Counted from the first letter of the stretch, positions 1 to 64,000 are shown. The stretch: DNA of 64,000 nucleotides from Candidatus Nomurabacteria bacterium (GCA_020632015.1 JACKGI010000001.1:156949-220948); one strand, 5' to 3'. The notes: a model not told the origin generated them from the sequence alone. Translations and numbers: made by a program.

Positions 1-263
1 CATTCCCCGGATTTGAAGATTGTGCGCCAGACAAGTTGTTGCGTGTGAAATATGCTTTTGGTCTTTCAAGAAAGGAGCACATTCCCAAATCAAAATCCTT
101 AGAAGAGAGTAAAAATGTAATCTTAAGCGCGTTTGAAGATCAGAAAAAGTCTATTCACAAGTCAAGACAGGTCATAACCTTTGGTCCCCAACTAAGCATA
201 GACTGTGAGTGCGAAGCGATTGCAACAATTGCAGGTCGGGTGCTTTCAATTATCAGGCGTTGA
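1..263 (+). CDS. 3' end of a protein-coding gene entering from upstream of the window (hypothetical)
   Basis: The reading frame is open from position 1 in the frame of the listed 36..263 ORF. It stops at 261-263. No recognisable motif. Confidence 0.3.
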   Translation, partial: FPGFEDCAPDKLLRVKYAFGLSRKEHIPKSKSLEESKNVILSAFEDQKKSIHKSRQVITFGPQLSIDCECEAIATIAGRVLSIIRR

Positions 264-299
264 TTTTTTTACCCGTTTGATCCAAGTAAGGGGAAATAG

Positions 300-1286
300 T
301 TACCACACTCTATTGGCAACACCCAGTAGATTTTGTTGGAGTTCTCGAATGGTGTCCAGACTGTCCGCGGCATTTTCTAGGGACAGTTTAACCATAATGT
401 TGTTTTGCTTTCGGTCTATTTGCTTTATGTCAGATTCTATAGAGGTATCAAGCTGGTATGTTGTTTTGCAGTATTCAAATTCTATTTCAAGTTGGTTCAA
501 ATCTAACTCAAGAGCTGCGTCGATGTCAGTGTATGTAGAGGGGGAAGATGCAAAACCGCTTCTGCTTTCCGCGTAAGTGGTTTTTAAGTATTCAGCATCA
601 GCCTCTGCTTGGGCCACACCATTTTCATATTTAGAAGTACAAAGTTCTAAATTTTGCTCCACAATGTCTTTTTTCTTTTCATATTGCTCTATGACCATAT
701 CCATACCCTCTGTTAAAGTCGCAGATTCTGTCTTAACTTGATCATAAGTTAATTGTTGGACCCGAACAGTTTCAGCTGCGATGGCAGCTTCTTCAGCTTT
801 TGCATTGATGATGTCTTCGTCTACGGTGGTGTTTGTAAGGACTGGAGTCGGAGCTTGTGTATCAGCCTCCATGCTCACTTCTGGTATGGAGACCTGCGCG
901 GGTTCATTAGTTGGTTTTGGAACATTAACAACTTGGGGCACTTCCTCCATGGCTGGTGATATGTTTTTGTTTGCGGTAGAAGTCTCAGCAATCTCTTCAG
1001 TGGTGGTTGGAGTCTGTGCTTCTAAAAATTCTGTTTCAGTAGATTCACTTACTAAAACAGGCTCAGGTTCCTCTGTTTTGTTACTAGAAAGCTGCTTGGT
1101 GGCCACAACCCCTGCTCCGGCGCCAACCATTAAAGCAGCCACAATGATTACGATAGGCAGAAAAGCGAATCCTTTTTGTTCCATTAGTCCAACTGTACTC
1201 ATTTTACTGTTCATGTCTAGAGTTAGTGTGATAGGGCATATGCTCCTAGTAAAACGCCTGCTACGGACACCCAGATGAAAACCCAT
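300..1286 (-). CDS. membrane-anchored hypothetical protein with coiled-coil, low-complexity ectodomain
   Basis: 328-aa ORF with an N-terminal TM helix (FAFLPIVIIVAALMVGAGAGVV). It has an E/T/P-rich linker and a heptad-like C-terminal region. Confidence 0.45.
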   Translation of the reverse strand: MGFHLGVRSRRFTRSICPITLTLDMNSKMSTVGLMEQKGFAFLPIVIIVAALMVGAGAGVVATKQLSSNKTEEPEPVLVSESTETEFLEAQTPTTTEEIAETSTANKNISPAMEEVPQVVNVPKPTNEPAQVSIPEVSMEADTQAPTPVLTNTTVDEDIINAKAEEAAIAAETVRVQQLTYDQVKTESATLTEGMDMVIEQYEKKKDIVEQNLELCTSKYENGVAQAEADAEYLKTTYAESRSGFASSPSTYTDIDAALELDLNQLEIEFEYCKTTYQLDTSIESDIKQIDRKQNNIMVKLSLENAADSLDTIRELQQNLLGVANRVW

Positions 1287-1600
1287 ACAGTAAGACCAAC
1301 TGTCTTTGCGGTGTTTGTATTAGTATCTTTCTCAGATTGTACGAGCAGGAACGCAGCTGTAAAAAATGCAGCTAGTGCTAGATAGAAATTTATTGCTAAT
1401 GCACCTATGCCTAGAAAGAAGATTAGTATAGCGATAGCTCCCTTTGATTCCTTTTTCATATTGAAATTATAGATTTGTGGTAGGAGCGGACACACAAAGC
1501 CCGCTACTAGGAAGGCCGAGGCCTCTACGTCAGTTTCCCAACGCAACGACACAATCGCCCTAATAACGGGTTCTCTATGATTGTGTCGATTTAAGACCAT
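1223..1600 (-). CDS. small integral membrane protein (hypothetical)
   Basis: 125-aa ORF with 3-4 hydrophobic helices. It overlaps the next gene by a few codons, in an operon-like arrangement. Confidence 0.4.
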   Translation of the reverse strand: MVLNRHNHREPVIRAIVSLRWETDVEASAFLVAGFVCPLLPQIYNFNMKKESKGAIAILIFFLGIGALAINFYLALAAFFTAAFLLVQSEKDTNTNTAKTVGLTVWVFIWVSVAGVLLGAYALSH

Positions 1601-1836
1601 GCCACCGATTACTCGATGGTTTAGGTCCCGCCCATTACGGACTAGTTGTCTTTGCCATAGTAGCTTATAAGTGTCGAAAACACCACTTTAGACACCCTGT
1701 CGTAGCTGTCTAACTGTCATAGATATAGGGTTGTTTTTAATAGTTTGTTGCAGAAAAACACCAAAAAAGAGCTTGAAGTGGCTAGCCGTGTGCCAAGACG
1801 ACTAGTTTTTATTTTCACTGTAGGTAAAATCTACTG

Positions 1837-2691
1837 ATGGCAAGGCAACTCAGTAGTGTAGGCAAACATCATCTGCAGACATGGAAATTATTAAGATCAT
1901 GCTTCGATTTTGAGAAGGATGTTCAGGATTTGAGAACAGGTGCATTAAAGGGGCTTAATTTCGGAGAGTCGCATAAGAAAGACAAAAAGTATGTAAAAGC
2001 CGCTCACTGTTTGATGGATAGGTATTGTCTACCTGGAAACTTTCTAATCCCTTTGATGGTGTACCTAGATAATCCGAATGAAGATATTGAAGAATTACTG
2101 CCTGATCGAAATTACTCATTTACCCACAGAAGAACATATGATGTGGAGGGTAACATTGATTGGTCTGGCATGGATATGCCTAGTGTTGAAGTGCAGATTT
2201 ATGCTCAGTTGACTGCGTCGGAGTGGAAGAATCTCCAGCGTGACTTTAAAGAATATTCTAAGTACAGCTTCCCAAACTCTGGGGCCCTTAAAAAGTCGCG
2301 CACGAAAGGCAGTGTGGAGCGAGATATTGCAGTTATGGAAAAACTACAGGCTACCTCAAAAGGTACTAAAGTTGAGGAGTACAAAGGATATCTAAAGAAA
2401 TTCCACGACCAACTTTTGTCAGAAGGGAAGGACCCTAAGACACACAAAGTTTTTAATCGGCTTAAAAATAAGAAGGCTGTGTTTCTAAGGTCTAAAACGG
2501 TGGGTAAGTATACTCGTGATGACATTGCAAAAGAGTTTGGTACTGATCGTAACCATATAGACAAGATTGAAAAGAGAACCAGAGAAACGATTGAAAAACG
2601 TTTCAAGGGGAAAAGGATGTCAGACCCTGATTCTGGCCTCACTATCAAAGAGTATCTTCGGAAACAGCGGGAGAGGAATAAGTCTCTTTAA
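1837..2691 (+). CDS. hypothetical protein with a C-terminal sigma-70 region-4-like HTH; cargo of the putative integrative element
   Basis: The C-terminus (YTRDDIAKEFGTDRNHIDKIEKRTRETIEKRF) resembles a sigma-factor region 4 HTH. It is followed by a terminator at about 2758-2781. The true start may be internal. Confidence 0.35.
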   Translation: MARQLSSVGKHHLQTWKLLRSCFDFEKDVQDLRTGALKGLNFGESHKKDKKYVKAAHCLMDRYCLPGNFLIPLMVYLDNPNEDIEELLPDRNYSFTHRRTYDVEGNIDWSGMDMPSVEVQIYAQLTASEWKNLQRDFKEYSKYSFPNSGALKKSRTKGSVERDIAVMEKLQATSKGTKVEEYKGYLKKFHDQLLSEGKDPKTHKVFNRLKNKKAVFLRSKTVGKYTRDDIAKEFGTDRNHIDKIEKRTRETIEKRFKGKRMSDPDSGLTIKEYLRKQRERNKSL

Positions 2692-2757
2692 GACAAAACA
2701 ATATACACTTTTGTCCGTATTTTGTAGGAGCTGGAAATGCTATGCTACAGCTAAGTA

Positions 2758-2781
2758 GCCGTCCGCAAGGGCGGTTTTTTT
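2758..2781 (+). terminator. rho-independent terminator
   Basis: Hairpin gccgtccgcaagggcgg followed by ttttttt. Confidence 0.6.
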
Positions 2782-3038
2782 GTTGCTTAAACAATTCAAT
2801 ACGATGTGAGTATCAGCGCACTCACTAAAATCAAACGGGCTCTAAACATCTGGTTAATACATGTAAATTCCTCGCTCTGACTGGCGGCTTGTCAACGAGG
2901 ACTCCCATGTGTTCGTCAGGTGCAACTTCTTCTTATCCGTATATTGAGGACAGTATGGATGATGATGTCTTAAGTATTGATACATATCGTGTCACTCGCT
3001 CTCATGGGAGGACAATAGCCGCTAAAACTACGCTAACT

Positions 3039-3191
3039 ATGTCGACAAAAAAGAAGGAAAGAAAGACAGTCCAAGTTCGAGTATCAAAGAAAATTCATAA
3101 GATGCTTCGTGCTTTGGCCTTGGAAGAAAAAATGACCATGTCGAAATTGGTCGACCTATCAATTAAAAGCTATATAAACAGAAACTATTAA
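3039..3191 (+). CDS. ribbon-helix-helix (CopG/Arc/MetJ-like) DNA-binding protein
   Basis: The C-terminal 50 aa (MSTKKKERKTVQVRVSKKIHKMLRALALEEKMTMSKLVDLSIKSYI) has the beta-strand plus two-helix RHH pattern. The internal Met at 3039 is the likely start of the longer 2889..3191 ORF. Confidence 0.4.
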   Translation: MSTKKKERKTVQVRVSKKIHKMLRALALEEKMTMSKLVDLSIKSYINRNY

Positions 3192-3336
3192 TCTATGAAC
3201 CAAAGAATTATCCAAATGCTATTTAGAGGGTCTGTCCTCAAAGGCTTGGAACAACAGTCATTTGAATTGGCTGCACCTATTGAAGAGGTTGTGATGGAAG
3301 CTGTAGAGGAGTATTTAGCAAGTAATTTAGAGCAGA

Positions 3337-3630
3337 ATGAGATCAATAGAAGCGAGATTCAAGAAATGCCAGGAAAAGAACCCGTCATACGGTAACTACA
3401 TTTGCTTAATGCAGGGAGTTTATAGGCAGGGATTCACTAGGAGGACCATCTACAATGCATTTAAGAAATTCATCCCAAGTGACGATTATCTTGAGGAGGA
3501 GATGCCACAGCTAATTTCTCAACTAGAGGTACACACTAAACGTTCTGAGGACGACATCTCAGGGCAGAAAAATGACCAGGAAGGTGCCTTAAATAATAAA
3601 CACGACCCAGACATCAAAGACAGAAAATAA
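3337..3630 (+). CDS. hypothetical small protein (element cargo)
   Basis: 97-aa ORF with no recognisable motif. It overlaps the 3195..3395 ORF, so one of the two may be spurious. Confidence 0.25.
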   Translation: MRSIEARFKKCQEKNPSYGNYICLMQGVYRQGFTRRTIYNAFKKFIPSDDYLEEEMPQLISQLEVHTKRSEDDISGQKNDQEGALNNKHDPDIKDRK

Positions 3631-3794
3631 TGACCCCAATTGAAACATTCAAAGAAATATTAGAGAAGGAGAATATTCAGGTTCCTGAGGAGTCTTTGGA
3701 GGTGTTTCGTGATCTGATTGACCTGCAGGCGGATTTGATTCTGGATCGTTGGTTATACGAGAAAGAAATGTCCGTGGCGGGGTAGAATAGAGTT

Positions 3795-5543
3795 ATGCAA
3801 AAGGAGCGACCAAAAACATGTTTAGCGAGTGCTCGTATTAGTAGCGCTCAGCAAATGGCAGGGGAGAGTCTAGACGACCAGGTCCGGGCTATTAAACAAG
3901 CGGCGGGACATAAGGGTCTAGAGATTCTTCCTGGTGGTGAGGTTGCGACTGAGATATTTACCGGAACGAAACGGCGGCCGGTATACGAAGAGCATATTCA
4001 GTACATCAAGGATAATCCTGGGAAGGTAGGCTATTACTTAATCCGTTATATCGACCGCTTTACTAGGGCCGGAGCATCTTCATACAACGAGATGAAGAAA
4101 GAGCTGGAGGAGCTTGGTGTTGCGCTGATAGACACAAACGGAATCATCCAAGAGTCACGCAACATGCCAGAACTTGCCGAGCTTGGTTTTGAGTATGAGT
4201 GGAGTAAAGAATCGCCAAGTGACATGACAGAGGTGATGTTGGCCACAACCGCCAAGCAGGAGCGTGACACTATTCTTAAACGAACCATTCCAAAACAAAT
4301 TGCCTACACCCAGAAAGGTTTTCAGATTGGTCGGCCTGATGATGGTTTTATGAATCATCGGACTCAAGTGGGAACACAGATTCGTTTTGTGCAGATTCCA
4401 GACCCGAAGCGTGCACCGTTTATCCAAAAGATTTTTGAGTTACGTGCCGCCAATAGACACACTGACCGAGAAATACTTCATATTGTGAATGAAGAGTTAG
4501 GCTTTCGGACCAAGAAGTTTCATCGCTGGAATAAGACACATACAGCGATCATTGGGGAAGGTGGTGGTAAGAAGCTGTCCATAAAACAGCTTCAGCGTAT
4601 TTACCAGCGGCCAGCCTATGCAGGTGTGCTTTGTGAGAAGTGGACCCACAATAAGCCTATTAAGGCGCAATGGGATGGACTGGTGAGTATTGAGCTTTGG
4701 AACAAGGCAAACCGCGGCAAAATCTACATCAAAGAATATGGTGATGATTTGTTAGAGATTCTGTACGACTACAAGACAGAGAGGCCGGTCTTTAAGCGTC
4801 TTCGTTACAATCCAGAATATCCATTCAAGTGTGTTTGTTGTCCTGAGTGTGGCAAACCTCTAAAGGGCAGTGCTCCACGGGGTAGAAAAGAAACATATCC
4901 GCGGTATCACTGTGAGCGTGGCCATAAGTCATTTACGATTGATCGGTCCCAAATGGATGAGACAGTCGGAACTTTCCTAGATAACGTGGAGTTTGATGAT
5001 GACTACACAAAGGTGTTGGAGGAAGTATTGGTCCGTAAATTACGTAAGAGACAACAGGATATTGTGCAGGAGTCAAAGAATCTGAATGAACGTGTGGCTA
5101 TGCTGAAGGCACAGCAGGCGAGTACACTCAAGGCACTTATCACTACAGAGAATCCAACCATCAAAGCGATGCTCGAAAAGGAACTTGAGAAAGTAGTGGT
5201 TGATATCAAGAAAGCTGAGTCGGTCCGGTTCTCAGTTGATCTCACTGAAGACAATATTGCTGAGTTGGTTAGTTACGCGAGGAAAATAGTGGAATCACCC
5301 AAAGAAGTGTTGATAGATAAAGACAATCCGCTCCGCCAGAAGCAGTTATTCAAGCTTTTCTTTGAGGACCTTCCAACCTATGAAGAATTGGATAGTGGAA
5401 CCGCTAAAAAACGCTTTCTTTTCAACAGGAATTGTATCGTCGAGACCCCTCAAAATAGTGAGAAATCCCATCAAGGGCGGCTACCGGGAATCGAACCCGA
5501 ACTATCGGTACCACAAACCGATGCACTAACCGTTATACTATAG
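3795..5543 (+). CDS. large serine recombinase (phage-type serine integrase)
   Basis: N-terminal resolvase catalytic domain with a catalytic Ser motif (ASARISSAQQ) and a YIDRFTRAG motif. It is followed by a recombinase domain, a Zn-ribbon (CVCCPECG...YHCERGH) and a long coiled-coil. The last 23 codons run antisense across tRNA-His. Confidence 0.8.
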   Translation: MQKERPKTCLASARISSAQQMAGESLDDQVRAIKQAAGHKGLEILPGGEVATEIFTGTKRRPVYEEHIQYIKDNPGKVGYYLIRYIDRFTRAGASSYNEMKKELEELGVALIDTNGIIQESRNMPELAELGFEYEWSKESPSDMTEVMLATTAKQERDTILKRTIPKQIAYTQKGFQIGRPDDGFMNHRTQVGTQIRFVQIPDPKRAPFIQKIFELRAANRHTDREILHIVNEELGFRTKKFHRWNKTHTAIIGEGGGKKLSIKQLQRIYQRPAYAGVLCEKWTHNKPIKAQWDGLVSIELWNKANRGKIYIKEYGDDLLEILYDYKTERPVFKRLRYNPEYPFKCVCCPECGKPLKGSAPRGRKETYPRYHCERGHKSFTIDRSQMDETVGTFLDNVEFDDDYTKVLEEVLVRKLRKRQQDIVQESKNLNERVAMLKAQQASTLKALITTENPTIKAMLEKELEKVVVDIKKAESVRFSVDLTEDNIAELVSYARKIVESPKEVLIDKDNPLRQKQLFKLFFEDLPTYEELDSGTAKKRFLFNRNCIVETPQNSEKSHQGRLPGIEPELSVPQTDALTVIL

Positions 5544-5548
5544 CCGCC
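5475..5548 (-). tRNA. tRNA-His (anticodon GTG) with a G-1:C73 pair
   Basis: Folded by hand. G-1; acceptor GCGGCTA/TAGCCGC; U8. D-stem GTAT/GTGC. Anticodon stem TCGGT/ACCGA with loop TTGTGGT (GTG). T-stem TCGGG/CCCGG with loop TTCGATT. Discriminator C pairs with G-1, which is diagnostic of tRNA-His. CCA is not encoded. Confidence 0.8.
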
Positions 5549-5771
5549 ATGTTTCAGGCGGGATTTTCGGAGAAAATCCCGCCGTCGTGGGTACATTTAT
5601 ACCTATTTTTTAGCAAAAAGTCGAGAGCTAAAAAATGTTTTTGTTTCTTATACTATATAATATAACCATGGACCAAACAGGATTAATGGTAACCTTGACC
5701 TTTACGCTTATTTTGGGTGCGGGGATTGGGTTTTATTTAGCAAGATTTATTTTTTAATTAAGATTTTTTGT

Positions 5772-6164
5772 ATGAAAGGATTTGTTGCAGAATTTAAGGC
5801 CTTTGCCATGAAGGGCAATGTGATTGACTTGGCAGTAGCGGTAGTTATTGGAGCGGCTTTTGGAAAGATTGTCTCCTCACTAGTAGCAAACATCATCACT
5901 CCAATTATTGGTTTAATCATGGGTGGAATTGATTTTTCTGGTATGGCTTACATGGTAGGGGACGCTGAAATCACTTATGGTGTGTTCATTCAATCAGTAA
6001 TCGACTTCTTAATTGTTGCTTTAGTTATCTTTATGGTAGTGAAAGGCATTAATAAGGCAAAGGACGCCTTGGATAAAGAGGAGGAGGTCAAAGAAGAGAA
6101 GCCAGCTGAACCGTCAGAAGAAGTAAAACTATTGCGAGAGATTAGAGATTCGGTAAAAAAATAG
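5772..6164 (+). CDS. mscL: large-conductance mechanosensitive channel MscL
   Basis: The N-terminus ([38 protein letters not shown]) is the MscL signature. Two TM helices and a charged C-terminal helix. Confidence 0.85.
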
Positions 6165-6181
6165 TTTGTTAAATATAAAGA

Positions 6182-6211
6182 GCCGGCCCCAAAGGGGTCG
6201 GCTCTTTTATT
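6182..6211 (+). terminator. rho-independent terminator
   Basis: Hairpin agccggccccaaaggggtcggct followed by cttttatttt. Confidence 0.7.
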
Positions 6212-6613
6212 TTGTCAAGAAAATACCCTATCGGGAAATAAAAATAAATGCTTGTATATATTGGCAAAAGCTGATTATTGATTCCTACTTTCACTGTTCA
6301 ATAGTTATCCACAGTCTGGGGCCATAAAAATATAAAATAGCCTTGTTTTTAAAGACTCCGCAGAAAGCGAGGTTATCCGATAGGTGGTAATATGAATACA
6401 TCACACGAAGTAGTCGTGTGTCGGAGGTAAGACACACGCTCCTCTCACTGAAGAGCCAGTCGCCATTTCTTAATGGTGGTGTGTTTGTCGCGACCCAGAT
6501 TGCGCCTAGACCTAATTGACTATCTAAACAAAGATAGAAACTCTTCCACCAATTACGTCTGTACGCAATCTACTAAATCAAGTTACTCATAAACAACGCT
6601 TATAAAGATTGAT

Positions 6614-7927
6614 ATGGAAATCCAAAATATCCGAAAACGAGACGGTTCAATCCAATCGTTTGATATCAGCAAAATAACCAGCGCTGTCGCGAAAGCCCTC
6701 TCTGAAACCGGAGAAGGAAATCGAAAGGACGCAGAAGCAGTCGCAGAACTAGCTCATCAAAAAGTTGTTGCCATGTGCGTGCAAGCAGGCACAGCAGCAC
6801 CAGAAGACCCACAAGCAAAAAAATGTATTGACGGTAACCCTGCGGTGGAAGAAATTCAAGACTTGGTAGAACAAGCCTTGATGGAAAAGGATTACTACAA
6901 TACAGCAAAGGCATATATTATTTATCGAAACGCTCGAAAGAAACTTCGAGAGCGAGATATCTTTGCCAAGAGACAAAATCTTAAACCATACGAATATCCA
7001 GAGCTGTATGAATACACTAGTGCTATTCGTCACTCATATTGGGTGCACACAGAGTTCAACTTTACATCTGATGTTCAAGATTTCCACATCAATGTAAGTG
7101 AATCAGAAAGAAGTGCAATCAAAAATTCGATGCTAGCTATCGCTCAGATTGAAGTAGCCGTAAAGACTTTCTGGGGAGACATCTACAAAAAAATGCCAAA
7201 GCCCGAGATTGGGGCAGTGGGAGCAACTTTCGCAGAGTCAGAAGTTCGTCATACTGACGCCTACTCACACTTGCTTGAGATTCTTGGTCTAAATGATGAG
7301 TTCACTAACATCAAGAACATTCCAGTTATTCAGAAGCGAATGAACTACCTAGAGAAGGTTAATGAACTTGCTCGAACTTCTGAAGATCGAGAATACTCAC
7401 ATGCAGTGCTTCTTTTTGCTCTGTTTGTTGAACACGTTTCATTGTTTTCGCAGTTCTTGATAATGATGTCTTTCAACAAGCATAAGAACTTATTCAAGGG
7501 TATTAGCAATGCTGTAGAAGCAACATCAAAAGAGGAGAATCTACACGGTATGTTTGGTATTGATGTTATTAATATCATCAAGGACGAACACCCTGAATGG
7601 TTCGATGAGAGTTGTAACAATCTAATTATTGAATCTTGTCGAGAAGCTTACGAGGCAGAAAGTGACATCGTTGATTGGATTTACGAAAAAGGTGAACTTG
7701 ATTTCTTGCCAGCTGCAAACGTAAAAGAATTTATTAAGCATCGACTTAATAACTCCTTAGTTTCAATTGGCCTACCAAGAATCTTTGAAGTCAGCGAAGC
7801 GTTGCTTGAAGAAACTGACTGGTTCGATAACGAAGTTATTGCAACTAAGCACGTGGATTTCTTCAACAAACGCTCAATCAATTACAACAAACGCTCAGCA
7901 AGTGTCACGAGTGATGACTTGTTCTAG
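6614..7927 (+). CDS. nrdB: class I ribonucleotide reductase beta subunit (radical-generating R2) with N-terminal ATP-cone
   Basis: The N-terminal 90 aa is an ATP-cone (VIKRDGSxxxFDxxKI-like: IRKRDGSIQSFDISKITSAV). The rest is a ferritin-like R2 with EVRHTDAYSHLLE metal-ligand motifs. Confidence 0.8.
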   Translation: MEIQNIRKRDGSIQSFDISKITSAVAKALSETGEGNRKDAEAVAELAHQKVVAMCVQAGTAAPEDPQAKKCIDGNPAVEEIQDLVEQALMEKDYYNTAKAYIIYRNARKKLRERDIFAKRQNLKPYEYPELYEYTSAIRHSYWVHTEFNFTSDVQDFHINVSESERSAIKNSMLAIAQIEVAVKTFWGDIYKKMPKPEIGAVGATFAESEVRHTDAYSHLLEILGLNDEFTNIKNIPVIQKRMNYLEKVNELARTSEDREYSHAVLLFALFVEHVSLFSQFLIMMSFNKHKNLFKGISNAVEATSKEENLHGMFGIDVINIIKDEHPEWFDESCNNLIIESCREAYEAESDIVDWIYEKGELDFLPAANVKEFIKHRLNNSLVSIGLPRIFEVSEALLEETDWFDNEVIATKHVDFFNKRSINYNKRSASVTSDDLF

Positions 7928-8107
7928 ATTCGGCAAAAATCAAAATTTCTTTGTTGAGCTTCTCGTTCTCAACACTCACCGTACAAACCGTACAACTCAT
8001 GTTTCGAAGCTCGCTCGCCTCGAAATTGATGATTTTAACCAAATCTCGGAGAAAATGTATAATGGTGTAACTTTAATCAAAATTAACGCATAACACACAG
8101 AAAATCT

Positions 8108-9796
8108 ATGGAACCCTGGTACTGGCTGAACGAAAATAGTCGCGCGTTTCTAGCCCGAGGATATCTGGCCGAAGGCCAAACAGCAGAAGAAAGAATTCGC
8201 GTAATCGCCGATACAGCTGAAAAATATCTCAAACGAGATGACTTTTCGGATAAGTTTTATGAGTACATGTCTAAGGGCTGGATATCGCTAGCTTCACCAG
8301 TCTGGTCTAACTTTGGAATTACCAAAGGCTTACCTATTAGTTGTTTTGGTTCGTATGTGGCTGATCACATGGGAAACATCTTGTACTCAAACGCTGAAGT
8401 AGGGATGATGAGTAAGTTTGGTGGTGGTTGTTCTGGTTACTTTGGAGCTTTGCGGGGTAGAGGAGCCAACATTTCAGATAATAACGGACATTCTTCTGGT
8501 TCAGTACACTTCATGCAATTGTTCGAAACATTGGTTGATGTGGTTTCTCAAGGTTCTGTACGACGAGGACATTTTTCTCCATATCTTCCAGCAGAGCACT
8601 CTGACATTATGGAGTTTTTGGATATTGGAACAGAAGGTAATCCAATCCAAAAACTAACTCATGGTGTAACAGTGGGGGATGAGTGGATGGAAAGCATGAT
8701 TGAGGGTGACGAAGCAAAACGTAAGATTTGGGCTCGTATTATTCAACGACGTGGTGAAATGGGATATCCATATATCATGTTCAATGACACTGCCAACAAG
8801 AACACGGTTGATGTCTACAAGGACAAAAAACTAGAAATCTACGCAAGTAACATGTGTAGTGAAATCATGCTTCCAAGTAAGGAAGATTGGTCATTTGTGT
8901 GTTGCTTGTCATCGGTTAACCTCCTCCATTACGATGACTGGAAGGATACTGATTTAGTGGAAACAATGATTGCCTTCCTTGATGCAGTTATGGAAGACTT
9001 TATTGTCAAACTAGAAGCGATGCGTGACGACGAGGATGTAGAAAAACAACAAGCGTTTGAATTCATGAAACGCGCGTACAACTTTGCAAAAGCAAATAGA
9101 GCTCTCGGCTTAGGTGTCCTTGGATACCACTCTCTCCTCCAATCAAAAGATCTGCCATTTGAAAGTGATGAAGCAGCTAAGTTAAATAAGGAAGTTTTCA
9201 AAGTCATTCAAGAAAAGGCAGAAGCTTCAACAAAAGAACTGGCTAAAGAACTTGGTGAGCCAGAAGTGTTGGAGGGGTACGGACGGCGAAATACGACCTT
9301 GCTTGCAATTGCTCCGACCACTTCTTCAGCTTTTATTCTTGGACAAGTGTCACAGGGAATTGAACCAATTTGGTCTAATTGCTACATAAAAGACGTAGCC
9401 AAGATGAAGGTGACCATAAAGAACCCAACTCTAGTTGAACTTTTGAAGGAAAAAGATAAAGACACCAAAGTAGTCTGGGATAGTATTCGAGACAATGATG
9501 GTTCAGTGCAACATCTGGATTTCTTAAGTGACGAAGAAAAAGCAGTCTTTAGAACTTTTGGTGAAATTGACCAAGCTAAAGTTATTGAACAAGCAGGAGT
9601 TAGACAGGAATTTATTGATCAAGGTCAGTCTTTAAACATCATGGTTTCTCCAGACGCTCCTGTAAAAGAAATCAACCAACTCTACATCAAAGCTTGGAAA
9701 GAAGGAATAAAGTCTTTGTACTACCAACATAGTCAGAACGCAGCTCAGCAATTAGTGCGAAGAAAGCTGGCAGAGAAGGAGGCTGAAGCAAAGTAG
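8108..9796 (+). CDS. nrdA: class I ribonucleotide reductase alpha (catalytic) subunit lacking an ATP-cone
   Basis: NMCSEI active-site Cys motif. C-terminal YY pair (KSLYYQHSQ) typical of class I NrdA/NrdE. No N-terminal ATP-cone. Confidence 0.85.
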   Translation: MEPWYWLNENSRAFLARGYLAEGQTAEERIRVIADTAEKYLKRDDFSDKFYEYMSKGWISLASPVWSNFGITKGLPISCFGSYVADHMGNILYSNAEVGMMSKFGGGCSGYFGALRGRGANISDNNGHSSGSVHFMQLFETLVDVVSQGSVRRGHFSPYLPAEHSDIMEFLDIGTEGNPIQKLTHGVTVGDEWMESMIEGDEAKRKIWARIIQRRGEMGYPYIMFNDTANKNTVDVYKDKKLEIYASNMCSEIMLPSKEDWSFVCCLSSVNLLHYDDWKDTDLVETMIAFLDAVMEDFIVKLEAMRDDEDVEKQQAFEFMKRAYNFAKANRALGLGVLGYHSLLQSKDLPFESDEAAKLNKEVFKVIQEKAEASTKELAKELGEPEVLEGYGRRNTTLLAIAPTTSSAFILGQVSQGIEPIWSNCYIKDVAKMKVTIKNPTLVELLKEKDKDTKVVWDSIRDNDGSVQHLDFLSDEEKAVFRTFGEIDQAKVIEQAGVRQEFIDQGQSLNIMVSPDAPVKEINQLYIKAWKEGIKSLYYQHSQNAAQQLVRRKLAEKEAEAK

Positions 9797-9803
9797 TACT
9801 GAA

Positions 9804-9831
9804 GAGCGCGACCTTCGGTCGCGCTCTTTTT
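9804..9831 (+). terminator. rho-independent terminator
   Basis: Hairpin agagcgcgaccttcggtcgcgctct followed by ttttt. Confidence 0.75.
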
Positions 9832-9852
9832 ACCCACGATAATATATATTGT

Positions 9853-10239
9853 ATGCAACAAGAAATTAAAACTGTTATTGAGAACTTTGCTTCAGCCGCC
9901 TTGGCAACCAATGGTCCTGAAGGATTAAACGTTGTTCCCATTTCGGTCGTAAATGTTCGTGGTGATGAAATTCATCTCTATGATTTTTTTATGAATCGAA
10001 CAGCAAAGAACATAAAAGCTAGTTCACTAGTAGCGTTCACTTGCTGGAGAGATTTTGTTGGAGTGCAAGTCAAAGCCGAGGTGGTATACGAGACAGAAGG
10101 GGAAGACTTTGATTTGGCGGTAAAGGAAATGAAGGAAAGATTTCCAGATAGAACACTCAGTGGTTTGATTAGGCTTACTCCAGTTGAAGTGTATGACGTG
10201 GCGCCCGGAGCAAGTCCAGATGATTTGCTGAAAGTTTAG
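9853..10239 (+). CDS. pyridoxamine 5'-phosphate oxidase-like FMN-binding split-barrel protein
   Basis: 128 aa. The pattern resembles the PNPOx/flavin-reductase-like fold. This is a family-level call only. Confidence 0.45.
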   Translation: MQQEIKTVIENFASAALATNGPEGLNVVPISVVNVRGDEIHLYDFFMNRTAKNIKASSLVAFTCWRDFVGVQVKAEVVYETEGEDFDLAVKEMKERFPDRTLSGLIRLTPVEVYDVAPGASPDDLLKV

Positions 10240-10446
10240 CCCAACCTGTTGAAATCTTTTCTTTACGGCTCTAGAGATAAGGTATAGTAGAAGTAAGCGA
10301 GAGAAATTCTCTTGCGAACATATTTTTATTTGAGGTTCGCCTCTAAAATGGCGCCCACCAGGGACTACGTATCGCGACTACGCAGTCCCCGCTGGGCGCC
10401 GTTTGTATTGTTGCCCCTGATATGATTAGCTTTATAGAATAGCTCT

Positions 10447-11391
10447 ATGAGAAGCACTTACTTAATATCACTAATATTAGTAATAGTTGTTGGTATCACA
10501 TATTGGTATCAGGCAACTGCTAATATCTGCCCAGCGCCAATCTCGTATAGGCTAGGAGAGATTGATGACTCTTTCGGTATTACAAAAGAAGAGGCTCATG
10601 AATATGCCACGAAGGCAGAAAGATACTGGGAAGAGATTTCTGGTAGAGAATTATTTGTTTTTGATGAAGAGGCAGATTTTACAATTGACTTTGTCTTTGA
10701 TGAAAGACAGGCTTCTGCCAATAGCGAAGAAACCCAAAGAGAGTATTTAGATAAAAAATGGGAGGAGAGTGAAGAGGTGAGAAAGACTGTCGAGAACCTG
10801 CAGACGGAATATAAATCACTTTCATTAGCCTATGAAGCTAAGGTTGATGCTTATGAGGAGCGATTGTCGGAATATAATTCCGAAGTAAATAAATACAACG
10901 ATAGAGGAGGTGCGCCTGCAGATGTTTTTAAAAAACTTGAAGAGGAAAGGGCTTCGCTAAGTAAAGAATCTGAAAGATTAAACAAAACAGCTAAACAGCT
11001 AAATGAGTTTGCGAGTGAAATAAATGAATTAAGTGAAAGAGGTAATCAGCTGGTGGATTCTTATAATCGAGAAGTAAATTCATATAATGAAAAGTATGGT
11101 TTTGCTAAGGAGTTTACTCAAGGAGATTATCACGGCATGAGTATTAGAATTTACAAATTCTCATCTGAACCCGAGGTTGTAACTGTTTTGGCGCATGAGT
11201 TTGGCCACGCTCTTGGGATTGGCCACGTTGATGAGGATGATTCTCTCATGTACTATTTGCTGGGAGATACTGATAGTTACCCAGTCCTGTCAGATGAAGA
11301 TGTTTCCGCCTTTATTGAGATATGTGGTGAGAATGAAACACTCGAACAAAGAATACGTAAAGGAATCAGAAGTTTATTAAGACTTATTTAA
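10447..11391 (+). CDS. membrane-anchored metzincin (matrixin/M10-like) zinc metalloprotease with a coiled-coil stalk
   Basis: N-terminal TM helix and a heptad-rich middle. The C-terminus has HEFGHALGIGH (HExxHxxGxxH) plus a Met-turn (SLMYY). Confidence 0.6.
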   Translation: MRSTYLISLILVIVVGITYWYQATANICPAPISYRLGEIDDSFGITKEEAHEYATKAERYWEEISGRELFVFDEEADFTIDFVFDERQASANSEETQREYLDKKWEESEEVRKTVENLQTEYKSLSLAYEAKVDAYEERLSEYNSEVNKYNDRGGAPADVFKKLEEERASLSKESERLNKTAKQLNEFASEINELSERGNQLVDSYNREVNSYNEKYGFAKEFTQGDYHGMSIRIYKFSSEPEVVTVLAHEFGHALGIGHVDEDDSLMYYLLGDTDSYPVLSDEDVSAFIEICGENETLEQRIRKGIRSLLRLI

Positions 11392-11401
11392 CAATTATTT
11401 T

Positions 11402-12199
11402 ATGAACGAGGGATTTTTTAATACAAAACAAATGCGCCTTTTATGCGGACTAACATTATTAATGGCTTTAATTGCTATGGGTTCATATGCAACTCTAAAT
11501 TTTGAAAAAGTTGGTTTTCTAAATCCTGTACCAGCAACTATTTCTGTTTCTGGGGAAGGTGAGGTATTTGCACCCGCGGATATTGGGCAATTTTCATTTT
11601 CTGTTAATGCAGAAGGTGAGAGCGCGTCTGAAGCACAGGAAGAGTCTGGAACCAAGATAAACGACATCATTGCTTACTTGAAGGAGCAAGGAATTGAAGA
11701 TAAAGACATCAAGACACAGAATTATAATTTGTATCCAAAGTGGCGATACGAAGAAAGGGTGTGTGCGTTTAATTCATATTGTCCTCCTGGAGAGCGAGTG
11801 CAGGATGGTTTTGAGGCAACTCAAAGTGTAACCGTTAGAGTTCGGGACACTAAGATGGCGGGCGCTATTGTGGCTGGTGTAGGTGAAAGAGGAGCAACAA
11901 ACATAAGTGGCTTGAACTTTACTATCGATGATGTTGAAACACTAAGGGAAGAAGCGCGAGCACTGGCTATTGAAGACGCAAAGACTAAGGCGCAGGTTTT
12001 GGCTGAGCAATTGGGTGTGAGTGTAGTTCGTTTGGCTTCTTACTATGAAAATGGTGGTGGTTATCCTGAGCCATACTACTTTGAAGCAAAAGCGATGGCA
12101 ATGGATTCAGCAGAAGAAGGTGGATTTGGTGGAGCTGAAATGCCAGTAGGAGAGAACAGTACTAAGGTTACTGTGAACGTTACTTACGAGGTGCGATAA
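11402..12199 (+). CDS. secreted SIMPL/DUF541 family protein (BP26/OMP28-like)
   Basis: Signal peptide. ISVSGEGEV...FSFSV and the later DDV...AKxKA pattern are typical of the SIMPL domain. Confidence 0.5.
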   Translation: MNEGFFNTKQMRLLCGLTLLMALIAMGSYATLNFEKVGFLNPVPATISVSGEGEVFAPADIGQFSFSVNAEGESASEAQEESGTKINDIIAYLKEQGIEDKDIKTQNYNLYPKWRYEERVCAFNSYCPPGERVQDGFEATQSVTVRVRDTKMAGAIVAGVGERGATNISGLNFTIDDVETLREEARALAIEDAKTKAQVLAEQLGVSVVRLASYYENGGGYPEPYYFEAKAMAMDSAEEGGFGGAEMPVGENSTKVTVNVTYEVR

Positions 12200-12226
12200 G
12201 TGGGGGTTTAAGAGTAAAGAGCGCCG

Positions 12227-12254
12227 ACTTCGTCGGCGCTCTTTACTTTTTCCC
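12227..12254 (+). terminator. rho-independent terminator
   Basis: Hairpin aaagagcgccgacttcgtcggcgctcttt followed by actttt. Confidence 0.7.
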
Positions 12255-12313
12255 TAACAGGAGTACTATATGAGAAATCGCCGGGAAGGCGTTTTTTAAA
12301 TGCAAACTAAAAT

Positions 12314-12502
12314 ATGAACAATCTTACAAAATACCTACGTGATACAGTGGCTGAACTTAAGCAAGTATCATGGCCAACTCAACATCAAGCAATGCTTTAT
12401 ACCGCATTGGTTATCGGCATTTCTATTGTCGTCGCGTTGTTTGTTGGGGCTTTTGATTACCTTTTTTCTCAAGGAATCAACGTTCTTGTTAATCGCTTCT
12501 AA
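12314..12502 (+). CDS. secE: preprotein translocase subunit SecE
   Basis: 62 aa. A KxxxxELKKVxWP-type N-terminus (VAELKQVSWPT) precedes a single TM helix. It lies immediately upstream of nusG in the canonical order. Confidence 0.75.
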   Translation: MNNLTKYLRDTVAELKQVSWPTQHQAMLYTALVIGISIVVALFVGAFDYLFSQGINVLVNRF

Positions 12503-12512
12503 TCTTAATAAT

Positions 12513-13058
12513 ATGGCTAAACAACACAGCACCGGGGAGCGTCACTGGTACGCAATTCATACATACTCAGGTTATGAAAACGCTGTAACTCGTAACCTAA
12601 AACAAAGAATTGACTCGTTGAACATGAACGACAAGATTTTTAACGTGGTTGTACCGACGGAGAAAAAGATTCGAGTAAAGGGAGGAAAGCGAGTGACAGA
12701 AGAAGAGAGAATCTACCCAGGTTACGTATTGGTGGATATGATTGTAGACGACGAGTCATGGTTTGTAGTTAGAAACACTCCTCGAGTAACTGGTTTCGTT
12801 GGTAGTGGAACTCAACCAGTCCCTCTAACAGAAGCTGAGTACAACTCATTGATGAAGCAAATGACAAGCGAGACAGTCAAGCATAAGGTTGACTTGTCTA
12901 ATGGTGATCTCGTTATTATTGCCGACGGTCCATTCAAAGATCTTGAAGGCAAGGTTGGAGAAGTTGATGAGGCAAGTGGAAAAGTTAAGGTACTCGTATC
13001 TATGTTTGGACGCGAGACTCCGGTAGAGCTTGATTTCCTTCAAGTTAAGAAGGTTTAA
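12513..13058 (+). CDS. nusG: transcription termination/antitermination factor NusG
   Basis: NGN domain (WYAIHTYSGYENAV) and a C-terminal KOW (GDLVIIADGPFKDLEGKVGEVD). The start is at the internal ATG at 12513, in frame with the listed ORF. Confidence 0.85.
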   Translation: MAKQHSTGERHWYAIHTYSGYENAVTRNLKQRIDSLNMNDKIFNVVVPTEKKIRVKGGKRVTEEERIYPGYVLVDMIVDDESWFVVRNTPRVTGFVGSGTQPVPLTEAEYNSLMKQMTSETVKHKVDLSNGDLVIIADGPFKDLEGKVGEVDEASGKVKVLVSMFGRETPVELDFLQVKKV

Positions 13059-13317
13059 GGAGCAGAAGCGACTATAAATTTCTTATGCAGACACTTAGTC
13101 ATGATTCGACCCTGACCTAGGGGAGAATCTGACTGCAGTGGGCTGCGAAAGAAGGTTTAATAGATACCTAGAAAAAAGTATTGGACTTAAGTTCTAGACC
13201 AACCCTACTTTAGAGCAAATAGCTTGCAAGACAAGGATTTCTCTTGTATCATGCGCGAGCTTCAGGTGAGGGTGGTTATGGAACACTCTTGCTATCACAG
13301 ATTTAATTAATCAAAAC

Positions 13318-13743
13318 ATGGCTAAAAAACTAGCAAAACAAATAAAAGTACAGGCTATTGCCGGAAAGGCAACTCCAGCTCCACCACTTGGTCCGGTATT
13401 GGGACAAGCTGGTATTAATATCGGTGAATTCGTTAACCAATTCAATGAACAAACTCGTGAAAACATGGGTGATGTTGTGCCGGTTATAATCAGCGTATAT
13501 GACGACCGAAGTTTTGACTTTGTTGTTAAGGTCTCTCCAATGTCACGACTAATCTTGAAGAAGATTGGTAAGCAAAAAGGTTCAGGTAAGAATCTTGTTT
13601 CAAAGGCTGGAACTATCACACGAGCACAAGTAAAGGAGGTGGCAGAACAAAAAATGCCAGATCTAAACGCAGCTTCTATTGAAGCAGCAATGAAGATTGT
13701 AGAAGGTTCTTGTTACTCAATGGGAATCACGGTAGTTGACTAA
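13318..13743 (+). CDS. rplK: 50S ribosomal protein L11
   Basis: AKKxxxQIKxQxxAGKATPAPPxGPxLG is the canonical L11 N-terminus. No rplA follows. Confidence 0.9.
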   Translation: MAKKLAKQIKVQAIAGKATPAPPLGPVLGQAGINIGEFVNQFNEQTRENMGDVVPVIISVYDDRSFDFVVKVSPMSRLILKKIGKQKGSGKNLVSKAGTITRAQVKEVAEQKMPDLNAASIEAAMKIVEGSCYSMGITVVD

Positions 13744-13758
13744 TAGTCAAAAAATAAA

Positions 13759-13789
13759 AAGAGGCGGTCCGAAAGGACCGCCTCTTTTT
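13759..13789 (+). terminator. rho-independent terminator
   Basis: Hairpin aagaggcggtccgaaaggaccgcctctt followed by tttatt. Confidence 0.75.
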
Positions 13790-13818
13790 ATTTCTACAAA
13801 AATAGCTATAGTTAGAGC

Positions 13819-14538
13819 ATGCAGTATATTCCTATAAAAACTAGAGTGTTAAATCCTCCACAAGATGATTTATTTGGAGTTCTTAACGGTGCTCTCAATG
13901 ACCTTAAAGAAGGTGACGTCTTATTGGTAACATCGAAAGTAGTTTCAATTCACCAAGGTAGATGTGTACCACAGGCGGAAGTAAATAAGAGAGATTTGGT
14001 TGAACAAGAGGCGGACTATCTTATAGAAGGTTACGAAAGGTTTAGACTGTCTCCTTTGGCAATAAAACATAACGCTCTTTTTTCTGGTGCCGGAATTGAT
14101 GAATCAAACGCAGACGGCCACTATATTCTCCTTCCGAGTAAACCATTTGATGAGGCAGAAAGGATCTGGGAATTCGTTACCGGCAAACATGGTTTAAAAA
14201 ACCTCGGGGTTGTAATTACCGACAGTCACTCCCAGCCAATGAGAAGCGGAGCCGTTGGTGTGGCGATAGCTTGGTGGGGTTTCCATCCGACCGAAAGTCA
14301 TACAGGAAGAAAAGATTTATTTGACCGCCCACTTCAGTGGTCTGCTACAAATATTGTCGATTGCATCGCGGCAGGGGGTGGGGCGGTGAGCGGTGAAGCA
14401 GATGAGTCAACCCCGTTTATTATTGTGAGAAATGTGCCGAACCTTGAGTTTACAAAAGTGGACACCAGACACGAAGTTTTTCGGGCTCCAAAAGAAGATA
14501 TTTTCTATCCACTTCTGAAACCTTTTTACGACAACTAA
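13819..14538 (+). CDS. CofE-family gamma-glutamyl ligase (F420-0:gamma-glutamyl ligase homolog; possible FolC2-type folylpolyglutamate synthase)
   Basis: Conserved CofE blocks: EGDVLLVTSKVVSIHQGR, SGAGIDESNADGHYILLP, GVVITDSH...SGAVGVAIAWWG and TGRKDLFDRPL. Its 3' end overlaps the folA stop. Confidence 0.65.
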   Translation: MQYIPIKTRVLNPPQDDLFGVLNGALNDLKEGDVLLVTSKVVSIHQGRCVPQAEVNKRDLVEQEADYLIEGYERFRLSPLAIKHNALFSGAGIDESNADGHYILLPSKPFDEAERIWEFVTGKHGLKNLGVVITDSHSQPMRSGAVGVAIAWWGFHPTESHTGRKDLFDRPLQWSATNIVDCIAAGGGAVSGEADESTPFIIVRNVPNLEFTKVDTRHEVFRAPKEDIFYPLLKPFYDN

Positions 14539-15047
14539 GTTTTCCGCGCGTAATCAACCCACTGATACTTGAGGCCATCATGTTCCATGATTGGGGATTC
14601 GTCAGTGATTTCAAAGTCGTCTTCAAACTCAGGGAAAAATGTATCAGCTTCTTTTTGATCATAAAACCAAGTGATGTGAAGTCGCTCTACAAGCGGAAGC
14701 ATCTGCTTGTAAATCTGACCACCGCCACCGATATGAATCTCAGACGGATTTTCTGACCGTGCAATTTCCACCGCTTCCTCAAGAGAATGGGCAATTTTAG
14801 CTCCATCGTGTGAAAAGTCTTGGTTAAGAGTGGCTACTATATTGGTTCTGCCGGGGAATGGTTTACCTAGAATATTTAGAATAGACTCGAAAGTTTTTTG
14901 ACCCATAATAACTGGATGCCCCATAGTGAGTTCTTTGAATCTTTTTAAATCAGCAGGCACATGCCAAAGAAGCCCGTTCCTAGTACCAATTGCTCTGTCG
15001 TACTTGCTCATCGCTACCACAATTACTATCGGTATTTTATGTTCCAT
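14535..15047 (-). CDS. folA: dihydrofolate reductase
   Basis: IVAMSxxRxIGxxNxLPWHxPxDLKxFKxxTMGHPVIMGxKTFESI plus a GGGQIY motif. The probable start is Met MEHKIP; the ORF track extends to 15101. Confidence 0.8.
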   Translation of the reverse strand: MEHKIPIVIVVAMSKYDRAIGTRNGLLWHVPADLKRFKELTMGHPVIMGQKTFESILNILGKPFPGRTNIVATLNQDFSHDGAKIAHSLEEAVEIARSENPSEIHIGGGGQIYKQMLPLVERLHITWFYDQKEADTFFPEFEDDFEITDESPIMEHDGLKYQWVDYARKT

Positions 15048-15138
15048 ATTCTGATGGTTATACCACAGTCGACCGGTACTGTCTTTCTGGTAGCATTTCA
15101 TCTAAACGGTATAATGACTTCACTAATCTTATCTACGT

Positions 15139-15813
15139 ATGTCACATTTTGAAATTGAAGTTAAAAGTTTGTTGGGTGAGAAAGAAAGAGCTGATGCTCT
15201 CAAAGCTAGAATGCATGAACTTGATCCCGCCTGTACGCACGTATCGTCAAACAAACAGTTGAATCATTACTTCAAAGATGGCGATATAAATGAATTGTAT
15301 AAAAAAGTCGAACATCTTTTTTCTGGCGAGCAACACAATAAGTTTAAGATGATTGTAGAGAGGGGTAATGAATTTTCAGTTCGCACCCGACAGCGTGACG
15401 AAGAAGTGTTGTTAGTGGTAAAGGCGTCGATTGACGAAGGGACTAGTGAAAATACTGTGAAGAGAATGGAGTTTGAAGAGCCTGTTTCAGTAAGTTTGGA
15501 GGAGTTAGATGCTCTGGTTTTGGAAGCTGGTTATGAATACCAAGCTAAGTGGTCACGTGAGAGAGAAGAGTACGAGTATAGGGGGGCAAACGTATGTTTG
15601 GATAAAAACGCCGGTTATGGCTACTTGGCTGAATTTGAGAAAATAGTCACAGACGAAGCAGAGGCTGATTCAGTGCGAGAAGAGCTAGATGCTCTAATGG
15701 CTGAGTTAGAAGTTGAAGAGTTAGATCAACAGCGTTTGGCTAGAATGTTTTCTTTCTATAACACAAATTGGCCAGACTATTACGGGACTGATAAGACTTT
15801 CACAATAGAATAA
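15139..15813 (+). CDS. CYTH-domain protein (CyaB / thiamine-triphosphatase-like)
   Basis: N-terminal EIEVKSLL, similar to the ExExK signature of CYTH domains. Acidic C-terminal extension. Confidence 0.4.
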   Translation: MSHFEIEVKSLLGEKERADALKARMHELDPACTHVSSNKQLNHYFKDGDINELYKKVEHLFSGEQHNKFKMIVERGNEFSVRTRQRDEEVLLVVKASIDEGTSENTVKRMEFEEPVSVSLEELDALVLEAGYEYQAKWSREREEYEYRGANVCLDKNAGYGYLAEFEKIVTDEAEADSVREELDALMAELEVEELDQQRLARMFSFYNTNWPDYYGTDKTFTIE

Positions 15814-15815
15814 TT

Positions 15816-16361
15816 ATGTTTTTGTCTGATATTGATATTTTGAAAGAAGTTCAAGCAGGGAAAATAACCCTTGAACCTTTTACTGAAGATAGGCTACAGC
15901 CGGCCACATATGATATTTGTCTCGGCAACACCTTCATTATTAATGACGCTCATTCAACTAAAGCAATTGATCCCGGAAAAGGTATTTTTCCAAATACACA
16001 AACGATAGAGGTTGAGGACGGTGAAGAGTTTGTGCTTCACCCCGGAGTGAGTATTTTGGGTTACTCAAAGGAACGATTTGGTTCAGAGGAGTATTTGATT
16101 GAAGTAAATGGAAAATCATCGTTGGCGCGCATTGGTCTTATTGTTCATAATTCCGCCAGTATTGTTAATCCGGGGCACTATCTCAATATCGCACTCGAGC
16201 TTTGTAATTTGAACAATGTTCCAATTGTACTGCGTCCTGGTATGGAAATTGCACAGTTAAGTTTTTCTACCCTTAGTTCTCACACGAAACGAGATTATAA
16301 AGACACTGGTCGTTATAACGCCGATAATATTAAAGGTTACGTACCACCTAAGAAAAAATAA
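15816..16361 (+). CDS. dcd: dCTP deaminase
   Basis: LSDxDIxxxxxxGxIxIxPF...ATYDLxLG is the dCTP deaminase/dUTPase-fold signature. 181 aa. Confidence 0.8.
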
Positions 16362-16363
16362 TT

Positions 16364-17374
16364 ATGGATAAAAAACACCCAGAGTATCAATATTTGGATT
16401 TGTGCCAAGATATTTTAGACAATGGAGCTGATAAGGAACTTTTTTTCAATGATGTTGTTTTGGAGGAGTATAAAAAGAAAGGGGAGAAACCACCTTTCAT
16501 TCGCTCAGTTTTCGGTCGACAAATTCGGTTTGATTTATCAGAGGGATTCCCACTACTTACAACCAAAAGAACTTTCTGGCGAGGGATTACCACTGAGCTT
16601 ATGTGGTTTTTGTCTGGTAGTTCAAACATCAAGCCACTAATAGACGCAAATAACCATATTTGGGATGAGTGGGCTTGGAAGATGTATCACATGTGGGCGA
16701 TTGAGAATGCTCCAGATGAGGACATGACCCAAGATGAGTTTATTGAAAAGCTGGCCAGCTTGCCAGAGGAGGACGAGTTTGTGCAGAAATGGGGTGACCT
16801 TATTACTATCTATGGTCGAATGTGGAGACGCTGGCCAGCCAAAGACGGTCGAGAAATTGACCAACTTGCTTGGGTAATTGAAGGGTTAAAGAAAAAACCA
16901 GACCGAAAATCCTATGTAATAAATGCGTGGAACCCAGACTTCATTTATGAAATGGCTTCAGAGGGCCAGCAATCACAAGTGCCACCGTTTTGTCATACCA
17001 TGTTTCAGTTTCAAGTAGCTAATGGAAAACTAAATCTAGGGTTGTACCAACGTTCAGCCGATGTGTTCTTGGGTGTGCCATTCAACATCGCTAGTTACGC
17101 ACTGTTGCTACACATGGTGGCGCAGGTAGTCGACATTCCAGCTGGGGAGTTTGTGCATACTTTTGGTGATGCGCATATTTATTCTAACCACTTTGAACAA
17201 GTAAAAGAACAACTTACTCGAGAACCAATGAAGTTCCCAGAACTAAAATTAAATCCAGATATTAAAGACATTGATGACTTTAAGTTAGAAGATATAGAGT
17301 TAGTAGGATACGAATCACACCCAAGTCTAAAGGCTGAAATAGCCAATATCGGGGGATTTGAGAAGAAGAAATAA
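16364..17374 (+). CDS. thyA: thymidylate synthase (ThyA type)
   Basis: [22 protein letters not shown], the PPCH catalytic Cys region ([13 protein letters not shown]) and a [21 protein letters not shown] block. Confidence 0.9.
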
Positions 17375-17418
17375 ATTTACATTTTGATAATCAGTGGTAT
17401 TGTCTAAGAAATTCGTTC

Positions 17419-17868
17419 TTGGAGAAAGTTATGAATCTAAAAAGATTCTTACTAATTGTCTTTGGTTTACCAATTTTGTTTATCGTAATGGTTGTCTTAA
17501 GCCCAGTATTGATTCACCGGATTAGATGTCAGCTGAAAGTACAAAAAATACTGTCTAACAATAGCTCAGGGTGGTTTAGTTGGCAGAAAATCAAAAGAGA
17601 AACAGGGCTGTCTACCAGACAGGTAATGGATGCGCTATTTATCTTGCATACAAACAAATTGTTGCATACAAGGTTTCGCGATAATAAAACTGTAACTAAA
17701 CTCAAAAATCGTTTTTGGTTTAGAAGTCCAGATAATCTACTGGTAATATCTCCTCACCAGACAATATATTTTGAATTCAAATATAAAGTTGGAGGAAAAA
17801 CAAAGTTGTCAAAAAATGGGAGGGCGGTGATAGCCAGTTGGTTGGGTCTTGATTGGGCTGGTGCGTAG
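17419..17868 (+). CDS. hypothetical membrane-anchored protein
   Basis: 149 aa with an N-terminal TM helix and no recognisable domain. A weak terminator-like hairpin (gggctggtgcgtagcaccagccc) follows. Confidence 0.3.
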   Translation: MEKVMNLKRFLLIVFGLPILFIVMVVLSPVLIHRIRCQLKVQKILSNNSSGWFSWQKIKRETGLSTRQVMDALFILHTNKLLHTRFRDNKTVTKLKNRFWFRSPDNLLVISPHQTIYFEFKYKVGGKTKLSKNGRAVIASWLGLDWAGA

Positions 17869-17884
17869 CACCAGCCCTTTGTCA

Positions 17885-17893
17885 TGATATAAT
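17885..17893 (+). promoter_or_regulatory. extended -10 promoter element TGATATAAT upstream of tmk-dut
   Basis: TGnTATAAT consensus lies 22 nt upstream of the tmk start. The same 9-mer recurs at 19039, 46977 and 48550 upstream of other operons. Confidence 0.5.
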
Positions 17894-17914
17894 CACAGAC
17901 GATAAATCATAAAT

Positions 17915-18577
17915 ATGTCAGGAAAACTAATAGTAATAGAAGGAGCAGACGGGGCGGGTAAGGCTACGCAGTCTAAGCTCCTAGCTGAACGACTTAAGGC
18001 AGAAGGAATGCAGATTGAAGGATTGGAGTTTCCACGTTATGAAGAGACTTTTTTTGGTTCGTATATTAGAGAATGGATTGATGAAGTACATGGAAATTTT
18101 ATTGATTTGGATCCGAGACTCGCTTCGATTTTATTCGCTGGTGACCGATTTGAGGTAAGGGAAAAAATTACCGGTTGGTTGAATGAAGGTAAGCACGTCA
18201 TTCTCGATAGATATGTGAGCGCCAGCATGCTTCATCAAGGGGCAAAATTCAGTGACAATGAGAAGCGGGGAGCATTTTTACTTTGGTTGGCAAAACTGGA
18301 GTACGAAGTATTTAAGTTGCCACGCCCTGATCTGGTTGTGTATCTTGATATGCCAGCCGAAATGAGACACGCTCTCCTTACCACTGATGAAAGCAAGCCA
18401 AATCTTGGCCATACCGAAACAGATGCCGTCTATCAAGCAGCTGTTCAAAATTCAGCTGTACAAGTTGCTGGATTGGAGGAATGGAAGATTGTTTCTTGTC
18501 TGCACGAAGACAAGCTAAGAAGCAAAGATGATATTAATGCTGAACTTTACGGGATTGTTAGACCTTTACTTAATTAA
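17915..18577 (+). CDS. tmk: thymidylate kinase
   Basis: P-loop IVIEGADGAGKATQ, a DRY motif and an LID region. Confidence 0.85.
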   Translation: MSGKLIVIEGADGAGKATQSKLLAERLKAEGMQIEGLEFPRYEETFFGSYIREWIDEVHGNFIDLDPRLASILFAGDRFEVREKITGWLNEGKHVILDRYVSASMLHQGAKFSDNEKRGAFLLWLAKLEYEVFKLPRPDLVVYLDMPAEMRHALLTTDESKPNLGHTETDAVYQAAVQNSAVQVAGLEEWKIVSCLHEDKLRSKDDINAELYGIVRPLLN

Positions 18578-18587
18578 CAAATTATTT

Positions 18588-18980
18588 ATGGAAATTTTGA
18601 TTAAAAAGCTTAATGATCAAGCAAAACTACCAGCTTATGCCAGTGAAGCAGGACCAGGAATTGATTTGTATAGTTTGGTAGGAGTAACGATTGAGCCAGG
18701 GGCGAGAGTAGTTGTCTCAACAGGAATTGCAATGGCTGTGCCGGTTGGTTATGTTGGACTGATTTGGAACAAAAACGGCATGGTAACTGAAGAGCCTCTA
18801 AAGGTGACTGGAAGTAGGATTGATTCTGGATATCGAGATGAAATTACAGTTGAGTTAACAAATGCTGGTTCAGAAACACTATCTATTTCGGCAGGTGATC
18901 AGATTGCACAGATATTAATTCAACAAGTTCATCGGGCACATCTGATTGAAGCGGCGGACCTTAGCTCTTCTGGAGAATAA
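18588..18980 (+). CDS. dut: dUTP diphosphatase (dUTPase)
   Basis: YASEAGPGIDLYS and RIDSGYRDEI motifs. The internal ATG at 18588 follows the tmk stop at 18577. Confidence 0.85.
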   Translation: MEILIKKLNDQAKLPAYASEAGPGIDLYSLVGVTIEPGARVVVSTGIAMAVPVGYVGLIWNKNGMVTEEPLKVTGSRIDSGYRDEITVELTNAGSETLSISAGDQIAQILIQQVHRAHLIEAADLSSSGE

Positions 18981-19006
18981 GTCTGGATTATTCGCTCAAA
19001 ATCGAT

Positions 19007-19034
19007 AAAAGCCGTAGCGTACGCTACGGCTTTT
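19007..19034 (+). terminator. rho-independent terminator
   Basis: Hairpin aaaagccgtagcgtacgctacggctttt. Confidence 0.75.
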
Positions 19035-19038
19035 ATCA

Positions 19039-19047
19039 TGATATAAT
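19039..19047 (+). promoter_or_regulatory. extended -10 promoter element TGATATAAT upstream of glyA
   Basis: Exact TGATATAAT about 85 nt upstream of the glyA ATG. Confidence 0.45.
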
Positions 19048-19130
19048 CCTGTTATTAAGAGATTGTTTATGATTTAACGTAACTCGTTCAATTTGTAGAG
19101 CTGTGATTACTGATATTTAATACTATTTTT

Positions 19131-20399
19131 ATGAACGAATACGAACACATCAAAGAACAAGACACTGCAGTTTACAATGCTCTCATCGGTGAAGAAGAAA
19201 GAGAGCGTTCTGGAATCGAATTAATTCCAAGCGAAAACTACGTATCTATGGCTGTGCGAGAAGCCGCTGGATCTGTCCTGACTAACAAATATTCCGAGGG
19301 CTATCCGGGCAGGCGTTATTACGGAGGACAAGAATATACAGATGTTGTTGAAACAATTGCTATAGAGAGAGCCAAAGCGCTTTTCAAAGCAGGTTACGCA
19401 AATGTTCAGCCGTTAGGAGGCGCAGCAGCTAATGTGGCCATGTACTTTGCCTTGATGGAACCTGGTGACACGGTGCTTGGAATGGATCTATCTCATGGTG
19501 GGCACCTTACTCATGGTCACCCAACTACAAGTATCAACAAAGTATTTAACTTTGTTCGATACAAAATGAAAGATATTTCTACTGGAGAAATTGATTATGA
19601 TGAACTCCGAGAAGTGGCTTTGAGAGAAAAACCAAAAATTATTTTAGCTGGATTTTCTGCCTATAGTCGTGAACTTGATTATCAAAAGTTTGTAGACATA
19701 GCAAAAGAGGTGGGGGCTTATACAGTAGCTGATGTTGCACATATTGCAGGAATGATTGCTGCTGGAGTACTTAAGAATCCATTTGACTATGGGTTTGACG
19801 TGATGACGATGACTACCCACAAATCACTTCGTGGCCCACGCGGAGGAATGATTGTGGTAAGGGACAACGAGGATATTGCTAAAAGAATTAACAAAACCGT
19901 TTTCCCAGGAGTACAAGGTGGTCCTCACATGCATATTATTGCTGCTAAGGCAGTTGCTTTTGGTGAGGCACAACAACCAAGTTTTAAGATTTATGCAGAG
20001 CAAGTATTAAAAAATGCCAAAGCTATGGAATCAGTTTTCTTAGAAGAAAATATTCGCTTACTGTGTGGCGGAACTGATAACCACTTATTGCTAGCAGACG
20101 TGCATAGTTCACTTGGTGTAACAGGACAAGAGGCAGAGACTTTACTCGATGAGGTTGGTATTACTTTAAATAAGAACATGATTGCGGATGAGCCTCGCTC
20201 GGCACTGGATCCTTCAGGGATTCGCTTTGGTACTCCTGCCATGACCACTAGAGGAATGAAAGAAGAACAGGCAACCAAACTAGCTCAACTCATGATTAGA
20301 ACTTTACGGTCAAAAGACGATGTGAAAGAAAAGGAAATTATCAAACAAGAAGTGATTGATTTGTGTGAAGCATTTCCAGTTCCAGAAAAATTTGTCTAG
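19131..20399 (+). CDS. glyA: serine hydroxymethyltransferase
   Basis: LIPSENYVS, HGGHLTHGHP and a PLP-Lys region (TTHKSLRGPRGG). Confidence 0.9.
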   Translation: MNEYEHIKEQDTAVYNALIGEEERERSGIELIPSENYVSMAVREAAGSVLTNKYSEGYPGRRYYGGQEYTDVVETIAIERAKALFKAGYANVQPLGGAAANVAMYFALMEPGDTVLGMDLSHGGHLTHGHPTTSINKVFNFVRYKMKDISTGEIDYDELREVALREKPKIILAGFSAYSRELDYQKFVDIAKEVGAYTVADVAHIAGMIAAGVLKNPFDYGFDVMTMTTHKSLRGPRGGMIVVRDNEDIAKRINKTVFPGVQGGPHMHIIAAKAVAFGEAQQPSFKIYAEQVLKNAKAMESVFLEENIRLLCGGTDNHLLLADVHSSLGVTGQEAETLLDEVGITLNKNMIADEPRSALDPSGIRFGTPAMTTRGMKEEQATKLAQLMIRTLRSKDDVKEKEIIKQEVIDLCEAFPVPEKFV

Positions 20400-20437
20400 A
20401 CCTTGGTTGGTCATGATACATTACATATGGGGAACAT

Positions 20438-21517
20438 ATGTTTAAAAAAACTAGCACATTATTTAGATTCGTAGCCCACCATTGGTTAACCCTTGGTTTT
20501 GTTCTCGGTTTCATTACCGACATGATTTTGTTGAACAGAATAGATGATTTGGTTGATAATCTAATTCTTCTTTTTTATGTTCTGCTGGCCACTACCGCCA
20601 TGCTTTTGTTATATGTCGGTGTGGCGGAAAGAGCGCCTAGTTTTTTGTCTAATTTTTTCAAAAAATATTCACCCATCTTGATGCAGTATGCCTTTGGTGG
20701 ACTTTTGTCGGGGATGCTTATTTTTTATGGTAGAAGTGGAGACTGGCTAGCCAGTGCTCCTTTTTTGTTACTTATTTTGGGTGTCATTTTAGGGAATGAA
20801 TTTGTTGGTAAGCGTTCTGATAGGCTCGTGTACAATCTTGCTCTGTATTTTATTGGCCTTTTTTCTTATGTTGTTTTAGTCATTCCGGTATTAACTGGGC
20901 TAATGGGTGATTGGGTGTTTGTGGTCAGCGGAATTATCGCGCTAATGATGGTCACTTTCGTAATTAGAATTTTGCACTGGATAGTGCCCAATTTTATGGA
21001 AGCCAATGTTGGCAGGGTCATTTTAGTTATTGGTTTTATTTACATTGGTTTTAATACTTTATATTTCACTAGCTTAATTCCGCCAATCCCACTTTCTTTG
21101 ACCGATCTTGAAATAGTACAAAGTGTTAACAGGCTTGAGAGTGGAGGATATCGAGTTGTGACTGAGTTACAGCCTTGGTATAGAAGCATTCCTTTTATAC
21201 ATCCTGTCATTCATCCAACTGGTAACTCGATAGCTTGTTTTGCTAGAGTTTATGCTCCCACCAAACTATCAACTAAGATTTATCATCGCTGGGAGTATAA
21301 GGATGAGGCTGGTGTCTGGCGACAGCATTTTCGATTTGGTTATGATATTTCCGGAATCAACAAAGGAGGGTATGGAGGTTATACAGTAGCTGATAGTTTT
21401 TTCTCAGGGGTGTGGCGATGTAGTGTAGAGACAGAAAGAGGGCAGGTTTTGGGTAGAGAAGTGGTGGTGATAAATACCAAAGAAAAAGTAGGAGAAACAC
21501 AGATACAAATTAGGTGA
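20438..21517 (+). CDS. polytopic membrane protein with a C-terminal soluble domain (hypothetical)
   Basis: About 6 TM helices, then a roughly 130-aa C-terminal domain with W/Y/G-rich motifs. Confidence 0.4.
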   Translation: MFKKTSTLFRFVAHHWLTLGFVLGFITDMILLNRIDDLVDNLILLFYVLLATTAMLLLYVGVAERAPSFLSNFFKKYSPILMQYAFGGLLSGMLIFYGRSGDWLASAPFLLLILGVILGNEFVGKRSDRLVYNLALYFIGLFSYVVLVIPVLTGLMGDWVFVVSGIIALMMVTFVIRILHWIVPNFMEANVGRVILVIGFIYIGFNTLYFTSLIPPIPLSLTDLEIVQSVNRLESGGYRVVTELQPWYRSIPFIHPVIHPTGNSIACFARVYAPTKLSTKIYHRWEYKDEAGVWRQHFRFGYDISGINKGGYGGYTVADSFFSGVWRCSVETERGQVLGREVVVINTKEKVGETQIQIR

Positions 21518-21582
21518 ATATTTCGCTATCCTTGTTTGTTTGGTATTCTGTAGATAATTATTTTATAAACTAATAAGATTAT

Positions 21583-21852
21583 ATGTTTGAAGGATTTTTT
21601 GGGGCCAAGAAGAAGCCAGAAGTAGAGCAGGTTGATAAAGTAGAATTATCAAAAACAATAGAAGAAATGGAAGAGTCTGCTCGAATATATAAAGAAGAAA
21701 AAGCTCAGGAACCAGTGGAAGAACCAATTAAATATGACAATGGAATTGATTGGCAAAATCCAGAAGAGATGCTAGATAAGGAGGAAGGTGGTGTATTTAC
21801 TGGTGGCAGCCTAACAAAAGAGGATAGAAAGGCTATAGAGAAGGAAAAATAA
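21583..21852 (+). CDS. small acidic hypothetical protein
   Basis: 89 aa, E/K-rich. Followed by the terminator gccggccagaatgcttcgcgttctggccgac at 21863-21896. Confidence 0.3.
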   Translation: MFEGFFGAKKKPEVEQVDKVELSKTIEEMEESARIYKEEKAQEPVEEPIKYDNGIDWQNPEEMLDKEEGGVFTGGSLTKEDRKAIEKEK

Positions 21853-22000
21853 TTGAGTAAAAGCCGGCCAGAATGCTTCGCGTTCTGGCCGACTTTTAAT
21901 TTGTTTTAGTCATGATACACTGCCTAAGTAGCCTGATACGTTACGATTGAGTTTGGTCAAAAGCCAGTCTCATATGTCTGATATACATAACTAATTAAAT

Positions 22001-25000
22001 ATGAATAAAAAAATGCACGGTCGTGAAAACGATTCGGTTGAAGTTGTAGATGTTTCTAAGTCAGAAACAGCAGAGAGAGAAGAAGCCATGCAGGCCTTTT
22101 GGGTAGAGCATGATATTTTTAATAAGAGTTTAGAGAAACCTGGTGGTGTAGATTTTATTCAAGACGGACCCGACCAAGCTTCGCAAACGGCGGGCAAGGA
22201 TTTTGTTTTTTATGATGGTCCACCTTTTGCAACTGGTTTGCCACATTATGGTCATATTCTGGCCGGCACAATCAAGGATGCTATTCCAAGATTTTGGACA
22301 ATGAATGGTTATCGGGTACGTCGAAAGTGGGGTTGGGATTGTCATGGTTTGCCACTTGAGAATATTATCGAAAAACGTTTAGGACTTGCCACTAAGCGAG
22401 ATATTGAAGAATACGGCATACAAAATTTTAATGAACAAGCTCGTGATGCAGTAATGGAGTACGCCGATGACTGGCGAAAAATAATCCCACGCATGGGCAG
22501 GTTTGTTGATATGGAAGATGATTATAAGACCATGGACAGTACTTACACCGAAAGCGTTTGGTGGGTATTTAAATCACTGCATGAAAAGGGTCTTGTATAC
22601 GAAGGCTTTAAAAGTATGCACTTGTGTCCACGTTGCGGAACCACACTTTCAAACTTTGAGGTAAATCAAGGCTACAAAGACATCAAAGATTTATCCGTGT
22701 TTGTTGAATTACCGTTGATAGATGAAGAAAATATTTCATTAGTAATCTGGACAACCACCCCGTGGACACTGCCGGGCAATATGGCAGCCGCTGTACATAA
22801 TGATTATGATTATGCGGTTGTAGAAAGAAAAACAGATGAAGGTAATACAAAAAGATTTATCGTAGCGAAAGACAGAGTGAAAGCAGTTTTTGGCGAAGAT
22901 GGCTATAAAATCATTGAGACTAGAAAAGGTTCAGATTTGGTTGGTAAGTCATACAAACCACCGTTTGACTATTTGGAGAAACAAGATTTTGAAAACAAAA
23001 ATAACGCCTGGAAGGTTCATCACGCTGATTATGTAGAAATCGGAGAAGAAGGAACCGGCTTAGTTCATATTGCTCCGGCTTATGGAGATGACGATATGAG
23101 ATTGGCAGAAAAGAATAATGTACCAATCATTCATCACGTTGACGAGGCAGGGCATTTTATGGATTTTGTTTCCGATTTTGCTGGACAACTAGTCAAGCCA
23201 AAAGACGACGAAGAGTCTGAGATAAATCACATGGATGCTGACATTGAGATTATTAGAGCCTTGGCAGGTAAGGGAATTCTTTTTGATAAAGAAAAAATCA
23301 CTCATAGTTACCCGCACTGCTGGCGATGTGATACGCCACTTTTGAACTACGCAACCACATCATGGTTTGTTGAAGTAACTAAAATCAAAGACCAGCTAGT
23401 AGAAGCCAACGACAAAGTAAAATGGGTTCCCGAGCACGTTGGTAAAAACCGTTTCGGAAAATGGCTAGATGGCGCTCGTGATTGGGCCGTGAGTAGACAA
23501 AGATACTGGGGAGCACCGTTGCCAATTTGGAAGAATCCAACTACAGGCGAATACAAAGTATTTGGTAGTTTAGCTGAGATTCAGGAGTATGTACCAAAGA
23601 GCGGTAATAAGTATTTCTTGATGAGACATGGTGAAGCAGAAAGTAATATTGAGAGAGTAATTAGGACAGATGTAAACTATGAAGATAATCTTACTGACCT
23701 TGGTGTTAGGCAGGTAGAAGAAACTGCGGCGGAACTTAAAAAAGAAAATATAGATTTGATTATAGTATCTCCATTCCATAGAACTAAAAAAACCGCTGAG
23801 ATTGTAAGAGAAAAATTGGGTCTTTCTTCAGAACAAGTTGTTGTCGATGAAAGAATAAGAGAAATTCAAGCTGGGGCAGAATTTCAAGGTAGAAAATGGA
23901 ATACACACCAAGAATTATATAAAGATTTCAAGGATCAATTTACTAGGGTGGTTGAAGGGGTTGATGAGAACAGAGTTGACGTACAGAAAAGAGTCGGTGA
24001 TTTACTTTATTCATTAGAGAATAACTACAAAGATAGAAATATTTTGATTATCGGTCACGTTAGCTCAACTTTTGCTACAGCGTGTGTCTCTGAGGGGGCA
24101 AATATTGATAGAGCGGTAGAGATTAGAGAAAAGAATGAATTTTGGTTAGATAATGCAGAAGTTCGAAAGCTTAAATTCATTCCAATCCCTCACAACGATA
24201 ACTACGAACTAGATTTTCATCGTCCATATATAGACCAGATTGACTTGTATGAAGGGGAGGTAAAACTAGAACGAGTGCCAGATGTATTTGACTGCTGGTT
24301 TGAGAGTGGTTCGATGCCTTATGCTCAACACCATTATCCGTTTGAGTGTGCTGAAGATTTTGAGAATAAGCATTTCCCAGCAAACTTTATTGCTGAAGGC
24401 TTGGACCAAACTCGAGGATGGTTCTATTCGCTCATTGTTCTAGGGACCGCTCTTTTTGGTAAATCACCGTTTGAAAACGTAATTGTTAACGGGACGGTTT
24501 TGGCAGAGGATGGACGCAAAATGAGTAAGTCATTACAAAATTATCCAGACCCAATGGATGTAGCTCACACAATTGGTGCTGATGCCATGCGCTTTTATCT
24601 GTTGTCTTCACCGGGTATAAAGGGGGAAGATTTTAACTTTATTGAAAAAGAAGTTCTGGAACTACAAAGAAAAAACATTGGTCGTCTACATAATGTTCTG
24701 ACGATGTACGAAATGTTTGCTGACGATACCTCGGCATCTAGTGATTCAGATAATGTTCTAGATAAATGGATTTTGAATCGTCTTAACCAACTGGTTTCAG
24801 AAACGACATATGGATATAAGAATTATGAACTAGATAAGGCCACTCGACCAATTACCGAGTTTGTTGACGATTTATCTGTATGGTACTTACGTCGTAGTCG
24901 CGACAGATTTAAAGGAGAAGATACGGAGGATAGAGTTAAGGCGCTAGCTACGCTTCGTCATACACTAAGTATTCTTGCATTAGTGATGGCTCCATCGATG

Positions 25001-25564
25001 CCTTTTTATGCTGAATATCTTTGGCAAAAAGTAAAGAAGGAGTCTGATTCTGAAAGCGTCCATTTAGCAAAGTGGCCAGAAGCGGATGAAGTTAACACGG
25101 ATATATTGGCAGAGATGCAAAGAACTAGAGATATTGTGACCCAAGCGCTAGAGGCTCGAACGAAGGCTGGCATAAAAGTGCGACAGCCAATCGCAAAAGT
25201 TTCAGGTCCTGAATTATCTGAGGAACTTAGCGAGGTGGTGTTGGATGAATTAAACGCGAAAGTTTACGAATCTGCTGAAACCGTAGCAATTGATACAAAT
25301 CTAACTCCAGAGCTTATTTCTGAGGGTGCGGTGCGAGAGCTTATGCGTGCAGTGCAAGGTAGACGTAAGTCAGAAGGGTTGGCTCCGCAAGATTCAGTTG
25401 TCTTAACAGTAGATACCTCTGACGAAGGAAAAAGTGCAATTAATTCACATATTGATTTAATTACCAAAACAGTTGGAGCTAACTCCATTGAATTTGCAGA
25501 AGTAGAAGGCGAGCCTGTAAAGGCCGGAGACTTAACTTTTAAGTTTCAAATTAAAGTAATCTAA
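22001..25564 (+). CDS. ileS: isoleucyl-tRNA synthetase with an embedded histidine-phosphatase (PGAM-like) domain
   Basis: HIGH motif (PHYGHIL), GWDCHGLP, the editing domain, and KMSKS (GRKMSKSL). An extra block of about 200 aa (about nt 23590-24190) is inserted between WGAPLPIW and DFHRPYID. It begins LMRHGEAESN (RHG histidine-phosphatase signature) and contains IIGHVSS. Confidence 0.9.
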   Translation: MNKKMHGRENDSVEVVDVSKSETAEREEAMQAFWVEHDIFNKSLEKPGGVDFIQDGPDQASQTAGKDFVFYDGPPFATGLPHYGHILAGTIKDAIPRFWTMNGYRVRRKWGWDCHGLPLENIIEKRLGLATKRDIEEYGIQNFNEQARDAVMEYADDWRKIIPRMGRFVDMEDDYKTMDSTYTESVWWVFKSLHEKGLVYEGFKSMHLCPRCGTTLSNFEVNQGYKDIKDLSVFVELPLIDEENISLVIWTTTPWTLPGNMAAAVHNDYDYAVVERKTDEGNTKRFIVAKDRVKAVFGEDGYKIIETRKGSDLVGKSYKPPFDYLEKQDFENKNNAWKVHHADYVEIGEEGTGLVHIAPAYGDDDMRLAEKNNVPIIHHVDEAGHFMDFVSDFAGQLVKPKDDEESEINHMDADIEIIRALAGKGILFDKEKITHSYPHCWRCDTPLLNYATTSWFVEVTKIKDQLVEANDKVKWVPEHVGKNRFGKWLDGARDWAVSRQRYWGAPLPIWKNPTTGEYKVFGSLAEIQEYVPKSGNKYFLMRHGEAESNIERVIRTDVNYEDNLTDLGVRQVEETAAELKKENIDLIIVSPFHRTKKTAEIVREKLGLSSEQVVVDERIREIQAGAEFQGRKWNTHQELYKDFKDQFTRVVEGVDENRVDVQKRVGDLLYSLENNYKDRNILIIGHVSSTFATACVSEGANIDRAVEIREKNEFWLDNAEVRKLKFIPIPHNDNYELDFHRPYIDQIDLYEGEVKLERVPDVFDCWFESGSMPYAQHHYPFECAEDFENKHFPANFIAEGLDQTRGWFYSLIVLGTALFGKSPFENVIVNGTVLAEDGRKMSKSLQNYPDPMDVAHTIGADAMRFYLLSSPGIKGEDFNFIEKEVLELQRKNIGRLHNVLTMYEMFADDTSASSDSDNVLDKWILNRLNQLVSETTYGYKNYELDKATRPITEFVDDLSVWYLRRSRDRFKGEDTEDRVKALATLRHTLSILALVMAPSMPFYAEYLWQKVKKESDSESVHLAKWPEADEVNTDILAEMQRTRDIVTQALEARTKAGIKVRQPIAKVSGPELSEELSEVVLDELNAKVYESAETVAIDTNLTPELISEGAVRELMRAVQGRRKSEGLAPQDSVVLTVDTSDEGKSAINSHIDLITKTVGANSIEFAEVEGEPVKAGDLTFKFQIKVI

Positions 25565-26143
25565 ATGGCCTACGTTACCTACACTACAGAAGCGTTAGTG
25601 TGTGGTACTTTCAATCGAAATACCGCTGATGGCTCTTTTCTATTGTTCACTCGAGAGGCAGGCATGTTGTACGCCGATGCTCGCAGTGTAAGAGAGGAGC
25701 GTTCACGTCAGCGTTATGCACTGCAAGATTTTTCACTAGTTAGAGTCTCGCTAGTAAAAGGTAAGCGAGGTTGGAAGGTGGGCAGTATTGAATCATTAAA
25801 GAATTACTATGCGACAGCCACAGACAAGTCTGCCAGGGGGAGTGTCGTGTCACTTTTTCGACTGTTACGTCGTTTTCTTAAGGGGGAGGAAACAGCCACC
25901 GAGCTTTTTGACCTTACCAAAGAAAGTCTTGAGGTATTGCAAAAAAATACTGAGGAAAGACTTTTTGTGGAAGAAGTTATTCAACTCAGAATCTTATCCC
26001 TGCTTGGCTATGTGGATACCAAAAAAATTCCTGAAAATATAAGATATGAAAGCCCATCACTAATTGTTAAACACAGTACGGCTGAAACTCAGAACAAAAT
26101 AAACCAACTATATTCCCATGCTATTGATGTAAGTCACTTGTAA
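25565..26143 (+). CDS. RecO-like recombination mediator (N-terminal OB-fold pattern)
   Basis: TEALVCGTFNRNTADGSFLLFTREAGMLYADARSVRE...FSLVRVSLVKGKRGWKV resembles the RecO N-terminal domain. It starts at the ileS stop. Confidence 0.35.
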   Translation: MAYVTYTTEALVCGTFNRNTADGSFLLFTREAGMLYADARSVREERSRQRYALQDFSLVRVSLVKGKRGWKVGSIESLKNYYATATDKSARGSVVSLFRLLRRFLKGEETATELFDLTKESLEVLQKNTEERLFVEEVIQLRILSLLGYVDTKKIPENIRYESPSLIVKHSTAETQNKINQLYSHAIDVSHL

Positions 26144-26164
26144 CCAAGTGGTATACTACTAAAT

Positions 26165-28084
26165 ATGAAACCGCTGAAGACACAAGAACAAATAGATGAA
26201 ATGCGAAAGCGTCTATATGACAGGAGCTCTGCCTTCGAAAGCGCGAAGCGTCATGAGTTGTCTGATAATAAAGTAGATGTGTCTAGAAATTGGGCAGGAA
26301 GTTCACCAATTACTCCAGTAGAGAGAAAGACAGAGAACGTAGTGTCAGAAGCTGTTGCAGAACAGGATGGAGAAGATGGGGTTAAGCCAAAAAGGCACTA
26401 CAGAGCTTTTATTTTTGTTGGTAGCTTGTTGATTTTTGTCTTTGTTGCAGCTTTATCAAGTCTGTATTTATATTTTGGAGGAAACCAAATTTCCAACGAC
26501 AAAATTCAAATTTCTATGAGTGGCCCCCAGTTTATTGGGGGAGGAGAGGTTATGTCTTTACAGGTGGCGGTATCTAACCAAAATACCGTACCTATCGAAT
26601 CAGCTACACTTATATTGAAATACCCAAATGGCACAAGGTCTGTTGGTGATTCACCGCGAAATCTCTTTGAAGAAAGAATACCGGTAGAAGATATCGCCCC
26701 AGGAGAAGTTCAGAATATTCCGGTAAGCGTAGCTGTGTTTGGTGAAGAGAATGCAGACAAGAGGATTGAAGCGACTATTGAATACCGTGTAAACGGATCA
26801 AATGGAATGTTTTATAAAGAAGCTGAGTCACTAGCGTTTAAGATTAGTTCGTCACCCTTAGTTTTGCGAATTGATAACCTAGAAAAAGTTGCCTCCGGAC
26901 AGATAGTCGACCTAACAATAACTGCTGTCTCAAATGCCTCTTCGCCATTAACAGATATATTAATTTCTGCTTCATACCCTAACGGCTTTAGTTTTGAAAA
27001 ATCAGAACCAGCTCCTATATATGGACAAAATGTTTGGCAAATAGATAAAATCCTACCTGAGGAAGAGATTAAAATAAAAATTCAAGGAGTCGTAACTGGA
27101 TTAACTGAGGAGAAGTTTCGAATTAATTTCGATGCTGGGCCAGCTGATCCTGACAATCGATTTTTGGTAGGAGCAAACCTAGCTGACGGTGTAGCAGACT
27201 TTATTATTGAAAGACCATTTATAGATATTGAAATAAATATCGATGGCGATAAAGATAGGCAGGTAGTAGTAGACGAGGGCGAAAGTTCAGTCGTCGGTCT
27301 AAAAATCACTAATACTTTAGAAGAAACAGTCTACGACATGGTGGTTGAAGTAGTCCCTGGTGGAAACGCTTTAACTGAGACTTCTATCAAGAGTAAGCGT
27401 GGTTTCTACAATTCCAATAACGGAACAGTCAGATGGGAAGTGTCCAACAACGAATCTTTTGATAAAGTCTTCCCAGGAGATTCAAGACAATTAGATTTCC
27501 AGATTGACCCAGGTCCAAACAGAACTACTGCTTCATATGATTTGGTTGTAAATGTCTATGCCAGAAGAGTAGCTGAGACAAGTGCCGCGGAGACCTTAAT
27601 TGGTACTGTGCGGGCTCAAGCCAAATATTCTTCAAGCGTAGCTGTCGGCAGTCAGGCAAGTCTAAAGTCTGGCCCAATACCTCCAGAAGTAGGGCAAACA
27701 AGTGTTTACACCTTAAGCCTAGTCGCCGAAGCTGGAGCAAATGACATGGCTAACGCCATTGTGGAGACAAGTCTACCGCTTTATGTAGAATGGTTAGATT
27801 CTTACGAGGCAGATGGAGATGTTAGTTATAATTCTGTATCTAAGAAGATTCAGTGGACAATTGGCGATATTTCATCAGGCAAGAGAAAAGAATTTAAGTT
27901 TGATGTTAGTATTTTGCCAAGTATTTCTCAAGTTGATACAAATCCAGTACTATTAAATACCCAGACAATGAGAGCCAATGATCGATTTACTAGTGCGCTA
28001 TTGCAAGATACAGCCACACCTGTTACAACAGAACTATCTACGGAGATGGGTCTCCCTAAGGGTAATGGTAGGGTAAAGAACTAA
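26165..28084 (+). CDS. membrane-anchored surface protein with repeated beta-sandwich-like domains (hypothetical)
   Basis: 639 aa. A roughly 80-aa cytoplasmic N-terminus, one TM helix (FIFVGSLLIFVFVAALSSLYLYF), then a long extracytoplasmic region with repeated about 100-aa segments. Confidence 0.4.
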   Translation: MKPLKTQEQIDEMRKRLYDRSSAFESAKRHELSDNKVDVSRNWAGSSPITPVERKTENVVSEAVAEQDGEDGVKPKRHYRAFIFVGSLLIFVFVAALSSLYLYFGGNQISNDKIQISMSGPQFIGGGEVMSLQVAVSNQNTVPIESATLILKYPNGTRSVGDSPRNLFEERIPVEDIAPGEVQNIPVSVAVFGEENADKRIEATIEYRVNGSNGMFYKEAESLAFKISSSPLVLRIDNLEKVASGQIVDLTITAVSNASSPLTDILISASYPNGFSFEKSEPAPIYGQNVWQIDKILPEEEIKIKIQGVVTGLTEEKFRINFDAGPADPDNRFLVGANLADGVADFIIERPFIDIEINIDGDKDRQVVVDEGESSVVGLKITNTLEETVYDMVVEVVPGGNALTETSIKSKRGFYNSNNGTVRWEVSNNESFDKVFPGDSRQLDFQIDPGPNRTTASYDLVVNVYARRVAETSAAETLIGTVRAQAKYSSSVAVGSQASLKSGPIPPEVGQTSVYTLSLVAEAGANDMANAIVETSLPLYVEWLDSYEADGDVSYNSVSKKIQWTIGDISSGKRKEFKFDVSILPSISQVDTNPVLLNTQTMRANDRFTSALLQDTATPVTTELSTEMGLPKGNGRVKN

Positions 28085-28090
28085 GATATT

Positions 28091-29467
28091 ATGGAAAAAA
28101 ATTCAGATACGATGGAGAAGGTGGTTTCGCTTTGTAAGCGACGTGGTTTTGTATTTCAAGGTAGTGAAATCTACGGAGGACTAAAAGGCACTTGGGACTT
28201 TGGTCCTCTTGGTGTGGCCTTAAATAACAATATTAAGCGTGAGTGGTGGAAGATGTTTGTCGATGGACGAGAAGACATGTACGGGCTTGATGCAGCGATT
28301 TTAATGAACGAAAAAGTCTGGGAAGCTAGTGGACACACCGGAGCTGGTTTTTGTGATCCTTTAGTAGAAGATGTCGAGACAGGGGAGAGATTCAGGGCTG
28401 ACCATTTACTTAAGGAAGCTGGTGTCGATGCTGATGGTATGACTCTCGAACAAATTAATCAAGAAATTAAGGAAAAAGAACTCAAAAGTCCAAAAGGAAA
28501 TAGTCTGTCTGAAGCAAGACAATTTAACTTAATGTTTGAGACGCAAGTTGGGGCGCAGGGCGATATGAAGTCATACTTACGACCAGAAACAGCTCAAGGG
28601 ATTTTTGTTAATTTCAAAAATGTAGTCGACTCAATGGCGCCAAAGATTCCGTTTGGTATTGCACAAATCGGAAAAGCTTTTCGAAATGAAATTGCTCCCC
28701 GCGAATTTCTTTTTCGAGTGCGTGAATTTGAACAAATGGAAATTGAGTATTTTGTAAAAGAAGAGCAGTGGGAAAGTGAGTTTGAAAAATTACGTCAAGA
28801 TATTGTTAAGTGGCATAAGCACCTAGGACTTTCTGACGAAAATATTAGAGAGTACGAAGTACCTGAAAACGATTTGGCTCACTACAGCAAGCGAACAATT
28901 GACTTCGAATACAACTATCCAGGTAAAGGCTTCGATGAGTTGGCTGGTTTTGCTTATCGAACAGACCACGACCTTAAGAATCATATGGATGCTAGTGGCA
29001 CTACAATGGAATACATCGAACCAGACGGTTCTCGTTTTGTTCCACATGTACTAGAACCATCTTTTGGAGTTGGTCGAGCACTTACTGCAGTTTTGTGTGA
29101 AGCATATACAGAAGATGAAATGAACGGAGAAGTAAGGACCTATCTTAAGCTTCCTAAACACCTTGCGCCATTTAGAGTGGCAGTATCTCCGTTGCTTAAG
29201 AATAAACCAGAGCTAGTAGAAAAAGCTCGCGAAGTATTTAAAGTTCTTAAAACAGAATTTGGAAACGTAGCTTGGGATGACAACGGAAATGTCGGAAAGC
29301 GATATCGTAGACAAGATGAAATCGGAACTCCAAGTTGTATTGTTATTGACTTTGAAACTCTTGGACAAGAGGCTCCAGAGTTGGCTGATACAGTGACTGT
29401 CCGTAATCGAGATACGGGAGAGCAAGAAAGGGTGGCGATTGCTGATTTGATAAATTACTTGCGCTAG
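28091..29467 (+). CDS. glyQS: glycyl-tRNA synthetase, dimeric alpha2 (GlyQS) type
   Basis: The N-terminus (VVSLCKRRGFVFQGSEIYGGLKGTWDFGPLG) and class II motifs are typical of eukaryote/archaeal-type GlyRS. Confidence 0.85.
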   Translation: MEKNSDTMEKVVSLCKRRGFVFQGSEIYGGLKGTWDFGPLGVALNNNIKREWWKMFVDGREDMYGLDAAILMNEKVWEASGHTGAGFCDPLVEDVETGERFRADHLLKEAGVDADGMTLEQINQEIKEKELKSPKGNSLSEARQFNLMFETQVGAQGDMKSYLRPETAQGIFVNFKNVVDSMAPKIPFGIAQIGKAFRNEIAPREFLFRVREFEQMEIEYFVKEEQWESEFEKLRQDIVKWHKHLGLSDENIREYEVPENDLAHYSKRTIDFEYNYPGKGFDELAGFAYRTDHDLKNHMDASGTTMEYIEPDGSRFVPHVLEPSFGVGRALTAVLCEAYTEDEMNGEVRTYLKLPKHLAPFRVAVSPLLKNKPELVEKAREVFKVLKTEFGNVAWDDNGNVGKRYRRQDEIGTPSCIVIDFETLGQEAPELADTVTVRNRDTGEQERVAIADLINYLR

Positions 29468-29515
29468 TTTCTCCTTGCGGTATAAATAAATATAGTAATA
29501 AAGGAGGATATTGCC

Positions 29516-29632
29516 ATGTGTCCTAGTGTTACGTTTGTTGAACTAGTGCCTGATAAAACGAAGGACTATTACTGTTGGTTTTGTGGGAGGTATGCTGAAA
29601 GAGGTACAAGCATGCTCATTACAGTACTCTAG
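29516..29632 (+). CDS. 38-aa Cys-containing small protein (hypothetical)
   Basis: ATG at 29516 preceded by a strong SD (aaaggagg, 7-nt spacer). MCPSVTFVELVPDKTKDYYCWFCGRYAERGTSMLITVL. A terminator-like hairpin follows at 29686-29718. Below the ORF-track size cutoff. Confidence 0.3.
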   Translation: MCPSVTFVELVPDKTKDYYCWFCGRYAERGTSMLITVL

Positions 29633-29745
29633 AAGGATTTATCCGCGATGTCGACCAAAAGAGGTCTTCGCCACAAAAGTTGGCAAGAGAGAGGGCTAAA
29701 TAGCGCTCTCTTTATTTTATATATTCTCGTGTTAATGTATTCACT

Positions 29746-31170
29746 ATGAGCGATAAAACTCCCAAGTATATAACCACCACTCTGCCTTACGTTAACTCAA
29801 AGCCTCACATTGGTTTTGCGACTGAATTAGTGCGAGCAGATACTTTTGCTCGGTACCAAAAGCTACTAGGTCATGAGGTTTTTCTTAATACTGGTACAGA
29901 TGAGCACGGACAAAAGATTTATGATAAGGCAAAAGAAGAGGGAATAGACACCCAAGAATTTGTAGACGGTCTTGCTGAAGAATTCAAAAATCTTCTCCCA
30001 GAACTTGGCATTTTACCAGAGGCACACTTTATTCGTACTACTGACGAACATCATATAAAAGCAGCTCAGGAAATGTGGCGACGCTGCAAAGAAAAGGGCG
30101 ATATCTATAAGGCTGAACATGAGGTGAAATACTGTAAGGGCTGTGAGCTGGAAAAGACTGATTCGGAGCTAGAAGATGGAAAATGCCCACTTCACCCAAA
30201 CAATGATATTGAAATACGAGAAGAAGAAAACTACTTCTTTAGATTTTCTAAGTATCAAGAACCACTACTAAAACTCTACGCAGAAAACCCAGAGTTTGTC
30301 GTGCCCGACTTTCGCCTTAATGAAATAAAAAGATTTGTCGAAGGAGGTTTGCAGGATTTTAGCGTTTCTAGACTGAAATCAAAAATGTCTTGGGGTGTTC
30401 CGGTGCCAGATGATGAAGAGCATATTATGTATGTGTGGTTTGATGCCTTAACTAACTATATTTCAACCACTGGTTGGCCAGAGAAGGAGGATTTTGATGG
30501 CTGGTGGCCAGGAGTCCAATTTGCAGGTAAGGACAACCTACGTCAGCAAAGCGCAATTTGGCAAGCTATGCTTATCTCAGCTGGTATTCCAAATTCTACT
30601 CAAGTTTTTGTTGGGGGATTCATTAATAGTGGTGGTCAAAAAATGAGTAAGTCACTCGGAAATGTGATTAGTCCAAACGAATTGACTGAACGGTACGGAA
30701 GAGAAGCGACTAGGTATCTGTTACTCAGACACGTCCATCCTTTTGAGGATACTGATATTACTTGGGACAGGTTAGACGAATGGTATACCGCCAATTTGGT
30801 AAACGGACTAGGTAACCTCACTGCTCGAATTATGAAGATGGCGGAGACTCATCTGGATGGTCCTGTGAACACCAAGGATATTAATACTATGGATATAGAT
30901 GCTCTGGATAATTATCAATTCCAAACCGTTTTAGACGGAGTGTGGGCAGGTATTGGTGCAATGGATGAATATATTGCTGAAAATGAGCCTTTCAAAGTGA
31001 TTAAAACTGACAAAGAGCAAGCAATTGAAATGATTGTTAAATTGGTCAAAGATTTACACGAAATAGCAGAATCACTGGTCGTGTTTATGCCAGAAACCGC
31101 CGAAATCATCCTTCAAGCAATAAGAGAAAACAAAAAACCAGAAAACTTATTTGCTCGCTTAGAAAGTTAA
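29746..31170 (+). CDS. metG: methionyl-tRNA synthetase (short form)
   Basis: HIGH-region (KPHIGFA), a Zn knuckle (CKGCELE...CPLH) and KMSKS (GQKMSKSLGN). Confidence 0.85.
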   Translation: MSDKTPKYITTTLPYVNSKPHIGFATELVRADTFARYQKLLGHEVFLNTGTDEHGQKIYDKAKEEGIDTQEFVDGLAEEFKNLLPELGILPEAHFIRTTDEHHIKAAQEMWRRCKEKGDIYKAEHEVKYCKGCELEKTDSELEDGKCPLHPNNDIEIREEENYFFRFSKYQEPLLKLYAENPEFVVPDFRLNEIKRFVEGGLQDFSVSRLKSKMSWGVPVPDDEEHIMYVWFDALTNYISTTGWPEKEDFDGWWPGVQFAGKDNLRQQSAIWQAMLISAGIPNSTQVFVGGFINSGGQKMSKSLGNVISPNELTERYGREATRYLLLRHVHPFEDTDITWDRLDEWYTANLVNGLGNLTARIMKMAETHLDGPVNTKDINTMDIDALDNYQFQTVLDGVWAGIGAMDEYIAENEPFKVIKTDKEQAIEMIVKLVKDLHEIAESLVVFMPETAEIILQAIRENKKPENLFARLES

Positions 31171-31171
31171 T

Positions 31172-32026
31172 ATGGATTTCAAATTCATCGACACTCACGC
31201 TCACCTAAATCTTTCTGCCTTTAAGGAGGATTTTGACGTTGTGGCCAAACAATGCGCCGATGAGGGCGTGGCAGTGATTAATGTTGGAACCAAAGAATCA
31301 ACCAGCAAGCGCGGGGTAGAGCTGGCAAATGAATACGATAATATGTATTCGATAATTGGTTTACACCCAATTCAGACCGTTCCGATGATGCATGATGAAG
31401 ATGAAATAGGAGAAGGGGGCGAACCTTTTAAAAGTAAGGGAGAAGTTTTTGTTAAGGATTTCTATCGAGAGTTGGCCAAAAGTGAAAAGGTAGTAGGGAT
31501 TGGAGAGTGCGGATTTGATTATTGGCATACCGAGCCAGATAGTTACGCTGTCCAAGAAGAAGCTTTTATAGCGCAAATTGAGTTGGCCAACGAACTCAAT
31601 CTTCCCTTGATGATTCACACTCGTGGTCCAAAGCCGGGGCAAGACAGTCCAACTGGGAGAAGTGTCTACGCTGATGTTTACGATACTTTGCAGAAATACG
31701 CTAAGGTGCCTTTTAATGTTCACTTTTACGCAGGCACCTTAGCTGAAGCTGAAAAATTCTTTGAACTTGGTGGGACCATCTCTTTCACAGGAGTAATCAC
31801 TTTTGCTAAGGATTATGAAGAAGTGGTCAGAAACGCACCTTTGGATTTAATCCATGGTGAAACAGATTGTCCCTACGTAGCGCCTGTGCCACATCGAGGA
31901 AAGCGTTGCGAACCGTGGATGGTTCAAGAAGTCTATAAAAAAATCGCTGAAATCAAAGAGATGGATGAAGAGGTGGTCCGAGAGCAGTTGATTGAAAATG
32001 CTAAACGACACTATAATTTAAAATAA
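31172..32026 (+). CDS. tatD: TatD-family metal-dependent deoxyribonuclease
   Basis: FIDTHAHLN at the N-terminus and a GECGFDY motif. Confidence 0.8.
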   Translation: MDFKFIDTHAHLNLSAFKEDFDVVAKQCADEGVAVINVGTKESTSKRGVELANEYDNMYSIIGLHPIQTVPMMHDEDEIGEGGEPFKSKGEVFVKDFYRELAKSEKVVGIGECGFDYWHTEPDSYAVQEEAFIAQIELANELNLPLMIHTRGPKPGQDSPTGRSVYADVYDTLQKYAKVPFNVHFYAGTLAEAEKFFELGGTISFTGVITFAKDYEEVVRNAPLDLIHGETDCPYVAPVPHRGKRCEPWMVQEVYKKIAEIKEMDEEVVREQLIENAKRHYNLK

Positions 32027-32049
32027 AATCCGACCGTTGGTCGGATTTT
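32026..32049. terminator. bidirectional rho-independent terminator between convergent genes
   Basis: Hairpin aaatccgaccgttggtcggattt flanked by A/T runs on both sides. Confidence 0.7.
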
Positions 32050-32064
32050 ACTTATTAGACTAGT

Positions 32065-32991
32065 TTAATCAAAGAAATTTAATAGATACTCGTCTAGTTC
32101 TCTTTGGTCTAGGTCGTAAAAGGAGTCATTGCTTCTGTCTAGGTCACGGGCTAGGTCTGTGCCTACAAAGCGCCAGTGCCAAGGCTCAAATATATAAAAT
32201 GAGTTTCCTTCAGGGTAGGAAAGTATGAATCCGTATTTGTAGGCGTTTTTCTGTAGCCATTTGTATGCTTCTGTATTTGCGAAACTGTCATATGCTCCAC
32301 CAACCTCTGGAGTAGAAAGATCAACTGTGGTTCCTAGTTGGTGTTCGGAGTAACCTTGGTCAGCAGAGAAGGTGTTTGCTCCGGAGCCGTAGACTTGAGT
32401 GTATTGACCCTTTAAATCTGTTTGTTCGTCAAAAGAACGGTATCCCGACACTACTTTTAAATCAATTTTGTCACGCGAAGCAGCTTTCAGCATGTCTTCT
32501 AAGTGTTCGATTGCGCTGGCATGAAAGTATTGGTCCTTTTTGCCTTCCAAAATGTATCGGTTGTCTATTTCTTTGAGTTTAGTTGGTGTGTAATTTTCGT
32601 TTAAGAAATAAACTTTTGAATACTTAGCTAGCAGCTCTTTGTCGGTTTTGGCGAGTTTGTCCAAATCTCCAAGTGTTCCTGACAAAGCTCTGATTTGGTC
32701 TTCAAAATCTTCGTTACGATTTTTCTCGTCCTTGTAGTCATCAGCTAAATCTTCCAGGTCTTCGTGTAAGTCGTCTAGTTCTGTCTGTAGCTCCTCGATT
32801 GTTGTGCTTGCCAAGGTTAATTTTGCATTTGAGTTGTTTACTTCCTTAAGTAGAGCATTTCTTTCTTGGAGGAGAGTTTCTATCAATAAATCCTTCCCTT
32901 GCAACTTCACAGCCAAATAACTGGCCGATATTATGCCAATAATCGCTACTGCTCCAATTGAGTAAAGTGTCGCATCACTACGGATTTTCAT
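32065..32991 (-). CDS. membrane-anchored coiled-coil protein with a C-terminal M15 (VanY-like) D,D-carboxypeptidase domain
   Basis: N-terminal TM helix and a long coiled-coil. The C-terminal SGYRSFDEQ...GYSEHQLGTTVDL...EPWHWRF matches the LAS/M15 peptidase pattern. Confidence 0.6.
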   Translation of the reverse strand: MKIRSDATLYSIGAVAIIGIISASYLAVKLQGKDLLIETLLQERNALLKEVNNSNAKLTLASTTIEELQTELDDLHEDLEDLADDYKDEKNRNEDFEDQIRALSGTLGDLDKLAKTDKELLAKYSKVYFLNENYTPTKLKEIDNRYILEGKKDQYFHASAIEHLEDMLKAASRDKIDLKVVSGYRSFDEQTDLKGQYTQVYGSGANTFSADQGYSEHQLGTTVDLSTPEVGGAYDSFANTEAYKWLQKNAYKYGFILSYPEGNSFYIFEPWHWRFVGTDLARDLDRSNDSFYDLDQRELDEYLLNFFD

Positions 32992-33077
32992 TCCGCTATT
33001 CTAACACGTTCTTACATCTTGAAGCGAAAGACTAATTGTGGTACTGTTCTTCGCGTTATTAGTTAAGACATCAAATT

Positions 33078-33590
33078 GTGTCTAAAACAGAAATGCCAGC
33101 AGTCGAAGCCGGTTCTTACGAACTAGCTTTCCACATTCTTCCAACGATTGCTGAAGGGGAAGTACCTACAGTCTTTCAAGGACTGAAAGATCTTATTACT
33201 AAGCATGGTGGAGAAATCACCAATGAAGAGACGCCAGCTCGTTTTGACTTAGCGTATGAAATCGTTAAATATCTCGAAGGCAGAAACCGAAAGTTTTCTA
33301 GCGCGTACTTTGGTTGGGTGCGATTTACACTGAATCCAGCAGAGGTTGATGAAATCAACAAAACAATCGAAGGGGATAATCAGATTCTTCGACACTTGCT
33401 TATTAAGCTTACAAAACTTGAAGAAGCTAACCCATTTATGTTCCACGAAGCTTTGTCAGAAAACGATAAAGTAAAAACAATTGAGTTGGACGATTCTGAT
33501 GATGAAGATGATGAGGAATCAAGTGATTCTGACTCGGAGGATGTTGTGGATGAGACTGAAGAAGTAGAAGATTCAGAAGATAAAGCTTAA
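33078..33590 (+). CDS. rpsF: 30S ribosomal protein S6 with an acidic C-terminal tail
   Basis: YELAFHILP...RFDLAYEI...GWVRF pattern plus a D/E-rich tail. Confidence 0.85.
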   Translation: MSKTEMPAVEAGSYELAFHILPTIAEGEVPTVFQGLKDLITKHGGEITNEETPARFDLAYEIVKYLEGRNRKFSSAYFGWVRFTLNPAEVDEINKTIEGDNQILRHLLIKLTKLEEANPFMFHEALSENDKVKTIELDDSDDEDDEESSDSDSEDVVDETEEVEDSEDKA

Positions 33591-33596
33591 TTAGAT

Positions 33597-33797
33597 ATGG
33601 AAACACAAGAAACAGTAAATGCGCCGATGCACCATGTTGATTTCAAAGACATTAATCGTCTTCGAAGTAACGTGAATCCGCACGCACGAATGATGAGTCG
33701 ACGACGTACTCATTTGTCAGCAAAGGGACAAAGAAACTTTGCCCGAGCAATCAAGCGAGCACGATTTATGGCTCTTATGCCGTATATCCAGCATTAA
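33597..33797 (+). CDS. rpsR: 30S ribosomal protein S18
   Basis: VDFKDINRLRSNV...RRRTHLSAKGQRNFARAIKRARFMALMPY is the S18 signature. A strong terminator follows at 33803-33836. Confidence 0.85.
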   Translation: METQETVNAPMHHVDFKDINRLRSNVNPHARMMSRRRTHLSAKGQRNFARAIKRARFMALMPYIQH

Positions 33798-33908
33798 AAT
33801 AAAAAACCGGCCGGCGCTTTGCGCCGGCCGGTTTTTCGTTGTGAAACTTAGACAGTTAGTCAGTACGGGGTATAATAGCCAGCATACACATCTAATGACT
33901 CAATAATT

Positions 33909-34355
33909 ATGTATTTGAACAAAGCAATGGTTTATGGAAATCTAACTCGCGATCCTGAATTGAAGGCTCTTCCGAGTGGAATGAATGTTTGTTCAATGTC
34001 GATTGCCACAAACCGTGTCTACAAAGATCGAGACGGAAATAGACAAGAAAGTGTTGATTATCATAACGTTGTAGTGTTTGGTAATCAGGCTGAAAACAGT
34101 GCCAAGTATTTATCAAAAGGGAATGGAGTTTATGTTGAGGGAAGGCTTCAAACTCGAAGCTGGGAGAAGGATGGTCAAAAACAATATCGGACTGAGATAG
34201 TAGCTGATAGGGTTCAGTTTGGACCAAAGAATGGTAGTGCTGGAGGTGGAGGAAGTGCGCCAAGCAATGATTCAGCTCCTAAGGATGATAATAAGGCTCC
34301 ATCTGTGCCAGATTATCCAGAGGAGGAAATTAATCCAGAGGACATTCCTTTTTAG
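33909..34355 (+). CDS. ssb: single-stranded DNA-binding protein
   Basis: OB-fold with NKAMVYGNLTRDPEL and a C-terminal DIPF tail. Terminator at 34371-34401. Confidence 0.9.
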   Translation: MYLNKAMVYGNLTRDPELKALPSGMNVCSMSIATNRVYKDRDGNRQESVDYHNVVVFGNQAENSAKYLSKGNGVYVEGRLQTRSWEKDGQKQYRTEIVADRVQFGPKNGSAGGGGSAPSNDSAPKDDNKAPSVPDYPEEEINPEDIPF

Positions 34356-34465
34356 CCCGATAGAGTTTAAAAATACCACACCGAGTGTGGTATTTTTTTT
34401 TGACAAAGCCTTGATTAGTTGTATCATCTAAAACGGCACGTTAATTTATTTATAAGGAGGTCATC

Positions 34466-34648
34466 ATGATTGCGGCTTATCTACCGGCTATATTTCTCGG
34501 TTTTTTATTGGGTTCCATTTTAGGTTATATGAGTGGATATAACTTCTGGTACGTAATGCTGTCTGGATGGGTTGGAGCATTTGTTTTGTCATTCCTAATG
34601 GCTTTGTTTGTTTGGTACTCACGAGGGGTGGGGTACGAACAGAAGTGA
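34466..34648 (+). CDS. small two-TM membrane protein (hypothetical)
   Basis: 60 aa, hydrophobic. Preceded by the SD-like aaggagg. Terminator hairpin at 34654-34678. Confidence 0.3.
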   Translation: MIAAYLPAIFLGFLLGSILGYMSGYNFWYVMLSGWVGAFVLSFLMALFVWYSRGVGYEQK

Positions 34649-34683
34649 GAAAAGGGCGACATCCAAACGGTGTCGCCCAATTT

Positions 34684-35259
34684 CTATGCTTTCTCTATTC
34701 TTTCAGAGTAAGATCCAGTTTCTGTATTGATACTTACAATATCGCCTTCATTTATAAACATTGGTGCCATTATTTTTGCTCCAGTTTCAAGCGTTACTTC
34801 CTTTTGGGCGCCACTTGAAGTATTGCCTTTTACAGCGTCCATCGCTTCCTTTACCTTGAGTTCAACTTTGATAGGGAATTTGATGCCAATAACTTCTTCA
34901 TCAAAAACTAGCACGTCTATATCCGAACGCTCTTTGAGAAATTGACCTTGTGGACCCACTAAGTCTTCGGTAAGTGAAAAGCGTTCGGCTGGCTTACCAG
35001 CGTTATGAAACCAGAATTCTCCCGGTTTTTTAAAGATGAAAGTAACGTTTCTTGTCTCCAAGTCAGCTTCAGGCACACTTTCGTTCTGGTGGAAGGTCAC
35101 TTCAACCACACGTCCTGATTTTAAGTTTTTAAGTTTGGTGATATTTACAGGCTTTCTTTGTTGTTTTCGGAAAACGTGAGAGGCAATAACCAAATAAGGC
35201 TCATCGTCATGTAAAATGACTTTTTTGAGGGTAATTTCATTATACGATAAGACTGCCAT
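34684..35259 (-). CDS. efp: translation elongation factor P
   Basis: The three-domain EF-P pattern (LKKVILHDDEPYLVIASHVFRKQQRKPVNITKLKNLKSGRVVEVTF) with conserved Lys in the KPGKG-like loop region. Start chosen at Met MAVLSY. Confidence 0.85.
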   Translation of the reverse strand: MAVLSYNEITLKKVILHDDEPYLVIASHVFRKQQRKPVNITKLKNLKSGRVVEVTFHQNESVPEADLETRNVTFIFKKPGEFWFHNAGKPAERFSLTEDLVGPQGQFLKERSDIDVLVFDEEVIGIKFPIKVELKVKEAMDAVKGNTSSGAQKEVTLETGAKIMAPMFINEGDIVSINTETGSYSERIEKA

Positions 35260-35469
35260 TGAATGAGTAAACGAGCGCATAGCGCGACTATTAGGAATTT
35301 ATGCAGGCGCTTAGCATATTTCGACCCCTACCAAGGGGAGAAATAGGCTGTAGCGAGCTGCAAAGAAAGTCACGTATTGCTTGTTGGATTAATTTTTAAT
35401 GCCTATTTATACCAGATGGCAAGATAAAGCGCCACTTTCACAATTATTGTTAGGTGATACCATGAGAGG

Positions 35470-36063
35470 ATGTTGGGTTTTACGGCTACAGACGACGCGG
35501 AAGAGTGGGAGGATGAAAAGATTTTAATTGAGTCACAGTCTTCACCATGGCTATTTTCTATATTGGTAAACCGCTACGAAGCACCTTTTATGCGTAAAGC
35601 TCGCTCAATCGTACGCAATCCCTTAGATGCAGAGGAGGTGGTACAAGATGCTTTTACAAAGATTTATGTTAATGCAGATAAATACGAATCACAATCTGGT
35701 GCCAAGTTTTCATCGTGGGCTTACCGGATACTAATGAATACCGCTTTTACTCGCTACCAAAAACTGGTCAAAAATAATGAGAGGTTTGCCTCAATGGATC
35801 CGGAATATGAACAACACTATGGTTCTTGGACGTTGCATTCAGGTTTCAATAATAAACAAGACGCCATAGAAAGAGTTCTGGAACAATTGCCGGGACATTT
35901 CGCGGTTGTGTTACGTTTGCACTATCTAGAGCGTTGGAGCCATCAAGATATTGCCGATGAGACAGGGGAGAAGGTTGGTGCAGTGAAGGCTAGAATTCAT
36001 CGGGCCAAAGAAGCTTTTCGTAAAGAGGCCAAAGGGAATGAGTCGGAACTACTAGCAGACTAG
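35470..36063 (+). CDS. ECF-type RNA polymerase sigma factor (sigma-70 family)
   Basis: Region 2 (DAEEVVQDAFTKIY...FSSWAYRILMNTAF) and region 4 HTH (LRLHYLERWSHQDIADETGEKVGAVKARIHRAKEAFRK). Confidence 0.75.
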   Translation: MLGFTATDDAEEWEDEKILIESQSSPWLFSILVNRYEAPFMRKARSIVRNPLDAEEVVQDAFTKIYVNADKYESQSGAKFSSWAYRILMNTAFTRYQKLVKNNERFASMDPEYEQHYGSWTLHSGFNNKQDAIERVLEQLPGHFAVVLRLHYLERWSHQDIADETGEKVGAVKARIHRAKEAFRKEAKGNESELLAD

Positions 36064-36158
36064 ATATTGACACACAGACATTACGTGTTATGGTGTTTGC
36101 ACATGTCAATTTCGGCATGTTTACCCTCCATCTTACGGAGGACTGAGGAGAAAGAAGA

Positions 36159-36497
36159 ATGAAGAAACGAAAAAGTCATCCATATCGAATCGCTGGAACA
36201 ATTACTTTTAGCGGTGAGGTTTCGGTCAATAAGTTGATCGATGTGTGCGAGTTTGTTAAGAGGTTAGATCCAGAGAATTGGATCGATTTGCATGTTAGGG
36301 GAGCTGGAGACAACGGCTCTCACCATGTATCCTTCCATTACCTTTTGCCCGATGGGGAAAACAAGACAAGGAAAAGTTTTGAAGCACTATTTCTTGGTTT
36401 TTTCCGCGAGAAGTTTGGTGTAAGGCCTCATGTAAAAGGAAGAGTTCCTTACGGATGTAAAAGCTGGTCCATGTCAACGTTCGTAGTCGTCATCTAG
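36159..36497 (+). CDS. hypothetical protein downstream of the ECF sigma factor
   Basis: 112 aa with a good SD (ggaggactgaggag). No recognisable domain. Terminator at 36518-36547. Confidence 0.3.
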   Translation: MKKRKSHPYRIAGTITFSGEVSVNKLIDVCEFVKRLDPENWIDLHVRGAGDNGSHHVSFHYLLPDGENKTRKSFEALFLGFFREKFGVRPHVKGRVPYGCKSWSMSTFVVVI

Positions 36498-36586
36498 CTT
36501 TTAAGTAACGAAATATGCCTGGTCACCGAGTGTGACCAGGTTTTTTATTTGTAACTTTTCTATTATTGGGGTTAGTTATATAGGGT

Positions 36587-36928
36587 ATGAAGTCAAACAG
36601 TTTACAATCAGCCATAATGCGAAGAGTTTATTACCATTATGCTCTTAGTATTTTTACCCACACCATGTTTTGGCAGGGGGTCTTTTTGAGTGTTGCCACT
36701 CTTTTGTTGGCCAAGTGGCTTCATGTCGCAAGTATAATAAATAACTTTTTATCGGTACCAGTTGGACGTGTTCCAGAGTATCTCTACAACTCATTTTTTG
36801 GTGCTATTTCTCATGGTGAGTTTATCACCGCTATGACTTTGGTGTTGGCTGGGGGAGTCGCAATTTCAGTTGGATACAGACTAATGCACGAAATAACCCC
36901 AAGATTATCGCACTTGTCGCGAGTATAA
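36587..36928 (+). CDS. small membrane protein (hypothetical)
   Basis: 113 aa with 3 predicted TM helices. A strong terminator (gtcacaaaaggccggcgcgaagcgccggccttttgtgac) follows at 36945-36983. Confidence 0.3.
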   Translation: MKSNSLQSAIMRRVYYHYALSIFTHTMFWQGVFLSVATLLLAKWLHVASIINNFLSVPVGRVPEYLYNSFFGAISHGEFITAMTLVLAGGVAISVGYRLMHEITPRLSHLSRV

Positions 36929-37140
36929 TAATCAAATATTTTGGGTCACAAAAGGCCGGCGCGAAGCGCCGGCCTTTTGTGACAATAATAACTTTCTGTA
37001 AAATGACTTTACTAAACTCATCTGGACGCAGGTCGAGTCCTATATTCAGAATTTCTAGACGAAATCCTTCCGTAACATCCATCTGAGCTCAATAAAGTCA
37101 TTTTACTAAGACACTATTGTAAATGTGGTTACTGGAGTTG

Positions 37141-38211
37141 TTACTTACCAGCCTCTTCCTTCAAAGCCTTTCTAATGTTCTTTAGTATTTCATTCTTGAG
37201 TTTACTGTCAGTTTTTAGGGTGGTTCGTGCCGCGTCGTAACCACGACCAAGCTTTACCACTGTTGACTCATCACCTCCCGGTGGAGTATATGAGTATGAG
37301 GCGCCAGCTTTGGTAACCATTTTGTATTTTTCACCAAGAGCCAGAAGCTCTCCTTCACGACTGATTCCTTCTCCGTAAATCAGGTCAAATTCAGTAGTGC
37401 GGAAAGGGGAGGCAACCTTGTTTTTAACCACCTTCACTCTATGGCGACCGCCCACCACTTCATCACCCTTTTTAATCTGAGCAATTCGGCGAATGTCTAG
37501 ACGAACAGAAGTATAGAATTTTAGGGCCTTTCCACCAGGGGTTGTCTCTGGATTGCCAAACATCACTCCAATCTGCATTCTAATTTGGTTAATGAAAATA
37601 ACCACGGTCTTACTTTTAGAGACAATTCCAGTTAGCTTTCTTAAAGCTTGACTCATAAGACGAGCTTGTTTCCCAACGTGGTGCGCCCCCATTTCTCCCT
37701 CGATTTCGTCTTTTGGTGTTAGGGCAGCGACAGAGTCAATAACTATCACATCAAGTTTTCCTGAACGAACCAGTGATTCCACTATTTCCAAGGCCTGTTC
37801 ACCATTGTCTGGTTGAGAGATGAGTAGTTCATCCAGCTTTACTCCCAAGGCTTCAGCATAAACCGGGTCCATGGCATGTTCAGCGTCGATGAAGGCACAA
37901 ATTCCACCTTCTTTTTGTGCTTCGGCAATAGCGTGTAGGGATAGGGTAGTTTTACCAGAGGATTCTGGTCCGTAGATTTCAAGAATTCTTCCACGCGGAT
38001 ATCCGCCAATACCAAGAGCGTCATCAAGTCCAATTGAGCCCGTAGAAATAGCCTCGACATCGACCTTCTTGGTTTCGGAAAGGGTCATAATTGAATCGTC
38101 TCCGAACTTGGTCTTGATGCTACGAATTGTTTCGGTCACTTGGTTGATTTCTTCCTTCTTGGTACTTTCTGTTGCTTTTGCCTTTGTAGTTTTCTTTGCT
38201 TTTCCTGCCAT
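37141..38211 (-). CDS. recA: recombinase RecA
   Basis: Walker [10 protein letters not shown]. The central block [21 protein letters not shown]...[15 protein letters not shown] is near-universal RecA sequence. Confidence 0.95.
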
Positions 38212-38226
38212 GATTTTTCTTATTAT

Positions 38227-38601
38227 TTATTGATAATCAGCGAAACTTGCTGGGGTATAGACGAATTGTTTGGTAATTTTTGTTTCTCGTCCGTAACGAT
38301 CTTCTGCTCTAAGGGTGGCTATAGTATAGCCGTTTTCTAAGATGAGCGCCTCCTTGAAATGTCCCTGAGCATCAGTATAAATTGGTCTATCGTTTAGCCA
38401 CAGGTGTGAGATATTGAAGGCGATACCCGACAAGAATACTTGCCGGTTATTTTGCTTTAATTCAAGAGTATCAGTCATTGTTATTTGTGGACCAACAATC
38501 AAATATCTAGCTTGAAACAAAACATACGCAAACACAAAGATTAAACCAATTGCTAAGATTACTATCTTTACTAATGTGCGAAAAGGTAGAGTTTCAAGCA
38601 T
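38227..38601 (-). CDS. hypothetical exported/membrane-anchored protein
   Basis: 124 aa with an N-terminal TM helix. It is co-directional with ftsK and recA. Confidence 0.3.
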   Translation of the reverse strand: MLETLPFRTLVKIVILAIGLIFVFAYVLFQARYLIVGPQITMTDTLELKQNNRQVFLSGIAFNISHLWLNDRPIYTDAQGHFKEALILENGYTIATLRAEDRYGRETKITKQFVYTPASFADYQ

Positions 38602-38606
38602 ATTAA

Positions 38607-40823
38607 TTAGAATCGACTTTCTTCCTCTTCTTCACCGTCGTCATCCTCCGTGTCATCCTCGGACGCTGTTTCTGCTGTGGCCAGAATCTCTCGGGCCTTA
38701 GAGCCGTCGGCTGGACCAATTACTCCATTTTCTTCCAGTAGGTCCATCAGTCTGGCTGCTCTAGAGTAGCCCACCCGAAGCTTTCGTTGGATGTATGAAG
38801 TTGAAGCCTTGCCAGCTTCCATAACTGCGTACTTGGCGTCTTCGTAGAGGTCATCACCAGCATCATCTCCACCTCCAACCATTGCGTTGAAGACAGCATC
38901 ATTGCTAGAACTAGTAGCTTCGTCGAAGTTTATTGTGTCTAGTTCATGCGCATCTTGGTTTTTCAGGTAATCAACAACTTTTTTGATTTCCTCCTCAGAA
39001 ACGTATGCTGATTGCAGACGAACTGGTTTCGGACTGTCAGAAGAGAGGTATAACATGTCTCCAGCTCCAAGGAGCTTTTCAGCGCCGGGAGTATCAAGAA
39101 TTGTTCTTGAGTCAATTTGTGAGGCCACCATCAGAGCTACACGGGTAGGAATATTGGCCTTAATCGTACCAGTAATAACGTTAACAGATGGTCTTTGAGT
39201 AGCCAGAATAAGGTGGATACCAACCGCACGACTCATCTGAGCCAATCGGACGATACAAGCTTCTAGTTCACGAGGGAAGGCCTGCATGATGTCGTTAAGC
39301 TCATCTAGGATGATTACTATATAAGGTAGAGCTTCAGGAAGGTTGATTCTTTCTTCTGGGTCAGAGCCGTTTTCTTCCCATTCCTTCTTGGCCGGTTTAT
39401 AGACAGCTTCGTGGTATGAATGGAGGTTTTGTTTTCCTTCTGCCTCAAGTATGTCATACCGTCTTTCCATTTCTTTTACTGCCCACGAAAGTGCTTGAAT
39501 CGTCTTTTTGGCATTTGTGATTACCGGAGTCAGTAAGTGAGGGATTTTGTTATAAAGCGTCATTTCAACTCTTTTTGGGTCCACCAAGATAAATCTTAGT
39601 TGGTCAGGCGAGTTTCGGTATAGTAGGGAGATAATGATGTTGTGAATTGCTACAGACTTACCAGCTCCAGTTGTACCAGCAATCAGTCCATGAGGCATTC
39701 TGGCGATGTTAGAGAAATGAACATTTCCAGTCACATCTTTCCCAAGAGCGACAATCAGAGGGTGAGGTGAGTCTGTGTACTCAGGAATCGAAAGCATCGA
39801 AGCTAGTCCAACAGTAGCTCTGGTTTGATTTGGTACCTCGATACCGACCAAAGACTTACCAGGGATAGGGGCCTCGATACGAATCGAGCTCGCCTTGAGA
39901 GCAAGTTGAAGTTCCTGTTGTAGACCAGCGATTTTGGCGATACGTACACCTTGGGCTGGTTTGAGTGCGTATCGAGTAATGGTCGGTCCACTTTCTACAG
40001 CGTCCATTTCTACGCTAATACCAAACTCTCGAAGTGTGCGCTTGATTGTATTTGCGTTGGCTTTTACATCGCCTATCTGAGCTTTCCCTTTTTCTTTATT
40101 TAGAAGTGATAGAGAAGGGGCGACATATGTACCGTTGAAGTTTTTAACCAAAATGTCATTGTTCTTCATTTTTCCAAGACTGGCCATTTTTTTGGTAACT
40201 GAGGATAGGGTAGATGAACTTTCTTCCTCGTCTTGATTCTCGTCGGACTCATCCTCTTCTTCAGGGTATTCATCCTCTTCTATATCGAGAGCTTCAATGT
40301 CGCTATCGTCCTCTAGTTCTGTTTCTTTGTTTCGGTTTAGGAAAGGAATACGAAGGCCGGTGTTAAAAAGTAGAAACATCGAAATAAGTACCAGGCCAAA
40401 AATCAATACAGTAGTGACAGCTGTCCCAAGCATGGCTACTAGTGGCCATGCGATGCCGAGTCCAATATAGCCACCTTGTCCTTCGCTGTAGAGTTCGAGT
40501 GCTCCTAGTAATGTCACAAACAAAAGGACTGTTCCAGTTATCTTGGCACCGCTCACTTGTTGGTCATCCTCACGCGGATTTAGGAGTACATATATATAGA
40601 CTGAGCAGGCAAGGGGTGCCAACCAAGCGCCTCCACCAAATAGCGCCTGAAGAGCTGTTTCAGTAAAGCGACCAACTGGTCCTGCGTAGTCCAATAAAGA
40701 GAATAAGAAAAAGACAGCAATGATTCCCATTACTACTGCCCAAATCGCTTGTCTTGCGTGTGGGGTAAGGTCTTCAAAAAGTGGCTTTTTCTCCACCTTT
40801 GTCTTTCGTTTCTTTCGTGCCAT
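38607..40823 (-). CDS. ftsK: DNA translocase FtsK/SpoIIIE
   Basis: N-terminal TM segments, an acidic linker and an FtsK motor domain (GTTGAGKS Walker A, ATQRPS), with a C-terminal gamma (winged-helix) domain. Confidence 0.9.
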   Translation of the reverse strand: MARKKRKTKVEKKPLFEDLTPHARQAIWAVVMGIIAVFFLFSLLDYAGPVGRFTETALQALFGGGAWLAPLACSVYIYVLLNPREDDQQVSGAKITGTVLLFVTLLGALELYSEGQGGYIGLGIAWPLVAMLGTAVTTVLIFGLVLISMFLLFNTGLRIPFLNRNKETELEDDSDIEALDIEEDEYPEEEDESDENQDEEESSSTLSSVTKKMASLGKMKNNDILVKNFNGTYVAPSLSLLNKEKGKAQIGDVKANANTIKRTLREFGISVEMDAVESGPTITRYALKPAQGVRIAKIAGLQQELQLALKASSIRIEAPIPGKSLVGIEVPNQTRATVGLASMLSIPEYTDSPHPLIVALGKDVTGNVHFSNIARMPHGLIAGTTGAGKSVAIHNIIISLLYRNSPDQLRFILVDPKRVEMTLYNKIPHLLTPVITNAKKTIQALSWAVKEMERRYDILEAEGKQNLHSYHEAVYKPAKKEWEENGSDPEERINLPEALPYIVIILDELNDIMQAFPRELEACIVRLAQMSRAVGIHLILATQRPSVNVITGTIKANIPTRVALMVASQIDSRTILDTPGAEKLLGAGDMLYLSSDSPKPVRLQSAYVSEEEIKKVVDYLKNQDAHELDTINFDEATSSSNDAVFNAMVGGGDDAGDDLYEDAKYAVMEAGKASTSYIQRKLRVGYSRAARLMDLLEENGVIGPADGSKAREILATAETASEDDTEDDDGEEEEESRF

Positions 40824-41024
40824 AGAAGCTAATTCATGCGTACAAATATCCGGTAATTAATACCTCCATAATATCATGTAAGGCATAAATAAGCCTTGAT
40901 TATAAAACCCAGTATTGATAATTAGGGACAAAGACCGTGTCCCTTGCAAAGTTTCCAAATGTCTTTATAGTAGGTATAACGTACAGCTCAAAGTCCTTAA
41001 CAGGAACATAAAGACACAAAGACT

Positions 41025-41753
41025 ATGCAAACAGAAAAAGACAAAACAATACATCTTCAAAGACTCTCAAGCGACACGGGATACTATAATAATGTCTTTA
41101 AAAAGACTGAAAAGATTGTGTCTGTTACCTTGTACATAATGTCTGAGACAAAAGAAACAAAGGCCACAGAGACACATATACAAACTATAAAGGACAGAGC
41201 GCTAAGGACACACGAGTTGTCCCTTGAGACACTAATGCTTCAGCCTCACGAACAACCAGAAGGTATCTTGAGATTCCAATATGCTGTAGTGGCATTAGAT
41301 AGTACTTTGCGGGTGGCTCATATGAGTAAGGTGATTCCGACTGACATCTTTACTCTTTTGGTAGATCAGCTAGATACAGTTCTGCGCTATGTGAACAATC
41401 ATTATCTACAAAACCAGGGTATCGCTGTTGATGAAATGGTCGATGGATTGGTATCCAAAAGTAAGGTGAGCAAGGCGAGCGCAACCCCGTCCACAAGACA
41501 GCGAAGAGTGAATATTCCAGCAGGGGACATCAGTACAGATGCTTACTTGGTATACAGCCAGATGACCGATAGAGCGGAGCGGATAAAGACAGTCCTTGAG
41601 GCAAAACCACAAGCTACAGTAAAAGACATCTCAGAAGTCATTACAGATGTAAGTGAAAAGACTATTCAACGTGAACTTAATAGTCTCATAGAAAAAGGAC
41701 AAGTTGTAAGAGAAGGAGAAAGACGTTGGTCTAAATACTCAGTTAAGAAATAA
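41025..41753 (+). CDS. hypothetical protein with a C-terminal winged-helix DNA-binding domain
   Basis: The C-terminus (ATVKDISEVITDVSEKTIQRELNSLIEKGQVVREGERRWSKYSV) fits a wHTH. The true start is likely an internal Met downstream of the second GGACA-N7-TGTCC palindrome. Confidence 0.35.
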   Translation: MQTEKDKTIHLQRLSSDTGYYNNVFKKTEKIVSVTLYIMSETKETKATETHIQTIKDRALRTHELSLETLMLQPHEQPEGILRFQYAVVALDSTLRVAHMSKVIPTDIFTLLVDQLDTVLRYVNNHYLQNQGIAVDEMVDGLVSKSKVSKASATPSTRQRRVNIPAGDISTDAYLVYSQMTDRAERIKTVLEAKPQATVKDISEVITDVSEKTIQRELNSLIEKGQVVREGERRWSKYSVKK

Positions 41754-42558
41754 ATCTAAAGTGTGGCCTTTAGGGGTTGACTATAACTGTCTTTGAGAGT
41801 AACAATAGTCTCAGAGTCACTGTGAACTATTAGAGACAATATCAGTTTGATAGCTGTCTACAGAAGCACGTGTATTTGGTCTAAGACTCATCTCGAGTTC
41901 ATGATCAAGGTCGCATGCCTTTACGTTGGATTTGCTACCTTTGTTTTTTTGTTTTGTAGTTTACTTGCGTGTAAGAAGCCTCTATATCTAGCGTCTTCTA
42001 TACCAGAGCACAAAGAAGGTATTTTTCGTTTTGATTTTCAATGCGTAAGTCAGGTAGATGTCATTTTTGTATACAAGTCTGTGTCTCCACAAGACCATGT
42101 ATCCACAACCTGTGAACTCTACTAATGACAAAAAGAATGCTATTATCTTTGTACGCGCTAGTGCGCTTTTTTTCTAAGCTTATGACTCGTAACGTGCAGT
42201 CCACGTCTACGTCCTTAAGCAACTAGAGAAGGCACTGGTGGGGATGTCCTTTGACAACGAGTGTATTAAATACTCTACATATGAAACACAATCCGTAACA
42301 ACGAAAAGTCGTTGTTGCTTACCGACTAACCTTATCCCGTAAGATGACCGCCTCACAGATATTCAGACCAGTCTCGCAGCTAACCTTCACAATTATGTTT
42401 TGGGGGAAACAAAACATTAGTGTGGAGTTAGTGATATTAGGTAAGTGATGTGATAACCACTTACTAATATGAATTAATTCATATTATTAGAACTATCAAT
42501 TTAACGTCTCGAAAGAGACACGCGTATTAACAAACGCAAATTACAAAAAATTATACTT

Positions 42559-44541
42559 ATGACTATTGCAAAAGATTTTGCTGCAAAGCTCGCTGTAGCT
42601 TTCGTAGCTGCTGCAATGATCTTCTCAGCATTTGCTCCAGCAGCAAAGGCACAAACAACAGAAGAACTTCAGCAAATGATCAATGACCTACTTGCACAAG
42701 TAGCAGCTCTACAGTCTTCAACAGGACAAGGAGCTACTGGTGTTGCATCAGGTGTATGTCCTTACACATGGACACGTGACCTTTCATCAGGTTCAACAGG
42801 AGGAGATGTTATGAAGCTACAACAATTCCTAAACGCTGACCCAGACACACGAGTGGCTGCTACAGGCGCAGGATCAGTTGGAGCAGAAACTGACTACTAC
42901 GGACCAGCAACAGCAGCAGCTGTTTCTAAGTTCCAAGTTAAGTACCGTTCAGACATTCTTTCACCAGCAAACCTAGTTAACCCAACAGGTTACTTTGGTC
43001 CATCTTCACGAACAAAGGCAAATGGCCTATGTGTATCTGCTCCAGTAGTAGAAGATGACACAATGGATGATTCAGATGATTCAGATGATTCTTCAGATGT
43101 AACTCTAGGAGGAGAAGCTGATCTAGAAACATTCGAAATCGATGATGCTGATGATTCAGATATTGAAGAAGGACAAGAAGATGTAGAAATCGCAGAAATC
43201 ACTATTTCATTTGAAAACGGTGATGCTGAAATTTCACGACTTGATCTTGCTTTCACACGAACAGGAGCTGATGCTTGGGATGCTTTTGAAACTATCTCTC
43301 TATGGGTAGATGGTGACAAAGTAGCTGAGAATAGCGCTGACTCAAAGAAAGATTATCTAGGCGATGAAGATAACGGAATTATCCGCTTCTCAGGTCTTGA
43401 TCTAATCGGAATGGAAGACGAAGATCTTGTTATCGTCGTTGCTGCATCAATCCAAAACAATCTTGATGCTGAAGAATTAGGAACATGGGATGTTGACGGA
43501 ATCGCACTTCGATTCTTCGATGCTGACGGTGTTGCTACTACAGAAGACGGATCTCCTGTAACTGACGATACAGCTAACTTCACTATTGAAGTTGAAGGTA
43601 CTGATGATGAGGTTATCATCAAGACTTCTTCAGACGATCCAGATTCAACAACTCTTCAACTAGATGATAGTAAGAAGACTAAGGATGTTACTATCTTCGC
43701 GTTTGACATCGATACTGATGATTCAACAAACGACATTACTGTTGATGAGATCGTAGTTGACGTTGATTCTACAGAAGATGGAACAACTCCTACTACTACA
43801 GATCTTCTTATCAGCGACGCACAACTTGTTGTTGATGGAGATGTTTACGATGACGTTACTATCACAGTATCTGGTTCACGATTCACATTTGATCTTGATG
43901 AAGAACTAGTTATTGACGCTGGTGACCGAGTAACAGTTGAAGTACAAGTTGATTTCCTAAGTCTTTCTACTTACCTAGAAGGAGCAACTGTACAAGGTGA
44001 ATTCGTATCTATCGACGCTGAAGGCGCAGATACTATCACTGCATCAGGTGCAGCTCAAGGAGATGAACACACACTTCGAACTGAAGGTGCAGTTCTAGAG
44101 TTCGTAAGTTCTACTGAAACTCAGAAGGACAACAGTGATGCTACAACTACAGATGACTCAGGAACATTCGTTCTTAAGTTTGACGTAACAGCATTCGAAG
44201 CTGACTTGTTTATCAACAAAACAGCAGCTTCTGGAACAACTATGGGAACAGTTGGTGTTAACTACCTACTAACTGACGGTTCAGGATCAGTGGTTTCTGT
44301 TGGAACTCCAACACAGTCACTATCTTCAAGCGCAAAGACAGAAGGTGGTCAATACAAGATTGCTCAAGGTGAAACAGAGACATTTACACTTACTGTAAGT
44401 ATCGATCCAAATGCCACAGGATTCTATGGAGCACAAGTTTACAGCTTAAACTTCAAGACTTCTGCAGGTAACCCTGTTACACAACAGAAAGCTCTTCCAG
44501 CTGAAGATTACGAATCTGATCCACTTGAAATCAATAACTAA
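42559..44541 (+). CDS. secreted acidic protein with an N-terminal peptidoglycan-binding (PG_binding_1-like) domain; candidate abundant cell-surface protein
   Basis: Signal peptide ending AKAQT. GSTGGDVMKLQQFLN...YYGPATAAAVSKFQ is a PG-binding domain repeat. The remaining 450 aa is D/E/T-rich and repetitive. Codon usage is strongly biased. Confidence 0.5.
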   Translation: MTIAKDFAAKLAVAFVAAAMIFSAFAPAAKAQTTEELQQMINDLLAQVAALQSSTGQGATGVASGVCPYTWTRDLSSGSTGGDVMKLQQFLNADPDTRVAATGAGSVGAETDYYGPATAAAVSKFQVKYRSDILSPANLVNPTGYFGPSSRTKANGLCVSAPVVEDDTMDDSDDSDDSSDVTLGGEADLETFEIDDADDSDIEEGQEDVEIAEITISFENGDAEISRLDLAFTRTGADAWDAFETISLWVDGDKVAENSADSKKDYLGDEDNGIIRFSGLDLIGMEDEDLVIVVAASIQNNLDAEELGTWDVDGIALRFFDADGVATTEDGSPVTDDTANFTIEVEGTDDEVIIKTSSDDPDSTTLQLDDSKKTKDVTIFAFDIDTDDSTNDITVDEIVVDVDSTEDGTTPTTTDLLISDAQLVVDGDVYDDVTITVSGSRFTFDLDEELVIDAGDRVTVEVQVDFLSLSTYLEGATVQGEFVSIDAEGADTITASGAAQGDEHTLRTEGAVLEFVSSTETQKDNSDATTTDDSGTFVLKFDVTAFEADLFINKTAASGTTMGTVGVNYLLTDGSGSVVSVGTPTQSLSSSAKTEGGQYKIAQGETETFTLTVSIDPNATGFYGAQVYSLNFKTSAGNPVTQQKALPAEDYESDPLEINN

Positions 44542-44602
44542 TTTATTAGTTAATGATTCGAGCTCGGTAAAGACTTTCGTCTAATCTAAGTTAGAAAAAC
44601 AA

Positions 44603-44670
44603 AAAGCCCCTTCGGGGGCTTTTTTGTTTTTAAACCGGCCAAAATCCTAAAGGATTTTGGCCGGTTTTTG
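44603..44670 (+). terminator. tandem rho-independent terminators
   Basis: aaaaagccccttcgggggcttttttg followed by aaaccggccaaaatcctaaaggattttggccggtttttg. Confidence 0.8.
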
Positions 44671-44850
44671 TTTTGGTCTGCTATAATAGTCTCAATGAAT
44701 CCAAATAGCCGAGTCTCGAGAGTGAAAGAAAAATTAATGAATAAAAGTTTTTATCGATTCCTGTTTAGCTTTATCGCTGTTATTGCTGGGGTGTTGTTAT
44801 TTATTCTGGTAGTGGGTGTGGGAAGTGGGGTACAATAACACAATCTAATT

Positions 44851-45330
44851 ATGCTTCGTATTACTGATCAGTACTTTTGGAATTTTGTCTTCGGATTATT
44901 TTTTCTGATTCTCGTTATAATGGGAGCAATTATTCTCGAGACTGAAGCGAGAATTCCCTTGGTGGATTTAGAGCTGGTTGATTATGTCCTTATCACCCTA
45001 GCTTCGTGGCGACTGACTAGACTGTTTGTTTACGATATTATCACTAAGTTTTTTCGAGAACAATTTTGGGATGTAAAGAAAGTAGGGAAGGGATATCAGT
45101 TAGAGAAACCAAAAACAGGCCCTAGACGGACATTGGCCGACTTGATGGATTGTCCGTGGTGCTTTGGGGTCTGGGCTACTGCTGTGGTAACTTTCTTTTA
45201 TCTGATGACTCCTTATGCTGTCTTTCCGGTTGTTTTATTGGCACTTTCCGCAGTCGCAACTTTTCTACAATTAGCATCTAATCTAGTTGGTCATAAAGCA
45301 GAAAGGTTAAAGAATGAAAATGGAGGGTAG
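44851..45330 (+). CDS. membrane protein with a conserved CPWCxGxW motif (DUF1360-like, hypothetical)
   Basis: 4 TM helices. CPWCFGVWATAVV lies at the start of TM3. Terminator at 45340-45377. Confidence 0.35.
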   Translation: MLRITDQYFWNFVFGLFFLILVIMGAIILETEARIPLVDLELVDYVLITLASWRLTRLFVYDIITKFFREQFWDVKKVGKGYQLEKPKTGPRRTLADLMDCPWCFGVWATAVVTFFYLMTPYAVFPVVLLALSAVATFLQLASNLVGHKAERLKNENGG

Positions 45331-45555
45331 TGTTTAAGAAAAGGCCGGCGCCCAAGGGCGCCGGCCTTTTCTTTTTTAAATATTCTGATATAGTGTCCTG
45401 CAACAGGCTCATGACAGCTGGTCTGATATCGAAAAGGATATCAGGTAATGAACCAATTGGTTCGCCCGCCGAGGTCCAACTATTTTATTTTAGTTTGGCA
45501 GGTCGAGCCCCTCATATATATGATGGGCCTGTTTTTAAAAGTAATCCATATTCAC

Positions 45556-46044
45556 ATGGCAATTACAAAAGCTAAAAAGCAAACAATCCTCGCAAAACTA
45601 GATGGAGTCAAGAAAGATTCTGAATCTATCGTATTTGTTAAGTTCAACGGACTTGGAGTTCAAGACTCAACTGCGATGCGAGCGACATTGCGAGAAGAAG
45701 GAGTAGGGTACTTTGTGGCCAAGAAAACACTAATGAAACGAGCTTTCGATGGTGCTTTCGAAGGAGAAATGCCCGCTCTTGAAGGAGAAATCGCCGTTGC
45801 TTACAGCACCGACGCTATCGCTCCAGCCCAAAAGATTAAAGAATTTGCCGGTAAGTACAAAGACAACCTTTCTATTGCAGGAGGAGTCTTCCAAGGTGTT
45901 TATAAAGACGCTGTAGAAATGACTGAGATTGCTTCAATCCCAGCTCTACCAGTACTACGAGGTATGTTCGTAAATGTTATTAACTCACCAATCCAAGGAC
46001 TTGTTCTAGGATTGAACGCTATCGCAGAGAAGAAAAGCGCCTAG
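45556..46044 (+). CDS. rplJ: 50S ribosomal protein L10
   Basis: MAITKAKKQTILAKLDGVKKDSESIVFVKFNGLGV matches the L10 N-terminus. Start at the internal ATG at 45556. Confidence 0.85.
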   Translation: MAITKAKKQTILAKLDGVKKDSESIVFVKFNGLGVQDSTAMRATLREEGVGYFVAKKTLMKRAFDGAFEGEMPALEGEIAVAYSTDAIAPAQKIKEFAGKYKDNLSIAGGVFQGVYKDAVEMTEIASIPALPVLRGMFVNVINSPIQGLVLGLNAIAEKKSA

Positions 46045-46183
46045 TTCACATCATCTGCTTTGTCGCACTGCAGAAATTTTATCTTACCGTACTACTAAGT
46101 ACGACTCGAAAAAATTTCTTTGTGCTTCGCGCAGCTAATGCAACCTAGACCCTTTTATATCGATAGAGATTAAAATTAAAATT

Positions 46184-46684
46184 ATGTCAGAAGAAACAAA
46201 AGACGTAGCAGTAGAAGAAACTGCGACTCCAGAAGTAGCGGTTGAAGAAACTAAGGAAGAAGCTGCTCCGGCAGTAGAAGAAAAAGCATCAGATGCTGAT
46301 GAGACAGTAGAAGTACCAGCAGAATTCAAGAAGCTTGTAGAGCAAGTTGAAGAAATGTCAGTACTACAACTACATGAACTAGTTAAGGTTCTTGAAAAGC
46401 GATTCGGAGTATCAGCTTCTGCAGTAGCAGTAGCAGGTCCAGCTGCTGGTGGAGACGCTGGTGGTGAAGAGCAATCAGAATTCACAGTAGAACTAACAGA
46501 AGCTGGTGCGCAAAAGATTGCGGTTATCAAGGCTGTTAAGGAAGCTTGTGGTCTAGGACTAAAGGAAGCAAAGGAAATGGTTGACGGAGCTCCTGCTGTT
46601 GTTAAGGAAAACCTTAAGAAAGAAGATGCAGAAGCACTAAAGGCTAAGCTTGAAGAAGCTGGAGCTAAGGTTACATTGAAATAG
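46184..46684 (+). CDS. rplL: 50S ribosomal protein L7/L12
   Basis: A/E-rich hinge. The C-terminal domain ([53 protein letters not shown]) is canonical L12. Terminator at 46706-46733. Confidence 0.9.
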
Positions 46685-46737
46685 TGTTTACACACTATGA
46701 CAAAGAAAAAACGGACTTCGGTCCGTTTTTTCTTTGT

Positions 46738-46862
46738 GTGACCTTAGCTCCAGGGTCGGAGCGCTTCGTCCGGGGGACGAAATAGCGCGAGGCGGGGTCG
46801 CGAGCCCAGAAAATAATGACTGCAAGGAATATATTTCTGAGGACTTGTGACGGAGCTAAAGT
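46738..46862 (+). ncRNA. unassigned GC-rich structured RNA-like element (about 125 nt) with its own terminator
   Basis: In a roughly 40% GC context this block is over 60% GC. A closing helix ccttagctcc/ggagctaa(a)g encloses hairpins ttcgtcc-ggg-ggacgaa and cgcga-ggcgggg-tcgcg. It is followed by a separate strong terminator at 46894-46927. No family could be assigned by eye. Confidence 0.3.
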
Positions 46863-46976
46863 TACTTTGAAATAAGTTTCTCTTAAGTTAATAAAAAGGC
46901 GCGAACCTTAAGGTTCGCGCCTTTTTATTACGTCAGTTACGACATTTTCCTTAAAAGCTGTCTACAGACCCTTTGT

Positions 46977-46985
46977 GATATAATC
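46977..46985 (+). promoter_or_regulatory. extended -10 promoter element TGATATAAT
   Basis: Exact TGATATAAT lies 17 nt upstream of the ATG at 47002. Confidence 0.45.
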
Positions 46986-47001
46986 GCCTCATAATCACAG
47001 T

Positions 47002-47637
47002 ATGGCAGACCCACTTTCAATCCTGTTTGGTAGCACTGCAAGAGTAAAACTCCTCCGATTTTTCTTGTTTAATCCTTCTAAGGAATTTCTTTTTGATGAT
47101 ATTAGTCGTCGAGCTAAGCTGGTGCGTCGGACTGCTCGGACAGAAATTTCTGCACTTGAAAAAGCAGGTGTTATTAAGCAAAAGACCATGTACATAGAGG
47201 TGGAGGGTAAGTCAAAGAAGATGAAAGCGGTTGGCTATGTACTAAACAAGGATTTTCAGGAACTCCAAGCATTACAAACTTTTCTATTTGAAACCGCACC
47301 AATCGATGGGAAAAATTTACTAAAGCACCTACGACAAGCAGGTGTATTGGATTTTGTCGGTATTGCAGGTGTGTTTGTGCGAGACTTTGAACAACGTCTC
47401 GATGTTCTTCTTTCAATGAAGAAGTTTTCTCAGTCTAAAGTAGAAAAAGCAATCCGCTCGCTTGAGGCTGAAGTAGGGATTGAGATTCGGTTTGCTGCCA
47501 TGTCTTCTGAAGATTTGATGTATAGAGTAGGGATGTACGACAAGTTAACTAGAGATTTCTTTGATTACAACCATCAGGTTCTGGTCGACAAGATTGGCGT
47601 AAAGGATGAAGTGACTTCACATACATATAGAATGTAA
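47002..47637 (+). CDS. hypothetical protein with an N-terminal winged-helix-like segment
   Basis: 211 aa. STARVKLLRFFLFNP...ISRRAKLVRRTARTEISALEKAGVIKQ suggests a wHTH. The C-terminal domain is unknown. Confidence 0.35.
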   Translation: MADPLSILFGSTARVKLLRFFLFNPSKEFLFDDISRRAKLVRRTARTEISALEKAGVIKQKTMYIEVEGKSKKMKAVGYVLNKDFQELQALQTFLFETAPIDGKNLLKHLRQAGVLDFVGIAGVFVRDFEQRLDVLLSMKKFSQSKVEKAIRSLEAEVGIEIRFAAMSSEDLMYRVGMYDKLTRDFFDYNHQVLVDKIGVKDEVTSHTYRM

Positions 47638-47780
47638 AATGAGCAAAAGAGCGTAAGCGACTATTGCGAATTTTCACCAGCAAATCGACCCTGACTCAGG
47701 GAGACTTATCGGAGCATGAACATCTGGTATTACAGTGAAAACAATGAACTTTCCCCTAGACCTGATGGTAAAATAATTCC

Positions 47781-48482
47781 ATGTCTAGTAGGGGTCAAAA
47801 ACTAACCGACCGAGAACAACGAGTAGAAGATTGGTTTGAGCTACCAATGATGCTGGTGACAGCGCTTTTGGTGGTCACTTTAATGATTCCAATTATCATG
47901 AGTCTGCCTGCTGTGTGGGTTAGAGTTTTTGCTACTATAAATTTCGTAATTTGGTTCGCTTTTTATATTGAGTTATTTGCTAAATTGTATGTTGCAAAGA
48001 GTAAACTTGACGCGCTAAAACGAAATTGGTGGTTGGCAGTGATTGCTATCGCTCCGCTATTTTTGCCACTTAGGCTCATGAGACTATCTCGGTTAATTGG
48101 TTTAGTAAGATTTTTACGTCTGCAAAAAGCAGTTTCCAAAATGCGGAGTAGTCTCCGTGAGCTAATCTACAACATCGAGTATATACTGATTACCTTTACG
48201 ATATTTATTTTCTGCTCAGCTTTTATAATGTGGCAAATTGAAGCTCACTTTGATGGTTCAATAATTTCACTAGCGGATGCTTTGTGGTGGTCAGTCATTA
48301 CCATTACAACAATTGGTTACGGAGATGTTATTCCCACTTCTGCTGAAGGGAAGGTAGTAGGGGCGATTGTTAGTCTACTTGGTACCATCTTGTTTATGGT
48401 TTTTGTGGCCAGAGTGACCACATTGTTTGTTCATGATAAAGACATCGACACCTTGAAAAGAATGATAAAAAATAAAAAGTAA
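47781..48482 (+). CDS. voltage-gated potassium channel family protein (Kv/KvAP-like)
   Basis: Selectivity filter TTIGYGD. The S4-like helix has Arg/Lys at every third position (LRLMRLSRLIGLVRFLRLQK). 5-6 TM segments. Confidence 0.7.
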   Translation: MSSRGQKLTDREQRVEDWFELPMMLVTALLVVTLMIPIIMSLPAVWVRVFATINFVIWFAFYIELFAKLYVAKSKLDALKRNWWLAVIAIAPLFLPLRLMRLSRLIGLVRFLRLQKAVSKMRSSLRELIYNIEYILITFTIFIFCSAFIMWQIEAHFDGSIISLADALWWSVITITTIGYGDVIPTSAEGKVVGAIVSLLGTILFMVFVARVTTLFVHDKDIDTLKRMIKNKK

Positions 48483-48549
48483 GATCCCGATTAGACAAGT
48501 GTTTTATTTAGTGTTTTGGTTTTGTAGCCAGTAATAGGCCCTTTTTCAG

Positions 48550-48558
48550 TGATATAAT
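48550..48558 (+). promoter_or_regulatory. extended -10 promoter element TGATATAAT
   Basis: Exact TGATATAAT about 33 nt upstream of the ATG at 48591. Confidence 0.45.
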
Positions 48559-48590
48559 CAAGAAAGTATTATAAATAATAAATTATTTTT

Positions 48591-49262
48591 ATGGGCTACA
48601 ATGTTTTTGGTTCTCTGGAGCAGTCGATGATTGCCCTTTGGGTAGATATCATGCGTTTTCTACCAGAGTTGTTAATGGCCATTTTGGTCTTGGTTGTTGG
48701 TTGGATTATTGGAGGAGTAGTAAGTGGAGTGGTGCGTAAGGGGTTCAAGGTCTTACGTCTTGATGATGCTCTTGATAAAGCAGGTGTTGATTCCTTGTCA
48801 CAAAAAGCTGGTTACGATTTTAAGCCAGGTCATTTTGTGGGCGCACTAGCAAAGTGGTTTGTTATTATCGCTTTTGCGTTGGTGGCGTTTGACATTTTGA
48901 ACCTTGGTTCAGTCACTATCTTCGTTAGAGAAGTAATACTTGGTTACTTACCAAATGTATTTGCAGCGGTACTAATTTTGTTCGCGTCAGTATTGATTGC
49001 TAATGTAGCAAGCAAGACTTTGGCGGCAGCTCTTCGAACAGGGGGTGGTAGCCGGCCTGATTTCTTTGGCAAGATTGCTTACTATCTAGTGATTGCCTTT
49101 GGTATTTTGGCGGTAATGAATCAGCTACAAATCGCGGATGAGTTAGTCCAAACACTGTTTACAGGAATTGTATTTGCACTGTCACTCGGTATTGGTCTAG
49201 CTTTCGGTCTTGGCGGAAAGGAAACAGCCGCACGATATTTGGAAGATTTGACTCGAAAATAG
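48591..49262 (+). CDS. membrane protein with repeated conserved-TM-helix segments (MscS N-terminal-like; hypothetical)
   Basis: Repeated amphipathic/TM helices each followed by a basic segment (VRKGFKVLRLDDALDKAGVD). No MscS beta domain. Terminator at 49281-49307. Confidence 0.3.
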   Translation: MGYNVFGSLEQSMIALWVDIMRFLPELLMAILVLVVGWIIGGVVSGVVRKGFKVLRLDDALDKAGVDSLSQKAGYDFKPGHFVGALAKWFVIIAFALVAFDILNLGSVTIFVREVILGYLPNVFAAVLILFASVLIANVASKTLAAALRTGGGSRPDFFGKIAYYLVIAFGILAVMNQLQIADELVQTLFTGIVFALSLGIGLAFGLGGKETAARYLEDLTRK

Positions 49263-50489
49263 TTATTCTTTTACGGAAAGAAAACCCTCCAATTTGGAGG
49301 GTTTTCTGCTTATCAGGTAACTGCGTATAGCTGTGGAAAAGATGTTGATAAAATCACACTATATTATCCAGATAGAAGGCTTGACTTTATTTTCATTTCC
49401 TATAAGATAGCCATCACGTATTTATGAGTTTTGAACAGAAAGCAACGTCGTAGCAAGTAACATCACTCGTTGATTTTTACTTGCCGCGAGAAGCGGCTTT
49501 TTTCTTCACAAACTTAAGGGGGTACGCGATATTTGACAATCACATATTCAAGAGGACAGATTGATAAGATCTGTCTTCGAAAAGTCCTGCTGTGGAATCG
49601 ACGCCCGGCAGGCAAATTCCCGTGTGAAAATTCTAAAGAATTTTCACACGGGAGTAGGTAGAGTGTCGGGAAATTAGTTTTCCGACCTAATTTTCGAGGA
49701 GCCTTTGGCGACTATGAAAATGGAAGTGCCCTTGTGGCGCTCGGAAGGTCTTTTCGTCCCCGACACTCAAACACACACACGCACCTTACTGACACTAGCA
49801 AGCGCCAGTAAGGTGCAACAGACCGGAGTATGTATCTCCGGTCGACACTCAACGGTTATGACGTAAAAATCATAACCACAAATTATACAGCGGTGTATAA
49901 CGTTCCCTACGGGAACGAAGGGTGTATGGTGGATGCCTTGGCTTCAAGAAGCGATGAAGGACGTGATATGGCTGCGATAAGTTTCGGGGAGGTGCCAAAT
50001 AACCTTTGATCCGGAAATGTCCGAATGGGGAAACCCCACTGTCATCGGCAGTGACTCTTGTATGAGAGAGCGTACCTAGGGAAGTGAAACATCTCAGTAC
50101 CTAGAGGAATAGAAAGCAATATACGGAAATTTCTTTCTGAACAGATGCATTGCATCGTGTTCAGGACTTGTTCTGAACATTGGTGCGATTGCGCCATTAT
50201 GTTCAGGAAGAAGTTTCTTGCGATCCCCTTAGTAGCGGCGAGCGAAACGGGGACAGCCCAAACCGAACATATTTATATGTTCGGGGTTGTAGGGCGGAAT
50301 CAGCATTTAGTTGCGTAAAGTTACAAAATTGATATATAGAAAAACACGTTGGGAAGCGTGACCCCAGTAGGTAATAGTCCTGTATTCGAAATGTATCAAA
50401 CTTTATTGGTCCCGTTCCTGAGTAACCCGAGACATGAATAGCTCGGGCGAACCCGCCAGTACTAACTGGCAAGGCTAAATATTCTTGGA

Positions 50490-50535
<46 letters not shown>

Positions 50536-51097
50536 GGAGAGGGGAGTGAAATAGATCTGAAACCATACATCTACAAGGAGTCGGAGCCTTTCGGGGCGAC
50601 GGCGTGCCTATTGAAGAATGAGCCGGCGAGTCTATCTTTGTTCTTTGTCTAAGTGGCAACCCCACGGAGGCACAGTGAAAGCGAGCGTTAATAGCGCGAA
50701 TATAGAGCAGGGATAGGACCCGAAGCGGGATGAGCTTGCCATGAGCAGGGTGAAGCGACTGTAATAGGTCGTGGAGGCCCGAACCGGTTGGCCGTACAAA
50801 ACCATCGGATGACTTGTGGTAAGGAGTGAAAAGCTTATCGAATTCCGTAATAGCTGGTTCTCTCCGAAACAGCTTTAGGGTTGGCGTCGCGTGTTCCCAC
50901 TGGGGGTAGAGCACTGGAAAGAAAGAACAGGGAGAAATCTCGTCTTTCTTATCAAACTCCGAATACCAGTTGGTTAAGAGCGCGGCAGTTAGACTATGGG
51001 GGCGAAGCTCCATTGGTCAAAAGGGAAACAGCCCAGACCGCCAGTTAAGGTCCCTAAATATATACTCAGTGCAAAGTGAGGAGGTGAGGATTCCTCA

Positions 51098-51132
<35 letters not shown>

Positions 51133-51215
51133 TAAAGATAGCGTAATAGCTCACTGGTCGAGAGTCCTTGCGCCGAAAATGATCGGGGCTCAAGTATATT
51201 ACCGAAACTGCGGAT

Positions 51216-51440
51216 TCGCACACTTCATTGAGGAAAAGTAAATCAACAAACAACAAAAGAGGTTTGTTATGAGTAAATTAAGAAGCAAATTTAACAAATG
51301 GGTGAGTACTCATCCATGGCTAGGAGCATTCATTTTTGTTCCAGGTATACCAATGTTATTTTTCCTGATTCTTTTCAGTCTTCCTAAAGTATAGGAATTT
51401 CCTGAGGATTCGTCCTCGGGTCCTCAATGAAGTGTGCGAG
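51216..51440 (+). other. intervening sequence (IVS) replacing the helix-45-type hairpin of 23S rRNA; carries a 41-codon ORF
   Basis: An extended perfect stem ttcgcacacttcattgagga / cctcaatgaagtgtgcgag flanks about 185 nt of AT-rich, non-rRNA-like sequence. E. coli has a short hairpin between ACCGAAGCUGCGG and GGUAGGGGAGCGUUC at this position. The ORF at 51269..51394 (MSKLRSKFNKWVSTHPWLGAFIFVPGIPMLFFLILFSLPKV) has an SD aagagg 7 nt upstream. Confidence 0.55.
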
Positions 51441-52182
51441 TGGTAGGAGAGCGTTCTTCGTTGCGATGAATCCGAGGCGGGAGCCGAGGTGGAGCACGGA
51501 GAAGTGAGAATGCCGGCACAAGTAACCGCAAGGCAGGTGAGAACCCTGCCCGCCGAAATACCAAGGTTTCCTTCGCGATGGTGATCAGCGAAGGGTTAGT
51601 CGGTCCTAAGGGAATCCCGAATGGGGGACTCGATGGATAGCAGGTTAATATTCCTGCACACTGTTATGTTCCTATGGAGGGACGGAGAGTTGTACTTATT
51701 GCCCCTTATTGGATTGGGGTTGGAGCTATGAGCGTGTCATTTAGGTAAATCCGGATGGCAATAGCGCGAGTAGAGTCTAAAGGTGAGGCTACGGCCGATC
51801 CGATTATAAGGAGCACTCTTCCGAGAAAAACTTCGTTTGGGTTAAGCATAATGGTTCCGTACCGCAAACCGACACAGGTGGTAGAGTCGAGAAGACTAAG
51901 GCGAACGAGTGAGAGGTCCTCAAGGAACTCGGCAAAATAGCGGCCGTAACTTAGGGATAAGGCCCGCCACTACATCTTCGGGTGTATGTGGCCGCAGCGA
52001 AAGATTTCCTGCCGACTGTTTACCAAAAACACAGCTCCCTGCAAACACGAGAGTGGAAGTATAGGGGGTGACGCCTGACCTATGCCGGAAGGTTAAATAC
52101 GGGGGGTGGTATGTATTTATATGTACTGCTGGACTGTATAAGCCCCGGTAAATGTCAGCGATAACTATAATCGTTCTAAGGT

Positions 52183-52388
52183 TCAGCGCACTGTCCAATA
52201 AACAGTACGCTGAAGGATTGGAACGGTTATAGGGTAAACAGCCTAGCCATAGTTACCTTGTGATGCAGAAATGCACACATAATCCAAATGCAACCAACAA
52301 GAGACCAAATGTTGCACACCTTAACATTCAATTTATTGAGATGATGGTGAAGATAGAGTCCTATTGTGCAAGCGAATAGGGGATATAG
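52183..52388 (+). other. group-I-like intron in 23S rRNA domain IV (about E. coli position 1931; no ORF)
   Basis: The flanking exons read ...CGTTCTAAGGT | AGCGTATTTCCTTGTCGGGTAAGTTCCGAC, which is contiguous E. coli-like sequence (CCUAAGGU|AGCGAAAUUCCUUGUCGGG). The 206-nt insert ends in G (omega-G) and follows an exon U. It contains aagatagagtcc, resembling the group I P7/S element AAGAUAUAGUCC. Confidence 0.5.
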
Positions 52389-53030
52389 AGCGTATTTCCT
52401 TGTCGGGTAAGTTCCGACGTGCACGAATGGCGTAACGAGTGGGAAACTGTCTCGAGGACCTGCTCGGTGAAAATACAATCCCGGTAAAGATGCCGGGTAC
52501 CTGCAGTTAGACGAAAAGACCCCAGGAGCTTTACTGTAGCTTCGTATTGGGGCTATTGAATTTATGCGTAGCATAGTGAGGAGACTTTGAAGCGGGCTTT
52601 TGGGTACCGTGGAGTCGTCAGTGAAATACTCACCTTAATTTTGGTAGTCTCTAACCCGCTGGGAAAAACCCATCGGAGACAGTGCGTGGCAGGCAGTTTT
52701 AGTGGGGCGCTACCCTCCCAAATTGTAACGGAGGGGTCTCAAGGTTGGTTAACCGCGAATGGAAACCGTGGTGATAGTGTAATGGCATAAACCAGCTTGA
52801 CTGTGAGAAGTAGATTTCGAACAGATACGAAAGTAGAGCATAGTGAACCGATGGTTGGCTTTAGATGCCGCCGGAGATTACCCGATAAAAGTTACCCTGG
52901 GGATAACAGGCTAGTTGTGCCCAAGCGTCCATAGCGACGGCACAGTTCGGCACCTCGATGTCGGCTCATCTTATCCTGGGGCTGGAGCAGGTCCCAAGGG
53001 TTTGGCTGTTCGCCAATTAAAAAGATACGC

Positions 53031-53064
<34 letters not shown>

Positions 53065-53190
53065 CTCCTATCTACTGCAGGCGTCGATTTTTGAGGAGAG
53101 TTGTTCCTAGTACGAGAGGACCGGAATGAACGAACCTCTGGTCTATCGGCTGTCACGCCAGTGGCACTGCCGAGTAGCTATGTTCGGAAT

Positions 53191-53223
<33 letters not shown>

Positions 53224-53586
53224 AACTCCAAGATTAGAAATCATTAAGTCCCCTGAGAGATTATCAGGTTGATAGGCACTAGGTGTACGCACAGTGATGT
53301 GTTGAGCCGAGGTGTACTAATTGGACGTAGTTTCCTGTAGGGAACGTTGTACATCAAAACCTTAAAATTGCAGCATTTCGGTGTTGCGCTGGCGAAAGAT
53401 TTTTGTCACTGGGCACAAGCCCCGTTCCAAAAATCTTTCTGGCGCGCCTAGAAATGCAGGCAATTTGTAAGATTTTGAACTGTGTAATTTGATGAGTGAA
53501 GTGTTACCTAATGCTCGGCTGAAAGGTCGAGCTCGAAGAGTCTCTTGAATATGTGAATTTTCAATCGCGTGAAATGGTAATTTCAC

Positions 53587-53724
53587 GGGGGTATAGAGTG
53601 TCAGTAGTTTATTCAAGGGGTACCACTTGGATGGACAAAGAATACTGGTTCTCGCGAAGGGCCTGAGCTCGCTACGAGTGCGATCAAGCAAAGGCGGTGG
53701 GTTCAATTCCTGCTACCCCTACCA
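53587..53724 (+). ncRNA. tRNA-like small RNA in the 23S-5S spacer (canonical T-arm, acceptor and encoded ACCA; 5' part non-canonical)
   Basis: The 3' end folds as T-stem GTGGG/CCTGC with loop TTCAATT, acceptor 3' strand TACCCCT, discriminator A and CCA. Complementary AGGGGTA/GGGGGTA lie at 53616 and 53587. D and anticodon arms could not be folded canonically by hand. Perfect 19-bp inverted repeats (53560-53578 and 53774-53792) bracket the unit. Confidence 0.3.
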
Positions 53725-53922
53725 TTTACGAGATGTTGTTAATCAGAGTATAAGGACTCACGACAACATCTCACCATTTCACGCGATTGAAACGAGTTGA
53801 ATACACTAATCAGAATCGAATCTTTTATGTTGGTGCTGAGGGATTGAAATTGTCTGGTAGACAATTTCAAGGGTACACAACTAAAAGTTTTTTAAAATCA
53901 AAATCGAGCCTTTCAAGTTGGT

Positions 53923-54027
53923 GCTTTGGGGGAAGGGGTACACCCGTTCTCATTCCGAACACGGCAGTAAAGTCTTCTACCACCGATGGTACTCCGCAAG
54001 GGGAAGAGTAGGTAGGCGCCAACTTGA
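53923..54027 (+). rRNA. rrf: 5S rRNA
   Basis: CCCGTTCTCATTCCGAACACGGCAGTAAAGTC is the conserved 5S loop B/C region. Helix I tcaagttggtgc / gcgccaacttga. Processing-stem inverted repeats at 53881-53911 and 54030-54056. Confidence 0.8.
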
Positions 54028-54115
54028 AGAGCTTGATTTTTAAAAACTTTTAGACCGTTCGCCCTAAAGGACTAATGTTTGTGTTCAATCGCAAGCTCTT
54101 GAACAAACATTGAGC

Positions 54116-54186
54116 ATTCCGAACACGGCAGTAAAGTCTTCTACCACCGATGGTACTCCGAAAGGGGAAGAGTAGGTAGGCGCCAA
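54116..54186 (+). pseudogene. partial duplicate of the 5S rRNA 3' two-thirds
   Basis: 71 nt identical to 53951-54023 except for one substitution (c to a in ...tactccgAaagg...). It lacks the 5' strand of helix I. A terminator follows at 54209-54236. Confidence 0.6.
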
Positions 54187-54288
54187 CATAAAGCATTTGA
54201 TTCCGACAAAAAGCCACCGCGAGGTGGTTTTTTTATTTGCTACCTTTTGCACAAAGAACGTACATCAAATCCTAATAAGGGTTATAAT

Positions 54289-54877
54289 TATGAGCATGAA
54301 AGGTTTATATAGAAAGTATGTTGGGTTCACTTTGATAGAAGTTCTGGTTGTGGCTGCGATTATTGGGATACTATCCGCCGTTGCTTACATTTCTCTCAAT
54401 GAAGCTAGAGACAAAGCAAAGATAGTGGCGGCCTATAACGACATAACTCAGTTTGAATTAGCACTACGTTCATTTAGGACTGTAAATGGTGAACCTTGGC
54501 CGGTCTTAGCGAACAACAATTACGTCACCATGCGACAACATTCAATAGATGCTTTGATTAATTGTTCTAGTAGTTGTACTTTCCCAAATTTTTCAACCTA
54601 TCTTGCTGTGGCGCCCGAGCCACTTGATGGAGTAATTAATTATTCATATGCAAACACAGGTACAGCATACGAGTGCGGTGGAGATGATAAGCATGCGACA
54701 GGGGTAAGTATTCGTATCGGTAATCTAAACGCGTCCGATCCAGATAGTCCCTTGATGGATGAGTTGTATGATTATCTAAACCAAAAAGTTGATGGCGGAG
54801 ATGACGATCGCAATTGTGGTCAAATACGACGAGGGGGAGGAAGTTCTTCCATTTACTACTTAATCGGAGATAATTAG
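54289..54877 (+). CDS. type IV pilin / pseudopilin (prepilin-type N-terminal cleavage/methylation domain)
   Basis: MSMKGLYRKYVG | FTLIEVLVVAAIIGILSAVA is a class III signal peptide with G|FTLIE. Start chosen at the internal ATG at 54289, with TATAAT immediately upstream. Confidence 0.7.
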
Positions 54878-54927
54878 TTTTTATTTTTTTAATGAGAAAT
54901 AAAAGATTTATACTATATAATTAATTC

Positions 54928-56310
54928 ATGAGTTCTATCCGTCCATGGGCATTGTGGCGCCGTATACAATATACAATTGGTTTATTTTTATCACTTAGCG
55001 TGGTTGGAGTTTTAATTTATTTTATTAATTTTTATGTCCCACCAAATTGTTTTGATGGTTTACTAAATGGAGAAGAGTCTGGAATTGATTGTGGTGGCGG
55101 TTGTGTGCAGATTTGTGCAGCTAGCCTTTTCCCTCCAAGAGTGGTTTGGGCTGACAGCTTCCAAATCACTGATAATCAATATAACGTTGTAGCTTATGTT
55201 GAAAACACAAACCAAACAGCAGGTACGCCAGAGCTTGAATACACTTTTGAACTCTTTAATGGTGATACGAAGATAGGAGAGAGGACCGGCAAGACAGTGT
55301 TGCCACCAAACAGTGTTTACCCAATATTTGAAGGTAGGGTATTCGTAGACGCTGACAAGCTTGTTACTGATACAAACATTATTTTAAAACCAGCAAACCT
55401 CTGGCTACCCTCATCGGTGGGGCGAGACCAGTTCCGTTCAGTCGATATAAACTTGTCTGGCGCAGACAGTCGACCCCAGTTGAGTGTTGAGATAGAAAAT
55501 ACCGCCTTAGTACCAGCCGAAGATATAGAAGTGGTGGCGACGGTGTTCAACGAGAAAGGGGAGGCTGTTACTGCCTCTCAGACCTTCATAGATAAAATAG
55601 AAGCCCGTTCTACAGAAGATATCGTCTTTACTTGGCCAAATCCAATTGCAAAAACAGTGAAGAGTTGTGTTATTCCGACCGATGTTGTATTGGCGATTGA
55701 CTTGTCTGGAAGTATGAATAATGACGGAGATAATCCGCCACAGCCGGTAACAAAAGCACTTGAAGCAGCTGGTAATTTCGTAGAAGAACTTAATGACAAG
55801 GATCAAGTTGGGGTAGTAACTTTTGCCACAGAGGCAGAAGAAATTACTTTTTTGACTTCCTCACATGGAAAGACAGCTGAAGCTGTACGAAGACTGTCGA
55901 TAAATCCTAAAGAAGAGGCCGGTTTTACAAATACTGTAGATGCTCTGAAGCTATCGAATTCAATACTCAATTCTGAAAGGCATAACGGAGACGCAAGGCG
56001 AGTTTTGGTGTTGTTGACTGATGGTTTACCTACCGCCGAGGGTGATAGAGATATTGTGGCCGAGACAGAAATGACAGCCAAGGCAATCAATGAGAATGGG
56101 GTAGAGATATTTGCGATTGGTTTAGGTAGTGGAGTTGATCAGAACTTCATTAGAAGTATCGCTTCAGCTAACGCCAATGCATACTTTGCCCCTACAGGAG
56201 CGGACTTAAATAGTATCTATACCAAAATTACCTCGTCACTTTGTGAGGCTGGACCAACCAAAATAGATGTAGTTGCTAAGACAGAAACCAACTTTGCGCC
56301 AATTCGCTAG
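54928..56310 (+). CDS. membrane-anchored protein with a von Willebrand factor A (vWA, MIDAS) domain; pilus/adhesion-associated
   Basis: N-terminal TM helix. VVLAIDLSGSMNN (DxSxS MIDAS)...VGVVTFATEA...VLVLLTDGLPT...EIFAIGLG is the vWA pattern. Confidence 0.6.
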   Translation: MSSIRPWALWRRIQYTIGLFLSLSVVGVLIYFINFYVPPNCFDGLLNGEESGIDCGGGCVQICAASLFPPRVVWADSFQITDNQYNVVAYVENTNQTAGTPELEYTFELFNGDTKIGERTGKTVLPPNSVYPIFEGRVFVDADKLVTDTNIILKPANLWLPSSVGRDQFRSVDINLSGADSRPQLSVEIENTALVPAEDIEVVATVFNEKGEAVTASQTFIDKIEARSTEDIVFTWPNPIAKTVKSCVIPTDVVLAIDLSGSMNNDGDNPPQPVTKALEAAGNFVEELNDKDQVGVVTFATEAEEITFLTSSHGKTAEAVRRLSINPKEEAGFTNTVDALKLSNSILNSERHNGDARRVLVLLTDGLPTAEGDRDIVAETEMTAKAINENGVEIFAIGLGSGVDQNFIRSIASANANAYFAPTGADLNSIYTKITSSLCEAGPTKIDVVAKTETNFAPIR

Positions 56311-56355
56311 TGTCGACAAGTTCCAGAAGATTTTGTTTAGCGTACAATAGTAAGC

Positions 56356-57474
56356 ATGGGACAACTCCGTACACTATTTGGTGGTTTTGATGCGATTCTT
56401 TTCTTTAGTATGCTCGGCTTAACCCTAATGGGTTTGGTGACAATGTATTCTCATGTCGGTGATAATTCATTTTTTAACCGTCAGATTCTCTGGATTTTTC
56501 TCGCTTCAATAGTGTTATTTGTAGCCATAATTCCCGACTACCGTTTTCTGCGGTCTGGGAACATGGCCTTCTTTTTGTATTTAGCGACGATGTTTTTTTT
56601 GATTCTGGTGCTAATTATCGGAGAGGTTACTTTAGGTGCTCAAAGTCGGTTTGACCTAGGGTTCTTTTCTCTTCAGCCATCAGACCCAGCAAAGCTGGTT
56701 TTGATTATTTTGTTGGCTAAGTATTTTGCTAAACGCCACGAGATGATTGGTGATTTTAGACACATTTTGGTTTCTGGTTTTTATGCAGTATCAATTTTTG
56801 GTTTAGTTTTTATTCAGCCTGACTTTGGGTCAGCCATTATTCTTTTCTTTGTTTGGTTAGGTATGGTGCTTGTTTCTGGTATAAAAGTTAGGCACTTATT
56901 GACGGTCTTTTTGCTGGGTATTGTTGCGTTTGGAATGATGTGGCAGTTCGCTTTTCAGGATTATCAAAAGGAACGTATTATGACTTTTCTTGATCCGTTG
57001 TCTGATATTCAAGGAGCCGGATATAACGCCTATCAGTCTACTGTAGCTATCGGTTCGGGTGAAATATTCGGTAAAGGTATCGGCTATGGAACACAGTCAA
57101 AACTACTGTTTTTGCCGGAATATGAGACTGATTTTATCTTCGCCGCTTTTGCTGAAGAATGGGGCTTAGTCGGGGTAGTTTTATTGTTTACATTATTTTC
57201 AATTTTAGTTTGGCGCTTATTGCATCACGCAGTTGCCGCTGACACTAACTTCGAAAGACTGTTCGCCTCTGGTGTTTGTATGCTCTTGGTGGCTCACTTC
57301 TTTGTTCATATTGGAATGAATATCGGCCTACTTCCGGTAACCGGAACCACCATCCCGTTTCTTAGCTACGGGGGTTCTCACTTAATGACCGAATTTCTTG
57401 CTGTTGGTATGGTAATGGGGATGTGTCGGTATTCGCCGGTGAGATATCAAGCATCCGATGTATTAGAGGCGTAA
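56356..57474 (+). CDS. SEDS-family peptidoglycan polymerase/lipid II flippase (FtsW/RodA)
   Basis: 10 TM helices. Conserved FIFAAFAEEWGLVG and GTTIPFLSYGGS motifs. Confidence 0.8.
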   Translation: MGQLRTLFGGFDAILFFSMLGLTLMGLVTMYSHVGDNSFFNRQILWIFLASIVLFVAIIPDYRFLRSGNMAFFLYLATMFFLILVLIIGEVTLGAQSRFDLGFFSLQPSDPAKLVLIILLAKYFAKRHEMIGDFRHILVSGFYAVSIFGLVFIQPDFGSAIILFFVWLGMVLVSGIKVRHLLTVFLLGIVAFGMMWQFAFQDYQKERIMTFLDPLSDIQGAGYNAYQSTVAIGSGEIFGKGIGYGTQSKLLFLPEYETDFIFAAFAEEWGLVGVVLLFTLFSILVWRLLHHAVAADTNFERLFASGVCMLLVAHFFVHIGMNIGLLPVTGTTIPFLSYGGSHLMTEFLAVGMVMGMCRYSPVRYQASDVLEA

Positions 57475-58601
57475 ACATTAAAAGTCTGACTCGACATATT
57501 TTCAATTGAAAAGTTTTTTTCTATTTCAGCTTTTAGATTTTGTCCCAATTCTCGTCGCATTCCTTCATCACGAAACAACATCTCTAAGGTAGTAGAAAGT
57601 AGTTTTGGAGTTGGTTCAATTAGGAAGCCAGTTCTGCCAGTCTCAATAATATCTCGATTGCCAGGTAAATCACTTGCAATAGTCGGAAGTTCAGCCATGC
57701 CGGCTTCCATTAATACGTAGGGCAAACCCTCTTTTTTGGACGGCAGAATAAAAACATCATATGCTTTTAGGTAGGGGGCACCCTCGACAAAACCAAGTAA
57801 ATGAACCCTTTTTTGGAGGTGATTGTCTTTAATTAGTTTTTCTAGGTTAGCTCTTTCTTCGCCTTCACCAATAATAACCAAGTGAATCTTTTCTGGTAGG
57901 GAGGTCATGGCCATTATTACAGATGACCAGTTTTTGTTTGGGTGTAGCTCACCCATCCCACCAATCCAAAAAGACCGAGGAGGAATTTCGGGAGAAAGTG
58001 TTTTTCGCGCACTGGGTTTGTCTAAGAAGTTAATTGTTGATACGCCGTTTTTTACTAAGTAGATTTTGTTAGTCAAACATGGCATACGCCTTGCTCTATC
58101 AAATGTTTCGGTCGAAATCATAATGGTTTTGTGAGCCAGTTTGATGGTTAACCAAGTACCTATGTATATTAAAAATCTTTGCCAATAAGGGCGCCAAACT
58201 TCGTCAATGGTCAAACCGTGTGAAGTGAATATTATATTTTTTACTCCAGCTAGCCGTCCTGCTAAGGCACCGACACCACCGGCCTTGGAGCTAGTCACAT
58301 GTAGGACGTCAGGTTTTTGTTTCCTGACTATGTTCCAAACTTCAAATATAGAAAGAATATCACTGAAAAAGGACATGTCACGTAGAAAATTTTTTACTTT
58401 AATAACAGGAATATTATTTGCTTGGAGTTTTGTTACAAGCTGGCCTGTGGGGGCACCGGCTTTGCCGGTGCCCCCACAGGCCACCACTACATCATGACCG
58501 GCATTTTTAGCAGAAACTGCCAAGTCCAGCACATACTTTTGGGCGCCACCATAATTACTTTTGGTAATTAGATATAGGATTTTAAGTTTCTTTTTAGGCA
58601 T
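57447..58601 (-). CDS. glycosyltransferase family 1 (GT4-type)
   Basis: N-terminal GGAQKYVLDLA-type Rossmann region and the C-terminal E-x7-E region (FILPSKKEGLPYVLMEAGMAELPTIASD). Confidence 0.75.
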   Translation of the reverse strand: MPKKKLKILYLITKSNYGGAQKYVLDLAVSAKNAGHDVVVACGGTGKAGAPTGQLVTKLQANNIPVIKVKNFLRDMSFFSDILSIFEVWNIVRKQKPDVLHVTSSKAGGVGALAGRLAGVKNIIFTSHGLTIDEVWRPYWQRFLIYIGTWLTIKLAHKTIMISTETFDRARRMPCLTNKIYLVKNGVSTINFLDKPSARKTLSPEIPPRSFWIGGMGELHPNKNWSSVIMAMTSLPEKIHLVIIGEGEERANLEKLIKDNHLQKRVHLLGFVEGAPYLKAYDVFILPSKKEGLPYVLMEAGMAELPTIASDLPGNRDIIETGRTGFLIEPTPKLLSTTLEMLFRDEGMRRELGQNLKAEIEKNFSIENMSSQTFNVYASNTSDA

Positions 58602-58694
58602 GGATATTGTTATTGTAACAACAATAACTCAATTATGGTTATTTTACTTGCTTATATGTGAAACTTAGGTAGGATTTAGGCATTAATTACGGAT

Positions 58695-60047
58695 ATGGGT
58701 GAACGAGCCAGAGAATTATTTATTTTGGTTGTTGGAGACATAATTGTTTTCAATGTAGCTCTTTGGCTGACTTTGTTGGTGAGATATTTTGAATTGCCGA
58801 CGATGGACAGATTAGATGCACACATTCCACCGTTTCTTACTTTTACAGCTGTTTGGTTAGTCATATTTTTTATTCTTGGTTTATATGACAAACACACAAA
58901 CCTCCTAAAAAAACTGCTAGTCAGTAGAATCTTATATGCACAAAGTATAAACGTATTTGTTGCAGGTATATTGTTTTTCGTTATCCCTTTTGGTATTACA
59001 CCTAAGACAAATCTAGTTTTGTACTTAATAATTTCTTCAATCTTGCTTACCGCTTGGCGACTGAGAGTTATTCCGTTGCTTTCTCCTAAACAACGTCACA
59101 AAGCACTTTTGATAGCTGATGGTAAGGAGGCAGTAGAGTTAGCTGATGAGATAAATAATAATGATAGGTACAACTATTATTTTGTAAGAATAATAGACGA
59201 ACAGACGCTCACGCAAACTGTCGACTTTGAAAAAAAGATTTTGTCTTTAATGGAGCGTGAGAAAATTGAATTAGTGGTCGTTGATCCAAGAGGAGACGCG
59301 ATTAAAACTTTTTTGCCTGTTCTATTTGATTTATCTTTTCTTCATTTTGCGTTCACCTTCTTAGATTTTAATCGTCTGTATGAAGATACTTTTGATAGGG
59401 TTCCCGTTTCTATGTTGCAGTATGAATGGTTTATTACCAATATATCTCAATCAAAAACTGCAATTTATGATGTCGTAAAACGAACTATTGATGTGCTCGG
59501 ATCAGTATTTTTAATGATACCAGCGGGGTTAGCTTTTCCCTTTGTCGCTCTCGCTATTAAGCTAGAAGATAGGGGTCAGCTTTTTTATACTACGACCAGA
59601 GTCGGTCAGTTCAATAAGCAAATTAAAATCTTTAAATTCCGCACAAAAAATGGGGCTGATGTCGGAAGTCAGGCCCTGAGCAGTGATTTGGTAGATACGA
59701 AAGTTGGTCTTTTCTTACGTAAGACTCGGATTGATGAGTTGCCTCAATTGTTTAATGTATTGAAAGGAGATTTGTCATTTATTGGTCCACGTCCAGAGAT
59801 GCCTGCCTTGGCTGAAGTTTATGCGAAGGAGATACCGTACTACAACACCAGACACTTTTTGAAGCCAGGTCTTTCTGGTTGGGCGCAAATTAATAACTAT
59901 GACGTCCCTCGTGGTGGAGTTGATGTCGAAAGAACAATCGCTAAGCTCTCCTACGATTTATTCTACTTAGAGCGACGTTCAATACTCTTAGATTTACAAA
60001 TTGCCTTTAAAACTATTGCGACAATCTTGATGCGCACCGGAACTTAG
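58695..60047 (+). CDS. polyprenyl-phosphate sugar phosphotransferase (WbaP/bacterial sugar transferase family)
   Basis: N-terminal TM helices. C-terminal KRTIDVLGS...ALAIKLEDRGQLFY...RVGQ...DELPQLFNVLKGDLSFIGPRPE is the PF02397 signature. Confidence 0.8.
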   Translation: MGERARELFILVVGDIIVFNVALWLTLLVRYFELPTMDRLDAHIPPFLTFTAVWLVIFFILGLYDKHTNLLKKLLVSRILYAQSINVFVAGILFFVIPFGITPKTNLVLYLIISSILLTAWRLRVIPLLSPKQRHKALLIADGKEAVELADEINNNDRYNYYFVRIIDEQTLTQTVDFEKKILSLMEREKIELVVVDPRGDAIKTFLPVLFDLSFLHFAFTFLDFNRLYEDTFDRVPVSMLQYEWFITNISQSKTAIYDVVKRTIDVLGSVFLMIPAGLAFPFVALAIKLEDRGQLFYTTTRVGQFNKQIKIFKFRTKNGADVGSQALSSDLVDTKVGLFLRKTRIDELPQLFNVLKGDLSFIGPRPEMPALAEVYAKEIPYYNTRHFLKPGLSGWAQINNYDVPRGGVDVERTIAKLSYDLFYLERRSILLDLQIAFKTIATILMRTGT

Positions 60048-60076
60048 AGTGAACTTTTAAAGTTACATCTGTATAT

Positions 60077-60988
60077 ATGACAACAAAAACATTTCTTATC
60101 ACCGGCGGGGCTGGGTTCATCGGTACTAACATTGCAGAAAAGCTGGTCTCAGAAGGGCAGGTGGTTAAGGTGGTAGACAATCTTGTGGGTGGAAACGATA
60201 AGCGGTTACCCAAGGAAGTAGAATTTAATAAGTTAGATATTAGAGAAACAGAAGCCTTGGCAAAAGTTTGCGAAGGAGTTGACGTTGTTATTCATTTAGC
60301 TGCCTTGCCTAGAGTTCAGTTCTCAATTCAACATCCACAAGAAACGCATGATGTGAATGTGACAGGAACCCTTTCGGTTCTTGAGGCGGCCAAAAAGGCT
60401 GGTGTTAAGAGGGTTGTCTACGCTGCTTCTAGTTCGGCTTATGGAGATCAGGAGGTGTTGCCATTGTCAGTTGATTTGCCTCCACAGCCGAAGAGTCCGT
60501 ATGCTCTACAAAAATATATGGGGGAGGAAATGATGAGACTATGGAGTGAAATATTCTCGATTGAAACTGTCTCGTTGCGATTCTTCAATGTATACGGTCC
60601 ACACCTTGATCCGGAAGGCCCGTATGCTCTAGTGATTGGACGCTTCCTGAAGTTGGTAAAAGATGGTGAACCGCTAACTATTACTGGAGACGGAGAGCAG
60701 ACAAGAGACTTTACTCATGTTCGAGACGTGACTAGAGCAGTTATTCTGGCAGCCAATAAAGATACTGTAGGCAAGGGTGAGTCACTAAACGTTGGGGCAG
60801 GTAACCAAACATCAATTAATGACTTGGCCAAAATGATTGGCGGCAAAATTGAATATGTTCCAGCTAGACTTGAGCCAAAACATACTATGGCTGACATCTC
60901 CAAAACCAAAGAGCTTCTTGGCTGGGAACCCACAGTTAAGTTGGTAGACGGAGTAGAAGAACTGAAAAAGTATTTTGGCTTGGTGTAG
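60077..60988 (+). CDS. NAD-dependent sugar-nucleotide epimerase/dehydratase (extended SDR)
   Basis: ITGGAGFIGTN GxxGxxG motif and a YxxxK region (SPYALQKYMGE). Confidence 0.8.
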   Translation: MTTKTFLITGGAGFIGTNIAEKLVSEGQVVKVVDNLVGGNDKRLPKEVEFNKLDIRETEALAKVCEGVDVVIHLAALPRVQFSIQHPQETHDVNVTGTLSVLEAAKKAGVKRVVYAASSSAYGDQEVLPLSVDLPPQPKSPYALQKYMGEEMMRLWSEIFSIETVSLRFFNVYGPHLDPEGPYALVIGRFLKLVKDGEPLTITGDGEQTRDFTHVRDVTRAVILAANKDTVGKGESLNVGAGNQTSINDLAKMIGGKIEYVPARLEPKHTMADISKTKELLGWEPTVKLVDGVEELKKYFGLV

Positions 60989-61026
60989 TTGAACTTTTAA
61001 GCTATAAATCTGGTATACTCGCCGTA

Positions 61027-61818
61027 ATGTTAGTAGACGGAAAAACTATTGCTAAAGAAATATTAGATCAGGTGGCAAGGGACGTGGCGCCGTCTTCGAC
61101 GGCGCCACGTCTAACTGCTATCACCTGTGCTCCAAATTTTGAAACACAGAAGTATCTGGAGATGAAAAAACAAAAAGCTTCTGCTGTAGGGATTAATTTA
61201 AATGTCGTAGAACTTCCAGCTGATGTTTCAACAGAAGAAGTCATTAAGTGTGTGGAGAGAGTAGCAGAGGAATCAGATGGTGTTGTGGTTCAGCTACCTT
61301 TTCCTGCTCAGGTAAATCGGGATATGGTTTTAGAGGCAATTCCGCCCGAAAAAGATCCTGATGGATTTAAGTACGGGCAAGTAGAGGGCGCTTGTCTTTC
61401 TCCGGTGGTTGGAGCGATAGATGAAATCAGTAACAGATACAATGTTATCTGGTCGGACAAACGGGTTGTGATTATTGGTGAGGGTAGGCTGGTAGGTATT
61501 CCCTCTGCTCACTATGCTCAGACAAAGGGAGGGATAGTCGATGTTTTAACCAAAGAGAATTTTTCGAAGGCTAAATTATCAGACGCAGATATTATTGTTA
61601 CCGGAATTGGTCAGCCACATCTAATAGGTGAAGATCTGGTAAAAGAAGGCGTTATTATTTTTGATGCAGGCACTTCAGAGGATGGTGGTGTTTTGGTGGG
61701 TGATGTGTCACCAGAAGTAGGAAATAAAGCCTCGCTATTAACTCCAGTACCAGGCGGGATTGGTCCAATTACTATTGCTTATTTATTACGAAACCTAGTG
61801 AGCCTAGTACGTCAATAG
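61027..61818 (+). CDS. folD: bifunctional methylenetetrahydrofolate dehydrogenase/cyclohydrolase
   Basis: DGKTIAKEIL N-terminus. VVIIGEGRLVGIP NAD(P) site and PVPGGIGPITIAYLLRN. Confidence 0.85.
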   Translation: MLVDGKTIAKEILDQVARDVAPSSTAPRLTAITCAPNFETQKYLEMKKQKASAVGINLNVVELPADVSTEEVIKCVERVAEESDGVVVQLPFPAQVNRDMVLEAIPPEKDPDGFKYGQVEGACLSPVVGAIDEISNRYNVIWSDKRVVIIGEGRLVGIPSAHYAQTKGGIVDVLTKENFSKAKLSDADIIVTGIGQPHLIGEDLVKEGVIIFDAGTSEDGGVLVGDVSPEVGNKASLLTPVPGGIGPITIAYLLRNLVSLVRQ

Positions 61819-61867
61819 TACTGGGTGTTCTATTGTGGTATAAATACAGCCATAGTTTAATTATTTT

Positions 61868-63346
61868 ATGTCTAAAAACGAGACTCAAGCATCAGACCAA
61901 TCACAAACTTTTTTGCGGTGGTTTAGAGTGATAGTAGTTGTAAGTCTTATTGCATGGTTAGCCAATTCTGTAATTACTAATGCTACTAATCCAGATTCCG
62001 AAAAGCCTTTCAAGCTCGGTCTTGATTTGGCTGGAGGTTCTCACTTAGTTTATGTGGCTGACACTTCAGGGGTCGAGGCTTCAGAAGTATCGGAATTAAT
62101 GAATGTCTTGCGTGACGTGATTGAGCGTAGAGTAAATATCTTTGGTGTTTCTGAACCAATTGTTCAGGTGGAACACAGTAGTTTTGTCACCGAAAACCCT
62201 ACTGAACGCTTGGTAGTAGAATTGCCAGGTGTGACCGACGTTAGTGAGGCGGTTGCCGAAATTGGTCGTACTCCGCTATTGGAATTCAAACTTTTTAGTC
62301 AAGAGATGGCGGCTCAGCAAGAAGCACTAAGCAGTCTAGGGTCTTTAACTGAATCATCAAGCTCATCTGGGGCGATTATTGGTGACATAAAAATAAACGG
62401 GGAAGAAGTAAATGTAGACAACGAAGAATTACCATTTACGGATACTGGTCTAACTGGTAGATATCTAAAGTCAGCCAGTCTCGAATTTGCAGGTTCAAAT
62501 AGTGGAAGACTTTCCAATGAGCCTTTGGTGACAGTTACTTTCTCCCCAGAGGGCTCAGATTTATTTGCTGAAATTACCAAAGCGCACGTTGGGGAACAGC
62601 TCGGTATATTCTTAGATGGTGAAATGCTTTCAGCTCCAGTTATTAATGAACCAATCACTGGCGGTACGGCTGTTATTTCTGGCAACTTTGAACTTGAAGA
62701 AGCTAGGTCGCTAGCCAAGAACTTAAGTTTTGGTGCTTTGCCATTACCAATTGAACTACAAAGTACTCAGACTGTAGGTGCTTCGCTTGGAGCAGAGGTT
62801 TTAAATCATGGTATCAAGGCAGGTGTATTTGGATTTAGTTTAGTTATGATTTTTATGATTCTTTGGTATCGATTACCAGGGTTGGTAGCTGGAGTAGCTC
62901 TACTTTCTTATATAACTATCATGTTGGCCTTATTCCAATTTGTACCTGTTACTCTAACCGCTGCTGGTCTAGCAGGATTCATTTTGTCACTCGGTATGGC
63001 AGTAGATGCAAACGTTCTGGTTTTTGAACGCATGAAAGAAGAGTATCGATCAGGAGCAGGAAGTCGTGACTCAGCACATGTTGGTTTCTCTCGAGCATGG
63101 AGCGCAATCCGAGACGGAAACATCACTAGTTTGCTTTCGGCAATTATCTTGTTCTGGTTTGGAACTTCTATGGTGAAAGGTTTTGCTCTTGTGTTTGGTA
63201 TGGGAATTATTATTTCAATGTTTTCTGCTCTAGTGATTACTCGTACATTTTTGATCGCATTGCCTGAGGTAAAACAGTCTAGTAATAGCTTGATTGCTAA
63301 ATTACTTGGAAGTGGGTTGAGTTTTAATAAGACAAAAAAGAATTAG
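61868..63346 (+). CDS. secD: protein translocase subunit SecD
   Basis: LGLDLAGGSHLVY periplasmic-domain motif and 6 C-terminal TM helices. Confidence 0.85.
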   Translation: MSKNETQASDQSQTFLRWFRVIVVVSLIAWLANSVITNATNPDSEKPFKLGLDLAGGSHLVYVADTSGVEASEVSELMNVLRDVIERRVNIFGVSEPIVQVEHSSFVTENPTERLVVELPGVTDVSEAVAEIGRTPLLEFKLFSQEMAAQQEALSSLGSLTESSSSSGAIIGDIKINGEEVNVDNEELPFTDTGLTGRYLKSASLEFAGSNSGRLSNEPLVTVTFSPEGSDLFAEITKAHVGEQLGIFLDGEMLSAPVINEPITGGTAVISGNFELEEARSLAKNLSFGALPLPIELQSTQTVGASLGAEVLNHGIKAGVFGFSLVMIFMILWYRLPGLVAGVALLSYITIMLALFQFVPVTLTAAGLAGFILSLGMAVDANVLVFERMKEEYRSGAGSRDSAHVGFSRAWSAIRDGNITSLLSAIILFWFGTSMVKGFALVFGMGIIISMFSALVITRTFLIALPEVKQSSNSLIAKLLGSGLSFNKTKKN

Positions 63347-63354
63347 CAAATACT

Positions 63355-64000
63355 ATGTTCGCAATTACCTACAAAAAAATATTTCTTATCATTGCTGGAT
63401 TTGTGATGACCACTAGTGTGTTGCTGATTGCTGTTCTGGGTCTTAATCTAGGTATTGATTTTACCGGCGGTTCATTAACTGAGGTGGCGTACAATAATGC
63501 TCCGGCAAAAGAAGAGGTTGAAGCAAAAATTTCTGAACAAGATTTAGGAGGTTTTTCAGTCAGAGAATCAGAAGATGACGCTGGTCGGCCAGCATATTTG
63601 ATTCGTACTATTGATCTGACAGATTCTGAGCGTGATACTTTGGCAAAAAATATTACTGAGCTCGGAGAAGGGGGAGAAGTTACTCGTTTCACATCTATCG
63701 GTCCGGTTATCGGTCAAGAGCTTAGGGATAAGGCTGGTTGGGCTATTTTTGGAGTAGTTTCTATTATCGTACTTTATGTTGCTTTTGCTTTTGCTGGGAT
63801 CGGTACGCCAGTTAGTTCTTGGACATATGGTGGTATTACTATTTTGGTACTTATTCATGACGTACTAGTTCCAACTGCAATGATGAGTGTTCTGGGATAT
63901 TTCCTAGGTTTGGAAGTCGATGTGCTATTCGTGATGGCGCTTCTGGCGGTACTTGGTTATTCAGTAAATGACACAATCGTTGTGTTCGACCGAGTGCGTG
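63355..64000 (+). CDS. secF: protein translocase subunit SecF (5' part; continues beyond the window)
   Basis: IDFTGGSLTEV motif after the first TM. Immediately downstream of secD. The ORF is open to the window end. Confidence 0.8.
   Translation, partial: MFAITYKKIFLIIAGFVMTTSVLLIAVLGLNLGIDFTGGSLTEVAYNNAPAKEEVEAKISEQDLGGFSVRESEDDAGRPAYLIRTIDLTDSERDTLAKNITELGEGGEVTRFTSIGPVIGQELRDKAGWAIFGVVSIIVLYVAFAFAGIGTPVSSWTYGGITILVLIHDVLVPTAMMSVLGYFLGLEVDVLFVMALLAVLGYSVNDTIVVFDRVR

Follow-up and report, generated by a model that had tools for sequence, protein, structure and literature searches.

The window, by which we mean the whole 64,000-nucleotide stretch of Candidatus Nomurabacteria DNA that was analyzed, contains an integrase gene that ends antisense to a tRNA. 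The gene (3795 to 5543, plus strand) encodes a large serine recombinase (LSR) of 582 amino acids, 561 of which are element encoded and 21 of which (RLPGIEPELSVPQTDALTVIL) are read from the antisense strand of tRNA-His. ARAGORN called a single tRNA in the whole window, tRNA-His(gtg) at 5475 to 5547 on the minus strand, with an encoded G-1 at 5548. This host gene (5475 to 5548) does not encode CCA and is intact after integration. The end of the recombinase frame and the complete minus-strand tRNA were both given correctly in the initial annotation, which also placed the tRNA inside the last 23 codons of the frame. The overlap indeed amounts to 69 nt, or 22 sense codons and the stop (TAG, 5541 to 5543, in the tRNA 5' acceptor strand), but the tRNA reaches 4 to 5 nt past the ORF. 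On the 5' side of the tRNA is a hairpin (5557 to 5583, 12+3+12) whose perfect 12-bp stem had also been noticed, although its end was put one base too far, at 5584. Its assignment to the element was mistaken. In the related host L002, a hairpin occupies the same place but differs in its stem and has a longer loop; after it comes a conserved block (TATACCTAnTTTTTAGnnAAAAGTCGAG) that is promoter-like on the minus strand. Judged by sequence, the hairpin is host DNA outside the element; it sits between the promoter-like block and the tRNA 5' end and is probably a tRNA leader or promoter-proximal feature. We rejected it as an integrase terminator, as it is host sequence, has no T-run after it on either strand, and was left uncalled by a terminator scan.

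Upstream of the integrase are small genes. Farthest left are two minus-strand ORFs, one at 300 to 1286 (328 aa at its longest, 294 to 304 aa in public records) and a small hydrophobic one at 1223 to 1600 (78 aa in the public record, 1223 to 1459). Both are cargo rather than host genes because the element extends past the left edge of the window, and they correspond to 3729 to 4613 and 4652 to 4888 of a public contig, L080, that represents the circular element; neither gave Pfam, PHROG, or PADLOC matches. A 284-aa cargo protein follows (1837 to 2691, plus strand), to which a sigma-region-4-like HTH had been ascribed. One faint C-terminal match supports that description (residues 200 to 271, phrog_351, RNA polymerase sigma factor, E = 0.0033), but Pfam gave none. 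The terminator reported for these upstream genes is present right after this gene, as an intrinsic-terminator-like hairpin and T-run at 2757 to 2776 on the plus strand. Similarly, the proposed ribbon-helix-helix regulator (94 aa, 2907 to 3191, plus strand) resembles Arc-like repressors (phrog_3180, E = 2.7e-6), but its RHH and HicB Pfam matches are weak. Next are two plus-strand ORFs found by gene calls on L080 and on the window's source contig, L081 (3195 to 3630; 66 aa at 3195 to 3395 and 73 aa at 3409 to 3630), neither of which matched a Pfam or PHROG family. Finally, a 51-aa ORF (3630 to 3785, plus strand) lies immediately 5' of the integrase. With iterative jackhmmer, 50 of the 79 related loci had a homolog immediately before the integrase, and the ORF is conserved in L001 to L004 by tblastx. 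We consider its product a candidate accessory or directionality factor. Separately, we note that the element carries an E1/E2 module with CapH/CapP-like regulators.

The gene product is an LSR, having catalytic and recombinase domains and a zinc ribbon with an inserted coiled coil, as originally proposed. In Pfam, the window protein matched PF00239 (Resolvase; E = 3.1e-10, 40.7 bits) and PF07508 (Recombinase; 25.2 bits against a cutoff of 21.1), while PF13408 (Zn_ribbon_recom) matched weakly at 16 bits, under its cutoff. Residues R14, S16, C349, C352, C373, and H377 were invariant in 24 homologs, and R14-x-S16, present in 24 of 24, is the nucleophilic-serine motif of the resolvase-type catalytic domain. 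Predicted models contain a helix at 143 to 173, corresponding to the long helix E that precedes the recombinase domain, followed by an alpha/beta domain, and long antiparallel helices at 402 to 450 and 454 to 476. A search of the PDB with the window protein as a single sequence returned no matches, and a profile search returned catalytic domains only. When a homolog model was searched with Foldseek, however, full-length matches were obtained to the SPbeta, Bxb1, and phiC31 integrases (E = 1e-10 to 1e-14; solved structures 9dxd, 9iu2, and 9rah) at an identity of only 13 to 15%. From these sequence features, the element's own integrase (Int) would be the enzyme that catalyzes its recombination.

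The element is larger than was first thought. Window positions 1 to 5478 are 100% identical to positions 3430 to 8907 of L080, which is 8,907 bp long. Because the two ends of L080 overlap by 77 nt (k = 77), the contig represents a circular form of the element, 8,830 bp long with attP intact. The integrated form in L081 (878 to 9707; window position 1 is L081 position 4230) has the same length of 8,830 bp. The window therefore holds the right-hand part of the element (1 to 5478, plus strand; 5,478 bp of 8,830 bp), and the other 3,352 bp precede window position 1. Thus, the element does not begin at 1837, but an integrative element at the tRNA, as proposed, is supported, with attL in the window and the other junction, expected left of 1837, located as attR in L081, 3.35 kb left of the window start and beside a perfect terminator hairpin. 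Moreover, a host contig from the same assembly as L080 (L084) begins with the same 77-mer and then runs into the tRNA, and therefore the attP and attL junctions coexist in one sample. The circular contig could instead derive from a tandem duplication, and terminal repeats were absent from the three other native-tail contigs tested for circularity (L107 to L109). An intact attP is itself no proof of an episome, because several copies with the native integrase tail are found on long contigs of chromosomal DNA that lack a neighboring tRNA (L013, L017, L035, and L037).

The recombination sites were defined by comparing attP, attL, and attR with one another and with the inferred attB. attL (5439 to 5514) consists of a P arm made up of the integrase gene 3' end, a core, and a B' arm made up of the acceptor 3' strand and T-arm of the tRNA. 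GGGC (5475 to 5478; tRNA-His nucleotides 70 to 73, GCCC on the tRNA strand, its last four nucleotides) is the only block common to attP, attL, and attR at the junction, and to the inferred attB. In the three nucleotides on its right, attL matches the host and attR the element. The flanks of attP, attL, and attR are recombined as expected for attP x attB at a short identical core with imperfect dyads and no long repeats. We propose that attP (…CATCAA-GGGC-ACGTACTG…) would have recombined with an attB composed of the tRNA terminator, GGGC, and then the acceptor strand and T-arm. Because the crossover would fall within GGGC, the tRNA would be left intact and no long direct repeat would form. The best tRNA-like repeat in the window (38314 to 38334, 18/21 nt) lies within an ORF between recA and ftsK and was set aside as chance. 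The same site also holds diverged integrase variants in a host that is otherwise identical, and their differences end at 5465 to 5474. Diverged element variants in the same host match the window exactly from 5466 or 5475 onward. A pattern specific to His-type P' gave 16 matches in JGI metagenomes, most of them host-flank/P' junctions and one an attP junction. It gave none in IMG/VR, and thus there is no sign that the element is viral. Taken together, we are roughly 90% confident that positions 1 to 5478 are the right part of an 8.83-kb integrative element of a Patescibacteria (Cand. Kaiserbacteria) genome, that its LSR integrated it into the host DNA at the tRNA-His 3' end, and that the Int frame is cut at attP and restored by excision.

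The arrangement recurs across the integrase family. A scan of one genome per species yielded 285 related stretches. Among 79 related genome loci, mostly from Patescibacteria, the integrase ORF ends in an antisense tRNA at 55, and the tRNAs have eight identities (Glu, His, Lys, Val, Trp, Tyr, Arg, and Ile). An open frame through the 22 antisense-tRNA codons has a chance of about 1/3, by a rough estimate from the stop-codon fraction; what exceeds chance is the recurrence at 55 of 79 loci. Of the top 120 homologs, 32 have a native tail and 58 a tRNA tail. At about 27 of the 55 loci, an orphaned native-tail coding sequence is found at the far end of the element, 1.3 to 7.4 kb upstream on the same strand, and the clearer of these cases share short cores with attL. 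By regex and HMM, the whole window lacks the native-tail coding sequence, which the location of attR, before window position 1, explains.

The two forms of the enzyme differ at the C terminus. In the free form the ORF reads across attP for 27 further codons, and Int is 588 aa long and ends in a conserved helix (…HQG-HVLSLGWNQFEEVCIDWLEEARVCLRA). Upon integration, the 27 native C-terminal residues are replaced by the 21 antisense-tRNA residues. AF2 predicted residues 547 to 582 of the window protein to be coil with a pLDDT below 50, and predicted a native-tail homolog to have a disordered linker and then a helix at 568 to 606 with a pLDDT of 75 to 81. The native tail is kept as protein among clades at only 35 to 40% identity. 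Moreover, codon entropy in the tail helix has hydrophobic positions fixed at codon position 2 and position 3 free, which indicates coding constraint. Of the two explanations offered initially, extension of the recombinase C terminus across attL was the correct one. The last 23 codons are indeed alike in His-targeting homologs, but because they are antisense to the tRNA, and they differ according to the tRNA targeted. Uniform absence of these residues from homologs had been proposed as evidence against the element, a misdirected test, as unintegrated copies have a different and truly conserved tail.

We propose that integration would cut the Int frame and strand its conserved C-terminal amphipathic helix (…GWNQFEEVCIDWLEEARVCLRA) at the opposite end of the element. 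From the cut, the integrated gene would continue into host DNA antisense to the tRNA up to the first stop and thereby gain 21 residues that are unselected and predicted to be disordered. On excision, both parts would be joined again and the 588-aa enzyme restored. The 588-aa and 582-aa isoforms may differ in activity or stability, and head-on transcription from the tRNA promoter, together with an int mRNA 3' end that is complementary to tRNA-His, may dampen Int expression in the integrated state. Perhaps the integrase records its own integration state. The free 588-aa form would be licensed for integration by a cis-acting WN…W helix, and the integrated 582-aa form, with a disordered tail in place of the helix, would differ in directionality, activity, or stability. 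The tethered helix might act on the coiled coil, the zinc-ribbon junction, or the 51-aa partner, for example. We offer this idea tentatively, as somewhat more likely to be wrong than right. If it is true, the place of attP within the integrase gene would hard-wire directionality, or a stability like that of lysogeny, across a large clade of tRNA-3'-end-targeting integrases in Patescibacteria.

Alternatively, the tail swap might be a neutral by-product of a compact element with attP in tolerant codons, such that the isoforms are alike and directionality comes from a separate factor, for which the conserved small ORF before the integrase, the 51-aa gene, is a possible source. We give this explanation close to an even chance. 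The attP site lies inside the Int gene about 27 codons before the native stop, where the crossover falls in codons of the disordered linker. Furthermore, the tRNA-derived tails vary freely, with overlaps of 29 to 137 nt and sequence that follows the tRNA, and thus are not selected. A native tail that is conserved as protein and predicted to be helical, however, is unlikely to be lost without effect at every integration. The locus might instead be a decayed, immobile remnant, a fossil arrangement in which Int is inactive and the ORF runs into the tRNA by accident. The open frame is not improbable by chance, and the exact pattern of the inferred host attB, searched in JGI metagenomes for an empty site, gave 0 matches. 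Nonetheless, we think decay improbable, as the attP junction is intact at 100% identity in an assembly other than that of the window, attR is intact, the catalytic and zinc residues are all conserved, and within one host species the site is used by several diverged variants. Finally, that the element carries or rebuilds tRNA-His, in the manner of classical islands with a long duplicated tRNA 3' segment, is suggested by the abutting tRNA but is for practical purposes refuted, as the circular form lacks the tRNA, only the 4-nt GGGC is common to the sites, no direct repeat or second copy of any tRNA segment was found left of the integrase, in the whole window, or at attR, and the tRNA and right flank are identical among contigs with different element variants.

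Several known systems resemble this element in part. The targets of characterized serine integrases are typically protein-coding genes, and those of tyrosine integrases are tRNAs. Like the phage LSRs phiC31, Bxb1, A118/LI, and SPbeta SprA, the window enzyme has resolvase, recombinase, and zinc-ribbon domains with a coiled-coil insertion, the same full-length fold, and att sites with a short core, imperfect dyads, and no long repeats. Unlike them, it targets a tRNA gene 3' end, is found mostly in Patescibacteria, and has attP inside its own ORF, giving two enzyme isoforms. In P4-like islands and prophages at tRNA 3' ends, the integrase gene likewise abuts an intact tRNA 3' end and the choice of target uses conserved sequence, but the enzyme is a tyrosine recombinase, the tRNA direct repeat is 15 to 50 bp rather than a 4-bp core, and the tRNA is rebuilt from element DNA, which it is not here. 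The archaeal fusellovirus SSV1 encodes a tyrosine recombinase with attP within the integrase gene, and integration at a tRNA gene partitions the ORF into two large parts that excision restores. The window integrase is partitioned and restored in the same way but exchanges only the last 27 of 588 codons and keeps its catalytic and DNA-binding domains intact, and it is a serine recombinase. In BPs-like immunity systems, the integrase is a tyrosine recombinase, and integration removes a degradation tag from the repressor. Cluster G/N/P mycobacteriophages such as BPs have attP in the repressor gene 3' end, and integration changes the C terminus (PMC3694055, PMC4557955). There too, a C terminus depends on integration state, but the gene split in the window is the serine integrase itself and not a repressor. 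In synthetic integrase-RDF fusions, an accessory module tethered to the integrase C terminus by a flexible linker switches directionality (PMC5737554), and a phiC31 Int-gp3 fusion used a 32-residue linker (bioRxiv 10.1101/2025.05.02.651858). Those fusions are engineered, and the counterpart here would be a naturally occurring helix, about 25 residues long, that only the excised state has.

Searches of the full-text literature returned no account of serine integrases that target tRNAs, nor of an attP located within the gene of a serine integrase. In the large, diverse clade described here, serine integrases are directed to tRNA gene 3' ends, and the tRNAs are of at least eight kinds. As the integrase gene spans attP, the enzyme changes from one C-terminal isoform to the other with each integration or excision, a natural case that bears on how serine integrases set directionality. 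To our knowledge, the mobile DNA of Patescibacteria is poorly characterized, and the loci describe a common class of small mobile elements there and supply candidate pairs of att site and integrase for conserved tRNA targets. We note that annotation pipelines cut such genes off at the tRNA and mark them as "partial" (P0001).

[quoted passage not shown] In the window, a large serine recombinase ORF of 582 amino acids (3795-5543, plus strand) matches Pfam Resolvase (E 3.1e-10) and Recombinase (25.2 bits, above the cutoff) and, weakly, Zn_ribbon_recom. Residues R14, S16, C349, C352, C373 and H377 are invariant in a 24-homolog alignment. ARAGORN predicted a single tRNA across all 64 kb, tRNA-His(gtg) on the minus strand at 5475-5547, with G-1 encoded at 5548 and CCA not encoded. 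The integrase stop codon (5541-5543) sits in the acceptor stem, and therefore 22 sense codons and the stop are antisense to the tRNA. Thus, the initial annotation was right that the ORF overlaps an intact antisense tRNA-His but not that the overlap is complete, as the tRNA reaches 4-5 nt past the ORF end. The hairpin reported at the end of the integrase is likewise present, its 12-bp stem perfect and its loop 3 nt long, but it spans 5557-5583, one base shorter than first described. It has no T-run and was not called in the terminator scan of the window. In the related contig L002, the same position is occupied by a hairpin in which a stem base differs and the loop is longer, and a block that follows the host hairpin is conserved in L002 and in a second related contig, L003 (TATACCTAnTTTTTAGnnAAAAGTCGAG; window 5557-5630). 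The block would read as a -35/-10 pair for tRNA-His on the minus strand, placing the hairpin in the tRNA leader, and the hairpin itself is, as read from this comparison, host sequence on the 5' side of tRNA-His. An 18-of-21 match to the tRNA-His 5' end (GGTGGCTATAGTATAGCCGTT) at 38314-38334, within a 124-aa ORF between recA and ftsK, was judged to be due to chance.

The same element is found without the tRNA. The NCBI copy of the integrase (P0001) is encoded on contig JAGQMF010000033.1 (L080, 8,907 bp; GCA_020428855.1), is 561 aa long and labelled "partial," and ends exactly at the tRNA border. Window 1-5478 equals L080 3430-8907 with no mismatch, and the first 77 nt of L080 equal its last 77 nt, the overlap that a circular path leaves at k=77. 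On this assembly overlap, the element is shown as a circle of 8,830 bp. The circular form contains no tRNA, and its integrase is 588 aa, ending …SHQG-HVLSLGWNQFEEVCIDWLEEARVCLRA. Thus, the earlier suggestion that the element carries or rebuilds the tRNA fails on both counts, and the alternative, that the recombinase C terminus is extended across attL, is borne out by the integrated ORF reading into antisense tRNA-His. Moreover, L084, a contig from the same assembly as L080, opens with the same 77-mer and runs on into tRNA-His and MscL. The L080 and L084 junctions therefore show attP and attL to be present together in that sample. The other end of the element is found on L081 (JACKGD010000003.1; GCA_020632115.1), where window position 1 corresponds to position 4230 with 0 mismatches over 16,164 nt. 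There, attR lies at 874-877 and the element at 878-9707, which is 8,830 bp, the same as the circle. An element start at 1837, as initially proposed, is too far to the right: the sequence from window position 1 onward is all element, including minus-strand ORFs at 300-1286 and 1223-1600, and 3.35 kb more lies outside.

The junctions locate the crossover. The attP site reads …GAGAAATCCCATCAA on the left arm, GGGC in the core and ACGTACTGTCTCTCGGGTGGAACCAG… on the right arm; attL in the window has the same left arm, …GAGAAATCCCATCAA, and core, followed by GGCTACCGGGAATCGAACCC…, and attR joins …GGGAGAGGTTTCATTTTCCTGAT through GGGC to ACGTACTG…. The attB site would then consist of the terminator…CCTGAT, GGGC and GGCTACC…. 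Immediately to the right of GGGC, attL has 3 nt of the host type and attR 3 nt of the element type, and therefore the crossover lies within GGGC (window 5475-5478), the four nucleotides with which the tRNA ends. Moreover, contigs with identical MscL, intergenic region and tRNA hold diverged integrase variants, and their divergence from the window ends at 5465 or 5474, which, judged by alignment, sets the element/host border independently. We conclude that, as read from assembled contigs, the 8.83-kb element has circular and integrated forms and is inserted at the 3' end of tRNA-His with a 4-bp core. In the host left flank, an A-run and a T-run border a perfect hairpin (GAAACCTCTCCC-GAAAAA-GGGAGAGGTTTC), which would be the native terminator of tRNA-His. 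Similarity is seen between the P' arm (CGGGTGGAACC) and the T-arm in B' (CCGGGAATCGAACC), with a weak mirror in the host B arm (GGTTTCATTTTCC); the likeness could fit a dyad site centred on the tRNA end, or it could be a chance match. An exact-pattern scan of JGI metagenomes found no empty attB for the host of the window. We note a contig of 1.3 kb, L090, that shares the right flank and, apart from one mismatch, the tRNA-His, and in which the 26 nt to the left of GGGC (L090 1-26; GGAAGTATTTCAGGTAGTGAATTATT) match neither the window integrase nor the host left flank. The left side of L090 would be either another occupant or a variant empty site.

Homologs of the integrase end in one of two ways. 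A protein search returned 279 relatives at E ≤ 0.001, and the few with a source name are Kaiserbacteria, Parcubacteria and other Patescibacteria. The homologs are colinear as far as …S(H/Q)QG and then diverge into two tail classes. Peptides of the first class, such as GRLPGIEPE..VPQT..TVI., are antisense tRNA translated, with GIEP corresponding to the T-arm; the second class carries the conserved motif ..G..WN(T).E.....W(K/N)..F. Among the best 120 proteins, 58 have a tRNA-type tail and 32 a WN…W tail, and the remainder are truncated or different. In public annotation, the integrase is cut off where the tRNA or the contig end is reached and is marked "partial" (P0001; L080 7224-8907), and homologs are often called from Met21 by gene callers, losing the catalytic serine (the 562-aa entries P0002, P0005 and P0008).

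The arrangement recurs across related loci. A one-genome-per-species scan gave 285 relatives, and 79 loci were taken for analysis, at least 51 of which are labelled as Patescibacteria lineages. The integrase ORF ends inside an opposite-strand tRNA gene in 55 of the 79: tRNA-Glu in 36 loci, tRNA-Lys in 6, tRNA-His and tRNA-Val in 3 each, tRNA-Trp, tRNA-Tyr and tRNA-Arg in 2 each, and tRNA-Ile in 1. About 8 of the other 24 loci have a T-arm-type (…GIEP…-like) tail with no tRNA called, mostly since the contig stops there. An orphan WN…W tail coding sequence is present in about 27 tRNA-fused loci, on the same strand and 1.3-7.4 kb upstream of the integrase, a position that by locus structure is the opposite end of the element. 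In the clearer cases, junction pairs from the same locus have only a short core in common, at the tRNA 3' end (GGGC, TGGTGCA, TTGGTGACC, TGTGGGCGA and GTGCGCGA), and a terminator hairpin often makes up the host side at the far junction. The orphan tails and short shared cores therefore indicate that integration splits the integrase ORF and that attP lies inside the gene. Thus, at the level of the predicted proteins, integration state is shown to give two C-terminal isoforms. Native-tail copies are also found on long chromosomal contigs with no tRNA nearby and in the composite array on L003 described below.

The native tail appears to be both a protein and a DNA feature. We aligned 31 native-tail coding sequences, in which the two Trp and the Asn are set aside as evidence, since the search pattern itself required them. 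At hydrophobic positions of the native-tail helix (codons +3, +7, +8, +13 and +14 from the first Trp), the second codon base is conserved and the third varies almost freely, as would be expected for selection on protein. In GTGAGC, close to the core, and in TGGAAC, conservation extends to third positions, as would be expected for a protein-binding DNA site, here putative. AlphaFold2 modeled the native-tail homolog P0027 as a standard large serine integrase (mean pLDDT 85), with Foldseek matches to full-length SPbeta, Bxb1 and phiC31 integrase structures. Residues 550-569, which correspond to the region encoded across attP, are a predicted disordered linker, and residues 568-606 are a predicted C-terminal helix (pLDDT 75-81). 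The 582-aa window form is predicted coil, with pLDDT below 50, from residue 547 to the end. The tRNA-derived tails overlap the tRNA by 29 to 137 nt, their sequence is set by the tRNA targeted, and they are under no selection as protein.

How recombination would proceed is suggested by the known mechanism of the family. Int dimers would bind attP and attB, and strand exchange would occur at the central dinucleotide in GGGC. Once integrated, int transcription would likely run head-on into the tRNA promoter, and the 3' end of the int mRNA would likely be complementary to tRNA-His. Loss of the conserved helix may change directionality, activity or stability and so create a state-dependent enzyme, a tentative proposal that we consider somewhat doubtful. 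A 51-aa ORF (window 3630-3785) lies directly upstream of the integrase, has homologs at the same position in 50 of 79 related loci, and has no family assigned. The product is a conserved partner that may serve as directionality factor, and a switch by tail swap would then not be required.

The SSV1-type split integrase is one of the three closest precedents for a state-dependent integrase. Integration-dependent immunity, in which attP falls within the gene for the repressor and integration consequently changes that protein (PMC3694055, PMC4557955), is a close precedent for a state-dependent protein, although there the gene is that of a repressor and here that of the integrase. Synthetic Int-RDF fusions joined via a flexible linker (PMC5737554; 10.1101/2025.05.02.651858) are also a precedent for a state-dependent integrase. 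Full-text searches of openly accessible literature gave no account of serine integrases acting on tRNA genes or containing their own attP. The enzyme family, tRNA genes as integration sites and the logic of attP within a gene all have precedents; their joint occurrence, and how widely it is found in Patescibacteria, seem not to have been described before.

The cargo of the element extends to both sides of the window start. Within the window are a 284-aa protein in which a sigma-like HTH is faintly recognisable, a regulator of the Arc/RHH type, several small ORFs and the two minus-strand ORFs, neither of which gave a family match in Pfam, PHROG or PADLOC. To the left of the window start, L080 254-3692 encodes a ThiF-type E1, a Prok-E2_E protein and an 80-aa ORF, and a CapH-like HTH (E 6.7e-14) and a CapP-like M78 peptidase (E 2e-31) adjoin the E1/E2 genes. 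The E1/E2 cargo and the CapH/CapP-like regulator pair suggest a ubiquitin-like, defence-type module on a small Patescibacteria element. Replication, conjugation and virion genes were not recognised in the element, and no copy of its attP sequence was found in IMG/VR.

Some loci depart from the simple arrangement. Five His-clade integrases (P0018, P0020, P0022, P0030 and P0032) have a third tail type, …GRRRRGCSN(YF/CV), which on contig L110 (7670-7720) is encoded by GGGC-GACGTCGTAGAGGATGTTCGAAC…, a sequence that is not a tRNA but has a T-arm-like GGATGTTCGAAC. The sequence may represent a secondary target hit repeatedly or a P' arm that has diverged. L003 3003-13451 is a composite array in which element 1 (3003-9684) starts with its own P' sequence and its integrase runs on into a second P' that has diverged (66% identity across 68 nt). 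The second P' heads a 3.7-kb integrase-less segment, followed by a terminator and an intact tRNA-His, and the segment encodes a putative Phd/MazF-like pair and a patatin-like protein, as read from the sequences alone. Just past the tRNA terminator, several hosts carry 15-18 nt of the tRNA-His 3' end as an inverted copy (GCGCCCGATAGCCGCCCC); it is seen at L003 13318-13336 and, upstream of P', in L099, L102 and L103. The copy could be a scar, an outer part of attB or a gene remnant. Finally, L102, a 1,706-bp JGI contig, has a 123-nt terminal direct repeat and a host-flank/P' junction.

Follow-up and report, generated by a model that had tools for sequence, protein, structure and literature searches.

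Genes for tRNAs are known components of bacterial rRNA operons. In E. coli, where the order is 16S-tRNA-23S-5S-tRNA and rrnH ends in 23S-5S-tRNA-Asp, these tRNAs are functional decoders and lie between 16S and 23S or after 5S rather than between 23S and 5S. Their release depends on RNase P and 3' processing, with RNase III also cutting flanking helices. Duplexes of ~20 bp are of RNase III substrate size, and flanking duplexes excise 16S and 23S in many bacteria; an acceptor/T minihelix with ACCA is the minimal substrate of RNase P, RNase Z, 3' exonucleases and the CCA-adding enzyme. Several RNAs use parts of this shape without decoding. The t-elements, reportedly a feature of plant mitochondria, and the mascRNA-type ends of MALAT1 and MEN-beta are non-decoding, and their acceptor/T mimic lets RNase P and RNase Z set the ends of their neighbours. 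YrlA is said to be a bacterial Y RNA with a tRNA-like module, and mt-tRNA-Val/Phe is a structural RNA of the central protuberance of the mammalian mitoribosome. For CPR bacteria, tRNAs or ORFs between rRNA genes have been mentioned only generically (Lui et al, 2021; PMC8172020), and our full-text searches turned up no account of CPR 23S-5S spacers that contain a tRNA or a tRNA-like element.

Here, we analysed such an element in a 64,000-nt stretch of Candidatus Nomurabacteria bacterium (GCA_020632015.1, JACKGI010000001.1:156949-220948; "the window"), whose host lineage is Nomurabacteria-like, of the Paceibacteria group of the ultra-small CPR/Patescibacteria. Like the tRNA genes of bacterial rRNA operons, it is a tRNA-shaped unit beside rRNAs and presumably co-transcribed with them, but it has its own 20-bp enclosing helix and a companion hairpin, and has lost the D loop and the anticodon loop. 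Its conserved parts suggest an end-defining acceptor/T mimic like that of t-elements and mascRNA; those flank mRNAs or lncRNAs in organelles or eukaryotes, whereas this element is bacterial, sits in an rRNA operon within a long helix, and has a predicted cleavage. As in YrlA, distant 5' and 3' segments form a long terminal helix around a tRNA-like domain with a T-arm; however, the acceptor-like stem of YrlA is closed, with no free CCA, and its genes adjoin rsr rather than rRNA operons. With tmRNA it shares an acceptor stem, a T-arm, ACCA and reduced D and anticodon regions, but it is only 138 nt long, with no tag reading frame, pseudoknots or G3:U70. Finally, the mitoribosomal mt-tRNA-Val/Phe is, like the element, encoded between rRNA genes, and is made in a fixed ratio to them, as the element would be, but at our locus a normal 5S is still there and the body of the element is unconserved.

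For comparison, we scanned GTDB genomes with a 5S 18-mer and JGI metagenomes with a 20-mer from the 3' terminus of 23S, which yielded ~25 related operon ends (given L numbers below) with ~17 distinct spacer types, from Paceibacteria/Nomurabacteria MAGs and metagenome contigs. The nearest genome, L001, was reached via its identical L7/L12 protein; its rRNA block is 98.5% identical to that of the window and its element 100%, so it is uninformative on constraint. A near-identical rRNA block occurs in Candidatus Nomurabacteria bacterium HK-STAS-PATE-28 (GCA_020632035.1), which places the organism in the Paceibacteria group of CPR/Patescibacteria.

The 23S rRNA of the window is 3438 nt long, against 2925 positions in the Rfam model, and carries several insertions, five relative to E. 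coli when mapped against rrlH (Table 1). Rfam found no 16S rRNA within the 64-kb window, and the flanking genes encode L10, L7/L12, a type IV pilin-like protein, FtsW/RodA and a VWA protein, the gene for the last being downstream and conserved. Between the Rfam boundaries of 23S and 5S lies a spacer of 573 nt, somewhat shorter than the ~590 nt of the initial annotation, which had rightly called it unusually long: most of 34 circularised CPR genomes have 55-314 bp between 23S and 5S (Lui et al, 2021; PMC8172020), and the spacer is therefore long for its group. The sequences flanking 23S form 24 contiguous pairs (RNAduplex), and the long hairpin at the start of the spacer has homologous, sequence-divergent counterparts in L053, L106, L107, L100 and L115. 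A search of the + strand of the spacer (53344-53916) for terminator-like sites was negative; the first terminator-like hairpin downstream comes after the last 5S piece. The single promoter-like match on that strand (53787-53816) is weak, at 9 of 12 consensus positions, and promoter-like matches in the spacer are no commoner than in shuffles. An antisense ORF (53362-53706, 114 aa) has no Pfam match and overlies non-conserved sequence.

The 5S region is itself unusual. The complete 5S, with its own processing stems, is nested within a second, insertion-interrupted 5S-like gene, whose outer stem shows compensatory changes between the window and L001. The same nested layout is present in L053, and the tail of the operon also bears insertion-laden partial 5S copies. 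These nested, insertion-laden copies next to the element are at least as odd as the element.

Table 1 Features of the 23S-5S region, in window coordinates.
Feature	Position	Strand	Basis or remarks
23S rRNA	49906..53343	+	Rfam LSU_rRNA_bacteria, 2391.7 bits
23S extended helix-1/processing stem, 3' strand	53331..53355	+	pairs with ~49890-49915
Long imperfect hairpin at spacer start	53372..53455	+	inverted repeats I5, I8, I9; MFE fold
Motif TGAATATG	53546..53553	+	just 5' of outer helix
Outer helix, 5' strand TTTCAATCGCGTGAAATGGT	53559..53578	+	inverted repeat I3
Single-stranded leader AATTTCAC	53579..53586	+	U-rich
tRNA-like element	53587..53724	+	138 nt; acceptor stem, T-arm, discriminator A, encoded CCA
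Acceptor stem, 5' strand GGGGGTA	53587..53593	+	pairs with 53714-53720, G1:U72
D-arm equivalent	53596..53653	+	constrained and unconstrained folds; GAG/CTC stem 53596-98 / 53651-53, inserted hairpin 53600-53649
Anticodon-arm equivalent	53661..53695	+	constrained fold; 35 nt, irregular
T-arm GTGGG / TTCAATT / CCTGC	53697..53713	+	sequence reading; stem strands 53697-53701 and 53709-53713, loop 53702-53708
Acceptor stem, 3' strand TACCCCT, with A73 and CCA	53714..53724	+	sequence reading; strand 53714-53720, A73 53721, CCA 53722-53724
3' hairpin GAGATGTTGT...ACAACATCTC	53730..53772	+	inverted repeat I13 and fold; fills the gap from CCA to outer helix
Outer helix, 3' strand ACCATTTCACGCGATTGAAA	53773..53792	+	inverted repeat I3
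5S flanking processing stems	53881-53924 / 54016-54053		inverted repeats I2, I4
5S rRNA, complete inner copy	53917..54024	+	Rfam 5S, 70 bits
Intrinsic-terminator-like hairpin and T run, operon end	54208..54233	+	

The element had first been noticed as a canonical tRNA 3' half bracketed by perfect 19-bp inverted repeats. The repeats are indeed perfect (100% complementary in an inverted-repeat search), with one base more per arm, 20 nt, and they enclose a ~194-nt core made up of the element and a second hairpin. The 3' half (T-arm, TACCCCT, A and CCA) reads as described, so that, as in a canonical tRNA, there are a 7-bp acceptor stem with an unpaired discriminator and CCA, and a T-arm with a 5-bp stem and a 7-nt loop that fits T54-T55-C56-R57-A58; position 3:70 is G:C. 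The D and anticodon regions had been called non-canonical, and the folds agree. Instead of a 3-4-bp stem with a 7-11-nt loop containing G18 G19, the D-arm equivalent has a 3-bp stem, preceded by U8-A9 in the constrained fold, that closes an inserted hairpin of ~50 nt, and this insert has no similar sequence elsewhere in the window or in the loci other than the close relative L001 (= L091). In place of an anticodon arm with a 5-bp stem, a 7-nt loop, U33 and a conserved anticodon, there is an irregular arm with a GCCU/AGGC base, internal loops and a 7-nt tip (UACGAGU), separated by a single nucleotide from the T-arm; the constrained fold contains no 7-nt anticodon loop with U33. Complementary 5' acceptor strands had also been reported, and two are present, GGGGGTA at the start of the element and AGGGGTA at 53616-53622 (inverted repeat I16), inside the D-region insertion. 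The second was rejected as the acceptor strand, since 53587 is where the leader and position +1 of relatives align, and downstream of 53616 there is no D or anticodon arm that would be acceptable.

The 251-nt unit folds at -100.2 kcal/mol, compared with -63.7 ± 4.6 for shuffles (z = -7.95), into the outer helix, an acceptor-closed multi-branch RNA and the second hairpin (53730-72). When the acceptor and T-arm pairs were forced and the remainder left free, the element adopted a cloverleaf-like four-way junction at -47.8 kcal/mol versus -52.6 for the MFE without constraints. By the nearest-neighbour model, the MFE fold thus beats the cloverleaf-like one by 4.8 kcal/mol and breaks the T-arm, and the acceptor stem is retained in it. 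By a rough hand estimate, the combination of a T-arm, CCA and a 7-bp acceptor complement would arise by chance ~0.004 times per 64-kb window. Considering this estimate, the fold z-score and the recurrence of the architecture in relatives with compensatory changes, a chance origin is excluded. The 17-nt T-arm is identical in genuine phage tRNAs, mostly Arg and Thr, and a scan of viral contigs for the T-arm pattern gave nothing beyond ordinary phage tRNAs and att-like ends, so the T-arm of the window is simply a normal tRNA T-arm.

By model-based criteria, the element is outside the tRNA family, and it is likewise neither a tmRNA nor a Y RNA. In the spacer, Rfam gave no tRNA at the gathering score, and the 1-kb region gave none with E relaxed to 10; ARAGORN, with and without its intron option, gave no tRNA and no tmRNA in the spacer; and no other Rfam family (including tmRNA, Y RNA and group I intron) matched the spacer with E as high as 10. 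The adjacent genes encode rRNAs and are not those of a Y RNA, with rsr sought among the flanking ORFs. The sole tRNA that ARAGORN found in the window, outside the spacer, is a tRNA-His whose CCA is not encoded, so the encoded CCA of the element is no genomic habit.

These searches bear on the suggestion of the initial annotation that the element might be an intron-containing or permuted tRNA. The intact acceptor, T-arm, discriminator and CCA would fit such a tRNA, as would the introns known in CPR tRNAs and rRNAs (PMC8172020) and the group I introns that we found in the 23S of relatives. However, neither ARAGORN with its intron option nor the Rfam tRNA model (E up to 10) gave a hit; there are two inserts, of 50 and ~29 nt, too short for a group I intron (the Rfam model is ~250 nt), one in the D loop and the other replacing the whole anticodon loop rather than lying at position 37/38; there is no candidate anticodon with U33; and the anticodons of homologues conflict (UGG, UGA or none). 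Permutation is contradicted by the order of the parts, as 5' acceptor, T-arm and 3' acceptor follow one another normally. A functional decoding tRNA of either kind is effectively ruled out.

What relatives that share the 23S 3' end and the 5S have at the same place is decisive. In all spacers of the window's group, TGAATATG is followed by the same helix (consensus TTCAATCGCGTGAAATGG / CCATTTCACGCGATTGAA), whose content varies. In L058, it is a cloverleaf tRNA-Pro(UGG) with CCA (Rfam, 50.8 bits). Further cloverleaf tRNAs, with aberrant anticodon loops, are seen in L103 (class I, anticodon UGA, 75.7 bits), L105/L109 (9-nt anticodon loop, discriminator U), L084/L096/L113 (neither U33 nor CCA) and L081 (97 nt, with a 29-nt anticodon loop located where the window has its irregular arm). 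Other spacers hold stubs of 99 nt (L106), 71 nt (L107/L111), 63 nt (L053) and 47 nt (L097), which keep the acceptor stem, a T-arm-like hairpin and ACCA; Rfam did not match the stubs of L106, L107, L053 and L097 at E up to 5. The helix of L112 holds a small hairpin only, with no tRNA-like part, and the hairpin that the sister group (L098-L104, L115) has there is shorter and contains unrelated inserts. In every relative with a tRNA or tRNA-like unit, a further hairpin occupies the stretch from CCA to the helix's 3' strand, and the MFE folds of the homologues, computed independently, give the same three-way junction of outer helix, acceptor-closed tRNA-like arm and 3' hairpin. The U-rich leader ending in ...TTTCA(C) is common to L106, L107, L053 and L081.

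We then assembled by hand a core alignment of 9 distinct sequences, consisting of the outer strands, acceptor strands, T-arm and ACCA. In these, pairing is 100% in the acceptor stem, 96% in the outer helix and 93% in the T stem, and double changes affect all 7 acceptor pairs, 7 pairs of the outer helix and 3 of the T stem. Overall, 96.7% of cells are paired, a value that none of 500 column shuffles (84.7 ± 1.2) attains, and slid registers give 36-46%, a contrast that is favoured by the picking of segments around the hypothesised structure, though the ACCA and the conserved leader left little freedom in this. The initial annotation had likened the repeats to the processing stems around 23S and 5S and had pointed to conservation of the stem and T-arm as bearing on its reading. 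The 23S and 5S stems are real and the helix is conserved with compensatory changes, as is the T stem. The T-loop sequence has decayed in L106 (TGAACAAT), L107 (TGAAAAT) and L053 (TAATAAT).

Constraint is also uneven along the spacer. In pairwise comparisons among the four closest lineages (the window, L106, L107 and L053), the outer strands are 0.67-1.0 identical, the 5' spacer 0.59-0.74, the T-arm with the acceptor 3' strand and CCA 0.59-0.79, and the 3' hairpin 0.76-0.88 (window, L106 and L107 only), while the interior from acceptor to T-arm, at 0.23-0.45, equals shuffled sequence. ACCA is kept in 7/9 distinct sequences, and L105 has UCCA. At the level of sequence comparison, these patterns demonstrate purifying selection on the outer helix, the acceptor stem, the geometry of the T-arm and the CCA.

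The same data bear on whether the spacer was simply invaded by a MITE, as a ~194-nt core with perfect 20-bp inverted repeats at its ends could suggest. Against this, the outer-helix motif occurs once in the 64-kb window, with no second occurrence, the interior of the element has no other copy in the window or in any locus, and flanking target-site duplications are absent. Moreover, all relatives have the repeat at one and the same place in the spacer, and it has undergone compensatory substitutions, which imply selection at the RNA level. An inserted MITE therefore has almost no chance of being correct, and we treat it as effectively ruled out.

The element very probably descends from a tRNA-Pro in the spacer, judging by three lines of evidence. 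First, C1:G72 with A73, the acceptor signature of bacterial tRNA-Pro, is present in 7/9 distinct elements. Second, L058 carries the anticodon UGG. Third, a genuine tRNA-Pro(GGG) elsewhere in L096 (CGGGGTATAG...TACCCCGACCA) resembles the element of the window (GGGGGTATAG...TACCCCTACCA). Together, these support the descent well, and the view of the initial annotation that the RNA is tRNA-derived is borne out both by the covarying acceptor and T stems with the retained CCA and by the tRNA-Pro(UGG) among the positional homologues. Its further proposal, that the element is excised as a separate RNA, is plausible, and the evidence speaks neither for nor against its idea of a tRNA-like regulatory RNA.

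The element is, however, non-decoding, the D loop having become the ~50-nt hairpin and the anticodon arm the irregular 35-nt arm. In homologues, the anticodon differs (UGG or UGA) or its loop is aberrant (9 nt, 29 nt or lacking U33), and the interior cannot be aligned; the anticodon drift indicates that decoding is not under selection. ARAGORN labels the positional homologues as Pro, Ser, Gln, Leu and Asn from these "anticodons" alone.

Of the explanations considered, the likeliest, to which we give about an even chance, is that the element aids the cutting of the rRNA precursor as a processing module in cis, combining an RNase III-type helix with a substrate for RNase P and 3'-end enzymes. 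The 23S, the spacer and the 5S would be transcribed as one RNA, the 20-bp outer helix would form, and an RNase III-type double-strand-specific RNase would cut it, parting pre-23S from pre-5S. RNase P may then cleave at 53586/53587, with the 3' side trimmed to CCA at 53724, which would release a tRNA-shaped by-product of 138 nt. A processing role is likelier than decoding because the anticodon is lost and the part recognised by enzymes is kept. The near-perfect, covarying duplex (20/20 bp in the window) is what would be expected of a processing helix, and an acceptor/T mimic that has no decoding parts, borders other RNAs and has its conservation confined to acceptor, T-arm and CCA is what would be expected of a t-element-type substrate. 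On the other side, the tRNA-like part is dispensable in some relatives, as in L112 and in the sister group L098-L104 and L115. [quoted passage not shown]

L112 and the decayed T-loops also give weight to the main rival of the processing module, a pure relic. Here, a dead tRNA-Pro would be trapped in the apical loop of the helix, untouched by tRNA enzymes, and its acceptor would merely close the insert to let the outer helix, the true functional element, form. That helix exceeds everything within it in sequence conservation and persists in L112 without a tRNA-like insert, the interior turns over freely, the T-loop sequence decays in several lineages, and the insertion-laden partial 5S copies in the operon tail would also fit. 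A mere closing stem, however, need not keep a constant length of 7 bp or stack on a stem of 5 bp that has a 7-nt loop, nor would it account for a single-stranded ACCA kept in 7/9 lineages (with UCCA in an eighth) amid this turnover, or for the conserved leader before position +1. We consider a pure relic possible but rather unlikely.

The conserved acceptor and CCA could instead serve a product that acts in trans, as a stable, non-decoding tRNA-like RNA, stoichiometric with 23S and 5S, that is either ribosome-associated or a non-translational aminoacyl donor. It is co-located with 23S and 5S ahead of one terminator-like hairpin, selection acts on the acceptor, T-arm and CCA, the T-arm of the window is fully canonical, and the 5S genes of the clade are themselves aberrant. 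Yet its body is unconserved even among close relatives, which is hard to square with a specific partner; it is missing from L112 and the sister group; a normal 5S is present; there is no G3:U70; and the C1:G72 acceptor element of ProRS is lost in the window, which has G1:U72 instead. A trans-acting RNA is accordingly improbable. Its extension to a clade-specific Paceibacteria family of stable tRNA-like RNAs, acting in trans at a fixed ratio with 23S and 5S, is a little more doubtful again; members of such a family may serve as an extra ribosome-associated RNA or as a CCA-bearing acceptor outside translation.

The translation systems of CPR/Patescibacteria are small and unusual: their rRNA genes are unlinked and carry insertions, some ribosomal proteins are missing, and their RNase P RNAs are divergent. 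Elements like the one described here are overlooked by annotation pipelines, or their intermediate forms are misnamed by anticodon. If the processing-module reading is true, a clade-wide, non-decoding spacer tRNA that keeps its minihelix within a covarying helix would parallel, in bacteria, the "tRNA punctuation" and the t-elements of organelles, and the element would offer a concrete substrate for the RNase P and RNase III of CPR bacteria.

The 23S-5S unit of the window is unlinked from 16S rRNA, which was not found anywhere in positions 1-64000; most Paceibacteria are reported to have 16S unlinked from the 23S-5S unit (PMC8172020). Beyond the rRNA genes, Rfam recovered a candidate sRNA, LOOT RNA, and ARAGORN identified a single tRNA in the 64 kb, tRNA-His(GUG), whose gene does not encode the 3' CCA. 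The 23S gene itself is 3438 nt long and carries five inserts, located after approximately positions 227, 272, 1163, 1185 and 1931 of E. coli rrlH. Group I introns are present in the 23S genes of two relatives (L058 and L107; L-numbers denote related loci from GTDB genomes and JGI metagenomes), and no Rfam match to a group I intron was obtained anywhere in the window.

Compared with its closest relative (L001, MAG HK-STAS-PATE-28, GCA_020632035.1), the window has a nearly identical rRNA block (98.5% identity) and a nearly identical L10-L12 block (97.4%), whereas the flanks of these blocks diverge (window 47781-49262 versus L001 11494-13952 and 19486-20133). The order of the ion-channel and MS-channel genes is swapped between the two, and blastn could not align these genes of the window with those of L001. 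Relative to the window, L001 also has a pilin gene insertion upstream, and the 5S region is separated from the VWA gene by an IS200-like Y1 transposase gene in L001 and by a pilin-like gene in the window.

The 23S-5S spacer starts with a long imperfect hairpin, which represents another structured insert specific to the clade, in addition to the tRNA-like unit. Hairpins of different sequence occupy the homologous position in L053, L106, L107, L100/L108/L114 and L115, with none there in L058, L081 and L084. Another structured motif, GTCCAGGAAT...ATTCGGACATAAATTC(R)C, is known from relatives only and does not occur in the window. It recurs within the spacer hairpin of the sister group (for example, L101, L102, L104 and L100), where it takes the place held by the tRNA-like unit in the window's group, and in other relatives (such as L107/L111 and L098/L099) it lies downstream of 5S. 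It could represent either a conserved small RNA or a hairpin that is mobile.

RNA features of the window (positions in the window).
Feature	Position	Strand	Remark
LOOT RNA, candidate sRNA	1512-1627	-	Rfam, 75.1 bits (gathering score 46.4)
tRNA-His(GUG)	5475-5547	-	ARAGORN
23S insert	50120-50217		versus E. coli rrlH
23S insert	50263-50292		versus E. coli rrlH
23S insert	51214-51316		versus E. coli rrlH
23S insert	51339-51441		versus E. coli rrlH
23S insert	52183-52388		versus E. coli rrlH
Long imperfect hairpin	53372-53455		5' start of 23S-5S spacer
Outer 5S-like copy, 5' piece	53808-53842		
Inner complete 5S	53917-54024	+	
Outer 5S-like copy, 3' piece	54115-54206		

The complete 5S of the window, together with its processing stems, is enclosed by a second, interrupted 5S-like gene (53808-54206). 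The 5' part of this outer copy runs from GTTGGTGCTGAGGG through a 27-nt hairpin to AGGGTACACAAC, followed by the inner 5S and its stems, after which it resumes with ACCGTTC, a 54-nt hairpin and CATTCCGAAC...GCGCCAAC. Its 5' flank is complementary to its 3' flank (27 nt, 81%), and within this duplex the window differs from L001 by several compensatory changes. Possible readings of the outer gene are a pseudogene, a 5S that has expanded, or what is left of a 5S-carrying element. The same nesting was observed in L053, with two more hairpin inserts within the outer copy. Partial 5S copies also occur 3' of the complete 5S in L001 (19040-19240, hairpin-interrupted) and downstream of the 5S in L106 (segment 760-930, with hairpin inserts), and the motif ...CGCTCACTCGGAAAT... 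recurs in L053 and L106. Extra 5S fragments laden with insertions are a trait of the clade.
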